Of a DNA stretch of 64,000 nt, positions 1 through 64,000 are shown piece after piece. Below the pieces are notes generated by a model. That model saw only the letters and a program-made list of their open reading frames with translations, was not told where the DNA came from and made no database searches. The position numbers and the translations under genes were made by a program. The DNA comes from a virus. Every line of letters starts with the position of its first letter. Positions within the stretch are counted from its first letter, which is position 1. The stretch lies in the IMG/VR virus record IMGVR_UViG_3300042387_001967; one strand, 5' to 3'.

Positions 1-6830: not shown

Positions 6831-9353
6831 TCATTCTGGGATCTCGATCAGGTCACTGAAGGCGTCGATGAGCGTCGGGGAGTGGTCGCAGACGATCATC
6901 TGCAGCGTGCCCTCTTCGCCGATCTTCCGGAGCATGTCCGCCATAGCGCGTTTGGCTTCTTCGTCCAGATGCGTGGTCGGCTCGTCCAGCGACAGGAGTC
7001 CCACGTTTGGCATGATCATCGCGTGCAGCGCGCGCAGCGTAGCCACGGCCAGGCGCACCTTCTGGCCGCCTGACATGCGGCTTTGCGGCATCCAGGCCTC
7101 GTCCGCGCGGTCAGTGCGGAGGAAGTCATAGGACAGCGGCAGCTCCTCGCTCGCCGAGACCATGAAGTCCGCGCCGCTCTCCGCCAGATAATCCCCGGCC
7201 AGTTGTGCGATCTGCCCGAACTTGTAGTTCAGGAATTCGAGGCTGGCGCCGTTCGGTCGGAACGTGTCGCGCAGCATCTCCAGATCCTTGGCGAGCGCCA
7301 GGCGCGTCTTCTGTTCCGCGGTCCGAAGGTCGAGCTCGTCGATCTTGCGGCTCGCCGCCTTCATCGACTCGTTGGCGGCGTCGTGCCGTCCGCGGGCCTC
7401 GTCGAGGGTCTGCTGCGCCTTCTCGAGTTCGGTCAGTTTGCTCTGCACCATCTGCTGCGTCAGCACCGGGGCACCGTCGCTCGGGAAGAATCCCAGCGGC
7501 ACATCAGCAAGCAATTTGTGCAGGCTGTCGTGCGCGGCTTCCATGCTGCGCTGCGCGGCGTCGACTTCCGCGATCTGCTTCTGTACAGTCTCCACTGCGT
7601 CGCTGGTGCTCTTGGCTTTCTCGGCGGCGTCGTGAAGCATTGCACCGTCGATCAGCGCGCGCCACGGCGCGTCTTTCAGCGCTTGCGCCTGGCTCGCCTC
7701 TTGCGCGACCAGATTGTCGATCTCGTGCTGCGTCGGCTCCGTCTTGCCTTTGACAGCGACCCTGTAGCGGTCCACGACCTGCGTGAGACGCGCGTGCTCG
7801 TGCGCCTTGGCGTGCCACGCCTGCAGCTTTGCCGTCGCTTCATTCAGCCCCTGCTGTGTCGTCTCCCTGGTAGTCAGCGACGTTTCAATCTGCAGCCGCC
7901 TCCGGTCGTTCAGGTGCTTTGCCAGCGCGTCAGCCAGCGTCGCGTGCGCGCGTTGCAACGCGCCCGCATCCTTCTGCTTCGCGCGAAGAGCGTCGCCGCT
8001 GACCACCCCCTTGTCCTCGGCCTTTTTCAACTGCCCCTCGAGGTCTGTGATTTCCTTGCGCAGATGCTCTGGGTCAGGAGGCGTCGTGCCGCCACAAAGC
8101 GGACAGTGATCCGCGTGTCCCCCGCCGACTTCGAGTCCACGCAGAAGATCACGCCGCATCTGCAGAGCATTGCGAATCAGAACGTATGACTCCCGGTTGG
8201 CGTCATACGCAGTCTGCAAGGCCGTGACGACTTCTGTGCCCGCGGTCACCTTCTCCTCTGCCTCTCTCTCGCTCGCAGTCGCGCCGGGGATGGATGTCGT
8301 CAGCGTGTCCAGGTCGTCGAACTTCTTCAGCATCGCCTCGGCGCGTTTGACGGACGACTCGGGACTGTCGCCCAGCTCTCCGGCCTCTTTCAGCTTTGCT
8401 TCCGCGTCTGCGAGTTCCGCGAACTGTTGCTTGAGCCCGCGCGCGCTGAGCAGAGCCAGGTCCGTCTTGGACTGGTCTGCGCTGGCTTGCAGATTCGCCT
8501 GCTTGCGCTGCGTCAAACTGGTCAGCTTCTTCTGCCACTCTTGTTGCTGCTGGCGCGCGTTGACGAGCCACAGGGCAGCGTCCTCGCCCGCTGGGACGTG
8601 CTGCTGCAGTTGCGTCTTGGCCGCTGTCGCGGCATCCTCCGCCGCCGCAACCGCGCTGTGTTGGGACGAAACATTGCGGACCAGCGCCAGATACTCGGCA
8701 GGCGAAGGCAACCCTTTCATCTCCGACTCGCAGGTCTCGAAGAAACGGCGGGCCTCTTCGTAGGTCGCCTGGGCGGCGTCGCGCACCGCGCCGAGATCCT
8801 GGACGCTGCTCGCGACGGTTTCCCGATGCGTCTCGATCACGTTGGCAATCTTCGCGAGGTGCCCCAGCATGAGCAGTTTGGTGTAGAACTCCCGGCGGTC
8901 AGTCTCGAGCCCGAACATGTTGGCCATCTCGCCCTGCCGGATGAACACCGTGGAGTTGATGGCCTTTTTGTCGACGCCGAGGATGTCGAACATGATGCTG
9001 CTGACCTCTGCGTCGGACGTGATGGGCTTCTCGGCCCCGTCCCACCACAGCTTCCTGGTCACTGTCGTGCGCGTGATGCGCCGCTGGATCTTGCCTACCT
9101 TGCCGTCCGCCACGAACTCCAGCGTCACCTCGGCCGCGGCCGGCGGATTTTCGCCGCTCGACCGGCGGATGAATGCGCGCAGCGGGTCCGGGTGGTCGAT
9201 GGTGCCGGTGAGTCCGAATTGAATGGCCTGCAGCACAGTCGATTTGCCGCGCCCGTTGGGGCCGGCCAAGCCGACGACGCAGCCCTGCAGTTTGCTTTTG
9301 ATCGAGTGATGCCGACCGAAGTCGGTGATCTCGATGGATGTGATTTTGATCAT
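6831..9353 (-). CDS. sbcC: Rad50/SbcC (T4 gp46-like) SMC-family ATPase
   Basis: Walker A GPNGRGKST, coiled coils with zinc hook CPLC, signature MSGGQ, Walker B/D-loop LSLDEPTTHLD, H-loop CDH. Confidence 0.95.
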   Translation of the reverse strand: MIKITSIEITDFGRHHSIKSKLQGCVVGLAGPNGRGKSTVLQAIQFGLTGTIDHPDPLRAFIRRSSGENPPAAAEVTLEFVADGKVGKIQRRITRTTVTRKLWWDGAEKPITSDAEVSSIMFDILGVDKKAINSTVFIRQGEMANMFGLETDRREFYTKLLMLGHLAKIANVIETHRETVASSVQDLGAVRDAAQATYEEARRFFETCESEMKGLPSPAEYLALVRNVSSQHSAVAAAEDAATAAKTQLQQHVPAGEDAALWLVNARQQQQEWQKKLTSLTQRKQANLQASADQSKTDLALLSARGLKQQFAELADAEAKLKEAGELGDSPESSVKRAEAMLKKFDDLDTLTTSIPGATASEREAEEKVTAGTEVVTALQTAYDANRESYVLIRNALQMRRDLLRGLEVGGGHADHCPLCGGTTPPDPEHLRKEITDLEGQLKKAEDKGVVSGDALRAKQKDAGALQRAHATLADALAKHLNDRRRLQIETSLTTRETTQQGLNEATAKLQAWHAKAHEHARLTQVVDRYRVAVKGKTEPTQHEIDNLVAQEASQAQALKDAPWRALIDGAMLHDAAEKAKSTSDAVETVQKQIAEVDAAQRSMEAAHDSLHKLLADVPLGFFPSDGAPVLTQQMVQSKLTELEKAQQTLDEARGRHDAANESMKAASRKIDELDLRTAEQKTRLALAKDLEMLRDTFRPNGASLEFLNYKFGQIAQLAGDYLAESGADFMVSASEELPLSYDFLRTDRADEAWMPQSRMSGGQKVRLAVATLRALHAMIMPNVGLLSLDEPTTHLDEEAKRAMADMLRKIGEEGTLQMIVCDHSPTLIDAFSDLIEIPE

Positions 9354-9366
9354 GTAATGAGTATGG

Positions 9367-9927
9367 CTAGAAAGGACAATTTGGGTCGTCCGGGATGGTG
9401 TATTCGCCGCTGTCCTTTTCATCTAAGACGTCGGACTCCTCTCGGTTGTCCATCGCCAGGTATTTCGCATTCCTCTCCTGGATGTCGTCGCGTTTGCGTT
9501 CCAGCATGTGCTGCACGTGCTCTGGCAGGTAGCGCTCCTGATGCGATTTCCATGAGTTCAGCTCCACCGTCACCACGCGCATGTTGCCCTCCTCGTAGCC
9601 GAGCGTCGGATTCACGCGGTCGATCGTCAGCACCGAATCGTCGCCCTCTTTTTTGGAATACAGACCGAAGGCGTCCACCAACCCTCGCCAGTAGTCCAGC
9701 GTGATCCTGAACGGTATTTTCCGCTCGGCCGCGTGGTCACGCAGCGTGCAGTAGTCCGCGGTTTTCTTCTGCTGCGCACGCCAACGCCGCATCTCGTGCA
9801 TGTGACACAGACACCGATCGTCCCGCGACGCGCGCCGGCAGCCTTTTACCCAGCACAGTCCGTCGCCGGAATTCCCCTTGAACTCGAAGAATCCTTCGGC
9901 AAGCAGAGCTGCGCTGGGTTTCGGCAT
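9367..9927 (-). CDS. HNH-like (His-Me finger) homing endonuclease
   Basis: TIDRVNPTLGYEEGNMRVVTVELNSWK matches the DR(I/V)D..GY..GN..N..K pattern; N-terminal Cys/His cluster. Confidence 0.75.
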   Translation of the reverse strand: MPKPSAALLAEGFFEFKGNSGDGLCWVKGCRRASRDDRCLCHMHEMRRWRAQQKKTADYCTLRDHAAERKIPFRITLDYWRGLVDAFGLYSKKEGDDSVLTIDRVNPTLGYEEGNMRVVTVELNSWKSHQERYLPEHVQHMLERKRDDIQERNAKYLAMDNREESDVLDEKDSGEYTIPDDPNCPF

Positions 9928-9933
9928 GTCAGC

Positions 9934-11142
9934 CTATTCTTCATTTTCCCTGACGTCTGCTGCGACTAGGCGAGCCTCGATCAGATCTGCCACGATATTG
10001 CTGGCGTCGCTCTCGCCCCGGTGCAGGAGATCCAGCGCCGTCTTCTGCAGGTCTTCCCGGTCCTTGAATCGCTGACTCACGAAGTATTCCATCGTGAACT
10101 CCTTCTCGGAGTCCGGTGAATCTTTGACTCTCGCCGGATGCGCCTGCGTGTTGGGCAGCGGGTAGCACCGTATGACCGCGCGCTGGGCGTCCAGCATCGA
10201 GTGCAGCCGGTTGATCGTCTGCGGAAACTGCCGGTCGAACTGCACGACCGCCACAGGATGCTGCGCGGCCACCGGCTCGATACGCAGCATGAGCGCGTCG
10301 AGGTCCTCGGCGGTGCGCACCTCCGCGTTGATGAACGGACGGGTGTGAATCGGAATCGTCTCCTTCAGGACAGCGCCCTCGGCGGTCAGCCGGATGATCG
10401 GCACAGACTTGCCGATCGGCTCGCCGGCGTTGCACATCTCGGTCGACCCCGGGTAACCGATCAGGCACTTGCCTCCGCCGGGACGGTCCAGCTGCTGGAA
10501 CCCCTGCAGGTGGATGTCGCCGAGCAGCCAGGCCTTGTTGTGCTTCGAGATTGGCAGCTCGGATACGTGCAGCGGGTCCGGTGTGTGAATCGGAAACTTC
10601 ACCACTCCGTCGATGAGTCCGTGGAACAGCACGACATCTGCCTGCCGCGCCCGCACGGTGATGTTCGCCAAGTCGCCGCGGAAGCTGGCTGCGGTGTGCG
10701 GCGTGAGCCCCACGATGCGGTAGCCACGGAAGACGACGCTGGAGTCGTCCAACGGCACGATGCCTGTCTCACCTTCAAATAGCGTCTCGGTGTCGTCGTC
10801 CGTCAGATTTAACGCGCGCCCCGGAAACAGCGTCTGCAGCCACGTGGGCGTGCTCCAGTCGTGGTTGCCGGTGATGGTGAATGCCACCTTCCCGGCGCTC
10901 CGGATCATCTGGTCGATGTGCATCAGCTGCCCGATTACCTGCGGGCTCGGCCGCGGGCGGTCGAAGATGTCGCCGGTGATGCAGATGATGTCCGCGTGCT
11001 TCAGCGCCGCCTCGACTGCATTACGGAAGCCGTCGTAGAAGTCCTGGCCCCGACGGGCAGCCGCGTATTGTGAGTCTCGCAGGTGGGTGTCACCGATAAG
11101 TGCGATCAGAAGATCGCTGTTTGGGGTCGCATTTTTTGCCAT
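9934..11142 (-). CDS. sbcD: Mre11/SbcD (T4 gp47-like) metallophosphoesterase nuclease
   Basis: Motifs GDTH, GDIFD, GNHD, FHG, GDIH; adjacent to Rad50. Confidence 0.92.
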   Translation of the reverse strand: MAKNATPNSDLLIALIGDTHLRDSQYAAARRGQDFYDGFRNAVEAALKHADIICITGDIFDRPRPSPQVIGQLMHIDQMIRSAGKVAFTITGNHDWSTPTWLQTLFPGRALNLTDDDTETLFEGETGIVPLDDSSVVFRGYRIVGLTPHTAASFRGDLANITVRARQADVVLFHGLIDGVVKFPIHTPDPLHVSELPISKHNKAWLLGDIHLQGFQQLDRPGGGKCLIGYPGSTEMCNAGEPIGKSVPIIRLTAEGAVLKETIPIHTRPFINAEVRTAEDLDALMLRIEPVAAQHPVAVVQFDRQFPQTINRLHSMLDAQRAVIRCYPLPNTQAHPARVKDSPDSEKEFTMEYFVSQRFKDREDLQKTALDLLHRGESDASNIVADLIEARLVAADVRENEE

Positions 11143-11873
11143 TTTTCAGTAGGGTAAATTTTGGAAGCCGCTTCAGCCAATTCTTCGCGAGCCCCCTTGA
11201 GGAGAGCGCGCGCCGCGCCTGCGAGTGCATCACAAATCGCCTGCCCGTCCACGACATTACGCGGGCGGCACATGGGCGTGATGCAAACGTGCTTGGCCAT
11301 GAACGACCAACGCATCCACAGATCACGCTCCTTCAGCCGGGACATCAGCGGGTCGCCATCCTCGTTGTAGAGGAACGCGTGGGCGAGACTGCTGCGATCG
11401 GTGTACCAGAGAATCGAGACCCGGTCAGGTCCCGTGAATTGGTTCAGGATTCCCTCGGTGCCGATTTTGTAAAGCTCCGCGGAGTCAGTCGTCTGCTCCT
11501 GAAGCTCCCGCCCGCGCTCTGTCAGGATGGAGTGCACGCCATCCAGCAGGGCGCTGAACTCCGATCGGCTGACCGTGGACCCATAGGTGCCAGCGACGTA
11601 GCAACCGCGCGACACCGGCGCCCTGACCTCGCCGATCAGATCGATACGCTCCCAGACGGCCGCGTAGCCGCCCCATCCCTCGGTGCAGCCGGAGCCGTCG
11701 GTGTAGAGGACGCAGTCGTGCTCGTAAGGATCCGGGGCGACATCTTCGAGCCACTCGAACACGTCGGCGTAGCGCTCCTTGATCAGCTCACCGTCGACGG
11801 TCAGGTTATCCCACCAGGACGTCTCTTTTCGCCACTTGTGTTTGTTCCAGGTGTCACGGTTGTGGTGAGTCAT
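11106..11873 (-). CDS. ribonuclease HI-like protein
   Basis: YTDGS...GGYAAV...GT..RSEFSALL...YTD...CDALA; all four acidic residues (D,E,D,D) present. Confidence 0.8.
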   Translation of the reverse strand: MTHHNRDTWNKHKWRKETSWWDNLTVDGELIKERYADVFEWLEDVAPDPYEHDCVLYTDGSGCTEGWGGYAAVWERIDLIGEVRAPVSRGCYVAGTYGSTVSRSEFSALLDGVHSILTERGRELQEQTTDSAELYKIGTEGILNQFTGPDRVSILWYTDRSSLAHAFLYNEDGDPLMSRLKERDLWMRWSFMAKHVCITPMCRPRNVVDGQAICDALAGAARALLKGAREELAEAASKIYPTEKWQKMRPQTAIF

Positions 11874-12495
11874 CGTCGTCCGCTTCTGGAGTCCTCACGT
11901 TTCCGGCCGTCTCCTTTTCGTGCTGCTGCGCCGCGTCCAGAACGCTGCCGTTCGCGTCCTCTCCTTGTGGTAATTTCGGCACGGCGGGTGCGGTGGTCTC
12001 GACCGCCGTGATCAGGCGCCGGCTGGCAATTCGCTTCAGAGAGCCGACGTTCTGATGTTCCGCTTCTTCCATGAACGCAGCGATGAGAGGGCCGGCCATC
12101 TTGTCCGCCACCTCCTGCTGAATCTGCGCTTGAGCATGCGGTCGCATCTTGTCGCTCAGCATACCGGGCATGGATGATGTGCCAGTGACCTGCGTGAACG
12201 GCTGGTCGGCCCCGCGCACAATGCGGATGTCCCAGTAGATGCGGATGTCGCTGTCGTTGACCCCGACGACGCCCGAGTGGAAATCGATCAGCGGACGTTC
12301 GCGGTCCAGCAGCCTGGCGTTGAGTTCGTTGGCCTCCTGGATGGCCTTGACCGCGCTCTGCAGTGCGGCCAAGACATCGACGGACGGCGCGTCAGGCGTT
12401 GAATTTCGCCCGGATTTCTTCTGCTTCGCTTTCGACTGGTTCGGTGGGTGGTGATTGCTCATTTTGAATATCGCGTAGTTTCTCGCCTTGCTCAC
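11854..12495 (-). CDS. hypothetical protein
   Basis: 213 aa ORF overlapping the start of the RNase H-like gene; start may be MSNHHP at 12462. Confidence 0.65.
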   Translation of the reverse strand: MSKARNYAIFKMSNHHPPNQSKAKQKKSGRNSTPDAPSVDVLAALQSAVKAIQEANELNARLLDRERPLIDFHSGVVGVNDSDIRIYWDIRIVRGADQPFTQVTGTSSMPGMLSDKMRPHAQAQIQQEVADKMAGPLIAAFMEEAEHQNVGSLKRIASRRLITAVETTAPAVPKLPQGEDANGSVLDAAQQHEKETAGNVRTPEADDDDSPQP

Positions 12496-12584
12496 GCGTC
12501 CAGATCAAATAGAGTGACGTGCGTGCTTTTCCGAACCTGTCCGCACGTTCGTTTTCCAACAACACCGTCGATTTTGATTGAGCC

Positions 12585-13019
12585 ATGTTAGCGCAAGGTG
12601 AATTTATTTATGATTTGATGAACGCCTTGAGGAGAGACCCTCAGCGGGCGGCAAAGGTGTCCGCCGCTCTGCAGCGCATGGACACGGTAACGGCGGCCGT
12701 GGCGGATGGCAAGGCCACACGCAGCGACATCGCCAAGATCGAGGCTGAGATCGTCCCGCTGTGCGGTTTCAACTTCGGCCTTCTCATTCCTCGATTCTTC
12801 CCGCGTTACCCATTCGAGAAGCCGCTCGACCTGAGCGCGCGCCCGTTCATGTATGCCATGACCGCGCTGGCGCCGGGCAGCGTCGTCACCCTAAAGGCTG
12901 GACGTCAGGTCGGGAAATGCGCCGACGGCGACACCACGGTCGTCACCGACCGCGGCGTCGCCACGTTGCACGACATCTTCGCGGAGGGGATCCCAGTTCA
13001 GGCCAGCATCGTGCGATAG
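12585..13019 (+). CDS. terL: terminase large subunit N-fragment plus 33-aa N-intein
   Basis: Ends ...LKAGRQVGK|CADGDTTVVTDRGVATLHDIF...; Walker A cut after Lys, followed by intein block A (C1 at 12918). Confidence 0.88.
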   Translation: MLAQGEFIYDLMNALRRDPQRAAKVSAALQRMDTVTAAVADGKATRSDIAKIEAEIVPLCGFNFGLLIPRFFPRYPFEKPLDLSARPFMYAMTALAPGSVVTLKAGRQVGKCADGDTTVVTDRGVATLHDIFAEGIPVQASIVR

Positions 13020-13960
13020 CTGCGAATGGCTTCTGCTCCGTGGATCTCGACGTATGACGGGTCGAACACTTCCGCCTCCGCAGGCGTGTAGATCAGCCCG
13101 TCCTTCAGCTTGTCGATCAGGTGCTGCGAGAACCGGTAGCGGACGCCGGGCGAAGCGAGCATCCACTTCGACTGCAGCGTGAGGATCATCTCGCCGGACA
13201 TCCCGGCTGCGAATCCGCAATCCCGCAGCAGATCGGTGATGTAGTTTTCCCGGATGCGCGCGAAACGATCCGCCAGCGTCTCGAAGTGGTGTCTGGCGCT
13301 CAGCGGCCAGCTTTTCTTCAGCCACTTGTGGCGCTCGAGGTAGATGTCCTGCATGCTCGGGGACAGGGCGCTCACGTCGGCGTAGAGGCAGGACACTCCG
13401 CAGGTCCACATCTTGTGCTCGCCGACGTAGAACTGATCAAGGTCCGCCTTGCCCGATTCCATGATCATGCGGCGGCAGAGCATGCCGAAGTTGGAATGAT
13501 CCGCGGCGCTGGCTCCGGCGTGATCCTCCGCGCACGCCAGCAGCGACAGCTGCGGTTGACGCAGCGCGGTCCGCATCTGCTGCAGCAGGATGCTACGGTC
13601 AATCTGCAGCGCCGTTGCGTCCGGGCCCGTATATGGGTATTCCGGCTTCGGCAACTTCTTGCTCAGCTTTCCGGCTGCGTCATACATCTCGACGATCCGC
13701 TCGTCGCGACGCAGGAAGAACGCATCGCTCTCGTCTTTCCTCGCTGCCTTGCGCATCCATATTTCGGCGTCTTCGACGTCGATTCGGTAGATGGTGATGT
13801 CCGGCCTGCCCGGGTCGTTGCTGGCGGCCTGGACGCTGACGAGTCCTGCGAGGAACGGGGATGGACGCGGAGTCCATTGCTGCTTTTTTGGTAGTTTCTG
13901 AGTGGTGTTCAAATGGTTGAGTTGTGGACGACCATACAGCGTGGAGACGGCGGACGGCAA
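12998..13960 (-). CDS. orphan gene between the two terminase fragments
   Basis: 320 aa ORF with coding-like codon bias; overlaps the N-fragment stop convergently by 22 bp; start uncertain. Confidence 0.7.
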   Translation of the reverse strand: MPSAVSTLYGRPQLNHLNTTQKLPKKQQWTPRPSPFLAGLVSVQAASNDPGRPDITIYRIDVEDAEIWMRKAARKDESDAFFLRRDERIVEMYDAAGKLSKKLPKPEYPYTGPDATALQIDRSILLQQMRTALRQPQLSLLACAEDHAGASAADHSNFGMLCRRMIMESGKADLDQFYVGEHKMWTCGVSCLYADVSALSPSMQDIYLERHKWLKKSWPLSARHHFETLADRFARIRENYITDLLRDCGFAAGMSGEMILTLQSKWMLASPGVRYRFSQHLIDKLKDGLIYTPAEAEVFDPSYVEIHGAEAIRSYRTMLA

Positions 13961-14098
13961 GTCCGTGGATGTCTTCGCTGCCCCTTCGTCCGTAATGGGG
14001 AATAATGCGCGCGGTCGTTCCGTGCCGACCGTGTTCCTGCGCCTGTTCAGGTGAGCCCCCGCCGCTTGCGCTTGCGGGGATCTTCATCTTGACGCTAT

Positions 14099-16045
14099 TT
14101 GCGATGCGCCTACGATGCCAAACATCGCGTGCTGTTGGAAACCGAAATAGCTGAGGAAAGATCCGTGGAGCATCTCGACTTAAAAGTCGCTGCTCCGGGT
14201 GGTGCTTTTGTGCGTGTCACCCACGTCTGCCGAACCGTGCCGATGCCGGTGTGGCGAATCCTGACGCGAGATTTCGCGTTGGAGTGCGCCGGCAAGCATT
14301 TGGTAAGGAGACTCAGTGGATATGGGCAGGTGGATCAATGCCTGCCCGGTGACTTCATACTGACTCAAGACGGCTGGCAGCCCGTCACTGCATGTGCGCC
14401 GGTGGGTGAGGAACGCGAGATGTTCGACCTCCGTGTGGAGGGCGAGGATCACGCATACTTCACCTCCGGGATTGCCAGCCACAATTCCACGGGCCTCGGG
14501 GCCGCTGAGCTGTTCAAGCTCAGCGTGGTTCCAAATTACCGCTCCATCTACCTGACCCCGCTGAGGGAGCAGAGCAAGACGATGGCGGACAAGCTGCTCA
14601 ACATGCAGCGCGGCTCGATCTGTCCCCCGGCGTATTTCACCTCCCGCGGCTACCGCAACAACATGTATTACAAGGAGTCGCCACAGGGAGGCTCGCTGAA
14701 GCTGATGCACATCCTGACGGACCCGACAAAGATCCGCGGCGAAAGCGTGCCCACCATCATCATCGATGAGAGCCAGGATTTCGACGCCGAGCATCTGCCG
14801 GAAATCGAGCAGGTTCAAAAAGCCTTTCCCGACGATCGTCTGACCGTGTTCGCCGGCACGTCGAAGCATCTCGATACCTGCCTGGAGGCTCAATACAACC
14901 TGGGCAGTCGCGGCGTGTGGCACGTGTATTGTCCGTGTCCGAAGAAGTTCCACTCGCTTGGCGACGCAGAGCTCGTGCCGAAAATGATGGCCTCCGTGGA
15001 AGGCCTGCGCTGCCCGGACAACAAGCACATCAAGCTCAACCCCCTGATGGGGGAGTTCGTCCACGAAGACCGGTCTCGGCTGCGCGTCAACATGCCCAGC
15101 TTCCATCTGCCGCAGGTGATCGTGCCGGAGTATGCCCTCGGAAAGGGCTTCATGGACATCTGGAAGGACTACAAAAAGTATCCTCTCAAGAAGTTCCTGC
15201 AGGAGGTCTGGGGTATCGCAGTCGAGTCCGGGCTGACCGAACTCAACGAGGAAGATTTGAAGCGGTGCTGCACCACCAAGACGTTCGCGCAGACGCAGGA
15301 GGACTGCCTCGCCGGACGTTCGCGCTACATGTATCTGTTCTCCGGCGTGGACTGGGGCGGCTCGGACTGGGAGCCGGCGTATCGCAGCAAACTCTCCTAC
15401 ACGGTGCATACGATTTACGGGATGCGCGGCGACGGGAAGATGGACCTAGTCTACGCCTTCCGCTACTCCGGCATGAACTACCGCGAGATCGCACAGAACA
15501 TCGTCGAGCAGCACAACAAGTATAAGAGCTTCGCGATGGGCACCGACAACGGCGGCGGCGCTTACTACAACGCCTACATGCGGGACTGCGGACGCATCCG
15601 GACGGAATCGATCATTCACTTTCAGTATACCGACACCAAGCTGATGCTGGACCGCATCAAGCACCCGGAGGCGCACATCATGTCGCTGCACCGGTCGGAC
15701 TCCCTCTCGGCTCTGCTTGCCGACATCAAGGACCAGAACATCTCATGGCCACGCTGGGACGAGTCCAGCCCATTCGTGTTGGACTGCCTGAACATCCGGA
15801 GAAACATAGCCGAAGCGCCGTCCGGTCGCACCATCATGCGCTACATCAAGGCTGGGGCGCGGTCGGATGACTTCCTGCAGTCTACCAACTACGCGTGCAT
15901 GATGAAGCGCATCGTGCGCAACGAATCGCTCATCCCGAACAAGCAGATCATGGACGAGCTGCGGACGTTGTTCGGTCTGTCCATCCCGACCGATCTGGCG
16001 TCGCGGATGGGCGACATGTTCGAGGGCGGCTACGTGGGCGGGTAA
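14099..16045 (+). CDS. terL: C-intein (about 129 aa) plus terminase large subunit C-fragment
   Basis: Intein block B LECAGKH, block F/G MFDLRVEG...GIASHN|S (Asn at 14483-14485); then STG..., Walker B IIIDESQD, nuclease motifs GVDWGG and DDFLQS. Confidence 0.9.
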   Translation: MRCAYDAKHRVLLETEIAEERSVEHLDLKVAAPGGAFVRVTHVCRTVPMPVWRILTRDFALECAGKHLVRRLSGYGQVDQCLPGDFILTQDGWQPVTACAPVGEEREMFDLRVEGEDHAYFTSGIASHNSTGLGAAELFKLSVVPNYRSIYLTPLREQSKTMADKLLNMQRGSICPPAYFTSRGYRNNMYYKESPQGGSLKLMHILTDPTKIRGESVPTIIIDESQDFDAEHLPEIEQVQKAFPDDRLTVFAGTSKHLDTCLEAQYNLGSRGVWHVYCPCPKKFHSLGDAELVPKMMASVEGLRCPDNKHIKLNPLMGEFVHEDRSRLRVNMPSFHLPQVIVPEYALGKGFMDIWKDYKKYPLKKFLQEVWGIAVESGLTELNEEDLKRCCTTKTFAQTQEDCLAGRSRYMYLFSGVDWGGSDWEPAYRSKLSYTVHTIYGMRGDGKMDLVYAFRYSGMNYREIAQNIVEQHNKYKSFAMGTDNGGGAYYNAYMRDCGRIRTESIIHFQYTDTKLMLDRIKHPEAHIMSLHRSDSLSALLADIKDQNISWPRWDESSPFVLDCLNIRRNIAEAPSGRTIMRYIKAGARSDDFLQSTNYACMMKRIVRNESLIPNKQIMDELRTLFGLSIPTDLASRMGDMFEGGYVGG

Positions 16046-16071
16046 TTTCTGTAGTAGGTAAAGAAGACGCC

Positions 16072-16097
16072 GGCGCGGCCCCACCTGGGGCCGCGCC
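16072..16097 (-). terminator. intrinsic terminator
   Basis: GGCGCGGCCCC-ACCT-GGGGCCGCGCC between convergent genes; minus-strand tail TCTTCTTT. Confidence 0.75.
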
Positions 16098-16110
16098 ATG
16101 CGCAGACGAC

Positions 16111-16593
16111 TTAGATGTTTTTTCGTTCTGCCGCCTCGGCGGCGATCATCGCCGACATCAGTGGGGCGGCGTCAGTCGGCAGCACTTTCTTGATCGCCAT
16201 CGGACGACACATGCCGTGTGTGTATGCCGACGCCTCCATCATGTCAGCTGCGCTGGGCATGCAATCGTTAGCGCGCGCAGACTTTGCGGTTTCCCCGCAG
16301 CACCCACGGCCGCACGGGCCGCAGTAGGTGCCGGAGGCGTGGCTCCTGCAGCTGCAGCCGCAGCGGCACTCGCAGAAGCTCGGGAGCGGCGGCGTGTAGA
16401 GACACACCCACTCGCCCAGCGCCTCGCGGCGGCCCACTTCAATCTGCGCCTCTTCCTCCGTCGCGTAGCGGTCGCCGACTAGCGCACGACTCTCCCCGGA
16501 CCACACCCCGTATGGCAGCGGGGGTGTGATGCTAACGATATTGAGGCCTTCGCGCACAACAGTCAGCCCGTCACTTGTGATAGTGGTTTTCAT
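16111..16593 (-). CDS. hypothetical protein with Cys-rich segment
   Basis: Purine-rich AAGGGGG upstream of ATG; contains CECRCGCSC...CGPCGRGCC. Confidence 0.65.
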   Translation of the reverse strand: MKTTITSDGLTVVREGLNIVSITPPLPYGVWSGESRALVGDRYATEEEAQIEVGRREALGEWVCLYTPPLPSFCECRCGCSCRSHASGTYCGPCGRGCCGETAKSARANDCMPSAADMMEASAYTHGMCRPMAIKKVLPTDAAPLMSAMIAAEAAERKNI

Positions 16594-16599
16594 AACGAC

Positions 16600-16785
16600 A
16601 ACCCCCTTAGCCCGTCCTTCAACAGGCGTTGGCGTCCAGACTCGGGGGAAGTCCAGAAGGCTGACTCAGCATGACGCCCCGGAAGTGGGGAACCCGGGCG
16701 CCGTTCGAAGCAGCGCCCGGGTCTTGTCGTCATTGCCTGTCGGCGTGCACACACACAGCCACCAGACGAATCTGGTAACCATGTA
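16600..16785 (-). ncRNA. candidate structured RNA / 5' leader
   Basis: Nested helices: 16761-16776 hairpin, AACAGGC(16621)/GCCTGTC(16735), ATGACG(16671)/CGTCAT(16728), 10-bp 16692-16701/16713-16722; lies downstream of a promoter motif. Confidence 0.45.
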
Positions 16786-16789
16786 TATA

Positions 16790-16823
16790 CAAAGTATTAT
16801 GACACGGAAGGGTCTGGAATTGC
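16790..16823 (-). promoter_or_regulatory. phage promoter motif GCAATT-N14-GTCATAATACTTTG, copy 1
   Basis: Same 34-bp spacing as the copies at 17260 and 17629; CATAAT -10-like box. Confidence 0.7.
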
Positions 16824-16847
16824 ACGGGGTCCAACCAGGTAAAGGAA

Positions 16848-16883
16848 GTGCCGCCGCGGCCCCCGAAGGAGCCGCGGCGGCAC
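16848..16883 (-). terminator. intrinsic terminator
   Basis: 13-bp perfect stem GTGCCGCCGCGGC/GCCGCGGCGGCAC, minus-strand tail TTCCTTT. Confidence 0.75.
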
Positions 16884-16889
16884 GTTGCG

Positions 16890-17258
16890 TTACAGGGCGG
16901 GGTCGGCGCCAGCAAGGAGGCTGCCGGTGGTGCGCAGGCGCTCGACGAGTTCCCGCAGTCTGGCAGCGACGCCAGCCACGAACGGGATCTCGTAGTCGAG
17001 GTCCGTTGGTCCGCTAAGGACCGCCGGCAGCCACCCGCCGTCATCGTCGTCGGGCTTGGTCGACGCTTCGAGCCAGAGAACGTCGGCGAGGTTTTTGGAA
17101 GTGAACTCCGAGAGGAGTTCCTTCCGGTGTTTCTCCAGCGCAGCGATAACTGACCAGCCCTTGCGGGCTGCGTCATCACTGGCCATGGTTCCGAGCTGTT
17201 TGACCAGCTCACACAGTTCAGCCGCTTTTGGCGGCATCATGGTATTGGTGGTGTCCAT
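16890..17258 (-). CDS. hypothetical protein, probably leaderless
   Basis: ATG at 17258 immediately after the promoter motif; followed by a terminator. Confidence 0.6.
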   Translation of the reverse strand: MDTTNTMMPPKAAELCELVKQLGTMASDDAARKGWSVIAALEKHRKELLSEFTSKNLADVLWLEASTKPDDDDGGWLPAVLSGPTDLDYEIPFVAGVAARLRELVERLRTTGSLLAGADPAL

Positions 17259-17259
17259 A

Positions 17260-17293
17260 CAAAGTCTTATGACACCGCGCGGTCTCGAATTGC
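17260..17293 (-). promoter_or_regulatory. phage promoter motif, copy 2
   Basis: GCAATT-cgagaccgcgcggt-GTCATAAGACTTTG. Confidence 0.7.
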
Positions 17294-17310
17294 GGCAGGT
17301 AAAGAAGACG

Positions 17311-17341
17311 AGCCGGCGCGGCCTCGTGGGCCGCGCCGGCT
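17311..17341 (-). terminator. intrinsic terminator
   Basis: 13-bp perfect stem AGCCGGCGCGGCC/GGCCGCGCCGGCT, minus-strand tail CGTCTTCTTT. Confidence 0.7.
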
Positions 17342-17349
17342 GTTTCGTA

Positions 17350-17625
17350 AAGTGAACCGGGCGGGACCTCAGCCCCGCCCGGTGTATCGAGGCGATACGG
17401 TATCGCAGCACGACGCTGCGATTGATGAACACCAACCGCTCGAAGAGGCGCAGGACTCGCCTGCAGCTTTTCGAGCGGGGTGCGAAACGAAAAAGAACGG
17501 ACACCGTATCCGTCAGCCAGCGGCGCATCTGTTGCTGTAGATGATCCCACGCATGACGCAGGATGAACTTCACAACAGATGCGCGGGCTGACGAGGCGTG
17601 ATGTGTTTAGACGGCGAACACCACT
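17350..17625 (-). ncRNA. candidate highly structured ncRNA (about 270 nt)
   Basis: Long rod with a 12-bp perfect helix 17523-17534/17573-17584 and a 7-bp helix 17512-17518/17586-17592, then four further hairpins; own promoter and terminator; no convincing ORF. Confidence 0.6.
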
Positions 17626-17628
17626 CAG

Positions 17629-17662
17629 CAAAGTATTATGACGCAAGATGACGCCAAATTGC
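17629..17662 (-). promoter_or_regulatory. phage promoter motif, copy 3
   Basis: GCAATT-tggcgtcatcttgc-GTCATAATACTTTG. Confidence 0.7.
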
Positions 17663-17663
17663 G

Positions 17664-18293
17664 TCAAGCATCCGAGTCGTCTTTGAACTCGGCCGCGACC
17701 GCTGCATACTCCTCATCCATCGCGCGCAGCATGTCGGTCGGGACTCCCAGCGCACGCATCTGGTCGAGCACCATCAGGTATGCCCGCTCGACCTCTGTCG
17801 CATTCTGATCCTGATCCTCTTGCTCGTATTCGAGCGCATCCTGGATGTATCGCCGCACCGCATTCGAGAATGTCGGCGGATCGACGGAGTCGCTCGCCAT
17901 CCCCATTTCGAGCACCGCCCACATGATCTCCGTAGCGTCCAGGTCATCGAAGATCAGCGTGTCGCCGAGGTCACCGTCGAACAAAGCGGTAGCGACCGCC
18001 ACGAACACATCCGCGTCATACCAGAATTGTCCGTTCGTCAGCCCAGTGATGATCGCGTTGAGTTTGTTCTCCCCCTCCTCGGTCACCCAGGTTCCATACC
18101 GGGTAAACAGGTCTGACCACATCTCAGATGGATCCATCTGCTCCACGCCTGCCTCAGCATCCCCCATGACCGCGGGGCCGAAGGCGTGGAGCGCAATGAC
18201 AAACAGGACGATACCAGACGTGTCAGCATCTCCGAGGGCCTTCCTTATCTCGCCCTCGTCCAGTTTGACAGATGCCGTCATCAAGCTGCTCAT
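17664..18293 (-). CDS. hypothetical acidic protein
   Basis: 209 aa ORF with strong codon bias. Confidence 0.75.
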   Translation of the reverse strand: MSSLMTASVKLDEGEIRKALGDADTSGIVLFVIALHAFGPAVMGDAEAGVEQMDPSEMWSDLFTRYGTWVTEEGENKLNAIITGLTNGQFWYDADVFVAVATALFDGDLGDTLIFDDLDATEIMWAVLEMGMASDSVDPPTFSNAVRRYIQDALEYEQEDQDQNATEVERAYLMVLDQMRALGVPTDMLRAMDEEYAAVAAEFKDDSDA

Positions 18294-18312
18294 AGTGCGT
18301 CAGGTGTTGGTT

Positions 18313-19380
18313 TCAGGCGGCGGCAGCGACGGTCAAACGTAGTAGAGTTTTTTGGTCGCTCTCCGGCCACTGCTCGACAGCGAGACTGAGGTCGCGCGCA
18401 TCCCCGGTGTCCCGCAGACGTCTGAATGTATCCGCAGCAGATTTGCTGAGCCGATACTCCGCATCCATCGCATCGATCGAGCGGACTTCTTGCAGCGGCA
18501 GTAAAACGTCACGAACCAGGACGTGCTCCTTCGCCGCCTTTTCCGCATCAGAGGCGAGCGCGCCGCAGAACACGATGTCGAACGGCGTCGGCACCAGCGA
18601 TGAGTGACGGTAGCTGTTGGAGACGCCAGCGACGAAATCGATGGTCGCAATTTTTTCCATGGCAGCGTCCGGCTCGGCCTCCAGGTCGGCGAGGGCCGCC
18701 TGGTAGTCCGCCTCCACCTGCTCCCGGATTGTCGCGTCCTTGCAAAACTGCGACCGTCCCTGAATTCTTCGTGCGGCCTCCTCTGCGTCCGGGAAGCGCT
18801 CTACGCCGTGCCGCATGATGAGATCCGGCAGTTCGTGCGACACGTTATGGTCGTGCGCGGCTTTCACGATCTCTCTGGCCGCAGCCACGAACATCGGAAG
18901 CATGATGCGATTCTCCGCTGCCATCTTCGACAGCTCGAACGATGAATCGCGAACGTCGACCGCGTCGTTCAGCGGCAGCAGCTTGAAAACTTCGCCACCG
19001 AATTCGTCATTGATGGCGTAGCGGCCCTCCGTCAATTCGTCGAGCGAGGCGCTCTTCTCGAACTCGCCCGCGAACAGTTCAGCGTAGGGCAGGATGTCCT
19101 GCTCGATGCCATAGTGGGCGCACGCTGACTTGACGCGTTCCAGCGTGGCGTCGTCGTAATTATCCAGATGCGCGAATACGTTGAGTGCTGAGTGAAAGGC
19201 TGCAGACTTTGTGCAGATTGGCAGCAGCCGGCGCTTCGTGTCGGCGAAGGCTGCCGATGCTTTCTTCTCGAATTCCGCCGCCTCCGGCATGGGTTCGCTC
19301 GCGACCCAATCGGGAAACGGATGATGCATCTCTGCCCGATACAAAAACTTGGGATTGTTGAGGGTGTTGAAGTCTTGCAT
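18313..19380 (-). CDS. hypothetical protein, possibly virion/head-associated
   Basis: Likely start MQDFNTL at 19380; has FEKKAS and FEKSAS motifs like the head-module proteins. Confidence 0.7.
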   Translation of the reverse strand: MQDFNTLNNPKFLYRAEMHHPFPDWVASEPMPEAAEFEKKASAAFADTKRRLLPICTKSAAFHSALNVFAHLDNYDDATLERVKSACAHYGIEQDILPYAELFAGEFEKSASLDELTEGRYAINDEFGGEVFKLLPLNDAVDVRDSSFELSKMAAENRIMLPMFVAAAREIVKAAHDHNVSHELPDLIMRHGVERFPDAEEAARRIQGRSQFCKDATIREQVEADYQAALADLEAEPDAAMEKIATIDFVAGVSNSYRHSSLVPTPFDIVFCGALASDAEKAAKEHVLVRDVLLPLQEVRSIDAMDAEYRLSKSAADTFRRLRDTGDARDLSLAVEQWPESDQKTLLRLTVAAAA

Positions 19381-19498
19381 GTTCGTGTCGTAGAGGTGGC
19401 TGTGGGTATGGAGACAGCATAGCCGAATTTTTGCAACTGTGGAAGTGCAAATCCTGACGTGGACTTCCGGCAGAGGATCGCGATAATGCCAAACACCT

Positions 19499-21964
19499 GT
19501 GCGCATCATTACGGCAATCGACTTTCTGGGCATCCCAGTCACTCCACTGGACACGTGGTCACATCAGCTGGTGTGTCCGTGGTGTCATGAGGATGCCTGG
19601 GCCGTCTCGGACTACCTCCAGTGCTACAATCCCACATGCACAACGCAGGCGGCGACAGCGGAGGATCTGCTCGCGCATCAGTTCGGCAGCTACGAGCAGG
19701 CCGCTCAAATCATGGCTCAAAAATATAAGCACGAGCCGGACTTTCAGAGGGCGAAAAGCCGCGAGGCGGAGCGCCTGGTGCTGGACACGTGGTTGCGGTT
19801 CTGCGTCACGCCGCCGACGAACGAAGCGCTGCAGGCAGCGGGCCGGCTGCAAGCCAGTGGTTACGGCATACGCAGCAGCCGTTTCGGCGCCATCGTGTTG
19901 GACTCCAATCAGATCAAGCAGCTCGTCGACGTGGCCATGTCCACCGGGGCGGAAGTTCCCGAGGCGTGGCAAAAAACACCACCATCGGTCGTCCGAGCGT
20001 TCTGTGTGCAGACGCGCCCGCACACCGTGGACCGCATCATCATCATGCACCACAGCGGACGCACCGAGGAGATTATCTGGTACTCGCACGCCGCGGGGTT
20101 CTGTTCGCTGCTGGGGTTGCGCCCGAACCAGCCGCGCCTTCTGGCTGCCGACATCGAGACGGCGCTGAAGCTTCAGCACGATCTGACCGCGGTTGGCAAA
20201 TCGGAGGAGGTAGCCTGCATCCACCTGGACCTGCACCGCGGAGACCCGTGCCCGCGATGGGAAGTGCAGGAGCATCTGCTGACGGCGGTGCCACGTCACT
20301 GCGCAACGAGTTCGAACGCGAAGTTTTTCGGACCCAACGACATCGTGCGGATACAGAACGCGATGGACCACTTCCCGGGCGCGGAGGGTAGCGTGCGAGG
20401 TCTGCCGATCGACCATGTCATCAATCTGCGTCCGCGCGAGCAAGCGGTGGCTTGGTCATCGCTGCGCTTCGCCATGATCGCCAGCATGGTGCCGTCGACG
20501 GTCGCGCAGATGCCGCCGGCCGCCGCCAGCATCTTCGAGCAGACTGGCACCAAGGCCGAGGACGCAGCGGCACTCATCGACTGTTACGCCAAGCAGGGAC
20601 GTCAGCGCCTGGTGGAGGACGTGGAGATGCTGGCAATGACACGCGTGATCCAGCGCGACAGGTCGATGACCGTAAAGGAGACGGCAAACGACTACCGCAT
20701 CATTCGCGGGGCTGACACAGCCCTGCTGACCAACTTCAGCCTGCGCATCACCTCGAACGTCACGTTCCGCAACCACAAGGCCGACCGCTACTGCCAGGCC
20801 ACGATGCGCTGCGGCAAGGCCGTCGTGGACGTCATCTTTCCGCAGACGCTGCTCAACGACCGCGTGCAAAGCCTGGAGGGAGAACTGCAGCGTCAGATCA
20901 CCGTGGCAGACATGGTGACTCAGGCCGGCAGAATGCCGACAGTCATCGAGATCAACAAGTTCAGGCAGTTCGTCGTCCCGCATCTGCGCACACAGGCGGC
21001 CAAGGCCAAACCGATCCGGGGCGTCGACATGCTCGGGTGGAGCGACAACCGCAAGTCGTTCATGTTCCCCGGCTTCGTCGTGACGGCGAACGGGACGGAA
21101 GCTGCCAGCCAGATTCTCTGTCCGTCCGTGCCTGTGCTGTCCCGATACAAGGCCATCCCGCTTGCGGGCTGGTCCGAGAGCTGCCCGGCGAATCTGGACT
21201 CTGCCTGCCACGACATCATCGCCATGATGGTGGCATCCAGTGTCCGATATTTCCGCCGGTGCATCACGCAGCCGATCATGATCGCGCAGAACTCAGCTGC
21301 GATGACCTTGCTGGACCGCCTGAGCACCGCGATGGGGCAGCACGAAATTCATACGCTGAACAGCAACGCCAGAGAGGGCAGCCGCATCGAGGGAATCTAC
21401 GGTTACCCGCTGCTGGCCGCGGGCGCCCGCAACGCAGGCCTGGCAGATTCGCAGACGCCGTTCCTGCATCTGACCGACAGCGGATACAGCATGTCCACTC
21501 CTACCGAGCCGCAGCAGGCGGCCGCCGCGGGCCGCGCAGCGCAGTTCTGTCTGAAGAAGGTGGTGGAGTGGTGCCTGGCGACCGGCGGCGACGCGTTCCA
21601 GGAGGTGCCGGCGTTGATCCATTACCACTCCCTGCTGCGCGAAGGCCGCTGGCTGATCGAGCAGGTGTGCGGACTCAATGGTTGGACTGTCTCACACCTG
21701 GAAGCGACCGCGCTGGAAAAGCTGCTCGCGCAGATACCATATGCCGAGGCCGGACGCCGCATCACACTCATCGACGGACAGGATCTCAGCATCGACATCC
21801 GCGGACTCGATCATGACCACGACGGTATTCTTCGGGAGGCGCGCGACATGGGCACCATCATCGCCATCAACGAGGATCAGCTGGCATCGTCCGCGGTCCG
21901 GCTACTGCCGGCCATCGCAACCTACTACGGGCAGGAGCCGGACGTCACTGTTGTGGTGTCGTGA
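19499..21964 (+). CDS. large protein with N-terminal zinc ribbon; possible degenerate primase/DUF927-like architecture
   Basis: CPWC...CYNPTC; later DMLGWSDNRKSFMFPG resembles the DUF927 pattern; no intact Walker A seen. Confidence 0.45.
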   Translation: MRIITAIDFLGIPVTPLDTWSHQLVCPWCHEDAWAVSDYLQCYNPTCTTQAATAEDLLAHQFGSYEQAAQIMAQKYKHEPDFQRAKSREAERLVLDTWLRFCVTPPTNEALQAAGRLQASGYGIRSSRFGAIVLDSNQIKQLVDVAMSTGAEVPEAWQKTPPSVVRAFCVQTRPHTVDRIIIMHHSGRTEEIIWYSHAAGFCSLLGLRPNQPRLLAADIETALKLQHDLTAVGKSEEVACIHLDLHRGDPCPRWEVQEHLLTAVPRHCATSSNAKFFGPNDIVRIQNAMDHFPGAEGSVRGLPIDHVINLRPREQAVAWSSLRFAMIASMVPSTVAQMPPAAASIFEQTGTKAEDAAALIDCYAKQGRQRLVEDVEMLAMTRVIQRDRSMTVKETANDYRIIRGADTALLTNFSLRITSNVTFRNHKADRYCQATMRCGKAVVDVIFPQTLLNDRVQSLEGELQRQITVADMVTQAGRMPTVIEINKFRQFVVPHLRTQAAKAKPIRGVDMLGWSDNRKSFMFPGFVVTANGTEAASQILCPSVPVLSRYKAIPLAGWSESCPANLDSACHDIIAMMVASSVRYFRRCITQPIMIAQNSAAMTLLDRLSTAMGQHEIHTLNSNAREGSRIEGIYGYPLLAAGARNAGLADSQTPFLHLTDSGYSMSTPTEPQQAAAAGRAAQFCLKKVVEWCLATGGDAFQEVPALIHYHSLLREGRWLIEQVCGLNGWTVSHLEATALEKLLAQIPYAEAGRRITLIDGQDLSIDIRGLDHDHDGILREARDMGTIIAINEDQLASSAVRLLPAIATYYGQEPDVTVVVS

Positions 21965-22337
21965 CTGCGCACCAGCAGTCGTAACACCACACCCCAGCCA
22001 GCATGAGCCAGCGCCGACACCGTGTGACTCTCGGTGACTGCTTCAGCTGCGTGTGCATCCATTTGCGCGCGACGTCGCGCGGAAATCCCATGTCCAGCAT
22101 GCGGTCATGTAGCAGCGCAGCCGGTGCGTGCGCTCCGATCTGAGACAGCAGCGACTGCAGAAACCACGGCACGGATGCGATGTCGGTTCTCCAGCCGACA
22201 GGGAACGACAGCATGCAACCTCCGACTCCCAACTCCACCTCCCCGGCTGCGGTGCAGACGAGAGTTCGGTAGTATTCGTCGTTCACCAGGCTGAACACCG
22301 GGCGGGTCTTCCACGTGATGTGCGTGTTCGGATCCAT
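21945..22337 (-). CDS. DUF1353-like protein
   Basis: FPVGWRTDIASVP...AALLHDRM matches the F.TD.ASVP...AA..HD pattern. Confidence 0.75.
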   Translation of the reverse strand: MDPNTHITWKTRPVFSLVNDEYYRTLVCTAAGEVELGVGGCMLSFPVGWRTDIASVPWFLQSLLSQIGAHAPAALLHDRMLDMGFPRDVARKWMHTQLKQSPRVTRCRRWLMLAGVWCYDCWCAVTTPQQ

Positions 22338-22339
22338 CG

Positions 22340-22552
22340 CTACGATGACGCGATAGTAAAGCCCAGCGGCAGTCCGCTGATGCTCAGGATCACATCATCG
22401 ACCGCCAACTGATTCGTCAGCAGCGTTCCGCCAGTCAGCGTCATCGGCCCCTTCAGTGCGAAGTCGCGCCGCATGGGAGGCGCGACCAAAGATCCGTCCT
22501 GTCGCCGGCTGTCGATGGTCATCAGATCCTCGATGGCGAGATGCTCGTTCAT
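22340..22552 (-). CDS. small hypothetical protein
   Basis: ATGA-coupled to the upstream gene. Confidence 0.5.
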   Translation of the reverse strand: MNEHLAIEDLMTIDSRRQDGSLVAPPMRRDFALKGPMTLTGGTLLTNQLAVDDVILSISGLPLGFTIASS

Positions 22553-22941
22553 GCCTCCTCGGGTTCGATGATGATCTGCTCCGTGATGGAAAGCGATTCC
22601 GCAGCCTGCAAATTGTTGGCCAGATCTTGCACCATCATCTCGACCTTCTCCACAAACTCCTCCGCGGCCTTCGCGCTGCGGCAGAGTTTCGTCACCGTGG
22701 ACACCCGGTAATACGGGCTTCCCTCCGCGGGCTCCGACTCCGGCAGATCAGTCATCTGGATGGCGCTGGCGATGCAGGACAGGCTGTCCGCGGACACGTC
22801 CGGCTGTGGCGATGCCTGCATCACGAAGATGAACGCAGGCTCGTCGTTCCATGTGTAGAGCGCGGTGTAGCGCACCGGCCACAAGTGCCGGTTGTTGATC
22901 ACATCCTCGTCGCTTATTTCTTCTCTCGTCAGTTTGAACAT
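22549..22941 (-). CDS. hypothetical protein (tail module)
   Basis: 130 aa ORF in a continuous operon. Confidence 0.65.
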   Translation of the reverse strand: MFKLTREEISDEDVINNRHLWPVRYTALYTWNDEPAFIFVMQASPQPDVSADSLSCIASAIQMTDLPESEPAEGSPYYRVSTVTKLCRSAKAAEEFVEKVEMMVQDLANNLQAAESLSITEQIIIEPEEA

Positions 22942-22961
22942 GTGGCGGGTGGGTTGCTGTC

Positions 22962-23156
22962 CTAGTCGCCAGCGACGGCAAGAGGCTGACCGGAGATCGT
23001 GAAGATGTAGTTCGGACCGCCTGGCGTGGTGGGAGAGACGGCAAAAGTGAAATTCTCAGCGCCAGGGTCGGATATCAACGCTCTCACGTATTGTCCGCGC
23101 TCATCCAACAGCGGCGCTCCGAATGAGTTTTCAGGTGGTGTCAGCAGCAGATTCAT
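22962..23156 (-). CDS. small hypothetical protein
   Basis: ATGA-coupled, 64 aa. Confidence 0.5.
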   Translation of the reverse strand: MNLLLTPPENSFGAPLLDERGQYVRALISDPGAENFTFAVSPTTPGGPNYIFTISGQPLAVAGD

Positions 23157-24538
23157 AGCGGCAGCGGTTTGATGCTGACGAGAATGTTACACGACTTCGG
23201 CCGGTGTTCGAACAAAAACCGCCACAGCCGGCTGTTGATTGGGGGTCCGTGATCGGCAGCCACAGCCAGCGCAAGCCGGCTGCCGTAGAACGTGTGCAGC
23301 ATCTCCCAGAAATTCACGCTGTGTGGAAACGACGGAGCGCCCAGTTCCTCATGCAGGAAGACTCCGGTCGCGCGCTCGTGCAAGGCCGAGAATTCCCAGT
23401 AGCGCTCCTGCACCGCAGTGTCGCCGTCGAACATCAAGCGGGCATGCGTCTTACCATTGTGGGGCCCGGGTTCTGGGTTGGTGCCGCCGTCAGTCAGCAT
23501 GACTTCGCTGACGCCGTCCCAGGTCAGCCCGTTTACAGGCAGGATGCCGTCGAGCGTGATCGGATGGTCCCATCCGGAAAACATCTGCTTTCGAAGATCC
23601 TCGGTGCTGGCGTGCCTGGTGTTCACCAGCTCGAACTTATCGCAGACGATGTAGCCCGGCTCCACGGTTTGGCCCGGCGTGAGATGGACGTGCGGATAGG
23701 CGATCTCAATCGCCCCGGCGGACGCGGTGGCGTAGACCATGGTGTCGACACCACTGACCGCGTGCGCTGAGAGCACCACGTCGGCTGAGTGAAAGACGTA
23801 GAGACCGGCATACTCCGCCGCGGCCCTTTTGTAAGCCTCCAGCGACTGCGTCTTGTAGGTGTAATCGGCCACCCACTTGCTGCGCGTCAGCTGCGCAGGC
23901 GCGGACAGCACGAACCGGTTGACCGACGCGGTCTTCACATACGCGGAGTTTACCTTCACCACGCCCCTGGGCATCACCAGAGTCGGCAGATCGATCATGG
24001 CGATGTAACCTTCGAAGGCCAGGAAATCCACACCCTGCACCAGATACTCCCCTGCATTCAGACCCTGAATAACGATCGGCAGGATGTGCGACGGCACGGG
24101 AACCAGATACCAGTCACGACTCTGGTCTGCCAGGAACATGTCCTGGTCCTCCTCGACCTTCGCGACGAACTCGAGCGACAGGCGCGCAAGTTTCGTCGCC
24201 AACGGATCGGCGCTGTAGCCGCCAGCCCCGGACCGGTAGCCGGCGTAGATCGGCGTGCCGTCCGGCATGACGACGCGCCGGTGGCTATACTCCCGCTGCT
24301 TCTTGCCGATGACTGCGAATTCGCCGTCCGTAAATTGGAAGTAGACATCCTCCACGAGCACGCGCTCGCTGTTCAGCGCGGCGGCCGCCGCCTGATCCAG
24401 CTGGGCAAGCAGCGATGCGCCGCCTGCCGCGCTCACGATGGCGCGGATGATCTGACGGGTGGGCCCGTCGACCTGGCTCTCCCAGAGCGAACCCTGCCCG
24501 CCGTATAATTTGTGCCGCAGATCGTAGTCGGCTTTCAT
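23153..24538 (-). CDS. putative baseplate wedge protein
   Basis: Directly downstream of the baseplate J-like gene; position-based. Confidence 0.5.
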   Translation of the reverse strand: MKADYDLRHKLYGGQGSLWESQVDGPTRQIIRAIVSAAGGASLLAQLDQAAAAALNSERVLVEDVYFQFTDGEFAVIGKKQREYSHRRVVMPDGTPIYAGYRSGAGGYSADPLATKLARLSLEFVAKVEEDQDMFLADQSRDWYLVPVPSHILPIVIQGLNAGEYLVQGVDFLAFEGYIAMIDLPTLVMPRGVVKVNSAYVKTASVNRFVLSAPAQLTRSKWVADYTYKTQSLEAYKRAAAEYAGLYVFHSADVVLSAHAVSGVDTMVYATASAGAIEIAYPHVHLTPGQTVEPGYIVCDKFELVNTRHASTEDLRKQMFSGWDHPITLDGILPVNGLTWDGVSEVMLTDGGTNPEPGPHNGKTHARLMFDGDTAVQERYWEFSALHERATGVFLHEELGAPSFPHSVNFWEMLHTFYGSRLALAVAADHGPPINSRLWRFLFEHRPKSCNILVSIKPLPL

Positions 24539-24539
24539 G

Positions 24540-26294
24540 TCAGGCGGTTTCGACGAAGCTCACGTTCTCAGGATCGACAGCGTAACGCACGGTGCGGTTG
24601 GTTGCTGCCCAGGCGTCGGCAGGTCCTCCCGGTGAGATCTCCCCGTCGACGATCTCATACGGATTGTTGACCGTCGCGATGTCCGTAAACGTGGGGATGT
24701 AGAGCGCGTCCGATTCCGTCGCCCAGTCCGCCGTGATGTCCGCATCACCAGGATCAGCGATCGCGACGCGCAGCAAGCGTGAAGCTGCCGAGACCAGTAT
24801 GCGCCCAGCGACGCCCACCGCGATGATTTTGTCCGCTCCGGCGTTGCGCATGATGTCGTAGATCTCCGTCACGCGAAAATCATCCGGGTGGCCAGCGGTG
24901 CGGAGATACTCCACGATCTTGTCCCTGGCCACGCTGAGCAGCGTCTTCACTCCCTGCTTCTTCACATACGTGATTTCGAGATCATCGAGGACAAGCAGCG
25001 GGCCGGACTTCACGAGCACGTCCACGCCGGCCGGTCGATACTCCGGCGACTCGAGCAACGACGACACCGTTTCGAGCAGCGGATCAGCGTCGTAGGTGAT
25101 GGTGAAAATGGCATACTGATCGCCGTCATCCTCGCTCAGCGGAATCAGCGGCACGTCCAAACCGTCCACGATCGGCACCAGCGACAAGTAGAGCGACTCG
25201 AACCGCGTTCCGCAGTGCAGGCTGCCGTAGAGATCGGCGCGATCGGTTTTGCTGAACACCGCATAAGAACTCACCAGCGACTCGGTCGTGGTGCCGGACC
25301 ACTCGATGCTGACGATCCGCGACGCGCGGTGAAGCAACGGCAGCAGGCCGCGGAACACTTTGTCCCCGACCGACGGTTGCACGTAGTCCAGGCGGACGCT
25401 CTGCGTGATGCGCTGCATGTCCCGAGCCGACCGGAAGTAGACGTCGACGGAGGGCGCCGTCAGCGCGAGCGCCGAACCTGCGGCGATTCGCTGCATCTCA
25501 GCGTCGCTCGGGACGATAGGTGAGACCATGTTGGACTCCGGCCAGTTGCGATACACCAGCGCCTTCGTGGACGCGCGCGACCCGGACGTCAGCGAGCAGG
25601 CGATCTTGCGCGCCGTGCGCGCCAAGTCAGACAGTGTAGCTGACGGCACGCCCGACGTGAAAGTGATGGCCGCCGCAATGCCGACGAGCGTCGTCGCGAT
25701 CTCAGTGGCTGCGCCTTCCGTGCCGATTTCGATTGGCGCGCTCAGTGTGCCTTCCACCGGCAAGTCCACCGCCCAAGTGTTGGCGGTCGTCTGCGCCAGA
25801 ATGTAGGTGTCAGCCGCCCCGGTGTGCGTGCTGCCGGCGGCCAGTATCTGGACGTAGGTGGCGTCCGGGTTGACCGCCTTCAGAACCCAATCGTCGTCAG
25901 CGGCGAAGCGGAAGCGAATCGTGCGATCCAAACTGACGGCGTTTGGACTCGAGAAGGTCAGACGCACCAGACCAAACGCCCGCAGGTTCTCCACGTCGTA
26001 GACCCCGAAATTCCCGAGGTAGGCCTTCACAAACTCGCATGAGTAGATCAGCCCTTCGGCGACGTTGCCCAGGTCCAGGTCGCTCATGAACCTGCTGTGC
26101 GCTTCGTTCGTGGCTGCCCTGCGCAGTGCCAGCGGGGTGATGACGAGATCGCCGGTCGGCGTACCTGGCGCCAGGTCCACGTCGGGCATGGCGGGACGCA
26201 ACTCGGCCACCTCTTCCGCGCGCGCAGCAGCGATCTGCTCCGGCGTCAGTTCCGCCACGGATGGGTAATACTCTTTGGTGAAGCTCAGGTTCAT
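24540..26294 (-). CDS. baseplate J-like (T4 gp6-like) wedge protein
   Basis: N-terminus P.VDL.PG...DL...P, A.G.V..TFS, C-terminal VDVYF and VDVLVK elements typical of baseplate J. Confidence 0.7.
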   Translation of the reverse strand: MNLSFTKEYYPSVAELTPEQIAAARAEEVAELRPAMPDVDLAPGTPTGDLVITPLALRRAATNEAHSRFMSDLDLGNVAEGLIYSCEFVKAYLGNFGVYDVENLRAFGLVRLTFSSPNAVSLDRTIRFRFAADDDWVLKAVNPDATYVQILAAGSTHTGAADTYILAQTTANTWAVDLPVEGTLSAPIEIGTEGAATEIATTLVGIAAAITFTSGVPSATLSDLARTARKIACSLTSGSRASTKALVYRNWPESNMVSPIVPSDAEMQRIAAGSALALTAPSVDVYFRSARDMQRITQSVRLDYVQPSVGDKVFRGLLPLLHRASRIVSIEWSGTTTESLVSSYAVFSKTDRADLYGSLHCGTRFESLYLSLVPIVDGLDVPLIPLSEDDGDQYAIFTITYDADPLLETVSSLLESPEYRPAGVDVLVKSGPLLVLDDLEITYVKKQGVKTLLSVARDKIVEYLRTAGHPDDFRVTEIYDIMRNAGADKIIAVGVAGRILVSAASRLLRVAIADPGDADITADWATESDALYIPTFTDIATVNNPYEIVDGEISPGGPADAWAATNRTVRYAVDPENVSFVETA

Positions 26295-26692
26295 TCGATG
26301 GATTTGATTTCCTGCGTGGTTTGTCCAGCGCGATTGGTCACGGTGATACCCACCTGCGCCACGTTGTCTTTGACGGTGATCAGCGTGGTTTTTATGCTGG
26401 CTACGCTGTCGGCCGCCGCGCGCGCAGGTTCGTCGTAGAGCAGCATGTCGCTGCGCGCCTTCAGCGCGCCGAAGTTCAGGATGTGCTGCAGGCCCAGCAT
26501 GTCAAACGCGCCGTAGCTGAAAAGCGTGCGCGCCACTTCCGTGCCTCGGTCCGGCAGCAGCTTGTCGGACCCGAGCTGAGTCAGCAGCGAAACGCTGACG
26601 CGCTGCGCGACCGCAGCCATCCCATCCACTGAGCTGCCCCAGTCGATCGCCACTTTATTGGCTCCGCCGAAATTGATCTTGAGTGCTCTCAT
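26291..26692 (-). CDS. gp25-like baseplate wedge subunit
   Basis: QRVSVSLLTQLGSDKLLPDRGT resembles the gp25 (L.T..G....P..G) motif; precedes baseplate J. Confidence 0.6.
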   Translation of the reverse strand: MRALKINFGGANKVAIDWGSSVDGMAAVAQRVSVSLLTQLGSDKLLPDRGTEVARTLFSYGAFDMLGLQHILNFGALKARSDMLLYDEPARAAADSVASIKTTLITVKDNVAQVGITVTNRAGQTTQEIKSIE

Positions 26693-27015
26693 GCGTAGTT
26701 GTTGCCGTCCTGGATCTGACCGCCCCCGTCGTAGATGGATCTCAGGCATTGGCTCATGCCGAAAATCTGCAGGTAAGGAGCGGAAGCCACAGCGTAGCGC
26801 GCGTCCCGCGCGACCGCCAGCTTGAAGCGCCGGACCATCGAAGAGTCGCCGTCGGCCGGCTTCACGTCAGCGAAACTGAGTCGCTCCTGCATCGTCGCGC
26901 CGCCGCTGCCTGAGAACTCGAAAGGACCGCTTGGCAGGCGACCCTGCAGTTCCTGCCGGTGCTCTTGGAATGCGCGCGTGCGTGCGCGTTCATCTGCGAG
27001 CGCGTGCCCTTTCAT
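26689..27015 (-). CDS. hypothetical protein
   Basis: ATGA overlaps at both ends. Confidence 0.65.
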   Translation of the reverse strand: MKGHALADERARTRAFQEHRQELQGRLPSGPFEFSGSGGATMQERLSFADVKPADGDSSMVRRFKLAVARDARYAVASAPYLQIFGMSQCLRSIYDGGGQIQDGNNYA

Positions 27016-27776
27016 GCGTGTGCGCCCTCGATTTGACCTTCCATGTCCTGCATCTTCAGGCCGATGCGGTCCGAGCGGCGGGTCACCTGAGACGGCGAGA
27101 TCCCGAGCTGCGCGGCGATGACATTCTTCGCCAGCAGCGGCGATCCGCCGTAGCCAGTCGTGTGCTCGATAATCTTGCGGTCGACGCGGTCGGACGTGTC
27201 GTAGACATACTCCAGAGCCTCACCCAGGAAGTCCGGCATGTCGTGCCCTTCGTCATACATCTGCGAGGACGCCGCCACCGGCCTGGTGATCTTGCGCACC
27301 GCGGCGATGCGCTTCACGGACAGCCCGGAGCGGTCCGCCAGCTGCTTCACGTCCGGGTCGAACCCGAGCTCGTCCTGCAGTTCCCTCGATGAGCGTTCGA
27401 TTGCCCAGGCATCGATCGCGGCGCGATCCGGAACCTTCACCGGCCCCTGACTCTCGCGGCGGTAGCGCTGCAGCGACTGCAGCTGGTTCTGCGTCCATGT
27501 GCGCAGGTTGACGCCAGCGCCCGGACTGAATTTCCGAACGGCGTCCGCCGCATACAGCCGCGCCTGGTGCCGCATCTGCGGGTTCACGCTCACGCCCATG
27601 GAGGACAGCTTGAAGCTGATCGTAGGGTCGAGCGAGCGCACCACGCGGTTCATGTTGTCCGGCGTCGGATCCTTGCGCCACGCGCCGTAGAGCGCCTCTG
27701 ACGAAGTCGGCAGCGGGGACGTTGGAATATCTGGAGTCACGGGTATCAGTCTATACGCTTTGCTGCGGCTTGTCAC
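27012..27776 (-). CDS. sigma-70-family RNA polymerase sigma factor
   Basis: Region 2-like AVRKFSPGAGVNLRTW, region 3-like LQDELGFDPDVKQLADRSGLS, region 4 HTH NVIAAQLGISPSQVTR. Confidence 0.75.
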   Translation of the reverse strand: MTSRSKAYRLIPVTPDIPTSPLPTSSEALYGAWRKDPTPDNMNRVVRSLDPTISFKLSSMGVSVNPQMRHQARLYAADAVRKFSPGAGVNLRTWTQNQLQSLQRYRRESQGPVKVPDRAAIDAWAIERSSRELQDELGFDPDVKQLADRSGLSVKRIAAVRKITRPVAASSQMYDEGHDMPDFLGEALEYVYDTSDRVDRKIIEHTTGYGGSPLLAKNVIAAQLGISPSQVTRRSDRIGLKMQDMEGQIEGAHA

Positions 27777-27933
27777 GCTTGAGCCGCTCGCTCAGCATGT
27801 AGCGAAATCGCTCATGCACTTTGCGCACGGCGCACTTGCTGCATCCCCCTCCTCGGGAATGCAAGGCGGACTGCAGCTCCGCGTGGTAGCGTTTCTCAAG
27901 TTCCGGGTAGCGCGCGATACCCGGAACGCTCAC
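27751..27933 (-). CDS. small CxxC protein
   Basis: ATGA-coupled; GGGCSKC motif. Confidence 0.6.
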   Translation of the reverse strand: MSVPGIARYPELEKRYHAELQSALHSRGGGCSKCAVRKVHERFRYMLSERLKRDKPQQSV

Positions 27934-28307
27934 AGCAGGCCCTTCGCCTCGAGCTTCCCCCGGAACGCGCGGATCAACTTTCCGACCTCGCAGCTGGGGC
28001 AGGGTGCGCCGCCGTAGCTCGACACGAGCTTCCGCTTCGCGGCGAAGAATTCCTCGCGAAGTTCCTCGCTTCCAGGAATCGGATTGACGTCCACTTGTTC
28101 CGTCACCCAGCGTCCGACAACCTGCGCCTTGCGGCGCTCAGGCGACGTCTCCTGCGTGGGGGTCGCGCGCCCTTCGGCGACGTGATCGAGCGCGGTCATG
28201 TCGGCATACTCCGCGATGACGGTGAGTTCCGCGTCGAGCTCGATCGTGTAGGGCACGCGCTGGTCGCCCTTCATCCGGAATATCCTCAGTTTGCGTGGTG
28301 CTGGCAT
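27930..28307 (-). CDS. CxxC protein, paralogous C-terminal domain to 27751-27933
   Basis: Start MPAPRK at 28307; GGAPCPSC motif. Confidence 0.65.
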   Translation of the reverse strand: MPAPRKLRIFRMKGDQRVPYTIELDAELTVIAEYADMTALDHVAEGRATPTQETSPERRKAQVVGRWVTEQVDVNPIPGSEELREEFFAAKRKLVSSYGGAPCPSCEVGKLIRAFRGKLEAKGLL

Positions 28308-28312
28308 GGGTG

Positions 28313-28720
28313 TTAGATGTGGTGGAACAGGCGGTGGCCGATCCAGGCTGCGGTCGCCCATATCAGCGGCACGAGAAAGATTGGCAAGAAGAAACCGGCG
28401 ACGCCGAACAGCGTCCCGACCGCGGCGACATGCGCGGACAGGCAGCCTGGACATCCGAGGACGCCACGAATGAACCCGGGGGCGTTGGACTCGGCCGCCA
28501 GGAACATCTCGAAGTCCTCCGTGTTGAGCGTCAGGATGTCCTCGCGCGTCCGGTCCGCGCGCCACGATTTCGGAAACACGTAGGCGAACAGCGCGTGACG
28601 CAGCTCGCCCTTGAAGAACCAGTGGAGCCAGGCGGCGGTCCAGCCGGCGACGAGGAACAGAATGAAGACGATGGTGAGCATGGGGAAAGATTTACCGGAT
28701 GCGCGGAGCGACGCAAGCAC
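28313..28720 (-). CDS. DUF1360-like membrane protein
   Basis: Hydrophobic helices around GVLGCPGCLSAH. Confidence 0.6.
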   Translation of the reverse strand: MLASLRASGKSFPMLTIVFILFLVAGWTAAWLHWFFKGELRHALFAYVFPKSWRADRTREDILTLNTEDFEMFLAAESNAPGFIRGVLGCPGCLSAHVAAVGTLFGVAGFFLPIFLVPLIWATAAWIGHRLFHHI

Positions 28721-28745
28721 GATTATGACCAGCGACTAGAGCTCT

Positions 28746-29354
28746 TTATGTTAAACTTTCAAATTCCTCACATATTCTTCTTATGTCTTCTTCTGTGAAT
28801 TGCTTTTTCAAATGCGTGTTCTCCTTCAGGCATCGCGGCGGTGTCCCAACATACAAACCGAAGCATTTTGGGTTCACCTTTTTGGTGATGACAGTACCCA
28901 TTCCTATCATACTCCCGCTGCCTATCCTTGAGTATTGGTGACACATGCTACCAATTCCCATATTAACGTAACGCCCGATCATGGAGTGCCCGGCTATTAT
29001 GACATTACACGACAGTATGGCATTACTCATTATTGTTGAGTCATGCCCTACGTGGCTGGCTTTAAGCATGAGTATGTGATCCATCAGCTTTGTTGGTTTT
29101 TCACAACCCGCGTTTATAGTCACATACTCTCTAAAGATGTTGTCATCTCCTATGATGACCCCTTTGTTGGGCTTGCCAAAATAAGCCTTGTGTTCTGGCT
29201 CGGTGCCGACAGAACAAAAGGCTTCAAATCTGTTGTTGTGACCAATCAAGGTATCTCCGGTGATATAACAAAAAGCGCCAACGTAATTACCGTGACCCAA
29301 TTTCACACCATCGCCGATCACAGCGGTCGGGTGTATGTAGTTTGCTTTGTCCAT
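28746..29354 (-). CDS. LpxA-like hexapeptide-repeat acyltransferase
   Basis: IHPTAVIGDGVKLG..., IGDDNIFREYVTINAG, ASHVGHD; left-handed beta-helix; AT-rich. Confidence 0.9.
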   Translation of the reverse strand: MDKANYIHPTAVIGDGVKLGHGNYVGAFCYITGDTLIGHNNRFEAFCSVGTEPEHKAYFGKPNKGVIIGDDNIFREYVTINAGCEKPTKLMDHILMLKASHVGHDSTIMSNAILSCNVIIAGHSMIGRYVNMGIGSMCHQYSRIGSGSMIGMGTVITKKVNPKCFGLYVGTPPRCLKENTHLKKQFTEEDIRRICEEFESLT

Positions 29355-29397
29355 CGTGTTCAGGTCTTTATATTACGCATTATTGGTAAAGGAGCAG

Positions 29398-30726
29398 TCA
29401 CAACCACCTAATACGATCATGATACGTGAGCGCCTTGTCAACAAAAGAGCACACTGTCGGATCTGCATCGTGTATGCGTCGAAAAAGATTTCCCTCCTCA
29501 CCAAACTCAGAGTAGGACCATCCGAAAGAATTGTAGTAGTCCGCATCAAATGCAATTTGTCCTCCGTCGACGTGCCCTCCTGTAAGATGGCTTAACCCAG
29601 CCGCGCGAAAGTGACCATGATTCACTTCCTGTCGAAAGTGAATCATCTTGACCACGGGATTCTCTCTTACGTGAGCAACGAGGCTAGACACAAATTCCGG
29701 GTGAAGCAGATTGTCGTCTGACAGTATCAGCACCCAGGTCTTACTGAGGCTGCGGAGTGTGTCGTCCCATATACGAAGGTGGTCGCAAAACTGCATTCTC
29801 TCGGGTCTGTTCATTTTGACCAGCCACCGCAGATCCACACCGTCCGGAACCTGCGCGCTAGTAACTGAAGCAGCTACGCAAGGTAGCAACTGCGGACGAC
29901 TACAGAAGGTCAGAAGTGTCACGCGCAGGGTGGTGTCTGCGGGTTGTTTGATATGAGGTGCCAACTCGCCTTTGATGTTGTTCCAATGCGTGTGCACGCG
30001 TGAACCGCTCCAGAAATTTTCGTTTTCACACAGTAGACTGACCATGTGATGCCACGGCTTGCTACCTAACCACAGTTCTGCGTGCATGCGCGCCCATGGA
30101 TTGCCGGCTATGTGAGGTCCTCCGCGCTCTCTGTAACTCGACACAGAATCAAGGCTGTTAATCCAGTCCGCTCTCGCCATCCAGAAATTACCACTGTAGT
30201 GCGGATGCTGTGGATTGTGCTGCCAGTTCACGCCGACCATATCCGCCGATTGGAGAAGCTGTAGGTTGTGCTGCCATCCGGTAACGATGTAATGCATCAT
30301 CACGCGACGCCAAGCGCCTTTGCAGGAATCGTGCGGCGCACTAACACCTTTCGTGTGTAGATACATCACGACACCGGACGGATGCTCTTCGCACCACACA
30401 TCCAGCGCAGCCAATGTAGGAGTTTCGTAATTATGGAAGTCGGGAGCGCTACCAACGATATCGAGATCGAATTGACGAAGCCACGCAACATCATCAGACG
30501 TCCCCAGCACGAAAGACTTCGGCCTGCCTAACCCGGCGGCTGTCAAGTGCGCCATCTGTTCCGTTACAACTTCTTTCCAGTTACCCATACACGCTATGTG
30601 ATAGAACACCTGCAAATCTTCCAAGGTATATGACACAGCAGATTCTCGCACGCCGCGCCTGAGATCGTAACCTGCTTTGCTGTGATAATCGATCAGTGTA
30701 GTCGTAGCGAATTGATCTACTGCCAT
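29398..30726 (-). CDS. two-domain putative glycosyltransferase
   Basis: N-domain YLHTKGVS...WR..M...HYSGNFW; C-domain GT-A-like ILSDDN DxD motif; true start MAVDQF at 30726. Confidence 0.65.
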   Translation of the reverse strand: MAVDQFATTTLIDYHSKAGYDLRRGVRESAVSYTLEDLQVFYHIACMGNWKEVVTEQMAHLTAAGLGRPKSFVLGTSDDVAWLRQFDLDIVGSAPDFHNYETPTLAALDVWCEEHPSGVVMYLHTKGVSAPHDSCKGAWRRVMMHYIVTGWQHNLQLLQSADMVGVNWQHNPQHPHYSGNFWMARADWINSLDSVSSYRERGGPHIAGNPWARMHAELWLGSKPWHHMVSLLCENENFWSGSRVHTHWNNIKGELAPHIKQPADTTLRVTLLTFCSRPQLLPCVAASVTSAQVPDGVDLRWLVKMNRPERMQFCDHLRIWDDTLRSLSKTWVLILSDDNLLHPEFVSSLVAHVRENPVVKMIHFRQEVNHGHFRAAGLSHLTGGHVDGGQIAFDADYYNSFGWSYSEFGEEGNLFRRIHDADPTVCSFVDKALTYHDRIRWL

Positions 30727-31484
30727 GTCATCGCCTCCAGTTTTTTTCCACTCACGTTGGAGGTGTTGGCACGTTGCCCGCAAATCCATTTCGCAGGGCA
30801 GTAGACTGGCCAGTCCGCGCGCTGATGCGCCAACTCCAGCTGGTGGTCGATGTGCTTGTTCGTGCCGACGTAATCCGGCATGTAGGACACGTGGTTGTAG
30901 ATCTTCTGGATGTAGGCGGCGCTGACTGCATAAGCGTGCGTCCTGTTCACCGACTTGCCGACGATGACATCCGGGTTTGGCGTCTTGCCGATCGGTCTCC
31001 TGTGCTGCCCGCCCAGGTAGATCTGGCCCCAATCGGCAGGCACGCTCGTCATGAAGCGTTTGAGATCCTCCAGCGCGTTGTCCAGGAAGAACACGTCGTC
31101 CTCCAGGATCAGGGCGCTGCCCCAGGTCAGCGCCTCGCGCTCGTCCCGGATGTGCATCAGGTCCTCGCATATGCGCCTGTGGCTCTGCAGGCAACCCCAA
31201 GCTCCGCGGCCGCCGCCCCACCCGGCAGGGTGCGACGTGTAGTCTCCGATGATCGCCGGGTAGACGGTGATCTTGTCGATATCCGCGAGCCCCTTGCTCG
31301 TGATCTCTTCCTTGAATTCCGCCAGGCGGTCGGGCCGGTGCTGGCAGTTGATTACGAACACGCGGTCGAACCAGTCGGTCAGCTTCGCGGGCGCGGCGAT
31401 CACCGGCTGCGGCGCCTCCGCGAGGCTGACCGTCGCGCCGTTCTTGCTGTGCGGTCTGCCCTTTGTGCTAGGTTTTAGGCTCAT
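30717..31484 (-). CDS. glycosyltransferase family 25-like
   Basis: FVINCQHRPDRL, GCLQSH, LILEDD, YLGG, THAYAV, IDH motifs. Confidence 0.85.
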   Translation of the reverse strand: MSLKPSTKGRPHSKNGATVSLAEAPQPVIAAPAKLTDWFDRVFVINCQHRPDRLAEFKEEITSKGLADIDKITVYPAIIGDYTSHPAGWGGGRGAWGCLQSHRRICEDLMHIRDEREALTWGSALILEDDVFFLDNALEDLKRFMTSVPADWGQIYLGGQHRRPIGKTPNPDVIVGKSVNRTHAYAVSAAYIQKIYNHVSYMPDYVGTNKHIDHQLELAHQRADWPVYCPAKWICGQRANTSNVSGKKLEAMTWQ

Positions 31485-31644
31485 GCTCTGTATGGGTGTC
31501 TGCTGTTGATTTACACTGCTGCGTGCCGCGGGTGTCGTCAACGCGAACGTCATTCAGCGCCGTGGATGCTTTTGCAATTCGGGCGACAGCGCAAGCGATT
31601 TCGCAGTCCTCTCCCGGCTTCCGGTTGGTCCGCAGCACGCAGCA

Positions 31645-32823
31645 TCAGATCAGTGTGAACGTCCCGTTGTCGAACACGGTAACGGTAGCGACAGTCTTTG
31701 CGGCAGGCACGGCCGTGATGTTCGGGTTGAAGCCGGGAGTGATGGTCAGCGGAGGCGATGTGACGCCGTTATATGTGACGGTCACGGTTGCGGTCGAACC
31801 CCTCCTGAACCACCAGTCCGCCTTGAGGTCCAGCACGGTTGACGTGGTCCACGCTCCGGCCGTAAGGGCGTCCTCGGCGCTGATGTAATAGTCCTCGTGC
31901 CCGCCGGTCCATGGTACAGAGAAGTCCTGCCAGAGCATATACGCGGCAGAAATACCGTTAGCATACCAGCCTAGTGTGTTACCCAGAAACGCAGTGCTGG
32001 TGATCAGGTCGTACCCGCCGGTCCATTCGTATTTAATCACCATGACTTCGCCGCAGTCCGTGCAGGGAGTGCAGCCCATCTCATTGTCACACCAGATGCC
32101 GCCGCCTGCGAAGACTGAACCTGCGTCCAACCATGCTCGACAGTCGTCGTACGTCACCTCGATGTGCGCTAGAGATGTTACCGAAGGGCCTGGATCTGAT
32201 GCAGTGACGGCGATGTTGCCCGAAAACACCAGCATCCCGCACGCATCTACGGCCTGCACTTCAAGCGACGTGTAAAGCCGGTCGAAGATGGTGTGAGTCC
32301 CGGACTGTGTACCGCTTGTATTTATGGCAGCGCCTCCCAACGTCGCGGATAATTCAAAGGTATTTGCCGTCTTGTTCTTTACATAGTACCCTACATTTGC
32401 GGCCAAACCCGTTGGCAAAGAACCCGTGGTCTCGAAGGAGACGCGCCGGTTATTGGCGTAGCCGTGACTGGCCTTTGATACCACGCATGGAGATGCGATG
32501 GTCATTGTGACCGTTCCTCCGGCGACCGCCGCGCCGTATACGTCTACCGTTGAACCGGCACCTAACACTGTGGTGATTTGCTCTGGTGCGCCTACTGGCG
32601 CTAGCACTGGCTCACAGCCATCGCCCGTAACAGGGTCGCTGAGGTTGGCTGGTAAGTAGCCGGGGGTTCCGGTGTATCCGCCAGTGATATACACATCGAT
32701 CGGAAGCAGGATCGCAGGACCGCAGCAGCAACAGCCGGAGCTGCCGGAACCAGAGCCGCTACCAGAGCCGGAGCCGCTACTTGAGCTGACTGAACCGGAT
32801 GACTTGGAGCTGCCGTAGCTCAT
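31645..32823 (-). CDS. tail fibre / virion accessory protein
   Basis: Ser/Gly linker and CCCC at the N-terminus; module ASPCVV...HGY...V.F...G.LPTGL...YYV...FELSAT.GG common in phage tail proteins. Confidence 0.6.
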   Translation of the reverse strand: MSYGSSKSSGSVSSSSGSGSGSGSGSGSSGCCCCGPAILLPIDVYITGGYTGTPGYLPANLSDPVTGDGCEPVLAPVGAPEQITTVLGAGSTVDVYGAAVAGGTVTMTIASPCVVSKASHGYANNRRVSFETTGSLPTGLAANVGYYVKNKTANTFELSATLGGAAINTSGTQSGTHTIFDRLYTSLEVQAVDACGMLVFSGNIAVTASDPGPSVTSLAHIEVTYDDCRAWLDAGSVFAGGGIWCDNEMGCTPCTDCGEVMVIKYEWTGGYDLITSTAFLGNTLGWYANGISAAYMLWQDFSVPWTGGHEDYYISAEDALTAGAWTTSTVLDLKADWWFRRGSTATVTVTYNGVTSPPLTITPGFNPNITAVPAAKTVATVTVFDNGTFTLI

Positions 32824-35800
32824 TCAGGAGGGTAGATGGAGTTCAGGAAGTTTTCGTTGGCGTTAAACTGAGCCACGCTGCGCTCGGGCATGTTCATCCC
32901 GGCGAATCCGCGGCGAACGCCTGTCAGCTTCAATGTCACTTTGCTGGGTAACTTTTTGTGCCACGGCTTCCACCAGCACGCAGTCGGCTCCGCCTCAATC
33001 ACCAGATAAGCTCCTTCGATTCTCGCAGACATGTTCGCCGGGACATCAGGATTGGGCTGTCCAGCGACTACGAGGCTGTTCGGCTCGCACACGAAACGAT
33101 ACCGGTGGTCCAGTTCGTATCTCGTGCGGCGACCAGTCAGGGGGATGTCCCGCAGCACGAACTCGAAGAGCACCTCGTTACTCTCCATGGTGAACAGCGC
33201 ACCAAACTTCTTGGCGTGCCACGGCATCGGCACGATGGCGGTGGATTTGTCCGAGCCGCTGCCGCCAGTGCTGCCACCACCACCAGAGCCGCTGCCGCTG
33301 CCGCCAGTGCTGCCACCACCACCAGAGCCGACGCCGCTCCCTCCGCCGCTACCAGAGTCGCCGCCGCCGGAGTCGCTGCCAGAGTCGCCGCCGCCGGAGT
33401 CGCTGCCAGAGTCGCCGCTGCCCACGCCGCTACCAGAGTCGCCGCTGCCGGAGTCGCTACCAGAGTCGCCGCTGCCGGAGTCGCTGCTGCTGCCATCAGG
33501 GCAGCATGTGTCGTGCAGGATGATCGGACCAGAGTGAGCCTGGCTTGTGATGCTGCGCCATTTTCCAGCGCCCATGTCCGTGACATGATACGACCCGATG
33601 TAATACACCTCTGCCACGCCGGTTTGCCGCAGCGTTCCCACGAAATCAGTGCCCTTTTCGATGCCGAGGCGTCCCTTCTGGTTGGCGCCGCGAATGCTCT
33701 CGTAAGTCACGCCGGGATCTGCGGAGACGGTCAGGATCAATTTCTTCGCGCCGGACCCGCCTGAGCCGCTGGTAAACGATCCGTCGGGAGTGCACACCGC
33801 GTAAACGACGACGTGGCCACCGCCGGCCGCAATCGCCCGGTCCGTGACTTTCGCCGGTGTGATGCCATCGGGATCGTAGAGCGTGGCCTGGCTGAGCCCC
33901 AGCGGATGACACTCCGTCTCCGACTTGCCGACGACAGCCATCGCTGGCCCCGGCAACGAGAGGAGGTTGTCCGTGAACGTCAGCATGAAGTTGTGCGTGT
34001 CGCGGCATTCCAGCAGCGTCAGCAGCATCGTCTCCAGCGTCTGATCGGCATCCCCAGTCGTCGCACCTTCCGTGATGACATCCAGAGCGGCGCTGCCTCC
34101 CCACGGTTTCTGGTTGGGCTGCGCGCAGGTTACGATGTGACGCGGCCACGCGATGTGTGTGCAGTCCAGCTGGCCTACCGCGGCGTTCCTGGCCTGCTCC
34201 GCCAGTCCGTGCGGATCGAAGGATTCCGCGACTCCCTCCGCGCAGTGATAGAATCCCCACGGGTCAGGCGCAGCCACAGTGTCGCCCTCCGCCGCTTTGT
34301 GGCAGGCCTTCACTGTCCCAGGCAGCCAGAGCGTGTCCGGATCTTCCTGGACGCCGTCCGAAGCGGGTTCCGCCCACTGCTGCCCCCACTTCAACAGTCC
34401 GCCGTATTTGAACCTGGCGGGCATGCCTGGGCCGTGCCCGTCGTTCGGACCTGGATGCACGATGGCCGCAGCTGTGCCCATGTCTCCGTCAGGGTCGATC
34501 ACGTTGTCACCGAGCACCGTCAGCTCGCAGTCATCAAACTGATCCGGCGAGAACACGATGGTGCCGCCTGACAGCGCGCACGCGTCGATGGACCGCGTGC
34601 TCAATTCGAGGAACCACTGATCCATGAACAGTTCGTGCTGCGTCTGATTCGATTGCGTGCCGGCCAGATAAGAGGCGGTCGTGGAAGCGAAGTTCGGCGC
34701 CTCGTTGATCAGGTTCGGACGATCATCCGGACGCGGCTCGCAGCAGGCCATCTTGCACGCGACGAACATGCACGACAGCGCGGACTGACACAGCGTTGCG
34801 AGATCCGGCCACTGAAAATCTCCCTCGTAACCGTTCGCGACGTTCGGATACTCCAGGCTGCTGATGAGTCCGCGCGGAAGCACGTTCGTGTGGACGGACC
34901 GCGTCAGGTCCAGCTTGACGGCCAGCGGACTTCCGCCAGGCGCATCCAGAATCGACTGCGCGTCATCGGGGTCCGTTTGGTATTTGCCGGAGATGTCGAC
35001 ATCCGACACGGCGCCGCCCTGCTGGGACAGCAGCCCGTAAGTCTGCTCGGCGTCGCCCTGTTCATCCACGGAGCACGCGCACTGGTGCTTCGGCGAAATC
35101 CAGCTGCACGCCAGAAAACCAGCGCCATGCAGCGCGGCCTGCGCGTCGGCCTCCGCCTCGGTGCTGCCTACGAAAAGACCAGGCCAAACCCACACCTCGA
35201 ACGCGGGGTTCACGTCGAGCGATTCCGTCGCATCCCCCAGATCCTGCAATCCTTTGTTGCAGCGCTCGTAGGCCGGCCCGCCGAAGTCGACCGGGTCTCC
35301 GCCGCGCAGCTCCTCATACATCGCCTGCCTTCCGTCTTCGTCGTTCTCGCGCTCGGGTATCACTGCAGCGGCACGCAGCGCCACGGCCGCGTTGCCGTAA
35401 GTCTCCGTCATGCACGAGATGACCCGCGGACGGTTCGGAAAAAAGCAGTCGAGTCGCGCCGCGGCCAAGTTGTAGGCGATGGCATTCGCTTCGTCCTGCG
35501 TGCGCGCCGCGGCGGTCGGCGTGTTCGCCGGCGTGACGGCGGTCGTGCGCAGGACGCGCAGCAGGTTACTCCCGACCTGAGACCGCAATTTGAACTCCTG
35601 CCCGTTCAGGTCGTTCAACGCGATCGATACCAAGTCGAACTCGAACGACTGCCACGCGTCCGGACTGTTCTCGCCACCCGCGGTGCCGATGGCCCCGGCC
35701 AGCGTCTGCATGTCGCTCGTTGTTGGATCGATGTTCGGAAGTGGCCACTCGGTCGGCCAGTCGATCAGCGTCGTCTCGTCGAGTATCTCCTCGGTGCCGC

Positions 35801-36653
35801 AGGTCGCCGTCTGCTCCGTGTTGCCGACCAGACATTGCAGATCAAAGGCAGCGTAAATGGCAGCCAGATTGTCCGCGTCTACCTGGCTGACCGTGGACTG
35901 ATGCACTCCCGCAGCCACATACTCAAACTCATCGCCCGGCTCGGCGTAGAGAATCGCGTAGCCGGGATCCTCGGTGTCGCACACGACCCACATCTCACGG
36001 TTCCTCCATCCGCACACGATGCTTGCTTCAGCAGTCGCCTGGGCGATGTCGTCAGCCACGCCTTGCGCAATTACCAGCGCCTCCCGGATTTTCGTGGCGA
36101 GCAGCAGCGGCACTCCGACGAGGGCGACCAGTCCGTCGTCGAAATCCCCGAGGGTCGCGCCGCCGGTGCCGTTGATCGAGTCGATCAGATTTGCCGTCAC
36201 GTAGGCCTGCAGAGCCTCGCTGTATGTTGCCAGCCGGAACAATTCGGACTGCGCGATCGCAGGCACGAGATCGTCGGGCGGCGGCAGCATGATGTCATCC
36301 AGGAACACCTCCTGAACCGCAGCGCCGGCGTCCACGACAAACGGATACGCGGCCCCGCTCAGCTCGACCTGTCCCTCTGCGCACAGCGCTGTGGCTTCCT
36401 GGCTGTAGATAATAATCGCATCCGGCAGCAGATCAGGATCTGCAGGCACAGCAGGCGGCAGGTTCGGCGGGCTGAATACAGCCTTCGGCGTCGCCTCCGG
36501 CTCGTCGCACTTGCCGGCTGGCGCCGCCGGAGTCGTGTCCGGGGTGAGTGTGACGACGTCCGCTGCGCAAGGCGTCGCGCCGCGGACCCGTGCCCGCTCT
36601 GCGAACAGACGGGCGGCGCTCGATGCTGAAGTGTCCTCGGGTTCCAGTGGCAT
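32820..36653 (-). CDS. large Cys-rich tail-associated protein with internal repeats and Gly/Ser linker
   Basis: 1277 aa; about five [ST]Q..AD..A...A...L.C repeats; GS tract encoded at 33244-33495. Confidence 0.7.
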   Translation of the reverse strand: MPLEPEDTSASSAARLFAERARVRGATPCAADVVTLTPDTTPAAPAGKCDEPEATPKAVFSPPNLPPAVPADPDLLPDAIIIYSQEATALCAEGQVELSGAAYPFVVDAGAAVQEVFLDDIMLPPPDDLVPAIAQSELFRLATYSEALQAYVTANLIDSINGTGGATLGDFDDGLVALVGVPLLLATKIREALVIAQGVADDIAQATAEASIVCGWRNREMWVVCDTEDPGYAILYAEPGDEFEYVAAGVHQSTVSQVDADNLAAIYAAFDLQCLVGNTEQTATCGTEEILDETTLIDWPTEWPLPNIDPTTSDMQTLAGAIGTAGGENSPDAWQSFEFDLVSIALNDLNGQEFKLRSQVGSNLLRVLRTTAVTPANTPTAAARTQDEANAIAYNLAAARLDCFFPNRPRVISCMTETYGNAAVALRAAAVIPERENDEDGRQAMYEELRGGDPVDFGGPAYERCNKGLQDLGDATESLDVNPAFEVWVWPGLFVGSTEAEADAQAALHGAGFLACSWISPKHQCACSVDEQGDAEQTYGLLSQQGGAVSDVDISGKYQTDPDDAQSILDAPGGSPLAVKLDLTRSVHTNVLPRGLISSLEYPNVANGYEGDFQWPDLATLCQSALSCMFVACKMACCEPRPDDRPNLINEAPNFASTTASYLAGTQSNQTQHELFMDQWFLELSTRSIDACALSGGTIVFSPDQFDDCELTVLGDNVIDPDGDMGTAAAIVHPGPNDGHGPGMPARFKYGGLLKWGQQWAEPASDGVQEDPDTLWLPGTVKACHKAAEGDTVAAPDPWGFYHCAEGVAESFDPHGLAEQARNAAVGQLDCTHIAWPRHIVTCAQPNQKPWGGSAALDVITEGATTGDADQTLETMLLTLLECRDTHNFMLTFTDNLLSLPGPAMAVVGKSETECHPLGLSQATLYDPDGITPAKVTDRAIAAGGGHVVVYAVCTPDGSFTSGSGGSGAKKLILTVSADPGVTYESIRGANQKGRLGIEKGTDFVGTLRQTGVAEVYYIGSYHVTDMGAGKWRSITSQAHSGPIILHDTCCPDGSSSDSGSGDSGSDSGSGDSGSGVGSGDSGSDSGGGDSGSDSGGGDSGSGGGSGVGSGGGGSTGGSGSGSGGGGSTGGSGSDKSTAIVPMPWHAKKFGALFTMESNEVLFEFVLRDIPLTGRRTRYELDHRYRFVCEPNSLVVAGQPNPDVPANMSARIEGAYLVIEAEPTACWWKPWHKKLPSKVTLKLTGVRRGFAGMNMPERSVAQFNANENFLNSIYPPE
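33244..33495 (-). repeat. coding low-complexity repeat (SGSGDSGSD / GSGGGGSTGG units)
   Basis: Tandem codon repeats such as CCAGAGTCGCCGC and GCCGCCAGTGCTGCCACCACCACCAGAGCC. Confidence 0.9.
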
Positions 36654-36654
36654 A

Positions 36655-38136
36655 TCAGCTGAACTTTGCGTGGCTCAGACGCACCTGCGTGAACGAGTTC
36701 ATTTGCTTGCCGGCGCGCAAGTCCACGCTGTGCGTAAAGCCCTGCACGAACGCCGTGAATTCGGTTTTCTTTGCTCCCGGCTTTTCGTCGTCAGCTCCTC
36801 GAATTCGAAGTATCACGCGCTTACCTAGATACTTGGTCAGGTTGAAATCCAGCGGAATCGTCATACCGACAGATGAGTGTGCAAGCTGCAGTTCCTTGAA
36901 CATGAGCTCGCACATCTCAGTCATGACGCGAGACGACGCCGCATCGACTTTGTTCTTCTGCGCCGCGGCGGCGACCGCGGCCTTCGCGCGCTGTGCGAGG
37001 CTCAGATTCACCTTGGCGCCTGGATCTTTCTTGCCGTCCATTTCGCTACCGAAGATAGGGACGCCGCCGCCGCGCAACAACCAGAACGGAACTGCTTCGT
37101 GCTGGATGAAGCCCTGGAGAAGAGGATCAGGCGCAAAAGCGACCGCAGACGGAGTCCGGCCTCCTTTCTCTTTTCGCGCCCACTCCGGCGCCATGGCATA
37201 CATGACCACCCCGCCAGGTTGGAGGATGCGTGCGCTGCCGTCCGACACGCTGAAACCCGACACGCTGACTTCCATGACGTCGGTCGTGTCAGCCACTTTT
37301 TTGTCCACGCGTTCGAAGTGCCCGAAGCCTGCGAACGACGGCACGTAATACATCTGAAAGCTGGACATGAGCGCGCGGACCTTGTTCCAGAACCCGGGCA
37401 TGAGGGCGATCAGCACGTCATGCACGCTCTTCGAGAGATGCTTGGCAATTTCGCCGTGCGCCTTGAAAGCGGCCTCCCAGCTCTGGAACTTGACGTCGCT
37501 GTCTGTGAGCATCTGCCGCCACATCCTGAGCGGTCCGTTCGTGTTGATGCTGTGCTGCCTGACGATCTGCTGCCTCTCCATCGCGCGATGCTGAATGCTG
37601 GCGATGGTCGCCGCGTAGTTCGAGACGAGAAGGTCCGTGATCGCCAGTATGGTCCCCGGCGCGTCCCCATTTCTCGCTGCCGGAACAGGCTTCAGCAATG
37701 GTCCGGATTCTACACGCGGAGCGCCCGGCGTCTGGGCGGCATACAGCCCGGTTCCGTAGATGCTCAGGTCCATGGCATCCAGCAGCGCCGCCTGTCCGAC
37801 AGTCGCGAGCTTTTCAGACGTGCTGACTTTCGTCAGCTCCAAGATCGGGGACGAAATAAAGCCCGAGTAGTTGACGGAGCCGCCGATGCCGTCTTCGGCG
37901 AACACCTCGAAGTCCGGCGTGGTCCGACCAGCCAGACGTGCTGTCTGCAGCTTGCCGATGCGCGCGATGACCTCCGGCGCTATCGGCGTCTTGACGGATA
38001 CCTTTCCGGAGGTCTCGGCGACGTTCGCGCTGACCATCGGAAAGCTGTTCACGTCGATCTCGAAAAGTAGTCCCTCGGGGGACACGTTGTCCCCGTTGAT
38101 GCTTGCCGAAATTTTCGCCGTGGTCGCCTTAGACAT
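36655..38136 (-). CDS. baseplate hub-like (gp27/gpD-like) protein
   Basis: Position after the tape measure module; C-terminal AFVQGFTHSV...TQVRLSH. Confidence 0.5.
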   Translation of the reverse strand: MSKATTAKISASINGDNVSPEGLLFEIDVNSFPMVSANVAETSGKVSVKTPIAPEVIARIGKLQTARLAGRTTPDFEVFAEDGIGGSVNYSGFISSPILELTKVSTSEKLATVGQAALLDAMDLSIYGTGLYAAQTPGAPRVESGPLLKPVPAARNGDAPGTILAITDLLVSNYAATIASIQHRAMERQQIVRQHSINTNGPLRMWRQMLTDSDVKFQSWEAAFKAHGEIAKHLSKSVHDVLIALMPGFWNKVRALMSSFQMYYVPSFAGFGHFERVDKKVADTTDVMEVSVSGFSVSDGSARILQPGGVVMYAMAPEWARKEKGGRTPSAVAFAPDPLLQGFIQHEAVPFWLLRGGGVPIFGSEMDGKKDPGAKVNLSLAQRAKAAVAAAAQKNKVDAASSRVMTEMCELMFKELQLAHSSVGMTIPLDFNLTKYLGKRVILRIRGADDEKPGAKKTEFTAFVQGFTHSVDLRAGKQMNSFTQVRLSHAKFS

Positions 38137-39034
38137 GGAATCCGATGGGTGAATCAGGATCGACTGGCGCCTCGGTCATCCCGACGAGCCCCGGAGCGAT
38201 CGTGTAGAACGTGTCCAACGGCTCGCGCGCGTCGACGCTGTCGTTCGCAGACACGCTGTATCCCGCCTGTTCTTCGGCAGTCCACTTGAGCATCCGGCGG
38301 ATAATCGCCAGGCCAGCCATCCCTACCCTCATGGCTGGATTTGCAGGCGAAGATTCAAAAGCGGCCAGCGTGCCTTCGCTGTTCATCAGCAACACCATGG
38401 CGCGGTCCTTGCGAAGTCGCTCCGCGGTGTCGACAAACGGATAGCGGGTCGGCGCCAGGCTCACCGACACGGAGTCGTCCGATGTCCACTGCGTCACCTG
38501 GAAGTCTGCGAAAATTCCGTATAGCGGCGCGGCGGCGACGCTCAAGCGGAAGTCGCCGCCGTCCAAGCTGGTCAGCGTCGCCGAAGATGTCGCACGGATG
38601 CCGTTGCTGGTCTGGATATCCACAGCAGTGTCTGACGTCCGGGTGATGGAGAGGCTGTTGAATCCGCGCGCGCCGGCGACCGAGCCGTCGACGTAGCCAT
38701 CCGCGCGGTCCGAACGTCCGAGCATCGGGGCCGAGGTAACGATCTTGCGCAGCGCGAGCAGTCCCGGCACGAATACCGCGGCGACGTCGCGCGGCATCTC
38801 GCGCAGCATGGCCTTGGACATCAGCGACGCGGCGTAAACCGACAGCGCGTTGAAGTCGTCACCCAGCGTGTCCAGCTTCAGGAAGCGGCGCGCGTAGGTC
38901 ACCTCAGCCGGCGTCGAGTTCACGACGTAGTTGATCGACGTGTTCAGCGCCGAATTGGCAAAGCCGGTCGAGCGTCCGGTGAGCAACCACAGGAAAAAAT
39001 TGGAACGAATGTTGATGTTGGGTAGCGCGCTCAT
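38129..39034 (-). CDS. tail/baseplate protein
   Basis: 301 aa ORF in the tail operon. Confidence 0.6.
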   Translation of the reverse strand: MSALPNINIRSNFFLWLLTGRSTGFANSALNTSINYVVNSTPAEVTYARRFLKLDTLGDDFNALSVYAASLMSKAMLREMPRDVAAVFVPGLLALRKIVTSAPMLGRSDRADGYVDGSVAGARGFNSLSITRTSDTAVDIQTSNGIRATSSATLTSLDGGDFRLSVAAAPLYGIFADFQVTQWTSDDSVSVSLAPTRYPFVDTAERLRKDRAMVLLMNSEGTLAAFESSPANPAMRVGMAGLAIIRRMLKWTAEEQAGYSVSANDSVDAREPLDTFYTIAPGLVGMTEAPVDPDSPIGFHV

Positions 39035-39564
39035 GCGACGTCGGCGGTGACCATCTGGATGGAAAACATCTGAGTGTTGACCCTTGGTTCGGCCGTCTCC
39101 AGACGCAGACCGACTACATAGGCGTCGATGGCCGAGGTTCCAAGCGAAACTCTCACCGGCCCCCGCTTCTTGCTGACTCGATTCTTATCATACCACTGCA
39201 GCAGTTTCGTCAGCTGCAGGCCGCGGGTGCTGGTGTTACCGAGCAGCAGGATACCAGCCACGGAAACGTCGTTCCAGGCCGTCCCGAAGAGATAGAGCAC
39301 GCGCTTGTCGTCCAGCGTGGTCGTCGGCTGCACGATCTCCACGAAGTTCAGCGGTACTCCCAGCACCAGAGCCCTGGAACCGGGGGCGTCGTCGATCTTC
39401 GGGTCCAGCCTGTAGAACCCGTTGGACGGTCCATCGAACGCGTGGACCCACCCCTTGCAGTCTGCCAGCGTCGTCGAGGATGAACCTCCCGTGAACGCGT
39501 TCCCGGTGAGCAACGACGCGCCTTGCAGACTTCCGATTTGAAGAGATCCGGTGAGTAGTGCCAT
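39031..39564 (-). CDS. putative tail tube initiator-like protein
   Basis: Follows the tape measure gene; beta-rich, Y.FG.AW...V.G pattern. Confidence 0.45.
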   Translation of the reverse strand: MALLTGSLQIGSLQGASLLTGNAFTGGSSSTTLADCKGWVHAFDGPSNGFYRLDPKIDDAPGSRALVLGVPLNFVEIVQPTTTLDDKRVLYLFGTAWNDVSVAGILLLGNTSTRGLQLTKLLQWYDKNRVSKKRGPVRVSLGTSAIDAYVVGLRLETAEPRVNTQMFSIQMVTADVA

Positions 39565-39568
39565 GATT

Positions 39569-42500
39569 TTATTTGGGACTTTTTTCGACGTTGCCGGTTA
39601 CCAAGATGTTGCCGTTTACGACAATCTGCGTCGTGGTTGTGCCGCCGTTTTCCTCGACAGCCTGATTCATGAATTTGCGCTTGGCAGCCTCCAGCTGCCT
39701 TTTTGCGTCAGCGATGAGCACGTCGTGAGGCTTACCTTTATCATCCTTGAGATCGAAGGTCGTCTTCCCGGCATCTTCTGCCTTCTGGAGTTGCTTCAGC
39801 TGCGCGTCGATCTTGTTGACCATCTCCCCGCCCTCGTTCAGATGTCCAAGTGCTTTCATTTCATCTTTGGTGGCCATACCGATCCGCTTGGTCATCGTCA
39901 TCATATTGTGGAGTCCGCCGCCTTCAAACTCGGCCTTCTTCCCGCTGAACCACCCGCCCGGTTTGAAGTTGACCGCCTCAAACGCTGACAAATTCGGCGC
40001 TTCGCCTTTCGCGATTGATGTCATGAGGGAAGTCTGCAAGTCGTCGTCCAGACCCATGGCCTGAGCGAGCATTTTTGCGGCGCCCTGACGCTGCCCAATC
40101 TTGTTGAGCTCTGCGGCGCCGGACTCCTTGGCAGAATCCGTTATGGCTGTCATTCCGCCCCTGCCGTCCGCGTCGAGCCCCAGCGTAGGATCACCAGTCA
40201 GATTCATCCCCAGGTATTTTTTGTCTGTCTGCATCAGCTTGATGGCGTCGGCCCGCAGATTCTTATCCGTCACGGTGGCAGCCATCAGATCCTTCATATT
40301 CTCAAACCCCATCGCCTTGGAAATATCGATCTCCTTGCCGTGCACCTTGGACAGCTGCGCCATTCCTTTTTCGGTCAGTCCATTGCTGAAATCAATGCCG
40401 GTCTCGTATTGCGAATCCGCAGCGACGAGCTTGCCGTCCTTGTCCAGCACTTGCGGCATCTTTATGCCTTCTTTTTTCATGGCTTCGAGCATCAGCACCA
40501 TCGATTCGGGATCGCTGACGCCGCCCTTCATGCCCCCAGTCGCAAGCGCCGTCGCGATGCTGTTGAACGAGATGCCGCCATCTGCAGCAGAGAGCCGCCG
40601 ACGGGAGGACGCCGCTCCAAGCATTTCGAGTCTGTTCTGTCCCGACTCGGCCTGCTCAAATACGGACATGCCGGGCTCGTAGTTGGCGTCGTTCAGCATG
40701 CTCACGGCCTGGCCGAATGCCTTCTCGTCCTTCACCTGCCCGTTCTTGTCGAAGAACTGGCTCATGAACTTATCCGCCGCGGCGCCAGTCACGCCGGCCT
40801 TCTTCAGGACGTCGCGCTGCATACTCGCACGGTCCGCCCCGGTGATCAGATCCGTTTTGGACGGCTTTCCGTCCGGGCCGATTCTGGCGGTCTGCTTGGA
40901 CAGGTTCAGCATCTGCCCCAACCCGCCGGTCCCCAGGTTCTTCAACATGGTCTCGCTGACGGCGTCCGCGTCTTTTACTCCGCTGCCCTCCAGGTAATTG
41001 GTCAGCATATCTGTGTCGATGGCATCCAACCGTTCCGCGGCTGCCTGTTTTTCCATGGCGCGAGCTTTCGCAGGGTCCTTGTATGCCTTCGCCAGCATGC
41101 GTTTCCCGGTGAGCGAGGATGTCAGCTCATCGAAGCCCGCTTCATTCCCGGGACGTCCGGCGGCTGATGCCAGCAGGCTTCGCATCTGCTGCTCCAGATT
41201 GTAGCGCGTCCCTGGGTCCTTTTCGCTGTCGAATTGCTGCAGCAGATCCTCGGCGTCCTTGCGTCTCGCTCCAGACAGATTGTCCATCCCGCCCCTGGCC
41301 ATAGTCATCCCCTGATACTTGTCCAGGTATTGCAAGCGGCCCTCCTTCTTGTCTTCGTAAATTTCCTCGAAGGTCTGCGAGTCGGCCATATCCACGCCGA
41401 GCGATCTGCCCAGCATCACAGCACGGTTGGACTGCTGGTAGGCGATGGCCGAGTCGCCCATGATCTGGTTGTGGATGTTCGCGTTTATTCCGGTGACCAA
41501 CGAGCTGTGCCGCCCGTCCGCTCCGATGACGCCAGCCACTTGCCCGCGCATGGACGCCTGCATGTCGCTAGACCAGTCCATGAACGCACGAGGATCCATG
41601 CCGCTGATCACTGCTGCGCCGCGCAGTTGCGCCACCTGGGCGGATGCTTGCGCCGCCTGCTCTCGGTTGGTAATTTTCATGCCGGAGATGGACTCCAACT
41701 TCTGCTGCAGCTCCGGCGCCGACATCTCCTGGTAGACGTCCGCGAGTCCCGCCAGTCCGGCAGTGATGTCCTTCACGACTTGTCCGACGCGTCTGACCTC
41801 GTCCTTGTTCCCGATGAGCGCGTCGGGCGACTTGATCACCGCCTTGACTTCTTTCTGCAGCTTTTTGTCCCCTGTGGCGTCTGCCATCGCCTGCAGTTCT
41901 TCGGCCTGCTTTTCCGGTGAGAGGTCCTTGTTGACGCTGAGCTTGGCCAGCCCAGCCCGCAGGTCGGGACTCACGGCGTTGTCGGCCGCGGCAGACAACC
42001 GGGTCTGCAGGTCGGCGTTCTGCTGCAGGTGCGCGACGTGTCCGATGCCGCCGCGCTGTGCGAGCGTCTTGAACACGCCGGAAACTTCCTGCGAGTTGAA
42101 GCCGTGCATGCGGCTGGTGTCCCCGGTGCCGCCATACATGTCGCTCATGATCTTCTTCATGAACGTCGCCGAGACATGCTCAGCGACGGCCCCGGAACCG
42201 CCTACGCGCCCGATCCCGTATTCTCTGCCCCCGGATCGTCCGGTGCCGCCGATCGACATACCAAAGCCGCCGCCAGCCACGCCTTGCGCAATGTTGGCCG
42301 CTGCGGTGATCGGATCCCCTTGGCCAATCATGCCGGTGGTGCGCATCAGCATGGCAGCATCCATCGCCATCTGCCCAGATGTGGACTGGAACATTGCGCG
42401 ACGCACCTGGTCGGGGCCGGCGCCGGACATGCCATGCTGGAGGCGCACGATCCTCTCGGCTGCGGCCAGCGCGACTGGGTCGGTGAGCGCCGCGGCGCGC

Positions 42501-42625
42501 GCCATCTGCGCGGTCATGTGCAGGTTGCGCTGCCGCTGCTGATGCTCCGCGGCCGTCGGCGCTCCGCCGGTGCCGGTAGGTCCGTAACCAGTCCAGTCTA
42601 TTGGGTTGCGGTCGTAAGGGTTCAA
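39569..42625 (-). CDS. tape measure protein
   Basis: 1018 aa, Ala/Gly/Gln/Met-rich helical composition, downstream of sheath/tube and chaperone-like genes. Confidence 0.75.
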   Translation of the reverse strand: MNPYDRNPIDWTGYGPTGTGGAPTAAEHQQRQRNLHMTAQMARAAALTDPVALAAAERIVRLQHGMSGAGPDQVRRAMFQSTSGQMAMDAAMLMRTTGMIGQGDPITAAANIAQGVAGGGFGMSIGGTGRSGGREYGIGRVGGSGAVAEHVSATFMKKIMSDMYGGTGDTSRMHGFNSQEVSGVFKTLAQRGGIGHVAHLQQNADLQTRLSAAADNAVSPDLRAGLAKLSVNKDLSPEKQAEELQAMADATGDKKLQKEVKAVIKSPDALIGNKDEVRRVGQVVKDITAGLAGLADVYQEMSAPELQQKLESISGMKITNREQAAQASAQVAQLRGAAVISGMDPRAFMDWSSDMQASMRGQVAGVIGADGRHSSLVTGINANIHNQIMGDSAIAYQQSNRAVMLGRSLGVDMADSQTFEEIYEDKKEGRLQYLDKYQGMTMARGGMDNLSGARRKDAEDLLQQFDSEKDPGTRYNLEQQMRSLLASAAGRPGNEAGFDELTSSLTGKRMLAKAYKDPAKARAMEKQAAAERLDAIDTDMLTNYLEGSGVKDADAVSETMLKNLGTGGLGQMLNLSKQTARIGPDGKPSKTDLITGADRASMQRDVLKKAGVTGAAADKFMSQFFDKNGQVKDEKAFGQAVSMLNDANYEPGMSVFEQAESGQNRLEMLGAASSRRRLSAADGGISFNSIATALATGGMKGGVSDPESMVLMLEAMKKEGIKMPQVLDKDGKLVAADSQYETGIDFSNGLTEKGMAQLSKVHGKEIDISKAMGFENMKDLMAATVTDKNLRADAIKLMQTDKKYLGMNLTGDPTLGLDADGRGGMTAITDSAKESGAAELNKIGQRQGAAKMLAQAMGLDDDLQTSLMTSIAKGEAPNLSAFEAVNFKPGGWFSGKKAEFEGGGLHNMMTMTKRIGMATKDEMKALGHLNEGGEMVNKIDAQLKQLQKAEDAGKTTFDLKDDKGKPHDVLIADAKRQLEAAKRKFMNQAVEENGGTTTTQIVVNGNILVTGNVEKSPK

Positions 42626-43017
42626 AATAGCGGTTTGGATTTCTCCTCGGTGTAGTGAGCGTCGAGCGCGGAGAAGATACCAGACTTCTCTGCAATTTGG
42701 TAGAGCTGATAAAGGGACACCTCGTCTTTCGTGCTGCGCTTGAGTTTTCCGGCGATTTGATCAGCCACTTTGTAGATGTCGAACATCCGCAATTCGCTCG
42801 CGCGCACCAGCCGCGTGTTCGACTTGTTGATCGCATCGTTCAGCCCCTTCTGGTTGAGCACCGGGATCAGTGCCAGGTCCGCCGCGATGGACGCCTGCAT
42901 GTTGCTGGCGATCATCTCGGACGTGAGCACCTCGATCACGATGTCTTCCGTGACGACGGAACGCTGACCGAATTTATGAGCAGGACGAAGAAGGCCGCGC
43001 AGATACGCGACTACCAT
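42622..43017 (-). CDS. putative tail assembly protein
   Basis: Coupled to the tape measure start. Confidence 0.5.
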   Translation of the reverse strand: MVVAYLRGLLRPAHKFGQRSVVTEDIVIEVLTSEMIASNMQASIAADLALIPVLNQKGLNDAINKSNTRLVRASELRMFDIYKVADQIAGKLKRSTKDEVSLYQLYQIAEKSGIFSALDAHYTEEKSKPLF

Positions 43018-43874
43018 CAGTCGGTAGCGGCCCCAGTAAAAAAAGATCGGTTTTTCCAGTTCTGCAGGCAGACCTTGTATTTGAATTCCGCCGTGCGGAC
43101 CGCATCCAGCAGCATGCGCCAGCGCGCCGCGCTCATGCGAAAGAAAGGCTCAAACGAGTCGTGCTCGCGCATCCGCTTCCGTATCGCGCTCAGTGGAGGC
43201 ATGCCATCCACCCAGAAATCCGACCACGCAGTGGGCTCCCCATTGATCGCCCGCACTTGGTACCACGCGTGCATCTGCTGGAACGCCAGCAGCCATTGCA
43301 GGTCGCTGTCCTTGTCAATGTGCCCGTCGCGGCCCCACTGGTTGACCGCGGCTGATGCGCTGGTGGTGAATTCGTCCGGCGCCATGGCGATCTGCACCGT
43401 CGCCTGCAAGCCGTCCAGTTGGATGTCGAAAATCAACTCGGTGTCGTGCATGGCTGCGCGGACGAACGCATCCCGGTCTGCGCCCGTGACCTGCACCTTC
43501 ATGTCCCCCACTTCCAGCTGGAACCTGCGCTCCATCTCATCCTGCAGCCGGTCCGTCGCGCTCATCATCATGTTCGGATTCCGCAACTGCGTGACATCGT
43601 CTGTCGGCATCGGAGGCGGCGCCACGCCGTCCTCTTTCTTCTTCGCGTCGATCGCGTCCTGTTCTGGCTTGTGATCGAACGGATCCACACCGCCGAGCGG
43701 GAGGGTTGCCTTCAGTTGCCCTCCGTCGACGACCACTTTGGGCGCGGTCGGATCTTCTGCCTCGTCGACGCGCTGAGCGTCCGGAGCCGGATCCTCTACG
43801 ACGGTTCCGAAGATACTCTGAAATGGTGGCGATTTAGGATCTGCTGGTTTGGTGTCTGCTGGTTTGTCGGACAT
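43017..43874 (-). CDS. putative tail assembly chaperone
   Basis: Position upstream of the tape measure gene. Confidence 0.45.
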   Translation of the reverse strand: MSDKPADTKPADPKSPPFQSIFGTVVEDPAPDAQRVDEAEDPTAPKVVVDGGQLKATLPLGGVDPFDHKPEQDAIDAKKKEDGVAPPPMPTDDVTQLRNPNMMMSATDRLQDEMERRFQLEVGDMKVQVTGADRDAFVRAAMHDTELIFDIQLDGLQATVQIAMAPDEFTTSASAAVNQWGRDGHIDKDSDLQWLLAFQQMHAWYQVRAINGEPTAWSDFWVDGMPPLSAIRKRMREHDSFEPFFRMSAARWRMLLDAVRTAEFKYKVCLQNWKNRSFFTGAATD

Positions 43875-43886
43875 GCGGTTTTGTGT

Positions 43887-46484
43887 TTAGGGTTGGACTT
43901 CTTCCTGACGCTTGAGAGCCTTCATGACAGCATTCGTCGTGGGGCGCCACTCAATGTTGACGTCGTCGAACGATGACGCCGCGCTGGAGGACGGCACGTG
44001 CAGATTCTCGCCCGTGTCCGATGCGCGGTAAAGAATCTCGTGATACCCGAACCCGCCCGACTCGCGGATGCGCGTTCCGGTCACAGACAGGCGCAATCTC
44101 CAGTCCGCGTAGCCAGGACCTCCCCATCGGTCAGGCGGTCCCATGTCGGCATCGAGGCGCAGATACTGTTGCGTCAGCGTCTCAGGCACCCCTGCGGCGG
44201 TTTTCTCGCGGTTGTTCCAGACATACTCATCCCGAGACGGGAAGCCCCACAGCGGGCCGCCTGCGGAGCTAGTCCACGCCAAGTCCGGCGCTGCGGATGA
44301 AAGGGCAGCAGCCTCAGCCAGCAGTATCCGCTGCGCCGCCGACGCTCCAGCAGGCGTCGCCGGCGGCGTGTCGTCCACGAACGCGTCAATGTGATTCAGA
44401 TGGTTCTTGAGCTGCAGCGTGGGCTGCGAATCCGGGATCGGAATGATGGGTCCGCGCTTGGGTCCAGTGATGCGATTGCCTTTGATGTCGTCCGCTTGCA
44501 GATTATTGCACCACACCAGTCCATTGCGCAGCACCAGGTCCGGGATGGTCGGGTTCGGTCCCACGATGACCTCGCTGGAACTCGCCAGGAGCGTCTGCGT
44601 TGCGATGACCACCTGACTGCCGCCTGCCACCCTCACTGTCGACGAAGACCGTAAGTCAGCGCCCGTCTTGCCCCGCAAATCGAGAGCGCCGTTCGTGGAG
44701 ACCACCAAGCCGTCCGAGCCGTCCACGACGACAGCCATCCCCAGTTCCGAGCGATACGCGGAACGGCCGGCCGCCGCTTCGCTCAGGATGGCGAACCCGT
44801 GCTTCTCGCCCTGCACCCTCCCAGCTACTTCCGGCGCAGGCATGCCGAGCGACGCCGGCTCTGGCGCGTCCCCATCCTTGTCGGTGACCGCATTCGAGCG
44901 GAGCCACAGCGTCCCTTTCTCGCAGAGCATCTTCAGCCAGGCGTAGCTGTGCAAAATGAGTCCTCCAAACGTCGCAGAAATCTCGATGCAGCGGCGGGCT
45001 TTCATGTAGATGCTGCCGCCGCTCACCATGCGAATGTCGCCGGCCGCTTCGAGGTCGATGTGCTTCGCCGCGCTGATCTGCACGTTGCCGTTGCTCATCA
45101 CGACAGACGACCCGTAGCCGTCGTGCATCACAATGGAGCCGTCGCGCATGATCGTGAAGCAGGCGTAGGCATCGTAGTAGAGAACCTTCTGCTCCGGGTC
45201 TTCGCCCTCGCCCTCCGGCGTGTAATTGGCACGTCCGTTCGCCTCGTCGCGATCGCTCTCGAGATTTCGCCAGTCGGGCGTGGGCGACGCAGCCTCCGAG
45301 GGGATCGCATACTCAGTGTCCTGCTGCAGCATCCGCGCGAACGCGTGATACCGACTCAGCCACCTCGAATAGCTGCGGATGTGGTAGGCAGCCTGGTACA
45401 TGTCCTTCTCGTCGACAGGCTGAATGGCGGACGGCAGCTTCAAAAATGCCGCCGTCAGTTTGTCATACTCGCGCTCCTTGGTAATCGCAGGGTCTTCGTG
45501 GTGGGCGATTCTGACAGGCACCGGGATGCGCGTGGTGCGCTCGATGCGGATGTCTGCGACCGACTGGATGATGAGCGATCCGTCGCTGTTCCGGTGTATC
45601 CAGTTTTTGCCTGCGCCGGATTTGGCTGTGCTTGCACCGAGCGACACAATCGCCCGCGGCGGGTCAGACACGAAGCTGTGAATGAAGTCACCGGCGAACC
45701 CCAGAAATTCCTTGAAGCGCATGCGCCCGAGTCCGGTGACGCGACGCTCTTCCAGCTTCGTCCGGTCAACCTCGTCGCCGTTCATCTCCGCGAACGGTTC
45801 CTTCTCTTTTTCGATCCCGAGCACCTCGTGCCTGTAGGATGACCAGGACCGTTCCATGGTGGGGCGTCCGTGATCGTAAATCAGATCCTCGCCGAGCCCG
45901 CTGATGTGGCGATACTGCGCGGAGATGACGCGTACCATGTCGTTGATCAGATGACACTCGACGACCGCTCTGTCGCTCGCCTTCATGCGGATCAGCGTGG
46001 TCAGGAATTCCAGCGCGATGCCGAACATGTTGGAAATCTCAACCTCGCCCTCGATCATGTCCTCCGCGTGATCGGACACGACGTTCCCGGTGACTCCCTC
46101 CGCTGCGTCTGTCGCCGGCCCCCACAGCAGCGAGCGGCTGCGTGCATTCAACCAGTCGACGCTGTGCTCCGGCAGCACTTGCGTGATGAACGTCGGGGCG
46201 CCGTAAGCGATCTTCACGCGAGTCAGCGGCGGCAGGTTGCACCGGAGCTGAAGGCCGAACAACCCTCCCAGCACTGGCAGCGCCAAGCGCACGCCGCTGA
46301 TCTCCTGTCTTGGATCCTCTGTCGTGACGTGATACGTACCGTCGATCTCCCTAGCCCGCACCGTGGCCGTGTAAAGCGCGCCGGGGGTGAGACGCTCGGA
46401 CATGATGGCGCCAGTGGCCTGCGCGGTCCTCGAAGGATCTACGTCTGGAAACCCGTCCCCCGGTTTTTCTGTGCTTATGGCCAT
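43887..46484 (-). CDS. baseplate spike (gp5/VgrG-like) protein
   Basis: N-terminal OB-like segment; beta-helix repeats DGYGSSVVMSNGNVQISAAKHIDLEAAGDIRMVSGGSI. Confidence 0.65.
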   Translation of the reverse strand: MAISTEKPGDGFPDVDPSRTAQATGAIMSERLTPGALYTATVRAREIDGTYHVTTEDPRQEISGVRLALPVLGGLFGLQLRCNLPPLTRVKIAYGAPTFITQVLPEHSVDWLNARSRSLLWGPATDAAEGVTGNVVSDHAEDMIEGEVEISNMFGIALEFLTTLIRMKASDRAVVECHLINDMVRVISAQYRHISGLGEDLIYDHGRPTMERSWSSYRHEVLGIEKEKEPFAEMNGDEVDRTKLEERRVTGLGRMRFKEFLGFAGDFIHSFVSDPPRAIVSLGASTAKSGAGKNWIHRNSDGSLIIQSVADIRIERTTRIPVPVRIAHHEDPAITKEREYDKLTAAFLKLPSAIQPVDEKDMYQAAYHIRSYSRWLSRYHAFARMLQQDTEYAIPSEAASPTPDWRNLESDRDEANGRANYTPEGEGEDPEQKVLYYDAYACFTIMRDGSIVMHDGYGSSVVMSNGNVQISAAKHIDLEAAGDIRMVSGGSIYMKARRCIEISATFGGLILHSYAWLKMLCEKGTLWLRSNAVTDKDGDAPEPASLGMPAPEVAGRVQGEKHGFAILSEAAAGRSAYRSELGMAVVVDGSDGLVVSTNGALDLRGKTGADLRSSSTVRVAGGSQVVIATQTLLASSSEVIVGPNPTIPDLVLRNGLVWCNNLQADDIKGNRITGPKRGPIIPIPDSQPTLQLKNHLNHIDAFVDDTPPATPAGASAAQRILLAEAAALSSAAPDLAWTSSAGGPLWGFPSRDEYVWNNREKTAAGVPETLTQQYLRLDADMGPPDRWGGPGYADWRLRLSVTGTRIRESGGFGYHEILYRASDTGENLHVPSSSAASSFDDVNIEWRPTTNAVMKALKRQEEVQP

Positions 46485-46523
46485 GCTGCGAATCTACGCG
46501 TGCCGCGCGCTTTTGTGCAAGCA

Positions 46524-46554
46524 CGCAAAAGCGCGCGGCCCCCGACCGCGCGCT
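46524..46554. terminator. bidirectional terminator-like hairpin
   Basis: AAAAGCGCGCGG-7nt-CCGCGCGCTTTT after the tube gene stop. Confidence 0.7.
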
Positions 46555-46580
46555 TTTCCCTTGCTTCCAGCCTAGATTGA

Positions 46581-47024
46581 TCAGGCCGTGCGCATGCTGG
46601 CGGTCCTGATGGTCGCGCCCTGCGTGATTGTCTGTCGTCCTGTGGAGAGGTTTGCAGTGAGCTGCTCGACGATGGCGCCGCTGAAGAACAGCGAGCCCTT
46701 GCCCTCGAACTGGCACTGCCCGCCTTGAATCTGGATGCTGGCTGTGTCGATCTTGCCGCACGCGGCTTGCCAGTCGCGGAAGAATCCTTCGGAGCCGACG
46801 AGCGAGCCCATGGTGATGCTGCCTTGCGGGCGACCCGGCAGCCAGAAGATCTGCGTTGATCCCACCTGGGTGATCTCCTCGATCTGCTGCCTGTATGAGA
46901 CGTCCACCGACTGAACGAGCGAGTTCTTGCCGCCGCCCGCCTTTACGGAGATTCGGGCGAAGTCGGAGGACGCGATCTGTCCGCTGGTTTTGATGTTGTT
47001 GTCGTAGCTGAAGACATCCTTCAT
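46581..47024 (-). CDS. tail tube protein
   Basis: 147 aa right after the sheath; VQSVDVSY.QQI..I..VGS...Y...GRPQG pattern. Confidence 0.75.
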   Translation of the reverse strand: MKDVFSYDNNIKTSGQIASSDFARISVKAGGGKNSLVQSVDVSYRQQIEEITQVGSTQIFWLPGRPQGSITMGSLVGSEGFFRDWQAACGKIDTASIQIQGGQCQFEGKGSLFFSGAIVEQLTANLSTGRQTITQGATIRTASMRTA

Positions 47025-47057
47025 GGTATGGTGTGGTGGTTGAGTTGCTGGCTGGGT

Positions 47058-49901
47058 TTAGGTATTGTCGGCGCTGGCGAGCACCTCGGCCACGCCCACG
47101 TCGATGTAGTGGTTGATGCCGTTGAGCGGCAGCGGCACGCGCAGCTTGACGTAGGTCATCAGCGTGTCGGCCAAGTCGCCGTCCTGGCGCACGGTCACTT
47201 CGCCTTCGTTGCCCTTCTCGTCGAAAAATGTCATCACGGGCGGTCCGATGTCGACGTTGGCGAGCTCGACCTGCGTGAAGTCGGTGGCCAGTGCCTTGAG
47301 CTTGTCGTCGATTTCCGCGATGGTGTCCGGAGTGGCATTGCGGCGTCCGACATAGCGCTTGAAGGCGTCCTTCTCAGCGTAGCCGAACTCGTCCACGATG
47401 ACGCCGACGTTGTCCTCGTATGCCAGCGCGCCCTCTTCGGTGCCGGTGGTGAGCTGATGGCGGATGAAGACGTCGCCGCCTTCGGATTCCTGCGTGACGA
47501 TGAAGGTGCCAGCCGATGCGACTCCGTCGAGATCCGCGGGGTCGAATGACGTGAACATGGACGGCGCGGCTTCCACGGAGGTCACTTCGGTCATCGTCAG
47601 GCCCTGCTGCGGCAACAGCGCGCAGCGGAGGCCGGCGATTTCGGCCGCCAGGAATTTGGCAGGAAGAACAACGGTGACGCCGTTCTCGGTGACAGTCGGA
47701 TTGTCGCACCAGACGTTGCTGATGCGGCGCGAGCCGAGTTTCACACTGCGCGCCTGCACGTAAAGCGCAGTGTTAGCCGGCGTGTCCGCGCGCGTCAGGA
47801 TGAGGTTCGAGTTCGACACCGTCAGCACATCCGCGGCATCAGTCAGCACTTCGAAGTCGGACAGCACTTCCAGAATTGTGTAAGTCTGCCCCACGGATTG
47901 CAGCGTGATCGTGGAGCCCACGTCCGTCGCTGCAAACTTCCACGCGCTGCGGAATGCCGCATCCAGAGTCACTACCGAGGATGCTAGGTCGCCGGTGCGG
48001 TAACCGCCGCCGGTGAGTGCGCCCCACTGGACGTAAGTGCCGGGTGAGTCGGTGCCGATGTAGGCACGCCGGAAGTTCTTGTTGAACTTGTTCGACATGG
48101 TCGTGCAGTGGTCGCGCAGCAACTCCATGACGGCTTCGCTGTCGGTCATGCCGGCGAGTGCGTAGACGCGGTCCGTAGTCTGGATCTTGCGCAGCGCTGT
48201 CGTGAAATCCGCCACGGTGTCGCCACCGGTGCGCAGCGCGTAGACCACGCGATTCTGATTTCCGGTAAACGCTTCGAGCGTGCCGCGTCCGAGCCAGTTC
48301 TCGATGCTTGTCTCGCCGACCTTCGTGACGATATCCACGTCGCGGTTGATCTCGATCATTGTCTCCCCGGCGAGCGGGATCACCAGTGCCTTGAAGGACA
48401 GGTAGACGGATCCGTAGCCGCCGGCAAACAGGCTGAAGTCTGAGCCGTTGCGTCCTGTCGCGGTGCTCGGCAGTCCCAAGTCTGCGGCATAGTCCCAGTC
48501 TGCCGCGTTCGCAACGAGCGCAGCGTCAACGCCCGCTGTGTTGGTGTCGTCCAGCAGCCCGCTGTAGGGTTGGAACACCGTAGTGGAGGTGAACGTGATG
48601 CTACTCGCGCCGCCGGCCGCTGCGACTTCCGCAGACGGCACCGCGGGTCCGTCCAGCAGCAGGCCGTCGAATTCCGTGGTGGACGCCGCGGCTGCGACGC
48701 AGTCGATGTAGAAAATCTGACCCTTCGCGAAGCCGCCGATCGTTGTCGGGTTAAAAATCAACCCCGAGGTCCCGATGTCCAAAGCCGAGCCCGCGATGGC
48801 GTCCGTGTATGCCACTGTCGGGTCTCCGCCGGTCACGTCGTAGACTTCCACGTCGATATCCGTGGCGCCGCGCTCCGTCACCTCGATCGCGTATCGGCGG
48901 TCCACGGTGCCCGTGTAGGTGCCGGTGACAGCGAGTTGTGTGTCGGTGTTTGGTGCGAACACTGGCTGCAGGATCACGCGGATTTTATTGCCGGCGACCA
49001 TGGCGGATGCCTTCGTGAGAATCACGTCAGTCGCGCCTGCGTAGCCAGCGGTGGTCAGGTCGATGGAAAATTCAGTCCCGCCGCCGCCCGCCGCAGACGT
49101 CACCGGACTCGGCGTGGTGATGCCGGTCGCCAGGGAGGTGACATTGAACGTAGCGACGGTGTTGGCGCCGCCTACGACACAGGTGAAGTCCAGCACATCG
49201 CAGAGCTGGTAATCGCTGCCCACGAGATACACCTTGCCGGCGCCCTTGAGCATCGCGACGTCGGTGGCGTGAATCGTCGGCGGTGTCACCACGTCCAGCC
49301 CGGATGTGGTGTTCGCGCTGACTTTGACCGCCGCCGCGGTGGCGAGGGCGACCGGGTTCAGCAAGCCGACAGCCGTGTCGTCATACGAGGACGCCGTCAC
49401 TTTGCCAAGAAGGCCGACCACCTTGCGGCGTGTCGTACCGGTGGGTGTGCCACCATCCCAATCGCTGGAGATGATGTCGCCGATGCTGATCGGGCGCCCG
49501 TCCAGCCCGGTGTTCAGCGTGCCAGCGCCAGCGAGATCGTCAGCCGGACTGCGCAGGGTGCGGAAAGTGGTGTCGTTCTCGTCCAGCGTCCAACCGTTCG
49601 GTGCGCCGGTGAACGTGGCCACCAGAGCCTGCAGCCCGGAGCCATACAACGCCGCTGTGGCGTTCTGCGGCTTGAGCTCAGTCAAATCCAGCGCCACACC
49701 TTTCGTGTCAGTGTAGAGGTTGTCTGTCGCGCCGGCAGAATCGAAGTCGAGATACGCACCGGAGAGATCGCGCCCGTCGTTGAGGTAAAGGTTGAACTGC
49801 GGACCGATGACGATTGGATTCCTGCGTGACGTGGTGCGCACAGCAGTCTGCCTCAGGATCTGAGTGATGGTGTCTTGAGGACGAACGTATGGAGTGATCA
49901 T
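47058..49901 (-). CDS. tail sheath protein
   Basis: C-terminal sheath motifs (LAAEIAGLR...PQQGLT, FIRHQLTT, YVGRRN.TP, P.PLN.I). Confidence 0.9.
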   Translation of the reverse strand: MITPYVRPQDTITQILRQTAVRTTSRRNPIVIGPQFNLYLNDGRDLSGAYLDFDSAGATDNLYTDTKGVALDLTELKPQNATAALYGSGLQALVATFTGAPNGWTLDENDTTFRTLRSPADDLAGAGTLNTGLDGRPISIGDIISSDWDGGTPTGTTRRKVVGLLGKVTASSYDDTAVGLLNPVALATAAAVKVSANTTSGLDVVTPPTIHATDVAMLKGAGKVYLVGSDYQLCDVLDFTCVVGGANTVATFNVTSLATGITTPSPVTSAAGGGGTEFSIDLTTAGYAGATDVILTKASAMVAGNKIRVILQPVFAPNTDTQLAVTGTYTGTVDRRYAIEVTERGATDIDVEVYDVTGGDPTVAYTDAIAGSALDIGTSGLIFNPTTIGGFAKGQIFYIDCVAAAASTTEFDGLLLDGPAVPSAEVAAAGGASSITFTSTTVFQPYSGLLDDTNTAGVDAALVANAADWDYAADLGLPSTATGRNGSDFSLFAGGYGSVYLSFKALVIPLAGETMIEINRDVDIVTKVGETSIENWLGRGTLEAFTGNQNRVVYALRTGGDTVADFTTALRKIQTTDRVYALAGMTDSEAVMELLRDHCTTMSNKFNKNFRRAYIGTDSPGTYVQWGALTGGGYRTGDLASSVVTLDAAFRSAWKFAATDVGSTITLQSVGQTYTILEVLSDFEVLTDAADVLTVSNSNLILTRADTPANTALYVQARSVKLGSRRISNVWCDNPTVTENGVTVVLPAKFLAAEIAGLRCALLPQQGLTMTEVTSVEAAPSMFTSFDPADLDGVASAGTFIVTQESEGGDVFIRHQLTTGTEEGALAYEDNVGVIVDEFGYAEKDAFKRYVGRRNATPDTIAEIDDKLKALATDFTQVELANVDIGPPVMTFFDEKGNEGEVTVRQDGDLADTLMTYVKLRVPLPLNGINHYIDVGVAEVLASADNT

Positions 49902-49919
49902 GGATTGTCGGCTTGGTGG

Positions 49920-50588
49920 TTATTTCTCGGCGGTTAAAATTTGCGAAATCATTCGAATGCGATGCGATTCCAAAGTGCGAGTGACGGCCATACTGTAGGT
50001 GATCCGCACGGCGATGGCAACTGTGTAATGGTCTTTCGGCGCAGGTTTCTTCTCCTTCGGTCGCTGCATACTCACGACTTCGAATCCGGTGGCGCCTCCG
50101 TTGCGCGCCATCACCGACCCCATGGCCAGCAGCACGCGTGCAGTCAGATCGGCCAAGTCGTAAGCGTCCGACGCGTTCTTGGCCATGTGATGCACCTCGT
50201 AGTCAGCAACGGCTTCCTTCGTCACATGCGACCCGGCCAGGTCCTGCGTATTGCCTGCGTGATTGCCGATGCCGACCTTGTTGAAAGTTGCCTCGGCGAA
50301 GCCGATGAACACACCGGGATAATTGTCGGCTTTGCGATCGTCCGCGCTGTGCGTGAACTCCACCGCCAGCTTGGACTGCTTTTCGTCCGGATGCCACACG
50401 AAGCACTGCAGATGATCGAAGCCCATGTAGTTGGCGGACGACGCGTAGTGTCCACGCAGGAACAGCAGCAGCATACGCCGGAACGCATCCGCAGTGGGAG
50501 GTCCCGACAGGCAGTGCAGCAGCGACTCCGTCGTCTCGACTTCGTGCCCTGAGAATGAGCTGAGCAATTCGGATTGGCGATCGTTCAT
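49920..50588 (-). CDS. putative tail terminator/completion protein
   Basis: Position between neck and sheath genes. Confidence 0.55.
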   Translation of the reverse strand: MNDRQSELLSSFSGHEVETTESLLHCLSGPPTADAFRRMLLLFLRGHYASSANYMGFDHLQCFVWHPDEKQSKLAVEFTHSADDRKADNYPGVFIGFAEATFNKVGIGNHAGNTQDLAGSHVTKEAVADYEVHHMAKNASDAYDLADLTARVLLAMGSVMARNGGATGFEVVSMQRPKEKKPAPKDHYTVAIAVRITYSMAVTRTLESHRIRMISQILTAEK

Positions 50589-51445
50589 GGGAGTGTGTCC
50601 GGCGTCCAGTGAGCAATGCGGCGATATGCCTTGGTGTCGATGACCGGCAGCGGAAACTGGTATCGCTCGTCCGACTGATTCAGGTGCTCGAGCGTCGCGT
50701 CGTAAGCGACCGGCAGCACACTGCGGAAGCGATACGGCTTGATCTCGTCGCTGATCAAGTAACGCACGTCTGTCGTGGGATCCACGAGCATGTGCCCGCG
50801 GGCCGGATGCGGAAATGCCATGAGCCGGGCAGAGACCCTGAGCGTGTCTGCCGGCGAGAATTCCTCCGGATCATCCTTCAGCCCCTCGCCGTGCGCCGTG
50901 ATGCTCATCCACGTGAGCACCGGCCGGTAAAAGCCGCCCTGAAATGCCATGCCGTAGGAACGCAGCGCGGGGTCCTCGACCGCGCACTCGCCTCCCTCCT
51001 TCTTGCCGGTGTCCGGGTCTGTCGCCAAGGACGGCGTGCCGAACTCGCGCGGGATGCAGTGCCACACAGGGAACCCGTTCACGACTCTCATCTGCGTGAA
51101 TTCCTGGTGGATCATGGCGCGGATGATGCCGTATTCGCGCCGCGTGATGTCGCCCATGATCTGGAACGGCTCGGACAAAAAATCGCCGACCGACGCGATC
51201 AGCAGCAGCCGGTAAAATCCCTCGGCCGAGCCTTTGTTCATGAACAGCGTCGCGTCCTGATACACTCCCACGCCGGAGGCAACGGGCGCGTCCGGATTGA
51301 GTTCTTTCCATGTCCCCTGCGTGCCGGTGGTCGAGAACGCGGCATACACGTTCCCCGCGGGCGCGTCGGACGCCATCTCCCAGGTGATCGCAGCGTTACG
51401 CGTTCCGTGGTTCGGATAAATGCGGACGTTGCGGAATACGCTCAT
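50585..51445 (-). CDS. putative neck/head-closure protein
   Basis: G..F.GGFY.P motif; position after the adaptor. Confidence 0.55.
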   Translation of the reverse strand: MSVFRNVRIYPNHGTRNAAITWEMASDAPAGNVYAAFSTTGTQGTWKELNPDAPVASGVGVYQDATLFMNKGSAEGFYRLLLIASVGDFLSEPFQIMGDITRREYGIIRAMIHQEFTQMRVVNGFPVWHCIPREFGTPSLATDPDTGKKEGGECAVEDPALRSYGMAFQGGFYRPVLTWMSITAHGEGLKDDPEEFSPADTLRVSARLMAFPHPARGHMLVDPTTDVRYLISDEIKPYRFRSVLPVAYDATLEHLNQSDERYQFPLPVIDTKAYRRIAHWTPDTLP

Positions 51446-52044
51446 TGCGACTTAGGCAAGCCGAGGCTGTCGATGTGTTGCGCGGCCTGTTCGTATGGGT
51501 CAGATGACGTCTGCGCTGCGGTCGCGGCAGGCGCCCCTGTCGGAGCTGGCTTCTCACCCTCTCCCGTTAGATAGCCGCCAGCCATACCTCCGAACCCGGC
51601 AGTCATACCGCCGGCAAGGAGTTTACCGCCTACCCCGGCTCGCTCCACGGCTTTTCCGGTTTGCATGGCTTTGATCACGCGGGGAGTTGCATTGGCCGCA
51701 AGACGAGAAGCTCCTCCGAAGAAGCCTTTGGCGGTTGACGCGACGCCTGGCAGAAACGACAGCGCCCCCCATCCGAGGTTGCTGACGCCCGACCAGAAGT
51801 TGCCGTTCGAAAAATCCTTGACCGCCTTGTAGCCGTAGTAAGGGACGCCGGTGACAGGATTCGAACCGGCGGCTATATCCAGCGCCAACTCGCCAGTGTC
51901 ACCCCATGTCCACCCTTTGCTGGGTGCGCCCGGCGCGACGGGCTGCGGCGCGCGGCCAGGCTGATACATCGGCGCGAACGGAAACGGCTCCGTGTTTGCG
52001 GCTTTCACCATCGGATCCAATAGAGCAAATGGCGTCGGTGTCAT
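51442..52044 (-). CDS. Gly/Ala-rich virion-associated protein
   Basis: ATGA-coupled; hydrophobic Gly-rich segments; MVKAA motif. Confidence 0.55.
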   Translation of the reverse strand: MTPTPFALLDPMVKAANTEPFPFAPMYQPGRAPQPVAPGAPSKGWTWGDTGELALDIAAGSNPVTGVPYYGYKAVKDFSNGNFWSGVSNLGWGALSFLPGVASTAKGFFGGASRLAANATPRVIKAMQTGKAVERAGVGGKLLAGGMTAGFGGMAGGYLTGEGEKPAPTGAPAATAAQTSSDPYEQAAQHIDSLGLPKSQ

Positions 52045-52463
52045 CCTACGGCCCCCCATGCGCCTTCGAGGTTGGCGGTGACCTTCAAGTTCGTTGCAGC
52101 TTCCATAAATTCCGCCTCCAGTTTGTCGCGCAGGCGTTCGAGGTTCCTGAGCAGCGATCCCTGCACGCTGGCGTTGACGCCGCCGGCAGCGTAATCGAAA
52201 TCGTTGATGCTCACGTTGCCGTGCCACCGGCGGTAGAGCGCCCACGCGATACCGTCGAAGAACACCGAGGAGTTGATCGGCAGTTTGTCCGACGTCACCT
52301 CGAAGCCCAGCGGTCGGATGGAGTTAAATTTTCGCGCACACTTGCTCATCGCCCACTCGATGTCAGGATCAGTGAACGCCAAGTCTGCGAGCACCAGGTG
52401 GTCCTCCGCCTGGCGATCCATCATGTCCTCTCGGACGTCAGCGATAGCGATGTAGCTAGCCAT
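52041..52463 (-). CDS. head-tail adaptor-like protein
   Basis: 140 aa helical protein, D..I..A......N..P and YAAGGVN patterns, downstream of the capsid gene. Confidence 0.6.
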   Translation of the reverse strand: MASYIAIADVREDMMDRQAEDHLVLADLAFTDPDIEWAMSKCARKFNSIRPLGFEVTSDKLPINSSVFFDGIAWALYRRWHGNVSINDFDYAAGGVNASVQGSLLRNLERLRDKLEAEFMEAATNLKVTANLEGAWGAVG

Positions 52464-52466
52464 GCG

Positions 52467-53561
52467 TCAGTAGGTCGGGAAGAAGTCCCTGGTCAGTTGC
52501 TCACCGGAGCGCGGCGGGTGAGTTCGCCCGGTGGCGCCACCGCGCAGCAGCTTGGCTCTGTCTCGCGCCAGCCTGGAGTTTAACTCGTGACGTGCGAGAC
52601 TTTCCTGGAGCGGCCCGATCCGGCGGTCCATTCCGCGCTGCACAGCGCCTGAATCGGCGAAAGGACCACGCCAATCACCTTCGCTCGCGGCCGCGGCCCA
52701 CCGCCTCGGCGCGGCCCACCACGCCGTGCGTTGGTTCTCCAGATCCGCCTTACGCTTGGCGATCTGATCCATCATGCTTCGGCTGTGATCCTCCTGCATG
52801 TCCAGGCGGTCCACGGTCTTGTTGAATTTTTTATCGTAACCTTCGTGAGACCGCTCAAGTTCCTTCAAGTCGTAGTAGTCGTTTGAGCCGGCCCGGATCG
52901 TTCCTCCGTCGAGCGCCTCGCGCAGTTTTGCCATGCGAGCGACAGAACTGTCGCGATTCTTGTTCATGTCGAAAATGCTAGGCTCGTGCTCGCCAAGGCG
53001 GTTCGCATACATCTTCTCGTATTCGCTCGAGCTGAGACCGCCGGGGGGCAGGAACGAGTCTGCGCCATATCCGCCATATCCGCCCGTCAGCATGTCGTCC
53101 TTGTTCCACCACTTGGTGCCTGCGTATGTGCCGCCAATACCTCCCGCGAGGAGGCCCATACCGCCGATGAACGGATGCTTGGTCAGGAACGAAGGTTTGA
53201 CTTTTGACGGGCCGACCGCCGCCGCAGTCGCCCGACCCACGCCGCTCAGGGCGCCCCAGCCGGCTGTGGCGGCTGCCCGTGGCGCATCCCAAAGCACCGC
53301 TTTACCCAGGCGTCCCAGACCGCCCCAAAATGGACCTGCCGCCTTCTCCATATCCGCGTGCGGAATCAGCATCGCACGCATCTGCCCGGGGAACGAGGCA
53401 ACCTTCGCCAGATATCCGACGGCGAATGCAGGCCGGGCATCTAGCTCCTGGTCGAGCGACTCGCGCTGCAACAGCTGCGCGGCGGCCTCCTTGCTTAGTC
53501 CGTTCTCGAAGCAAGTCGTCAAAAATGCAGTAACAAATCGCTGAGTCATGGGCTCTCTCAT
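52467..53561 (-). CDS. virion-associated hypothetical protein
   Basis: 364 aa; F...C.E.GL N-terminus, MEKAAG motif, hydrophobic segment. Confidence 0.65.
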   Translation of the reverse strand: MREPMTQRFVTAFLTTCFENGLSKEAAAQLLQRESLDQELDARPAFAVGYLAKVASFPGQMRAMLIPHADMEKAAGPFWGGLGRLGKAVLWDAPRAAATAGWGALSGVGRATAAAVGPSKVKPSFLTKHPFIGGMGLLAGGIGGTYAGTKWWNKDDMLTGGYGGYGADSFLPPGGLSSSEYEKMYANRLGEHEPSIFDMNKNRDSSVARMAKLREALDGGTIRAGSNDYYDLKELERSHEGYDKKFNKTVDRLDMQEDHSRSMMDQIAKRKADLENQRTAWWAAPRRWAAAASEGDWRGPFADSGAVQRGMDRRIGPLQESLARHELNSRLARDRAKLLRGGATGRTHPPRSGEQLTRDFFPTY

Positions 53562-53567
53562 GTGGGA

Positions 53568-53596
53568 AGGCTACTTTGAAAATCGGCGCGTGGCAA
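53568..53596 (-). promoter_or_regulatory. sigma70-type promoter TTGCCA-N17-TAGCCT
   Basis: Exact 17-bp spacing; same -35 as the promoter at 56895-56923. Confidence 0.55.
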
Positions 53597-53626
53597 TGCG
53601 AAAGGAACTTCGACGCACAAAAAGAA

Positions 53627-53650
53627 AGCGCCGGCTGTTTCCAGCCGGCG
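53627..53650 (-). terminator. terminator after major capsid gene
   Basis: GCGCCGGCTG-TTTC-CAGCCGGCGC hairpin, minus-strand tail TTTCTTTTT. Confidence 0.8.
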
Positions 53651-53677
53651 CTCCTTGTTGAATGGTGGAGGCGATCC

Positions 53678-54646
53678 TTACGCGATGCCAGTCATCGTGT
53701 AGGTCAGCTTCTGCACGCCGAGGGTGTTGCCGATCGTGAGACCGACCTGCTCCTGGGCACGCATGCGGATGATGTCGTACTCCTTCTTGATGGTGACGGT
53801 GATGTCTTCGAGCATCAGCGCGTTGCCAAGGAATTCCTTGGGCGCGAACTGATACATGACGCCGTTTGCGACGAGTCCGTTCTTGATGGTGCTGACGAAC
53901 GGGACGCCGAACATCTCGAACTTCTCGAGGGCCTTGAGACCCTTGCGGGCCACGTCCTGCGACAAGTCGCCGCCCATCTCCAAACGCTCCCAACCGAGAA
54001 ACTCGTTGGCAGTGCGTTGATTGACGAGGACGACACCGATCGGCAGCTGGCGCTCAATGAGGTAGCTGACGGCGCGCTTCAGGCCCTTGCGGGAGAAGGT
54101 AGCGCTGGTCATCGTGACGTTCTGGTAGGCGCCCGGAGAGGCACTTTCCACCGTCGCGTAGGCCGTGGCACCACCCACGATGCGGTCGATCTCCGTAAGG
54201 AACGAAGTGTCTTCCGCCGTGTGGATGTCACGCAGCATGTTGTCGTTGACGATCTGCCGAAGGTCCGTCTTGTAGGTCCGGAGCTGGTTGATGTTCTTCG
54301 TCGCTTCCTCGGTCGTGATCACCGACAGGAGCACCACATACTTCTCCGCGCGATACGAGAAGGAGTTCGGGGTGTCGTTGTAGGGGATGACGCGAGCAGG
54401 CGGCGAGTCCGGTTCGAGTTCGTACCAAACTCCGGGGAGTTCCGAGTCCCCGAAATAATCGAGGTCCTCGTTGGTAATCATGTCGAATGACAGAATCGCG
54501 CGCTGGAAGCCCTCCTCCCGGATTTGTGTCCGGGTGGCCTTCGAGGTCGCGGTGGATGCTTTCTTCACAACGCCGTCGTCCGATGAGAGGACGTCGTCGA
54601 TGAGTTGCTTCTTGATGAGCAGGTCTTTTGCAGCTTGTTCGTTCAT
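53678..54646 (-). CDS. major capsid protein (HK97-like fold presumed)
   Basis: 322 aa, strongest codon bias in the window, follows scaffold and decoration genes, own terminator. Confidence 0.75.
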   Translation of the reverse strand: MNEQAAKDLLIKKQLIDDVLSSDDGVVKKASTATSKATRTQIREEGFQRAILSFDMITNEDLDYFGDSELPGVWYELEPDSPPARVIPYNDTPNSFSYRAEKYVVLLSVITTEEATKNINQLRTYKTDLRQIVNDNMLRDIHTAEDTSFLTEIDRIVGGATAYATVESASPGAYQNVTMTSATFSRKGLKRAVSYLIERQLPIGVVLVNQRTANEFLGWERLEMGGDLSQDVARKGLKALEKFEMFGVPFVSTIKNGLVANGVMYQFAPKEFLGNALMLEDITVTIKKEYDIIRMRAQEQVGLTIGNTLGVQKLTYTMTGIA

Positions 54647-54668
54647 GGTCGTTTGTTACCGGTTAGAG

Positions 54669-55238
54669 TTAGGCTGCTTTGATCTGTCCATGGCGGGCCG
54701 TCTTGAACTGGAGCACTTCGGCGTCTGCTGCTGTCGCCGTAGGCAAAGTCTTGCCCACATACGGGAGCGAAGCATCCGAGCCCGTGCCGATCTTGGTCAC
54801 GTAGCCGATGATGTAGTCGCCCTCGGTCGCGTGCGTCACGAGGCCGCCGACCTTGATGGCGAGGGGCTCGTTCAACACGTAAGCGCCGCCGCTCTTGTCG
54901 AAATATCCAGTTTGGACTTCGTAATCGTCGGAGCAATCAAGCCCAACGATTCCGCCGGCCGCCTGCACGTCGTGAGAATCCTGGTCGTGGGTGGCGATAA
55001 AGACGGACAGGGCTTCGACGACTGCATCAGCGTCGACTCCCTTACGGAACGCGCCGGCGGTCGAAACCGCGTTGACGAGTCCTGTGTCCTTCACTATCAC
55101 CATTCCAGACCGGATCGCTTCACCGTCGATAGGCGGGGCGAGAGACGACAACTTGACAGGTTCCGTGGGTTGATTCCCGCGGATGATCTGTAGGGGCACT
55201 CGATCGCGCGAATAGCGCCGATTAGTTCCGTATAACAT
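54669..55238 (-). CDS. capsid decoration/cement protein
   Basis: Immediately upstream of the capsid gene; beta-rich, about 190 aa. Confidence 0.55.
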   Translation of the reverse strand: MLYGTNRRYSRDRVPLQIIRGNQPTEPVKLSSLAPPIDGEAIRSGMVIVKDTGLVNAVSTAGAFRKGVDADAVVEALSVFIATHDQDSHDVQAAGGIVGLDCSDDYEVQTGYFDKSGGAYVLNEPLAIKVGGLVTHATEGDYIIGYVTKIGTGSDASLPYVGKTLPTATAADAEVLQFKTARHGQIKAA

Positions 55239-55277
55239 GTTGTTGTTTCAGGTATGTGGTGTTTTTGATCCGGCACC

Positions 55278-55691
55278 TTAGCCAAGACCAGCCTCAGTGC
55301 AGCACCGTTCCCAAAGGTCGGTTCTGCTTTCGGATGATCCGGCTTCAGTCCGGGTTGCGGCTGGCTTATCGACCAGGTCCCCGTCCTTGCCGAACAAGTC
55401 GACGTAGAGCGGAAACACGGCCCTGGAGGCCAGCTTCTCCAGAAACTCGAGCAGTTCAGCAGGGCCGGCCTGCTCGAGAGATTTTGCGAGGTCCTTTCCA
55501 GTGTTGTCCTGGAAGGCGCCTGTCTTCATGAGTTCCTTGGCGACTGCAGCGCAGCGAACGGACGCCACTTTCACCAGGGTCACTGGCTCGGGGCGGCGGT
55601 GCGCGAGTTCTGCAGATTTCACGGCTGTTTCAGCGAGGTCGATGGCATCATCGATCACACTGAGCATCTCCGTGAACGCCTTGTTGTTCAT
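55278..55691 (-). CDS. hypothetical head-module protein
   Basis: 137 aa, LEKLAS motif. Confidence 0.6.
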   Translation of the reverse strand: MNNKAFTEMLSVIDDAIDLAETAVKSAELAHRRPEPVTLVKVASVRCAAVAKELMKTGAFQDNTGKDLAKSLEQAGPAELLEFLEKLASRAVFPLYVDLFGKDGDLVDKPAATRTEAGSSESRTDLWERCCTEAGLG

Positions 55692-55715
55692 GTCGTAAAT
55701 GAGTTGCGAATGGGT

Positions 55716-56840
55716 TTAGACTGCTGCTTCCTCCGGCATGCCTTCGGGCGCGGCACCTTCGCCGCCGGACGTCGCTTGAACAGCTTCGAGGATGTCCTCC
55801 TCGGTGATCTGACCGCTGGCGAGCATTTCCTGCAGCAGCGCCATGATCTCTTCCTCGCTGAGGGATTCGCCGCCCATCGGCAATGCTTCGTCGGCTGGCG
55901 AGGCGCCATCGGCTGGCGGCTCAGCACCTTCCGGGGCTCCGGCTTCGTCGGCCGCGGCCATGAGCGCCGCATCGTCCATGCCCTGCGCGTAGGCTGCCTT
56001 GAGCAGCGGATGATCGAGTGACGCGAGCGTCTCCTGATGCAGCGCGGCCTGCTTGATGATGGCGTCCGCGTGCGCCTCGGTCACGCCAGCTTCCAGCAGG
56101 CTCTCATGAATTTCGTGCACCTTGCGTCCGAGATCGTCGTAAGCGGCCTGCTTGATCTGTTCACCCTCGCCGAAGACGTGCGAGGCGTCGATGGCCTCGA
56201 GAATCTGCGCGCGGGCTGCGTCCTCGCCTGCCTGCTTCTCTAGGAGGTCATGCGCCATGCGGATGCCCTCGTCAGTGCTCACGAACACGCGGGCGATTTT
56301 GCACAGCACTTCCGTGCTGAGGTCCAGCGTGGAAGCCCCGGTGCCGGCCTGCTTCTCAGTCTGCCGTGCGGGCTGTCTTGCGGGAGCGGACGCAGCGAAG
56401 CGCTGAGCGAGCGCGGGATTCGACTGCACCAGCGCTGCGCGGATACTCGCGGCGCGTTTGGAAAGGTTTGCGGCTTTCAGCGTCGTGCCGTCTGCGGGCT
56501 GGTCCGCCTTCAACTCCGCTTCACCCGGATCCTTGGGAATGCTGGCCTTGCTCGCGGTGATACCGCCCTGGCCGTCGGCGACGGTCATACGATCGGGTCT
56601 GCCGGCCGGAACCTGGGCCCCTTTGCGCGCCGTGCCGTCTGCCGGCTGCAGGCGCTTCAGTTCAGCTTCGCCGACATCCTTGGGAATGCTGGCCTTGCTC
56701 GCGGTGATACCGCCCTGGCCGTCGGCGACGGTCATACGGTCTGGTGCGCCTTCTCCGGCTGCGGATTTCTCGGCTGCGATCTTTTCCGCATACTGGCGAA
56801 GCGCGGCAGCCACTCGGTGTTGATTGGGTTTGGACATGTT
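55716..56840 (-). CDS. putative scaffold protein
   Basis: Acidic, Ala-rich helical protein between the protease and capsid genes; likely start MSKPNQ; 49-aa internal duplication. Confidence 0.6.
   Translation of the reverse strand, partial: NMSKPNQHRVAAALRQYAEKIAAEKSAAGEGAPDRMTVADGQGGITASKASIPKDVGEAELKRLQPADGTARKGAQVPAGRPDRMTVADGQGGITASKASIPKDPGEAELKADQPADGTTLKAANLSKRAASIRAALVQSNPALAQRFAASAPARQPARQTEKQAGTGASTLDLSTEVLCKIARVFVSTDEGIRMAHDLLEKQAGEDAARAQILEAIDASHVFGEGEQIKQAAYDDLGRKVHEIHESLLEAGVTEAHADAIIKQAALHQETLASLDHPLLKAAYAQGMDDAALMAAADEAGAPEGAEPPADGASPADEALPMGGESLSEEEIMALLQEMLASGQITEEDILEAVQATSGGEGAAPEGMPEEAAV
56529..56738. repeat. 63-bp identical direct repeat, 147-bp period
   Basis: 56529-56591 equals 56676-56738 (encodes RMTVADGQGGITASKASIPKD). 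Confidence 0.9.
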
Positions 56841-56894
56841 AGTCGTGGGTTTGTTGGTGTGGAGGCTTTCGCCAGTGGATGTGATCTTGTGGTG

Positions 56895-56923
56895 AGTATG
56901 TATCAAAAATGGGCGGATGGCAA
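56895..56923 (-). promoter_or_regulatory. sigma70-type promoter TTGCCA-N17-CATACT
   Basis: Exact 17-bp spacing upstream of the scaffold gene. Confidence 0.55.
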
Positions 56924-56926
56924 TCT

Positions 56927-58393
56927 TTATGCGCGACGAATCATCAAACTCGCGGCGAGCCCTCGAAACAGTGTGCCGGCGTTGACGTCCGGCAGGTCTT
57001 TGATCTGGTGTGCGGCTTTCACTAAGTAGTGTCCGTAAGCTTCTATCAGACCGCCGTAGTAGTCGTCGATATTTTTTTTGAGGCCCGGACGCGCAGCGAT
57101 GCTGCCGCTCTTGATGATCACCACGCGCATCGCACGATCAGACGCCTGACCTGTGCCCATTCCAAGGTCGCCGCCAACCTCGTCCATGAGACGATCGATG
57201 TTGTCCTTGCCGGGCGAGAAGGAGCAGCCTGTTTCGTCCGGCGCCACAGCGTCAGCGACATCCTCGCCGCACGCGCAGCCGCCGCTGTGCATCATCCCCG
57301 CCAGCAGCGAAGGCAGCTTGATTTCAGCAGCGTCGCACAGTGCCGCGTTCTTCTCGATGTCGGCTATCTTCTGTCCGGTCACGAGCGAAGCGAACGTGTA
57401 AAAATTGATGACCATGGCGCGCTTGGCCAGCTCGCCTCCGGCGTTGCGGAAGTCCACCTCGGCCAGTGTGTCTATCTGGTCGGCTGAAAGATCTTGCGGC
57501 GCCAGCTTGCACAGCACTTCCCGCGTCACCGCGTCAGCACGCTTCACGAATTCATCAGCCGCGGCGAGCTTCTGCAGTGTGAGATTTTCCCACTCGCTGA
57601 ACGGCACGACGCGCGCATTGCCGAACTGAAACGCGGCCCATTGTGCGCCGGTAATGATCGCGTCGCCCGACGCAGCCTTCGCCATCTCGCCCTCCGGAAA
57701 TGTGTAGCTCAGGAAAGTGGCGATGCGGTCAGCGCGTCGTTTGACTTCGCTGATGTCGAAGAACTTCACGTCGTCCTCGTTGCGGGCGTAGGCATACTTC
57801 TCAAACCCATCCACGAACCGCAGCATGTTGTTCTTCAGATGGCTGCAGTAGTCCGTTGTGCGCTTGCTCTTTTTCTTGCAGCACGAGCACTCGTCATGCG
57901 GGAGGCGCATGGACATCGACCAAGACAGCTCCTCGCCGGCCTTCGCCTTCTTATACATGTCCGGCGCCTTGTCCTTTTCCACCCAGGCGATCAACTCGCC
58001 GCGGTGCATCTTCGGATTCACCCGGGCCAGTCGGACGGTGCCGATGCCCTGAGTCACGGGGTTGCGATTTTTGTGTTCGCGGAATACGCATCCAAATTTT
58101 TCGAACGTGCCGTGGTGACGGTCCAGCGATCGCCGGCTGGCTGAGTCGCCGTTGCGGTTCGGCCCAAAAGTTTCTTCCTCGCCCATCGTGATCAGATGCA
58201 CGCCAAACTGATCATCCGGAGGCATGTGCTCCTGCAGATCCAGGCGCGAGATGACGTCCGATGCCGACTTCGTAAATCCACTGCGGCCCCGGTCGCGCTC
58301 GAAGAATGTGAAAGCCTTGCCGTCAGCCGCCCGCAGCAGCTCCGCGTGGTCGTCCGTGGCGAATGATTTTTCGAGTTCGCGTTCGATGTGCAT
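56927..58393 (-). CDS. putative prohead protease
   Basis: FREHKN...SWSMSM...DECSCC...YCSHLK...N...FFDISEV...ADRIA, like herpes/HK97-type maturation proteases with a zinc-binding insert. Confidence 0.65.
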   Translation of the reverse strand: MHIERELEKSFATDDHAELLRAADGKAFTFFERDRGRSGFTKSASDVISRLDLQEHMPPDDQFGVHLITMGEEETFGPNRNGDSASRRSLDRHHGTFEKFGCVFREHKNRNPVTQGIGTVRLARVNPKMHRGELIAWVEKDKAPDMYKKAKAGEELSWSMSMRLPHDECSCCKKKSKRTTDYCSHLKNNMLRFVDGFEKYAYARNEDDVKFFDISEVKRRADRIATFLSYTFPEGEMAKAASGDAIITGAQWAAFQFGNARVVPFSEWENLTLQKLAAADEFVKRADAVTREVLCKLAPQDLSADQIDTLAEVDFRNAGGELAKRAMVINFYTFASLVTGQKIADIEKNAALCDAAEIKLPSLLAGMMHSGGCACGEDVADAVAPDETGCSFSPGKDNIDRLMDEVGGDLGMGTGQASDRAMRVVIIKSGSIAARPGLKKNIDDYYGGLIEAYGHYLVKAAHQIKDLPDVNAGTLFRGLAASLMIRRA

Positions 58394-58395
58394 GG

Positions 58396-59205
58396 TCAGG
58401 CTTCGGAAGTCTTGTTGGTGATCAGCGCGCCGATGATCGCCGGAATGCCGGCGGCCGCCAGTCCTATCGCGCCGCGTCCGATCGCGCGCGGCGTCGACTG
58501 GCCCAGGATGCCCAGTCCACGGCGTCGCACGGTCGACAGAGCGCCTTGCGCACTCTGCGCCTTCTCAGACGAGAGTCCGGCGCGCTCCAGTAGTTTGCCC
58601 ACGCTGCCCTCCGCGACGTTGGAGGATGGAAGACCGGCCATGCGGCGAAGCTGGTCAGCTTGCGGTTGCTGCGCGGTCGGGAGAGCGCGGATGGCATCCG
58701 CGATTTCGTCCGCGCTCGCGGTGTTCGCCCAAGCAGTGTCCTTGTTCAGCAGCGGAAGCAGACGCTTGCTGTAGTCATCCGTCGAGCCGGCCCCGATGAC
58801 AGAGCGACCGCGCGTCGCCGCCAGTGCGCCCAGGCCAGACGAAGCGGCGGTGATCGGCGAGAACGCCACGTTCTTCACTGTGGTGGACAGCGGCCCTTCG
58901 TCGTTGGGTGCTCCTGACAAAACCTTGGAACTGTCGGACATGTTGCCCACGGTTTTCTCCAGCCCTTTCGCTCCCAGGTAATGCGCGCCGCCGGCCAGGC
59001 CTCCCGCGATCAGCGCGTTGCGCAGGATGCGGCCCAAGTAGCCCACGCGGCTCTCGCCCGAATCAGCGCGCCGCCGGCCCGACAGCGCACCGCCCGCGAT
59101 CGCGCCGACGCCGCCGGACATGAGGTAGGGAACCAGCGATTTGAAGGCGTCCGAGTTCAGGTAGCTCGCAGCCTGATCGCGCAGATTGGTAGGTTTGTCA
59201 GTCAT
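58396..59205 (-). CDS. Gly/Ala-rich virion-associated protein
   Basis: Several GG/AG-rich hydrophobic helices. Confidence 0.65.
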   Translation of the reverse strand: MTDKPTNLRDQAASYLNSDAFKSLVPYLMSGGVGAIAGGALSGRRRADSGESRVGYLGRILRNALIAGGLAGGAHYLGAKGLEKTVGNMSDSSKVLSGAPNDEGPLSTTVKNVAFSPITAASSGLGALAATRGRSVIGAGSTDDYSKRLLPLLNKDTAWANTASADEIADAIRALPTAQQPQADQLRRMAGLPSSNVAEGSVGKLLERAGLSSEKAQSAQGALSTVRRRGLGILGQSTPRAIGRGAIGLAAAGIPAIIGALITNKTSEA

Positions 59206-59212
59206 TGAAATG

Positions 59213-60781
59213 TTACGCTCGCTTGTTGCTGTCGGAACGCACCAGCGACAGCGGACCGGCGCCGCCGACAGTGTAGCGCGATTTCTCGTTGATGTCGGAA
59301 AGTTCGTCCGCCTGTTCGCTGTTGCGGCGGATTTCAGAAAGCAGCTTCTGCGAGTCCAAGGTGAGCCCTTCGTAACTCACTGCCTCGCGCAGGATCAAGC
59401 GCAAAGCAGCCATGTCGCCCGCGAGTTGCGGGTTCCTGGCGGTGACCGAGTTGTAGATCTCCAGCACGACTTTCGGGTCCGCTTCCTTCAGCACGGGATC
59501 TGTGCCGATCAGTCGGCGAATGGCCATTGCGCGCTTGATGTCCTCCACGGACACATCAGCGGAAATCTGCGCCTTGTTCAGCCGCGGCTTGGACGTGATG
59601 CCGGTGATCACTCCTTCGGCTTTGTCCGCGGCAGCCTGCGTTGCTCCGGCTACTGCGGCGACTGGCTTTCCGAGCAGATCCATCAGGCTGATGGACTCCT
59701 GCTTGTTCTCGGGATCGCTGGTGCTGCGCTTGTCTCCAGTCGACTTGTCGCCGCCGCCGCCCACGGGCGGTCCGCTGGCGCGCGGCGGACCACCAGATCC
59801 AGCGGCGGGCTGTGCTGTTGTCGAGATCGAATCGACATTATCCAGCGACTTCTGCGCGTCGTCCACCTTGGCCTTGTCCGCCTTCTCAGGTTTAGGGACG
59901 TTGAATATATCGCTGACGTCTGCATCATTGTCCACCTGGTGGACCTCGACCGCGGTGCCGTCGCTGGCCTTGGCGGCCATCTTGATCAGCACTTCCAGCG
60001 TGCTGGCGGCCTTCGCCAGTTCTGCAAATTTCTGCCCGAGCGCGTGTCCGATGTCGTAGGCCCGCTGCGGCACGCGGACGTCATAAGCAAACCGCAGCAG
60101 CTTCGTGCGATGCGGCGCTGCGAACTTCTCCATGAACGCGCCGGCCGCTTTGACCGCGGCGGGCGGCTGATACTGCAGCGCCTCTTGTTCGAACTCGGAA
60201 ATGTCGCGCTGGAAATGCCAGTCGCCAACACGCGGCGCCGCTGTAAAAATCTCACTGGCGAGTTTGGACATCTCGTCTTCGAGATCAACTTCGAGCGTCA
60301 GCAGCGCATCCTGCAACTGCTCGCGCGACACCGCCTGCTTGAATGTTTCGTGCACCTTCGCCGGCTGGTCAGTCACCTGCGCGGCTGCCTTTTCCAGATT
60401 CGCCTCACGCCTCATTGCGGCGGCCAAGTCGACGGTGCGCGGATCGTGCGTCGAAAAAGAATGCGGACCGGCCGCTGCCTTCTCGTGATTGAGTCCGGTG
60501 GCGTAGCCGACCACAAGCGTCGGAACATCCACCAGCGGCACCGTCTGACCGCGCGCGTCGTCCGCAGCGTGATCGATGTAACTGACGGTGCGGAGAGTGT
60601 TGTAAACCTGGGCGAGCTTCTCGAGCTGCGCAGGCGGCAGATCCTCGCGAGCGGCATACTCTGTGAGGACAACCTCGGCCCCGCGCTTCTCGATGTCGGG
60701 CACGAGATTCACCACGGTTCGAACAGCGGAATCATGCGTCATGCTGTAACCATATCCGTTCTCTTGCTGCGTGTCCATCAC
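59213..60781 (-). CDS. virion-associated hypothetical protein
   Basis: 522 aa with EKAAA motifs. Confidence 0.7.
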   Translation of the reverse strand: MMDTQQENGYGYSMTHDSAVRTVVNLVPDIEKRGAEVVLTEYAAREDLPPAQLEKLAQVYNTLRTVSYIDHAADDARGQTVPLVDVPTLVVGYATGLNHEKAAAGPHSFSTHDPRTVDLAAAMRREANLEKAAAQVTDQPAKVHETFKQAVSREQLQDALLTLEVDLEDEMSKLASEIFTAAPRVGDWHFQRDISEFEQEALQYQPPAAVKAAGAFMEKFAAPHRTKLLRFAYDVRVPQRAYDIGHALGQKFAELAKAASTLEVLIKMAAKASDGTAVEVHQVDNDADVSDIFNVPKPEKADKAKVDDAQKSLDNVDSISTTAQPAAGSGGPPRASGPPVGGGGDKSTGDKRSTSDPENKQESISLMDLLGKPVAAVAGATQAAADKAEGVITGITSKPRLNKAQISADVSVEDIKRAMAIRRLIGTDPVLKEADPKVVLEIYNSVTARNPQLAGDMAALRLILREAVSYEGLTLDSQKLLSEIRRNSEQADELSDINEKSRYTVGGAGPLSLVRSDSNKRA

Positions 60782-60790
60782 AATGGAGGG

Positions 60791-61738
60791 CTAGACATCC
60801 ACGTAACCGCCGCCGCTGTCCGCGACCAGCTGGTCCAATACCATCTCCTTGTTCATCGACAGCGCCTGGCGGAACGCCTCGCTGTAGATCGGGACGATGC
60901 CTGTGAGTGTCGGCTCCTCCTTGTCCGCGCCGCTTTGGCGGGACGCCGCGAGCAACGTCAGCGCGCGGCTCACGCCGACGTTGCGCTGATTCAGCAGACT
61001 CGTGTGCGCCAAGATGAGACCGTTACCCATCAGGAACCGGGTCAGCTCGGATTCGCGATCGTTGCTGGCCGCCAGCTTCCGCAGATACGTGTGGTCGCCG
61101 ATCCCGGACAGATAGGCCGTCAGGTCCATGTCGCGGTGGTTGTAAGCCACCCGCTTGATGAGGTCCTCGTGAGTCGAGTTGCGCAGGTAGTGCTCGTCGA
61201 ACTCAACCAGGCGCGTGTTGGGATACACCTCCTGGGCGAGATACAGCGCGTCAGACCTGCGATCGATGACGTTGAAAAACAGGACCTCAAACGCGTCCAG
61301 CGTGCCCACCGACACCCCGGTCTTCAGCGAGACCTCCCTGAGATGTGTTTCGGCGTTGCCATCCGGGCGGAACGCCAGCAGCATCGCCTTGAGGTGCTGG
61401 CGCAGGTTTGGGGCACCGTTCACGAACTGTGCGAGATGGTAGGCTTCGACGACGTGTTGGTCGTAGTTTTTCCACGGATCCATGCGCAGCAGATACGCCT
61501 TGTGCACCCAAAGATCGCGCCCTTGCAGCATGAGCGGAAACTCCATGCCCCGGTTCGCGAACTGCAGCGCGATATACCAGCCGTAGTTGGTCTGGATGTA
61601 TTTCGCCAGGAACCGATCTCGCGCGGTATCGTGCAGCGGAGAGAAGCGCCGCTGTTGTCCCAGCAGCCCAGCCCGCTCGATCTTCGTCGTCCACTCCGGA
61701 CTCATCGACGCAAGCAAATCAATCGTGTAGGCGTTCAC
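60791..61738 (-). CDS. hypothetical protein
   Basis: 315 aa; possible HTH-like segment LREVSLKTGVSVGTLDAFEVLFFNVIDR. Confidence 0.7.
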   Translation of the reverse strand: MNAYTIDLLASMSPEWTTKIERAGLLGQQRRFSPLHDTARDRFLAKYIQTNYGWYIALQFANRGMEFPLMLQGRDLWVHKAYLLRMDPWKNYDQHVVEAYHLAQFVNGAPNLRQHLKAMLLAFRPDGNAETHLREVSLKTGVSVGTLDAFEVLFFNVIDRRSDALYLAQEVYPNTRLVEFDEHYLRNSTHEDLIKRVAYNHRDMDLTAYLSGIGDHTYLRKLAASNDRESELTRFLMGNGLILAHTSLLNQRNVGVSRALTLLAASRQSGADKEEPTLTGIVPIYSEAFRQALSMNKEMVLDQLVADSGGGYVDV

Positions 61739-61742
61739 GGTG

Positions 61743-64000
61743 TCAGTTTTCCTGCGCCGAATACTGATCCGGTTTGAACTGCTGCAGCATGCGCAGCAGA
61801 TTTTCGCCAGCGCGGGTCGCGAGTTCCGCGAGTTCCTGCTCGAAGTCGATCAGGTCTTCCTTGCCGTAGATCTCCTCGAAGTCCGCCGGCCGGTAGCGCA
61901 GCAGAAACAGAGTGCGGAAGTAGCGGTCCACGCCGGCCTCGAAGTCCGGGATGTAGAGCTTGATCTGATCGACAATGCCGTGACTGGTGGTGGCCATCTG
62001 CGACACAGCGCCGTGGTCCAGGATGTGCGGCATACCATACTGACTCGACATCTGCGCCAGTTCCTCGGGCGAACTGTTCATGATCATGTCCATCGGCAGC
62101 AGCGACTCGGCGGTCTCAGAATTCCTACCGCGCGGTCCCTGATAGGTGTCGCCGTAGCGTGACTGCTGGTCCGGGCGTCGCGGTGTGTGCGTGGAGAGAA
62201 TCTGCTGCTGAGGCGCGTCCAGCCGGACGTTCAGCTCGGGATCAAAGCTCTGCACCCACTGCTCCATGCCCTCCGGCCTGGTCAGGTATGCCTGCTTGGT
62301 GACGGAGTCGAAGATGCGGTAGGTCACGTCGCCGTCGACAGCCTTGTTGAGAATCTTGCCTGCGACATCGGTGCGCAGCGAGAAGTCTTCCGCCAGTGCG
62401 AGATGCGCCTCCAGCCACCCGAGGTTGCGAGCCGCCTTGAGCAGCGTGCCGTCCTCGCGATGCTCCACGTCGAATGTGGGCCCGGCCTTCGGACGCACCG
62501 TCACCTCGTTGGCGGTCGTGATGCCGCCGGCCGTGCGCATCCACTGCTCGACGCCGGCTGACGACATCGGGAACCGTGTGCACTTGGGCTCGACCTTGCG
62601 GACTCCGTCGTCGTCGTCACGCTTCACGTCACAGTCCACTTCCAGGAAGAACGTCTCATCGCTGAGGTATCGACCGGACGTCTCACCGCGACCAGGCGCG
62701 TAGAACAGCTTGGTCTGGTCGCCGTAGCCGATGGAGATCGTGATCACGGAGCACTCACCGTCCTTCGCAATGTCGGCCACGTGAAATGGGCGCGAGATGC
62801 TGAGGTCCCGGGTGTCGAGCGCGACGTAGCACTTCCCGGTCGAAATGGCGTCGCCAGTCACTGCCTTGGCATTTGTGTCCTGGTCGATCGTTTCATCGCC
62901 GAACACATCCTCGCCCGAGGGCAGCCTGAACAACTGCTTGTCGCTCGGGAAGTAGGCATACTCGATTTTGCTGGGCGAGCCGCTGCCGCCGCAGGGCGAC
63001 GGTCCGCTGTTGTCGAAAAGCAGGTGGTCGCTCTCGCGCAGCAGGAGTGCTTCCTCCGTGTCACCATTTGCCATGAGCAGTTGCACCTTGCCCGGGGACG
63101 ACAGTTCCTTGATGGTGCCGGCGCCGACTTCCTCGATGACGGTGTTGACGCTGTCGGCGAGCCGGTGGTCGACCAGGTCGTAGCCTTTGTCGAAGATGCG
63201 CTCGCGCTGGGCCGCGGATTTGGCCAGCTCCGGCGACAGGATGATGGAGATCGCAGGACGCGGGCCGGACGCCTCTTTGGCCAGCCAGCCGTTCACCGTC
63301 TCGAGATCCTCCTTCGTGTAATTGGATGCGACGGCCGCGGCGACGCCCGGACTGTTGCCGATGAATGCGGCGAGCTTCTCCAGTGCCTCGGGGCCGTGCG
63401 CGTCGATCACCAGCGGCAGCAGCTTGCGCATCGGCGCGTCGTCCGCGCTGTGCAGCATGAGCTCCCTCCAGATCGAACCGTCGGCCGCGGCCTTCTTGAA
63501 AGCTTCCGCGTGCGGCGCGTTCTCTTTCTTCTGCGTCGTAACGCGAAGAGCGTGGTGGCGCATCAAATCGCGCAGCTGTTCGCGAGTAAGTAGATTTTTC
63601 TCTTCGATGTGATCCAGCTTCAGGCCAGTGATGGCTTTGTCGGCCAATTCGTCCGACATGAGATGGCGGTTCTGCTTGCCGCTTGCGATTGCTTCATGCA
63701 CCTCGTCATCAGACTCGTAAATTTCCGCGTCAGCATGCGTCTCGACATCCTCCGCGCCGGGCTTCTTGCTCTGTTTGTCCCCAGCATACTTCTCGGCGAG
63801 ATACTCGCGCGTCTCAGCGTCCGCCTTCTCATTGATATCGGCTAATGTCAGACGATCAGCCGCATACTTGACGCGCTGCGGATAGGCCAGCCGGTCCATG
63901 TAGGCATCCGCCTGTCGATACCGGTTGCGGTCGACGGGCTCGCCGGCGCTCTCGTGATTGCCGCGCACCAGGTATGCGCACCAGTCCTCGGTGAGTGGGA
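61743..64000 (-). CDS. large head-module protein (truncated by window end)
   Basis: Open reading frame of at least 741 aa that appears to continue to the window edge; FKKAAA and AKEAS motifs. Confidence 0.7.
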   Translation of the reverse strand, partial: PLTEDWCAYLVRGNHESAGEPVDRNRYRQADAYMDRLAYPQRVKYAADRLTLADINEKADAETREYLAEKYAGDKQSKKPGAEDVETHADAEIYESDDEVHEAIASGKQNRHLMSDELADKAITGLKLDHIEEKNLLTREQLRDLMRHHALRVTTQKKENAPHAEAFKKAAADGSIWRELMLHSADDAPMRKLLPLVIDAHGPEALEKLAAFIGNSPGVAAAVASNYTKEDLETVNGWLAKEASGPRPAISIILSPELAKSAAQRERIFDKGYDLVDHRLADSVNTVIEEVGAGTIKELSSPGKVQLLMANGDTEEALLLRESDHLLFDNSGPSPCGGSGSPSKIEYAYFPSDKQLFRLPSGEDVFGDETIDQDTNAKAVTGDAISTGKCYVALDTRDLSISRPFHVADIAKDGECSVITISIGYGDQTKLFYAPGRGETSGRYLSDETFFLEVDCDVKRDDDDGVRKVEPKCTRFPMSSAGVEQWMRTAGGITTANEVTVRPKAGPTFDVEHREDGTLLKAARNLGWLEAHLALAEDFSLRTDVAGKILNKAVDGDVTYRIFDSVTKQAYLTRPEGMEQWVQSFDPELNVRLDAPQQQILSTHTPRRPDQQSRYGDTYQGPRGRNSETAESLLPMDMIMNSSPEELAQMSSQYGMPHILDHGAVSQMATTSHGIVDQIKLYIPDFEAGVDRYFRTLFLLRYRPADFEEIYGKEDLIDFEQELAELATRAGENLLRMLQQFKPDQYSAQEN

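Follow-up and report, generated by a model that had tools for sequence, protein, structure and literature searches.

How does a phage make its packaging ATPase when the gene for it lies in two pieces, cut within the ATP-binding loop? The question is raised by a 64,000-nucleotide stretch of viral DNA (IMG/VR record IMGVR_UViG_3300042387_001967; hereafter, the window), in which the two parts of a large terminase (TerL) gene flank an antisense gene. Trans-splicing of a split class-1 intein would best explain this locus, and we put the probability of this reading at about 0.85.

A terminase gene cut within the Walker A loop

Two open reading frames encode the terminase. The first (12585..13019, plus strand, 144 aa) ends in TLKAGRQVGK/CADGDTTVVTDRGVATLHDIFAEGIPVQASIVR followed by a stop codon, where slashes mark extein–intein junctions, and the second (14099..16045, plus strand, 648 aa) contains ALECAGKHLV and, further downstream, MFDLRVEGEDHAYFTSGIASHN/STGLGAAELF. 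The junction motifs reported in the first-pass annotation, GRQVGK/CADGDTTVV in the first frame and GIASHN/STGLG in the second, are thus present in the ORF list. The features of the locus are collected in Table 1.

Table 1. Features of the split terminase locus (window coordinates).
Feature	Position	Strand	Basis or remark
TerL N-extein, 111 aa	12585..12917	+	Ends in GRQVGK, the first six Walker A residues
IntN, Cys1 and block A (CADGDTTV)	12918..13019	+	ORF end and alignment of N-pieces
Gene X, 320-aa orphan protein in the split site, candidate mobility gene	12998..13960	-	ORF list
GC-rich conserved hairpin in the divergent spacer between gene X and the IntC gene	14057..14079	+	Fold energy -23.3 kcal/mol, z -2.07
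Conserved TCTTGACGC, then sigma-70-like match TTGACG-16-TACGAT	14087..14116	+	Promoter scan
IntC, 119 aa from GTG 14129	14129..14485	+	Block B His (ECAGKH), block F (MFDLRV..DHAYF), block G (ASHN)
TerL C-extein, 519 aa and stop	14486..16045	+	Ser+1-Thr completes Walker A; rest of ATPase and nuclease

Joining the exteins gives GRQVGK-ST, as had been proposed, and the intein-free homologue P0113 reads RAGRQVGK/STTLIARQ at the same place. The N-extein aligns with residues 2–106 of P0113 and the C-extein with residues 98–605. A homologue with a contiguous intein, P0111, reads RAGRQVGK/CAAG...ILSHN/STTLVARQ, and the two homologues bracket the same point; removal of the element restores the continuous conserved Walker A motif of the host protein, as in P0113 (GRQVGK/STT). 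The identification as a large terminase is supported by a match of the C-extein to PHROG 675 (E 1.6e-11) and by tblastn matches to annotated TerL genes.

The host gene is found in two parts at one locus, in the original order and orientation, with a split intein at the break, and can be called a "fractured gene". As described earlier, the intein interrupts the Walker A loop and its halves are encoded about 1.1 kb apart by separate genes; the ORFs do not share a frame, and the three plus-strand frames contain 13, 7 and 4 stop codons between 13020 and 14128. The N-half is indeed short, with 33 residues from Cys1 to the stop, and the C-half, with 107–129 residues depending on the start codon, carries blocks B, F and G, which is the anatomy of an atypically split TerL intein. 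This is the sole large-terminase gene, cut inside a self-splicing protein element, and such an arrangement is known and common.

The IntN consists of a conserved core of about 24 residues (to ...IFAEG) and a variable 9-residue tail, IPVQASIVR, before the stop; no two lineages have the same tail, which overlaps the antisense gene at its 3' end. The IntC length of about 129 residues given in the first-pass annotation was counted from the first possible start (TTG 14099), and 107–119 residues are likelier. The N-termini of homologues favor GTG 14129, as the start pattern [MVL]L..E[IV] occurs in 57 of 98, and the median annotated IntC length up to the Asn in these 98 IntC-first homologues is 119. 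A database protein, P0023 (626 aa, 98% identical), starts at GTG 14165, which is preceded by GAGGA at 14153–14157 and gives an IntC of 107 residues.

Residues of the splicing center are conserved throughout. Cys1 is invariant in all 17 aligned N-pieces, and block B His57, block F Asp100 and Ser117-His118-Asn119-Ser120-Thr121 are invariant in all 20 aligned C-pieces; blocks F and G of the window read MFDLRV...DHAYFTSGIASHN/ST. Of the 98 IntC-first homologues, 96 have Ser at +1 and 2 have Thr. The usual block B Thr (TxxH) is replaced by Ala in the window (ECAGKH), and the VidaL chain likewise has Ala at the aligned position.

Compared with solved structures, the window IntC alone matched VidaL (E 0.0047). 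A profile of 30 IntC sequences, built with the window sequence first, matched VidaL (1.3e-19), gp41-1 (1.3e-11), Spl DnaX (2e-11) and CatC (2e-7) among the 24 solved sequences that reached E ≤ 0.01. Going by their names, 20 of these belong to inteins, to the Hint-domain protein MJ0781 or to proteins known to host inteins (DNA polymerase, replicative helicase, cell division control protein). The remaining 4, which aligned over the last 50 profile positions only, carry the name NAD(P)(+)--arginine ADP-ribosyltransferase. Pfam and NCBIfam did not recognize the IntN or IntC of the window itself. Relative to contiguous relatives, the break falls some 20 residues past block A (...LHDIFAEG) and ahead of the strand that precedes block B, so that the element is most likely a class-1 intein split after its first helix, the helix assignment being taken from the literature description (PMC13014065).

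Age of the break and proposed joining of the two pieces

The phage, from a lake, is uncultured and known from a metagenome, and a 64-kb window permits no culture check, so a decaying relic with a dead terminase, or a break produced by assembly or sequencing, has to be considered. Contigs from other lake-metagenome runs span 12805–14063 and 13601–14716 with zero differences and zero joints, and at least half of the sampled words were found in 18 DNA runs, 7 of which are possibly the source. An assembly artefact, named earlier as a possible refutation, thus finds no support: the break is bridged by independent contigs, and relatives have the same layout. The genome is complete (184,016 bp with direct terminal repeats), and a search of it with P0113 returned only these two TerL pieces; TerL is essential and unique in the phage.

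Among the 120 TerL homologue clusters listed, 98 open with IntC, 7 lack the intein, 1 has it uninterrupted and the remaining 14 are other pieces. The break persists in relatives as distant as about 30% identity, and by a strict motif test the same insertion and break point occur in 23 of 79 IMG/VR loci. The three-gene layout recurs in loci L007/L022 (TerL 77% identical), L024 and L016. Two close alleles, one contiguous (L083) and one split (L078), differ by a break at ...SxIE/TEK....

All parts of the locus are under purifying selection, with dN/dS of 0.14–0.34. Between the window and L022, the values are 0.16 for the N-extein (111 codons), 0.14 for the IntN core, 0.22 for IntC (119 codons) and 0.14 for the C-extein; it should be noted that these values are rough, as dS is near saturation (0.9–2.0) and the IntN core comprises 24 codons only. 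Judged from the distribution among homologues, the break is ancient and viable. The complete genome lacking any other TerL, the recurrence of the layout in independent assemblies and in relatives from 77% to about 30% identity and the selection on every part leave a relic or an artefact with a very slight probability.

We give an equally slight probability to removal of the interruption before or during translation, by a group I or II intron, bypass or frameshift, which would yield a contiguous precursor for splicing in cis. An Rfam search of 12300–14600 gave chance-level miRNA matches only, and the 1.1-kb gap encodes a conserved antisense protein, with the 4–13 stop codons per plus-strand frame noted above. 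Homologous C-pieces have their own start a few codons past an in-frame stop. No joints across the gap were found in contigs from DNA or RNA libraries, the latter being 151-nt pieces that possibly represent DNA carry-over.

From the anatomy, the conservation, the purifying selection and the single TerL, all of which are established directly, we infer splicing in trans. A class-1 mini-intein would lie between the Lys and Ser of the Walker A loop (GRQVGK/ST), with its own coding sequence broken after the first helix. The first protein would comprise the 111-aa N-extein, the IntN of about 24 conserved residues and the variable tail, and the second the IntC (107–119 aa) and the 519-aa C-extein. The IntN would dock into the nearly complete IntC to form the HINT fold, Cys1 would form a thioester that is attacked by Ser+1, and the terminal Asn would cyclize; ligation of the exteins would give a TerL of about 630 residues with an intact P-loop.

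Alternatively, the halves may assemble through the intein and remain unspliced, as a non-covalent two-chain motor. Fragmented NrdA, held together by interaction domains derived from the element, is a precedent in the available part of its report (PMC3045599), and the missing block B Thr could be read in the same way. However, it is the P-loop that is interrupted, between Lys and Ser/Thr, so that some 140 intein residues would be left in the ATP-binding loop if the exteins were not ligated, and the invariance of Cys1, block B His, block F Asp, His-Asn and Ser+1 would be unexpected if only binding were selected. We consider a non-covalent motor improbable and prefer trans-splicing.

Since the gene between the pieces is antisense, it is plausible that the two TerL pieces are transcribed separately. 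In an alignment of 6 lineages, 95.8% of cells of the spacer hairpin pair, both sides change in 2 of 8 pairs, and the covariation score was reached by 7 of 500 shuffles; the hairpin has a single exact copy within the window. Directly after it, TTGAC(G/A) is kept in 6 lineages, and the 9-mer of this region showed no enrichment in the window. The sigma-70-like match may be a putative promoter of the C-piece.

Comparison with characterized split inteins

The first-pass annotation had proposed a new atypical split intein. The atypical split stands, but the novelty does not: the same insertion and break point are shared by the homologue clusters and IMG/VR loci counted above, a terminase of this kind was described in 2009, and GOS-TerL, AceL-TerL and the consensus Cat are characterized tools (PMC11766414; PMC13014065).

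The split terminase locus of the window shares its overall plan with that of the 2009 study, which we take to be the later GOS-TerL.

Dassa, London, Stoddard, Schueler-Furman and Pietrokovski (2009) described a fractured gene for a gp17-like terminase, in which a break "at an unusual point" leaves a C-part of 122 residues, according to the available part of their report (PMC2677866). As in the window, the intein is broken near its N-end, the long C-part holds every splicing motif except N1, and the pieces are in order with a gene between them, in a phage or metagenome setting. The differences concern the intervening gene: according to the same part of the report, these loci have their three coding regions on a single strand, with a GIY-YIG or Vsr-like endonuclease gene in between that follows after 27–51 non-coding bases, whereas gene X of the window is on the opposite strand, belongs to neither family and overlaps the IntN gene by 22 nt.

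GOS-TerL is described as Ser1/Cys+1 with 37 + 115 residues (PMC11766414), against Cys1/Ser+1 and 33 + 107–119 residues in the window. AceL-TerL and Cat-TerL (PDB 6DSL) resemble the window intein in their short IntN (25 and 30 aa) and an IntC of 104 aa, and both are split after helix alpha1, the "S2" position (PMC13014065; PMC11766414). Our IntC family profile matches CatC over nearly its full length (positions 3–105 against 15–111, E 2e-7). AceL-TerL and Cat are Cys1/Cys+1 by description (PMC11766414), in contrast to the Ser or Thr at +1 in the homologues of the window. Because the similarity to Cat is weaker than that to VidaL, the window intein is probably a different allele or lineage. VidaL (PDB 6VGV/6VGW), the closest solved sequence, is likewise atypically split with a short IntN, but its 16-aa IntN ends after strand beta2 (PMC13014065), and the window intein would be broken one helix later.

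A homologous mini-intein occurs at the same point (RQSGK/C...SHN/TT) in the TerL of Ackermannviridae (Serratia phage 2050H1, Vibrio phage VAP7), where it matches Pfam Intein_splicing with E 2.2e-8. There it is unbroken, in one gene of 735–756 aa without an intervening gene.

The antisense gene at the break

Gene X, the ORF that fills the gap, was overlooked in the earlier annotation and is the less ordinary part of the locus. It meets the end of the IntN ORF tail to tail and contains the conserved motif L-L-A-C-A-E-D-H-A-G-A-S-A-A-D-H-S-N. One search returned 22 homologues, and the family comprises 60 clusters at 50% identity among 1.84 billion representatives. The AF2 model (pLDDT 83.7) and the sequence gave no significant family or fold match in profile, Pfam and structure searches; the best VIA Z was 6.2 with the whole model, over 67 residues, and 4.8 when the central domain was used. 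Pfam gave zero matches for gene X and 21 divergent members, and no nuclease signature was found in it.

In the 23 split IMG/VR loci, the gap holds a plus-strand ORF of 377–480 aa in 17, gene X on the minus strand in 5 and 120 nt in 1. Eleven of the 17 plus-strand ORFs were examined and all share the motif LDF...EF.G.Y.H; nine were scanned with Pfam, of which six match DUF559 or REase_MTES_1575. These free-standing Vsr-like homing endonuclease genes occupy the same place between IntN and IntC as gene X, which differs from them in having neither zinc fingers nor the LDF...EF.G.Y.H motif and in being antisense. Gene X was also considered as a Vsr-like or EDxHD homing endonuclease and rejected, with an hhalign probability of 0.9% against the gap ORFs of the DUF559/MTES_1575 type.

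Because related terminases hold a same-strand Vsr-like homing endonuclease exactly there, gene X, judging from its position only, is most likely a mobility gene now occupying the break or the descendant of one. This role is far less certain than trans-splicing. Gene X lies on the minus strand in the window, L022, L024 and L016, and the rows that carry it group together in a quickly built tree (4 rows, SH-aLRT 100), in a clade within which no allele free of gene X was seen. It would have entered once, in the ancestor of a freshwater high-GC clade, and been retained since; such lasting vertical inheritance under constraint is as consistent with a cargo or domesticated gene as with a homing gene.

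The chance that gene X is not a homing endonuclease is, in our estimate, slightly short of even. In that case, a domesticated or cargo gene would have moved into the site once the original endonuclease had gone, for instance one that regulates late gene expression or serves in exclusion or anti-defence, and any of these is compatible with trans-splicing of TerL. The lack of a nuclease family or fold match points this way, as do the conserved hairpin between gene X and the C-piece and a homologue outside any terminase, adjoining Rha-family genes (L017/L018). Gene X is also antisense and present in every clade member examined, with dN/dS of 0.34–0.40 (0.34 for the window against L022), which is unusual for a fixed selfish endonuclease. 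On the other hand, it sits in the exact site of the Vsr-like endonucleases of relatives, it evolves faster than the host gene (52% against 79% identity), and in L024 and L019 it has other residues in place of the conserved acidic and His ones, as happens in decaying homing genes.

More tentatively, and at odds we place well below even, gene X may be the founder of a new intein-associated mobility family, which would insert antisense into the split sites of terminase inteins, together with a hairpin and promoter cassette of its own to drive the downstream half of the host gene. As parts of this same tentative proposal, its product would be a homing endonuclease whose fold and active site resemble none of the six known families, constructed around the conserved E-D-H...D-H-S-N loop on a small alpha/beta domain.

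Gene X is the point of most value in this locus: if it cuts DNA, it offers a new endonuclease scaffold, and if not, it means that an unrelated gene can come to occupy the break of a split intein. Split inteins with a short IntN are wanted for semisynthesis and labelling. The lineage offers many natural short-IntN variants, with a Cys1/Ser+1 pair in place of the Cys/Cys and Ser/Cys pairs of characterized TerL inteins.

Taken together, our results imply that a large clade of lake and marine phages would make its essential packaging ATPase only after joining two proteins, and that the broken state of the terminase is old and stable rather than a transient accident of a selfish element.

The interrupted terminase gene and its intein

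The large terminase (TerL) of this phage is encoded in two pieces, an N-piece carrying the N-extein and the N-terminal intein half (IntN), and a C-piece carrying the C-terminal half (IntC) and the C-extein. The C-piece ORF has a match to PHROG 675, 'terminase large subunit', at E 1.6e-11 and a weak one, below the cut-off, to Pfam GpA_ATPase (E 0.0016). By tblastn it hits genes annotated as TerL from 69 phage records; the top hit is in Salmonella phage Arash (E 4e-16, with 22.9% identity across 75% of the query). The virus record containing the window is complete, with 184,016 bp and direct terminal repeats. Because the intein-free database homologue P0113 matches this whole record at two places only, the N-piece (P0113 residues 2–106) and the C-piece (98–605), the split gene is the phage's only TerL.

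The ORFs and junction motifs named in the first-pass annotation were borne out; it had not mentioned the antisense ORF in the gap, here called gene X, which overlaps the N-piece ORF tail-to-tail by 22 nt. The two pieces lie in different frames, and the 1.1-kb gap contains 13, 7 and 4 stops in the three plus-strand frames. The locus had no blastn match among 50,697 phage records, and Rfam returned nothing there except miRNA matches at chance level.

Features of the split terminase locus and of related loci (window positions unless a locus is named; a slash marks a splice junction)
Feature	Position	Strand	Description
SbcD-like metallophosphoesterase	9934-11142	minus	upstream neighbour; Pfam Metallophos, E 3.5e-9
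255-aa protein	11106-11873	minus	upstream neighbour; weak RNase H-like match, E 0.065
N-piece ORF	12585-13019	+	144 aa; C-terminus ...TLKAGRQVGK/CADGDTTVVTDRGVATLHDIFAEGIPVQASIVR, then stop
Gene X ORF	12998-13960	minus	320 aa; between N-piece and C-piece
GC-rich hairpin	14057-14079		23 nt; between gene X start (13960) and IntC gene; CCNCGCCGC-N4-GCTTGCGN'GG
Whole hairpin element	14057-14116		hairpin, TCTTGACGC and sigma-70-like match
C-piece ORF	14099-16045	+	648 aa; includes ...FALECAGKHLV...MFDLRVEGEDHAYFTSGIASHN/STGLGAAELF...
N-piece, locus L052	3030-3545	minus	C-piece at 4363 (+)
N-piece, locus L053	3029-3568	minus	C-piece at 4363 (+)
Gene X homologue, locus L024	3352-4269	minus	E-D-H and D-H residues replaced
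Gene X homologue, locus L019	3501-4283		E-D-H and D-H residues replaced
Gene X homologue, locus L017	3414-4382		outside any terminase
Gene X homologue, locus L018	2627-3577		same element as L017

At the junction, intein-free P0113 reads RAGRQVGK/STTLIARQ, and the homologue P0111 has a contiguous insert (RAGRQVGK/CAAG...ILSHN/STTLVARQ), to opposite sides of which the N-piece and C-piece align. The interruption is an intein in the Walker A loop. The TerL proteins of Ackermannviridae (Serratia phage 2050H1, Vibrio phage VAP7) are interrupted at this very point by a contiguous mini-intein (RQSGK/C...SHN/TT), and this segment matches Pfam Intein_splicing with E 2.2e-8 (34.5 bits, cut-off 35.8 bits).

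Comparison with intein and Hint models, which the first-pass annotation had put forward as a check, had two outcomes. Pfam and NCBIfam gave nothing useful for the window's own IntN and IntC, which are too diverged for either collection to recognize. A profile of 30 IntC sequences, the window's first, searched against solved sequences at E ≤ 0.01, matched 24 distinct ones, 20 of which bear the names of inteins, of known intein hosts or of a Hint-domain protein; the remaining four are named NAD(P)(+)--arginine ADP-ribosyltransferase, with the match confined to the last 50 profile positions. The profile scored 1.3e-19 for VidaL, 1.3e-11 for gp41-1, 2e-11 for Spl DnaX and 2e-7 for CatC, and the window's IntC alone matched the solved VidaL intein with E 0.0047.

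Run over the whole genome, Pfam Intein_splicing missed the TerL intein and found two others. Beyond the window, the same genome has an intein in a DEAD/DEAH-box helicase (882-aa ORF; G000:C1:115361-116146, L102) and one with a LAGLIDADG_3 domain (G000:C1:180866-181117, L103), the latter within a frame 672 aa or more in length; both appear unbroken.

The residues that class-1 splicing requires are all present and invariant: Cys1 in 17 of 17 N-pieces, and the block B His, the block F Asp and Ser-His-Asn/Ser-Thr in 20 of 20 C-pieces. In place of the block B Thr the window has Ala, and so does VidaL at the aligned position. Judged from the sequences, trans-splicing of the TerL halves is very likely. 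Between the window and locus L022, dN/dS was 0.16 in the N-extein (111 codons), 0.14 in the IntN core (24 codons), 0.22 in IntC (119 codons), 0.14 in the C-extein (519 codons) and 0.34 in gene X (291 codons), ratios that are rough because dS (0.9–2.0) is close to saturation.

Reality, spread and boundaries of the split

The split is genuine, old and frequent. An assembly artefact, the danger foreseen at first pass, is countered by contigs from other runs' assemblies, which cover 12805–14063 and 13601–14716 with zero differences and zero joints. Eighteen DNA runs contained half or more of the sampled words, and seven of these runs may be the source. The RNA-library contigs are five short pieces, uninformative on transcription, ends or strand. 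The same three-gene layout recurs in loci L007/L022 (TerL 77% identical), L024 and L016.

Among the 120 TerL homologue clusters listed of 126, 98 open with IntC, with a median of 119 residues to the Asn and with Ser (96) or Thr (2) at +1; one has a contiguous intein, seven are intein-free, and the remaining 14 comprise later pieces and unclassified clusters. A strict motif test sorted 79 IMG/VR loci into four groups: 23 are split and have a same-strand N-piece upstream, five are contiguous with inteins of 150–165 aa, 30 show just the IntC junction, and 21 lack the junction motif. An N-piece HMM recovered further N-pieces among the 30 junction-only loci, two of them on the opposite strand (L052 and L053), and in L027, L045, L047, L049 and L059 a search of about 4.4 kb of upstream sequence turned up none; in some relatives, then, the genes for the two TerL halves may no longer be coupled.

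Two other arrangements were seen. In L091 (3648-3860 / 3838-5820) and L092 (4200-4412 / 4390-6372), the IntC frame directly adjoins or overlaps the N-piece, with neither gap nor gene between them, which could represent an insert-free split or a frameshift-type break. Some relatives have a second TerL intein in the Walker B region (...VVVDE/C...VHN/CQDFD), contiguous and very large in L019 (3-3305, minus). The database proteins P0073, P0081, P0088, P0096, P0098, P0099 and P0105 open with a short IntC of this second intein, so that in some relatives TerL is split over three pieces.

Comparison of contiguous L083 with the closely related split locus L078 places the break at ...SxIE/TEK..., which would fall beyond the block A strands and the helix-like segment that comes next, ahead of the strand leading to block B. 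This position appears to correspond to 'S2', a split position described for AceL-TerL and GOS-TerL (PMC13014065). The working IntN is probably about 24 residues long, because the final nine residues differ in every lineage and are coded within the gene X overlap.

The IntC of about 129 aa proposed at first pass stands as an open frame from TTG 14099, but homologue starts favour 119 aa: the N-terminus [MVL]L..E[IV].EE..., found in 57 of 98 homologues, has its equivalent at GTG 14129, and several low-GC relatives have a frame that opens just 0–7 codons ahead of the equivalent Met. The database protein P0023, 98% identical, begins at GTG 14165, preceded by GAGGA at 14153–14157, and this start, giving an IntC of 107 aa, is a possible alternative to GTG 14129, which we favour.

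Gene X and the hairpin element in the gap

A same-strand ORF of 377–480 aa occupies the gap in 17 of the 23 split loci; all 11 examined share LDF...EF.G.Y.H. Six of nine scanned with Pfam match DUF559 or REase_MTES_1575 (E 4.9e-5 to 4.8e-3), and several also match C2H2 zinc fingers weakly, below the cut-off (E 0.003–0.009). Vsr-like homing endonucleases of this type are among those described in fractured genes by Dassa et al. (2009, PMC2677866). The gap of L055 is 120 nt long and gene-free.

Gene X lies on the opposite strand in five split loci, all from the window's clade. It is a real gene, under constraint, with 22 homologues at 33–98% identity and a family of 60 clusters among 1.84 billion representatives. 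Its own genome has a single copy. Its AF2 model (pLDDT 83.7, pTM 0.79) consists of a small beta-rich N-terminal domain, a central beta-alpha-beta-beta-alpha domain, in which the conserved L-L-A-C-A-E-D-H-A-G-A-S-A-A-D-H-S-N is located, and a helical C-terminal domain. In the L024 and L019 homologues the E-D-H and D-H residues are replaced (for example, ...SSESRPGCSAGNHAN...); these copies may be inactive, or the residues may be non-catalytic.

Gene X drew no match in Pfam, PHROGs, NCBIfam or PADLOC and no usable one in the ESM Atlas, and 21 divergent family members searched against Pfam gave only a DUF3990 match below the cut-off (E 0.0077). The best PDB sequence-profile match was an unrelated haemagglutinin component (E 0.26), and Foldseek against PDB and BFVD found none at E ≤ 0.001. 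VIA-align gave background-level scores both for the whole model in the wide search (best Z 6.2 over 67 residues, a flagellar doublet protein) and for the central domain (Z 4.8, designed ferredoxin folds). These missing matches prove neither a new fold nor the absence of nuclease function.

A quick, preliminary ML tree of 51 C-exteins, rooted at the midpoint and with SH-aLRT as the sole support measure, unites the four X-bearing rows in a single clade (support 100); outside it, rows with Vsr, with contiguous inteins and with no intein are intermixed. A gene X homologue, 41–44% identical, is located outside any terminase in L017/L018. It has an unannotated 445-aa ORF on one side and Rha-family regulator genes in tandem on the other, and a radical-SAM-like gene lies close by. 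Position in the split site, and nothing else, argues for gene X as a mobility gene; a cargo or domesticated gene fits about as well, given that gene X is fixed, antisense and still under constraint.

The hairpin upstream of the IntC gene is directly followed by the conserved TCTTGACGC, and the element includes a sigma-70-like match (TTGACG-16-TACGAT). Pairing holds in 95.8% of cells across six lineages, two of the eight pairs show compensatory change on both sides, and the covariation score was reached by 7 of 500 shuffles. The hairpin motif is unique within the window. The terminator scan (3 sites, 2.6 expected) and the promoter scan (1, 0.5 expected) are neither of them evidence alone, and the regions upstream of the N-piece and C-piece have no motif in common beyond one 7-mer. 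Hairpins upstream of endonuclease genes are described by Dassa et al. (2009, PMC2677866) in 15 of 16 cases, as well as at one locus that has lost its endonuclease. We infer that the element is a control cassette that arrived with the inserted gene, and it possibly provides a putative terminator and promoter for the C-piece.

Relation to known split inteins

The suggestion of a new kind of split intein was not sustained, since this one belongs to a known, abundant family in which GOS-TerL (37 + 115 aa, Ser1/Cys+1), AceL-TerL (25 + 104 aa, Cys1/Cys+1) and the Cat consensus intein (30 + 104 aa) have already been characterized (PMC11766414); 26 fractured loci are reported in Dassa et al. (2009, PMC2677866). 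The window's intein is predicted to work like these three and is related to Cat by profile. It differs from them in its catalytic pair, Cys1/Ser+1, in having VidaL as its closest solved relative, and in the architecture of its locus, where an orphan gene lies antisense and overlaps tail-to-tail. Gene X is the part of the locus worth testing at the bench, and the many natural Cys1/Ser+1 variants with a short IntN may be of use as labelling tools.
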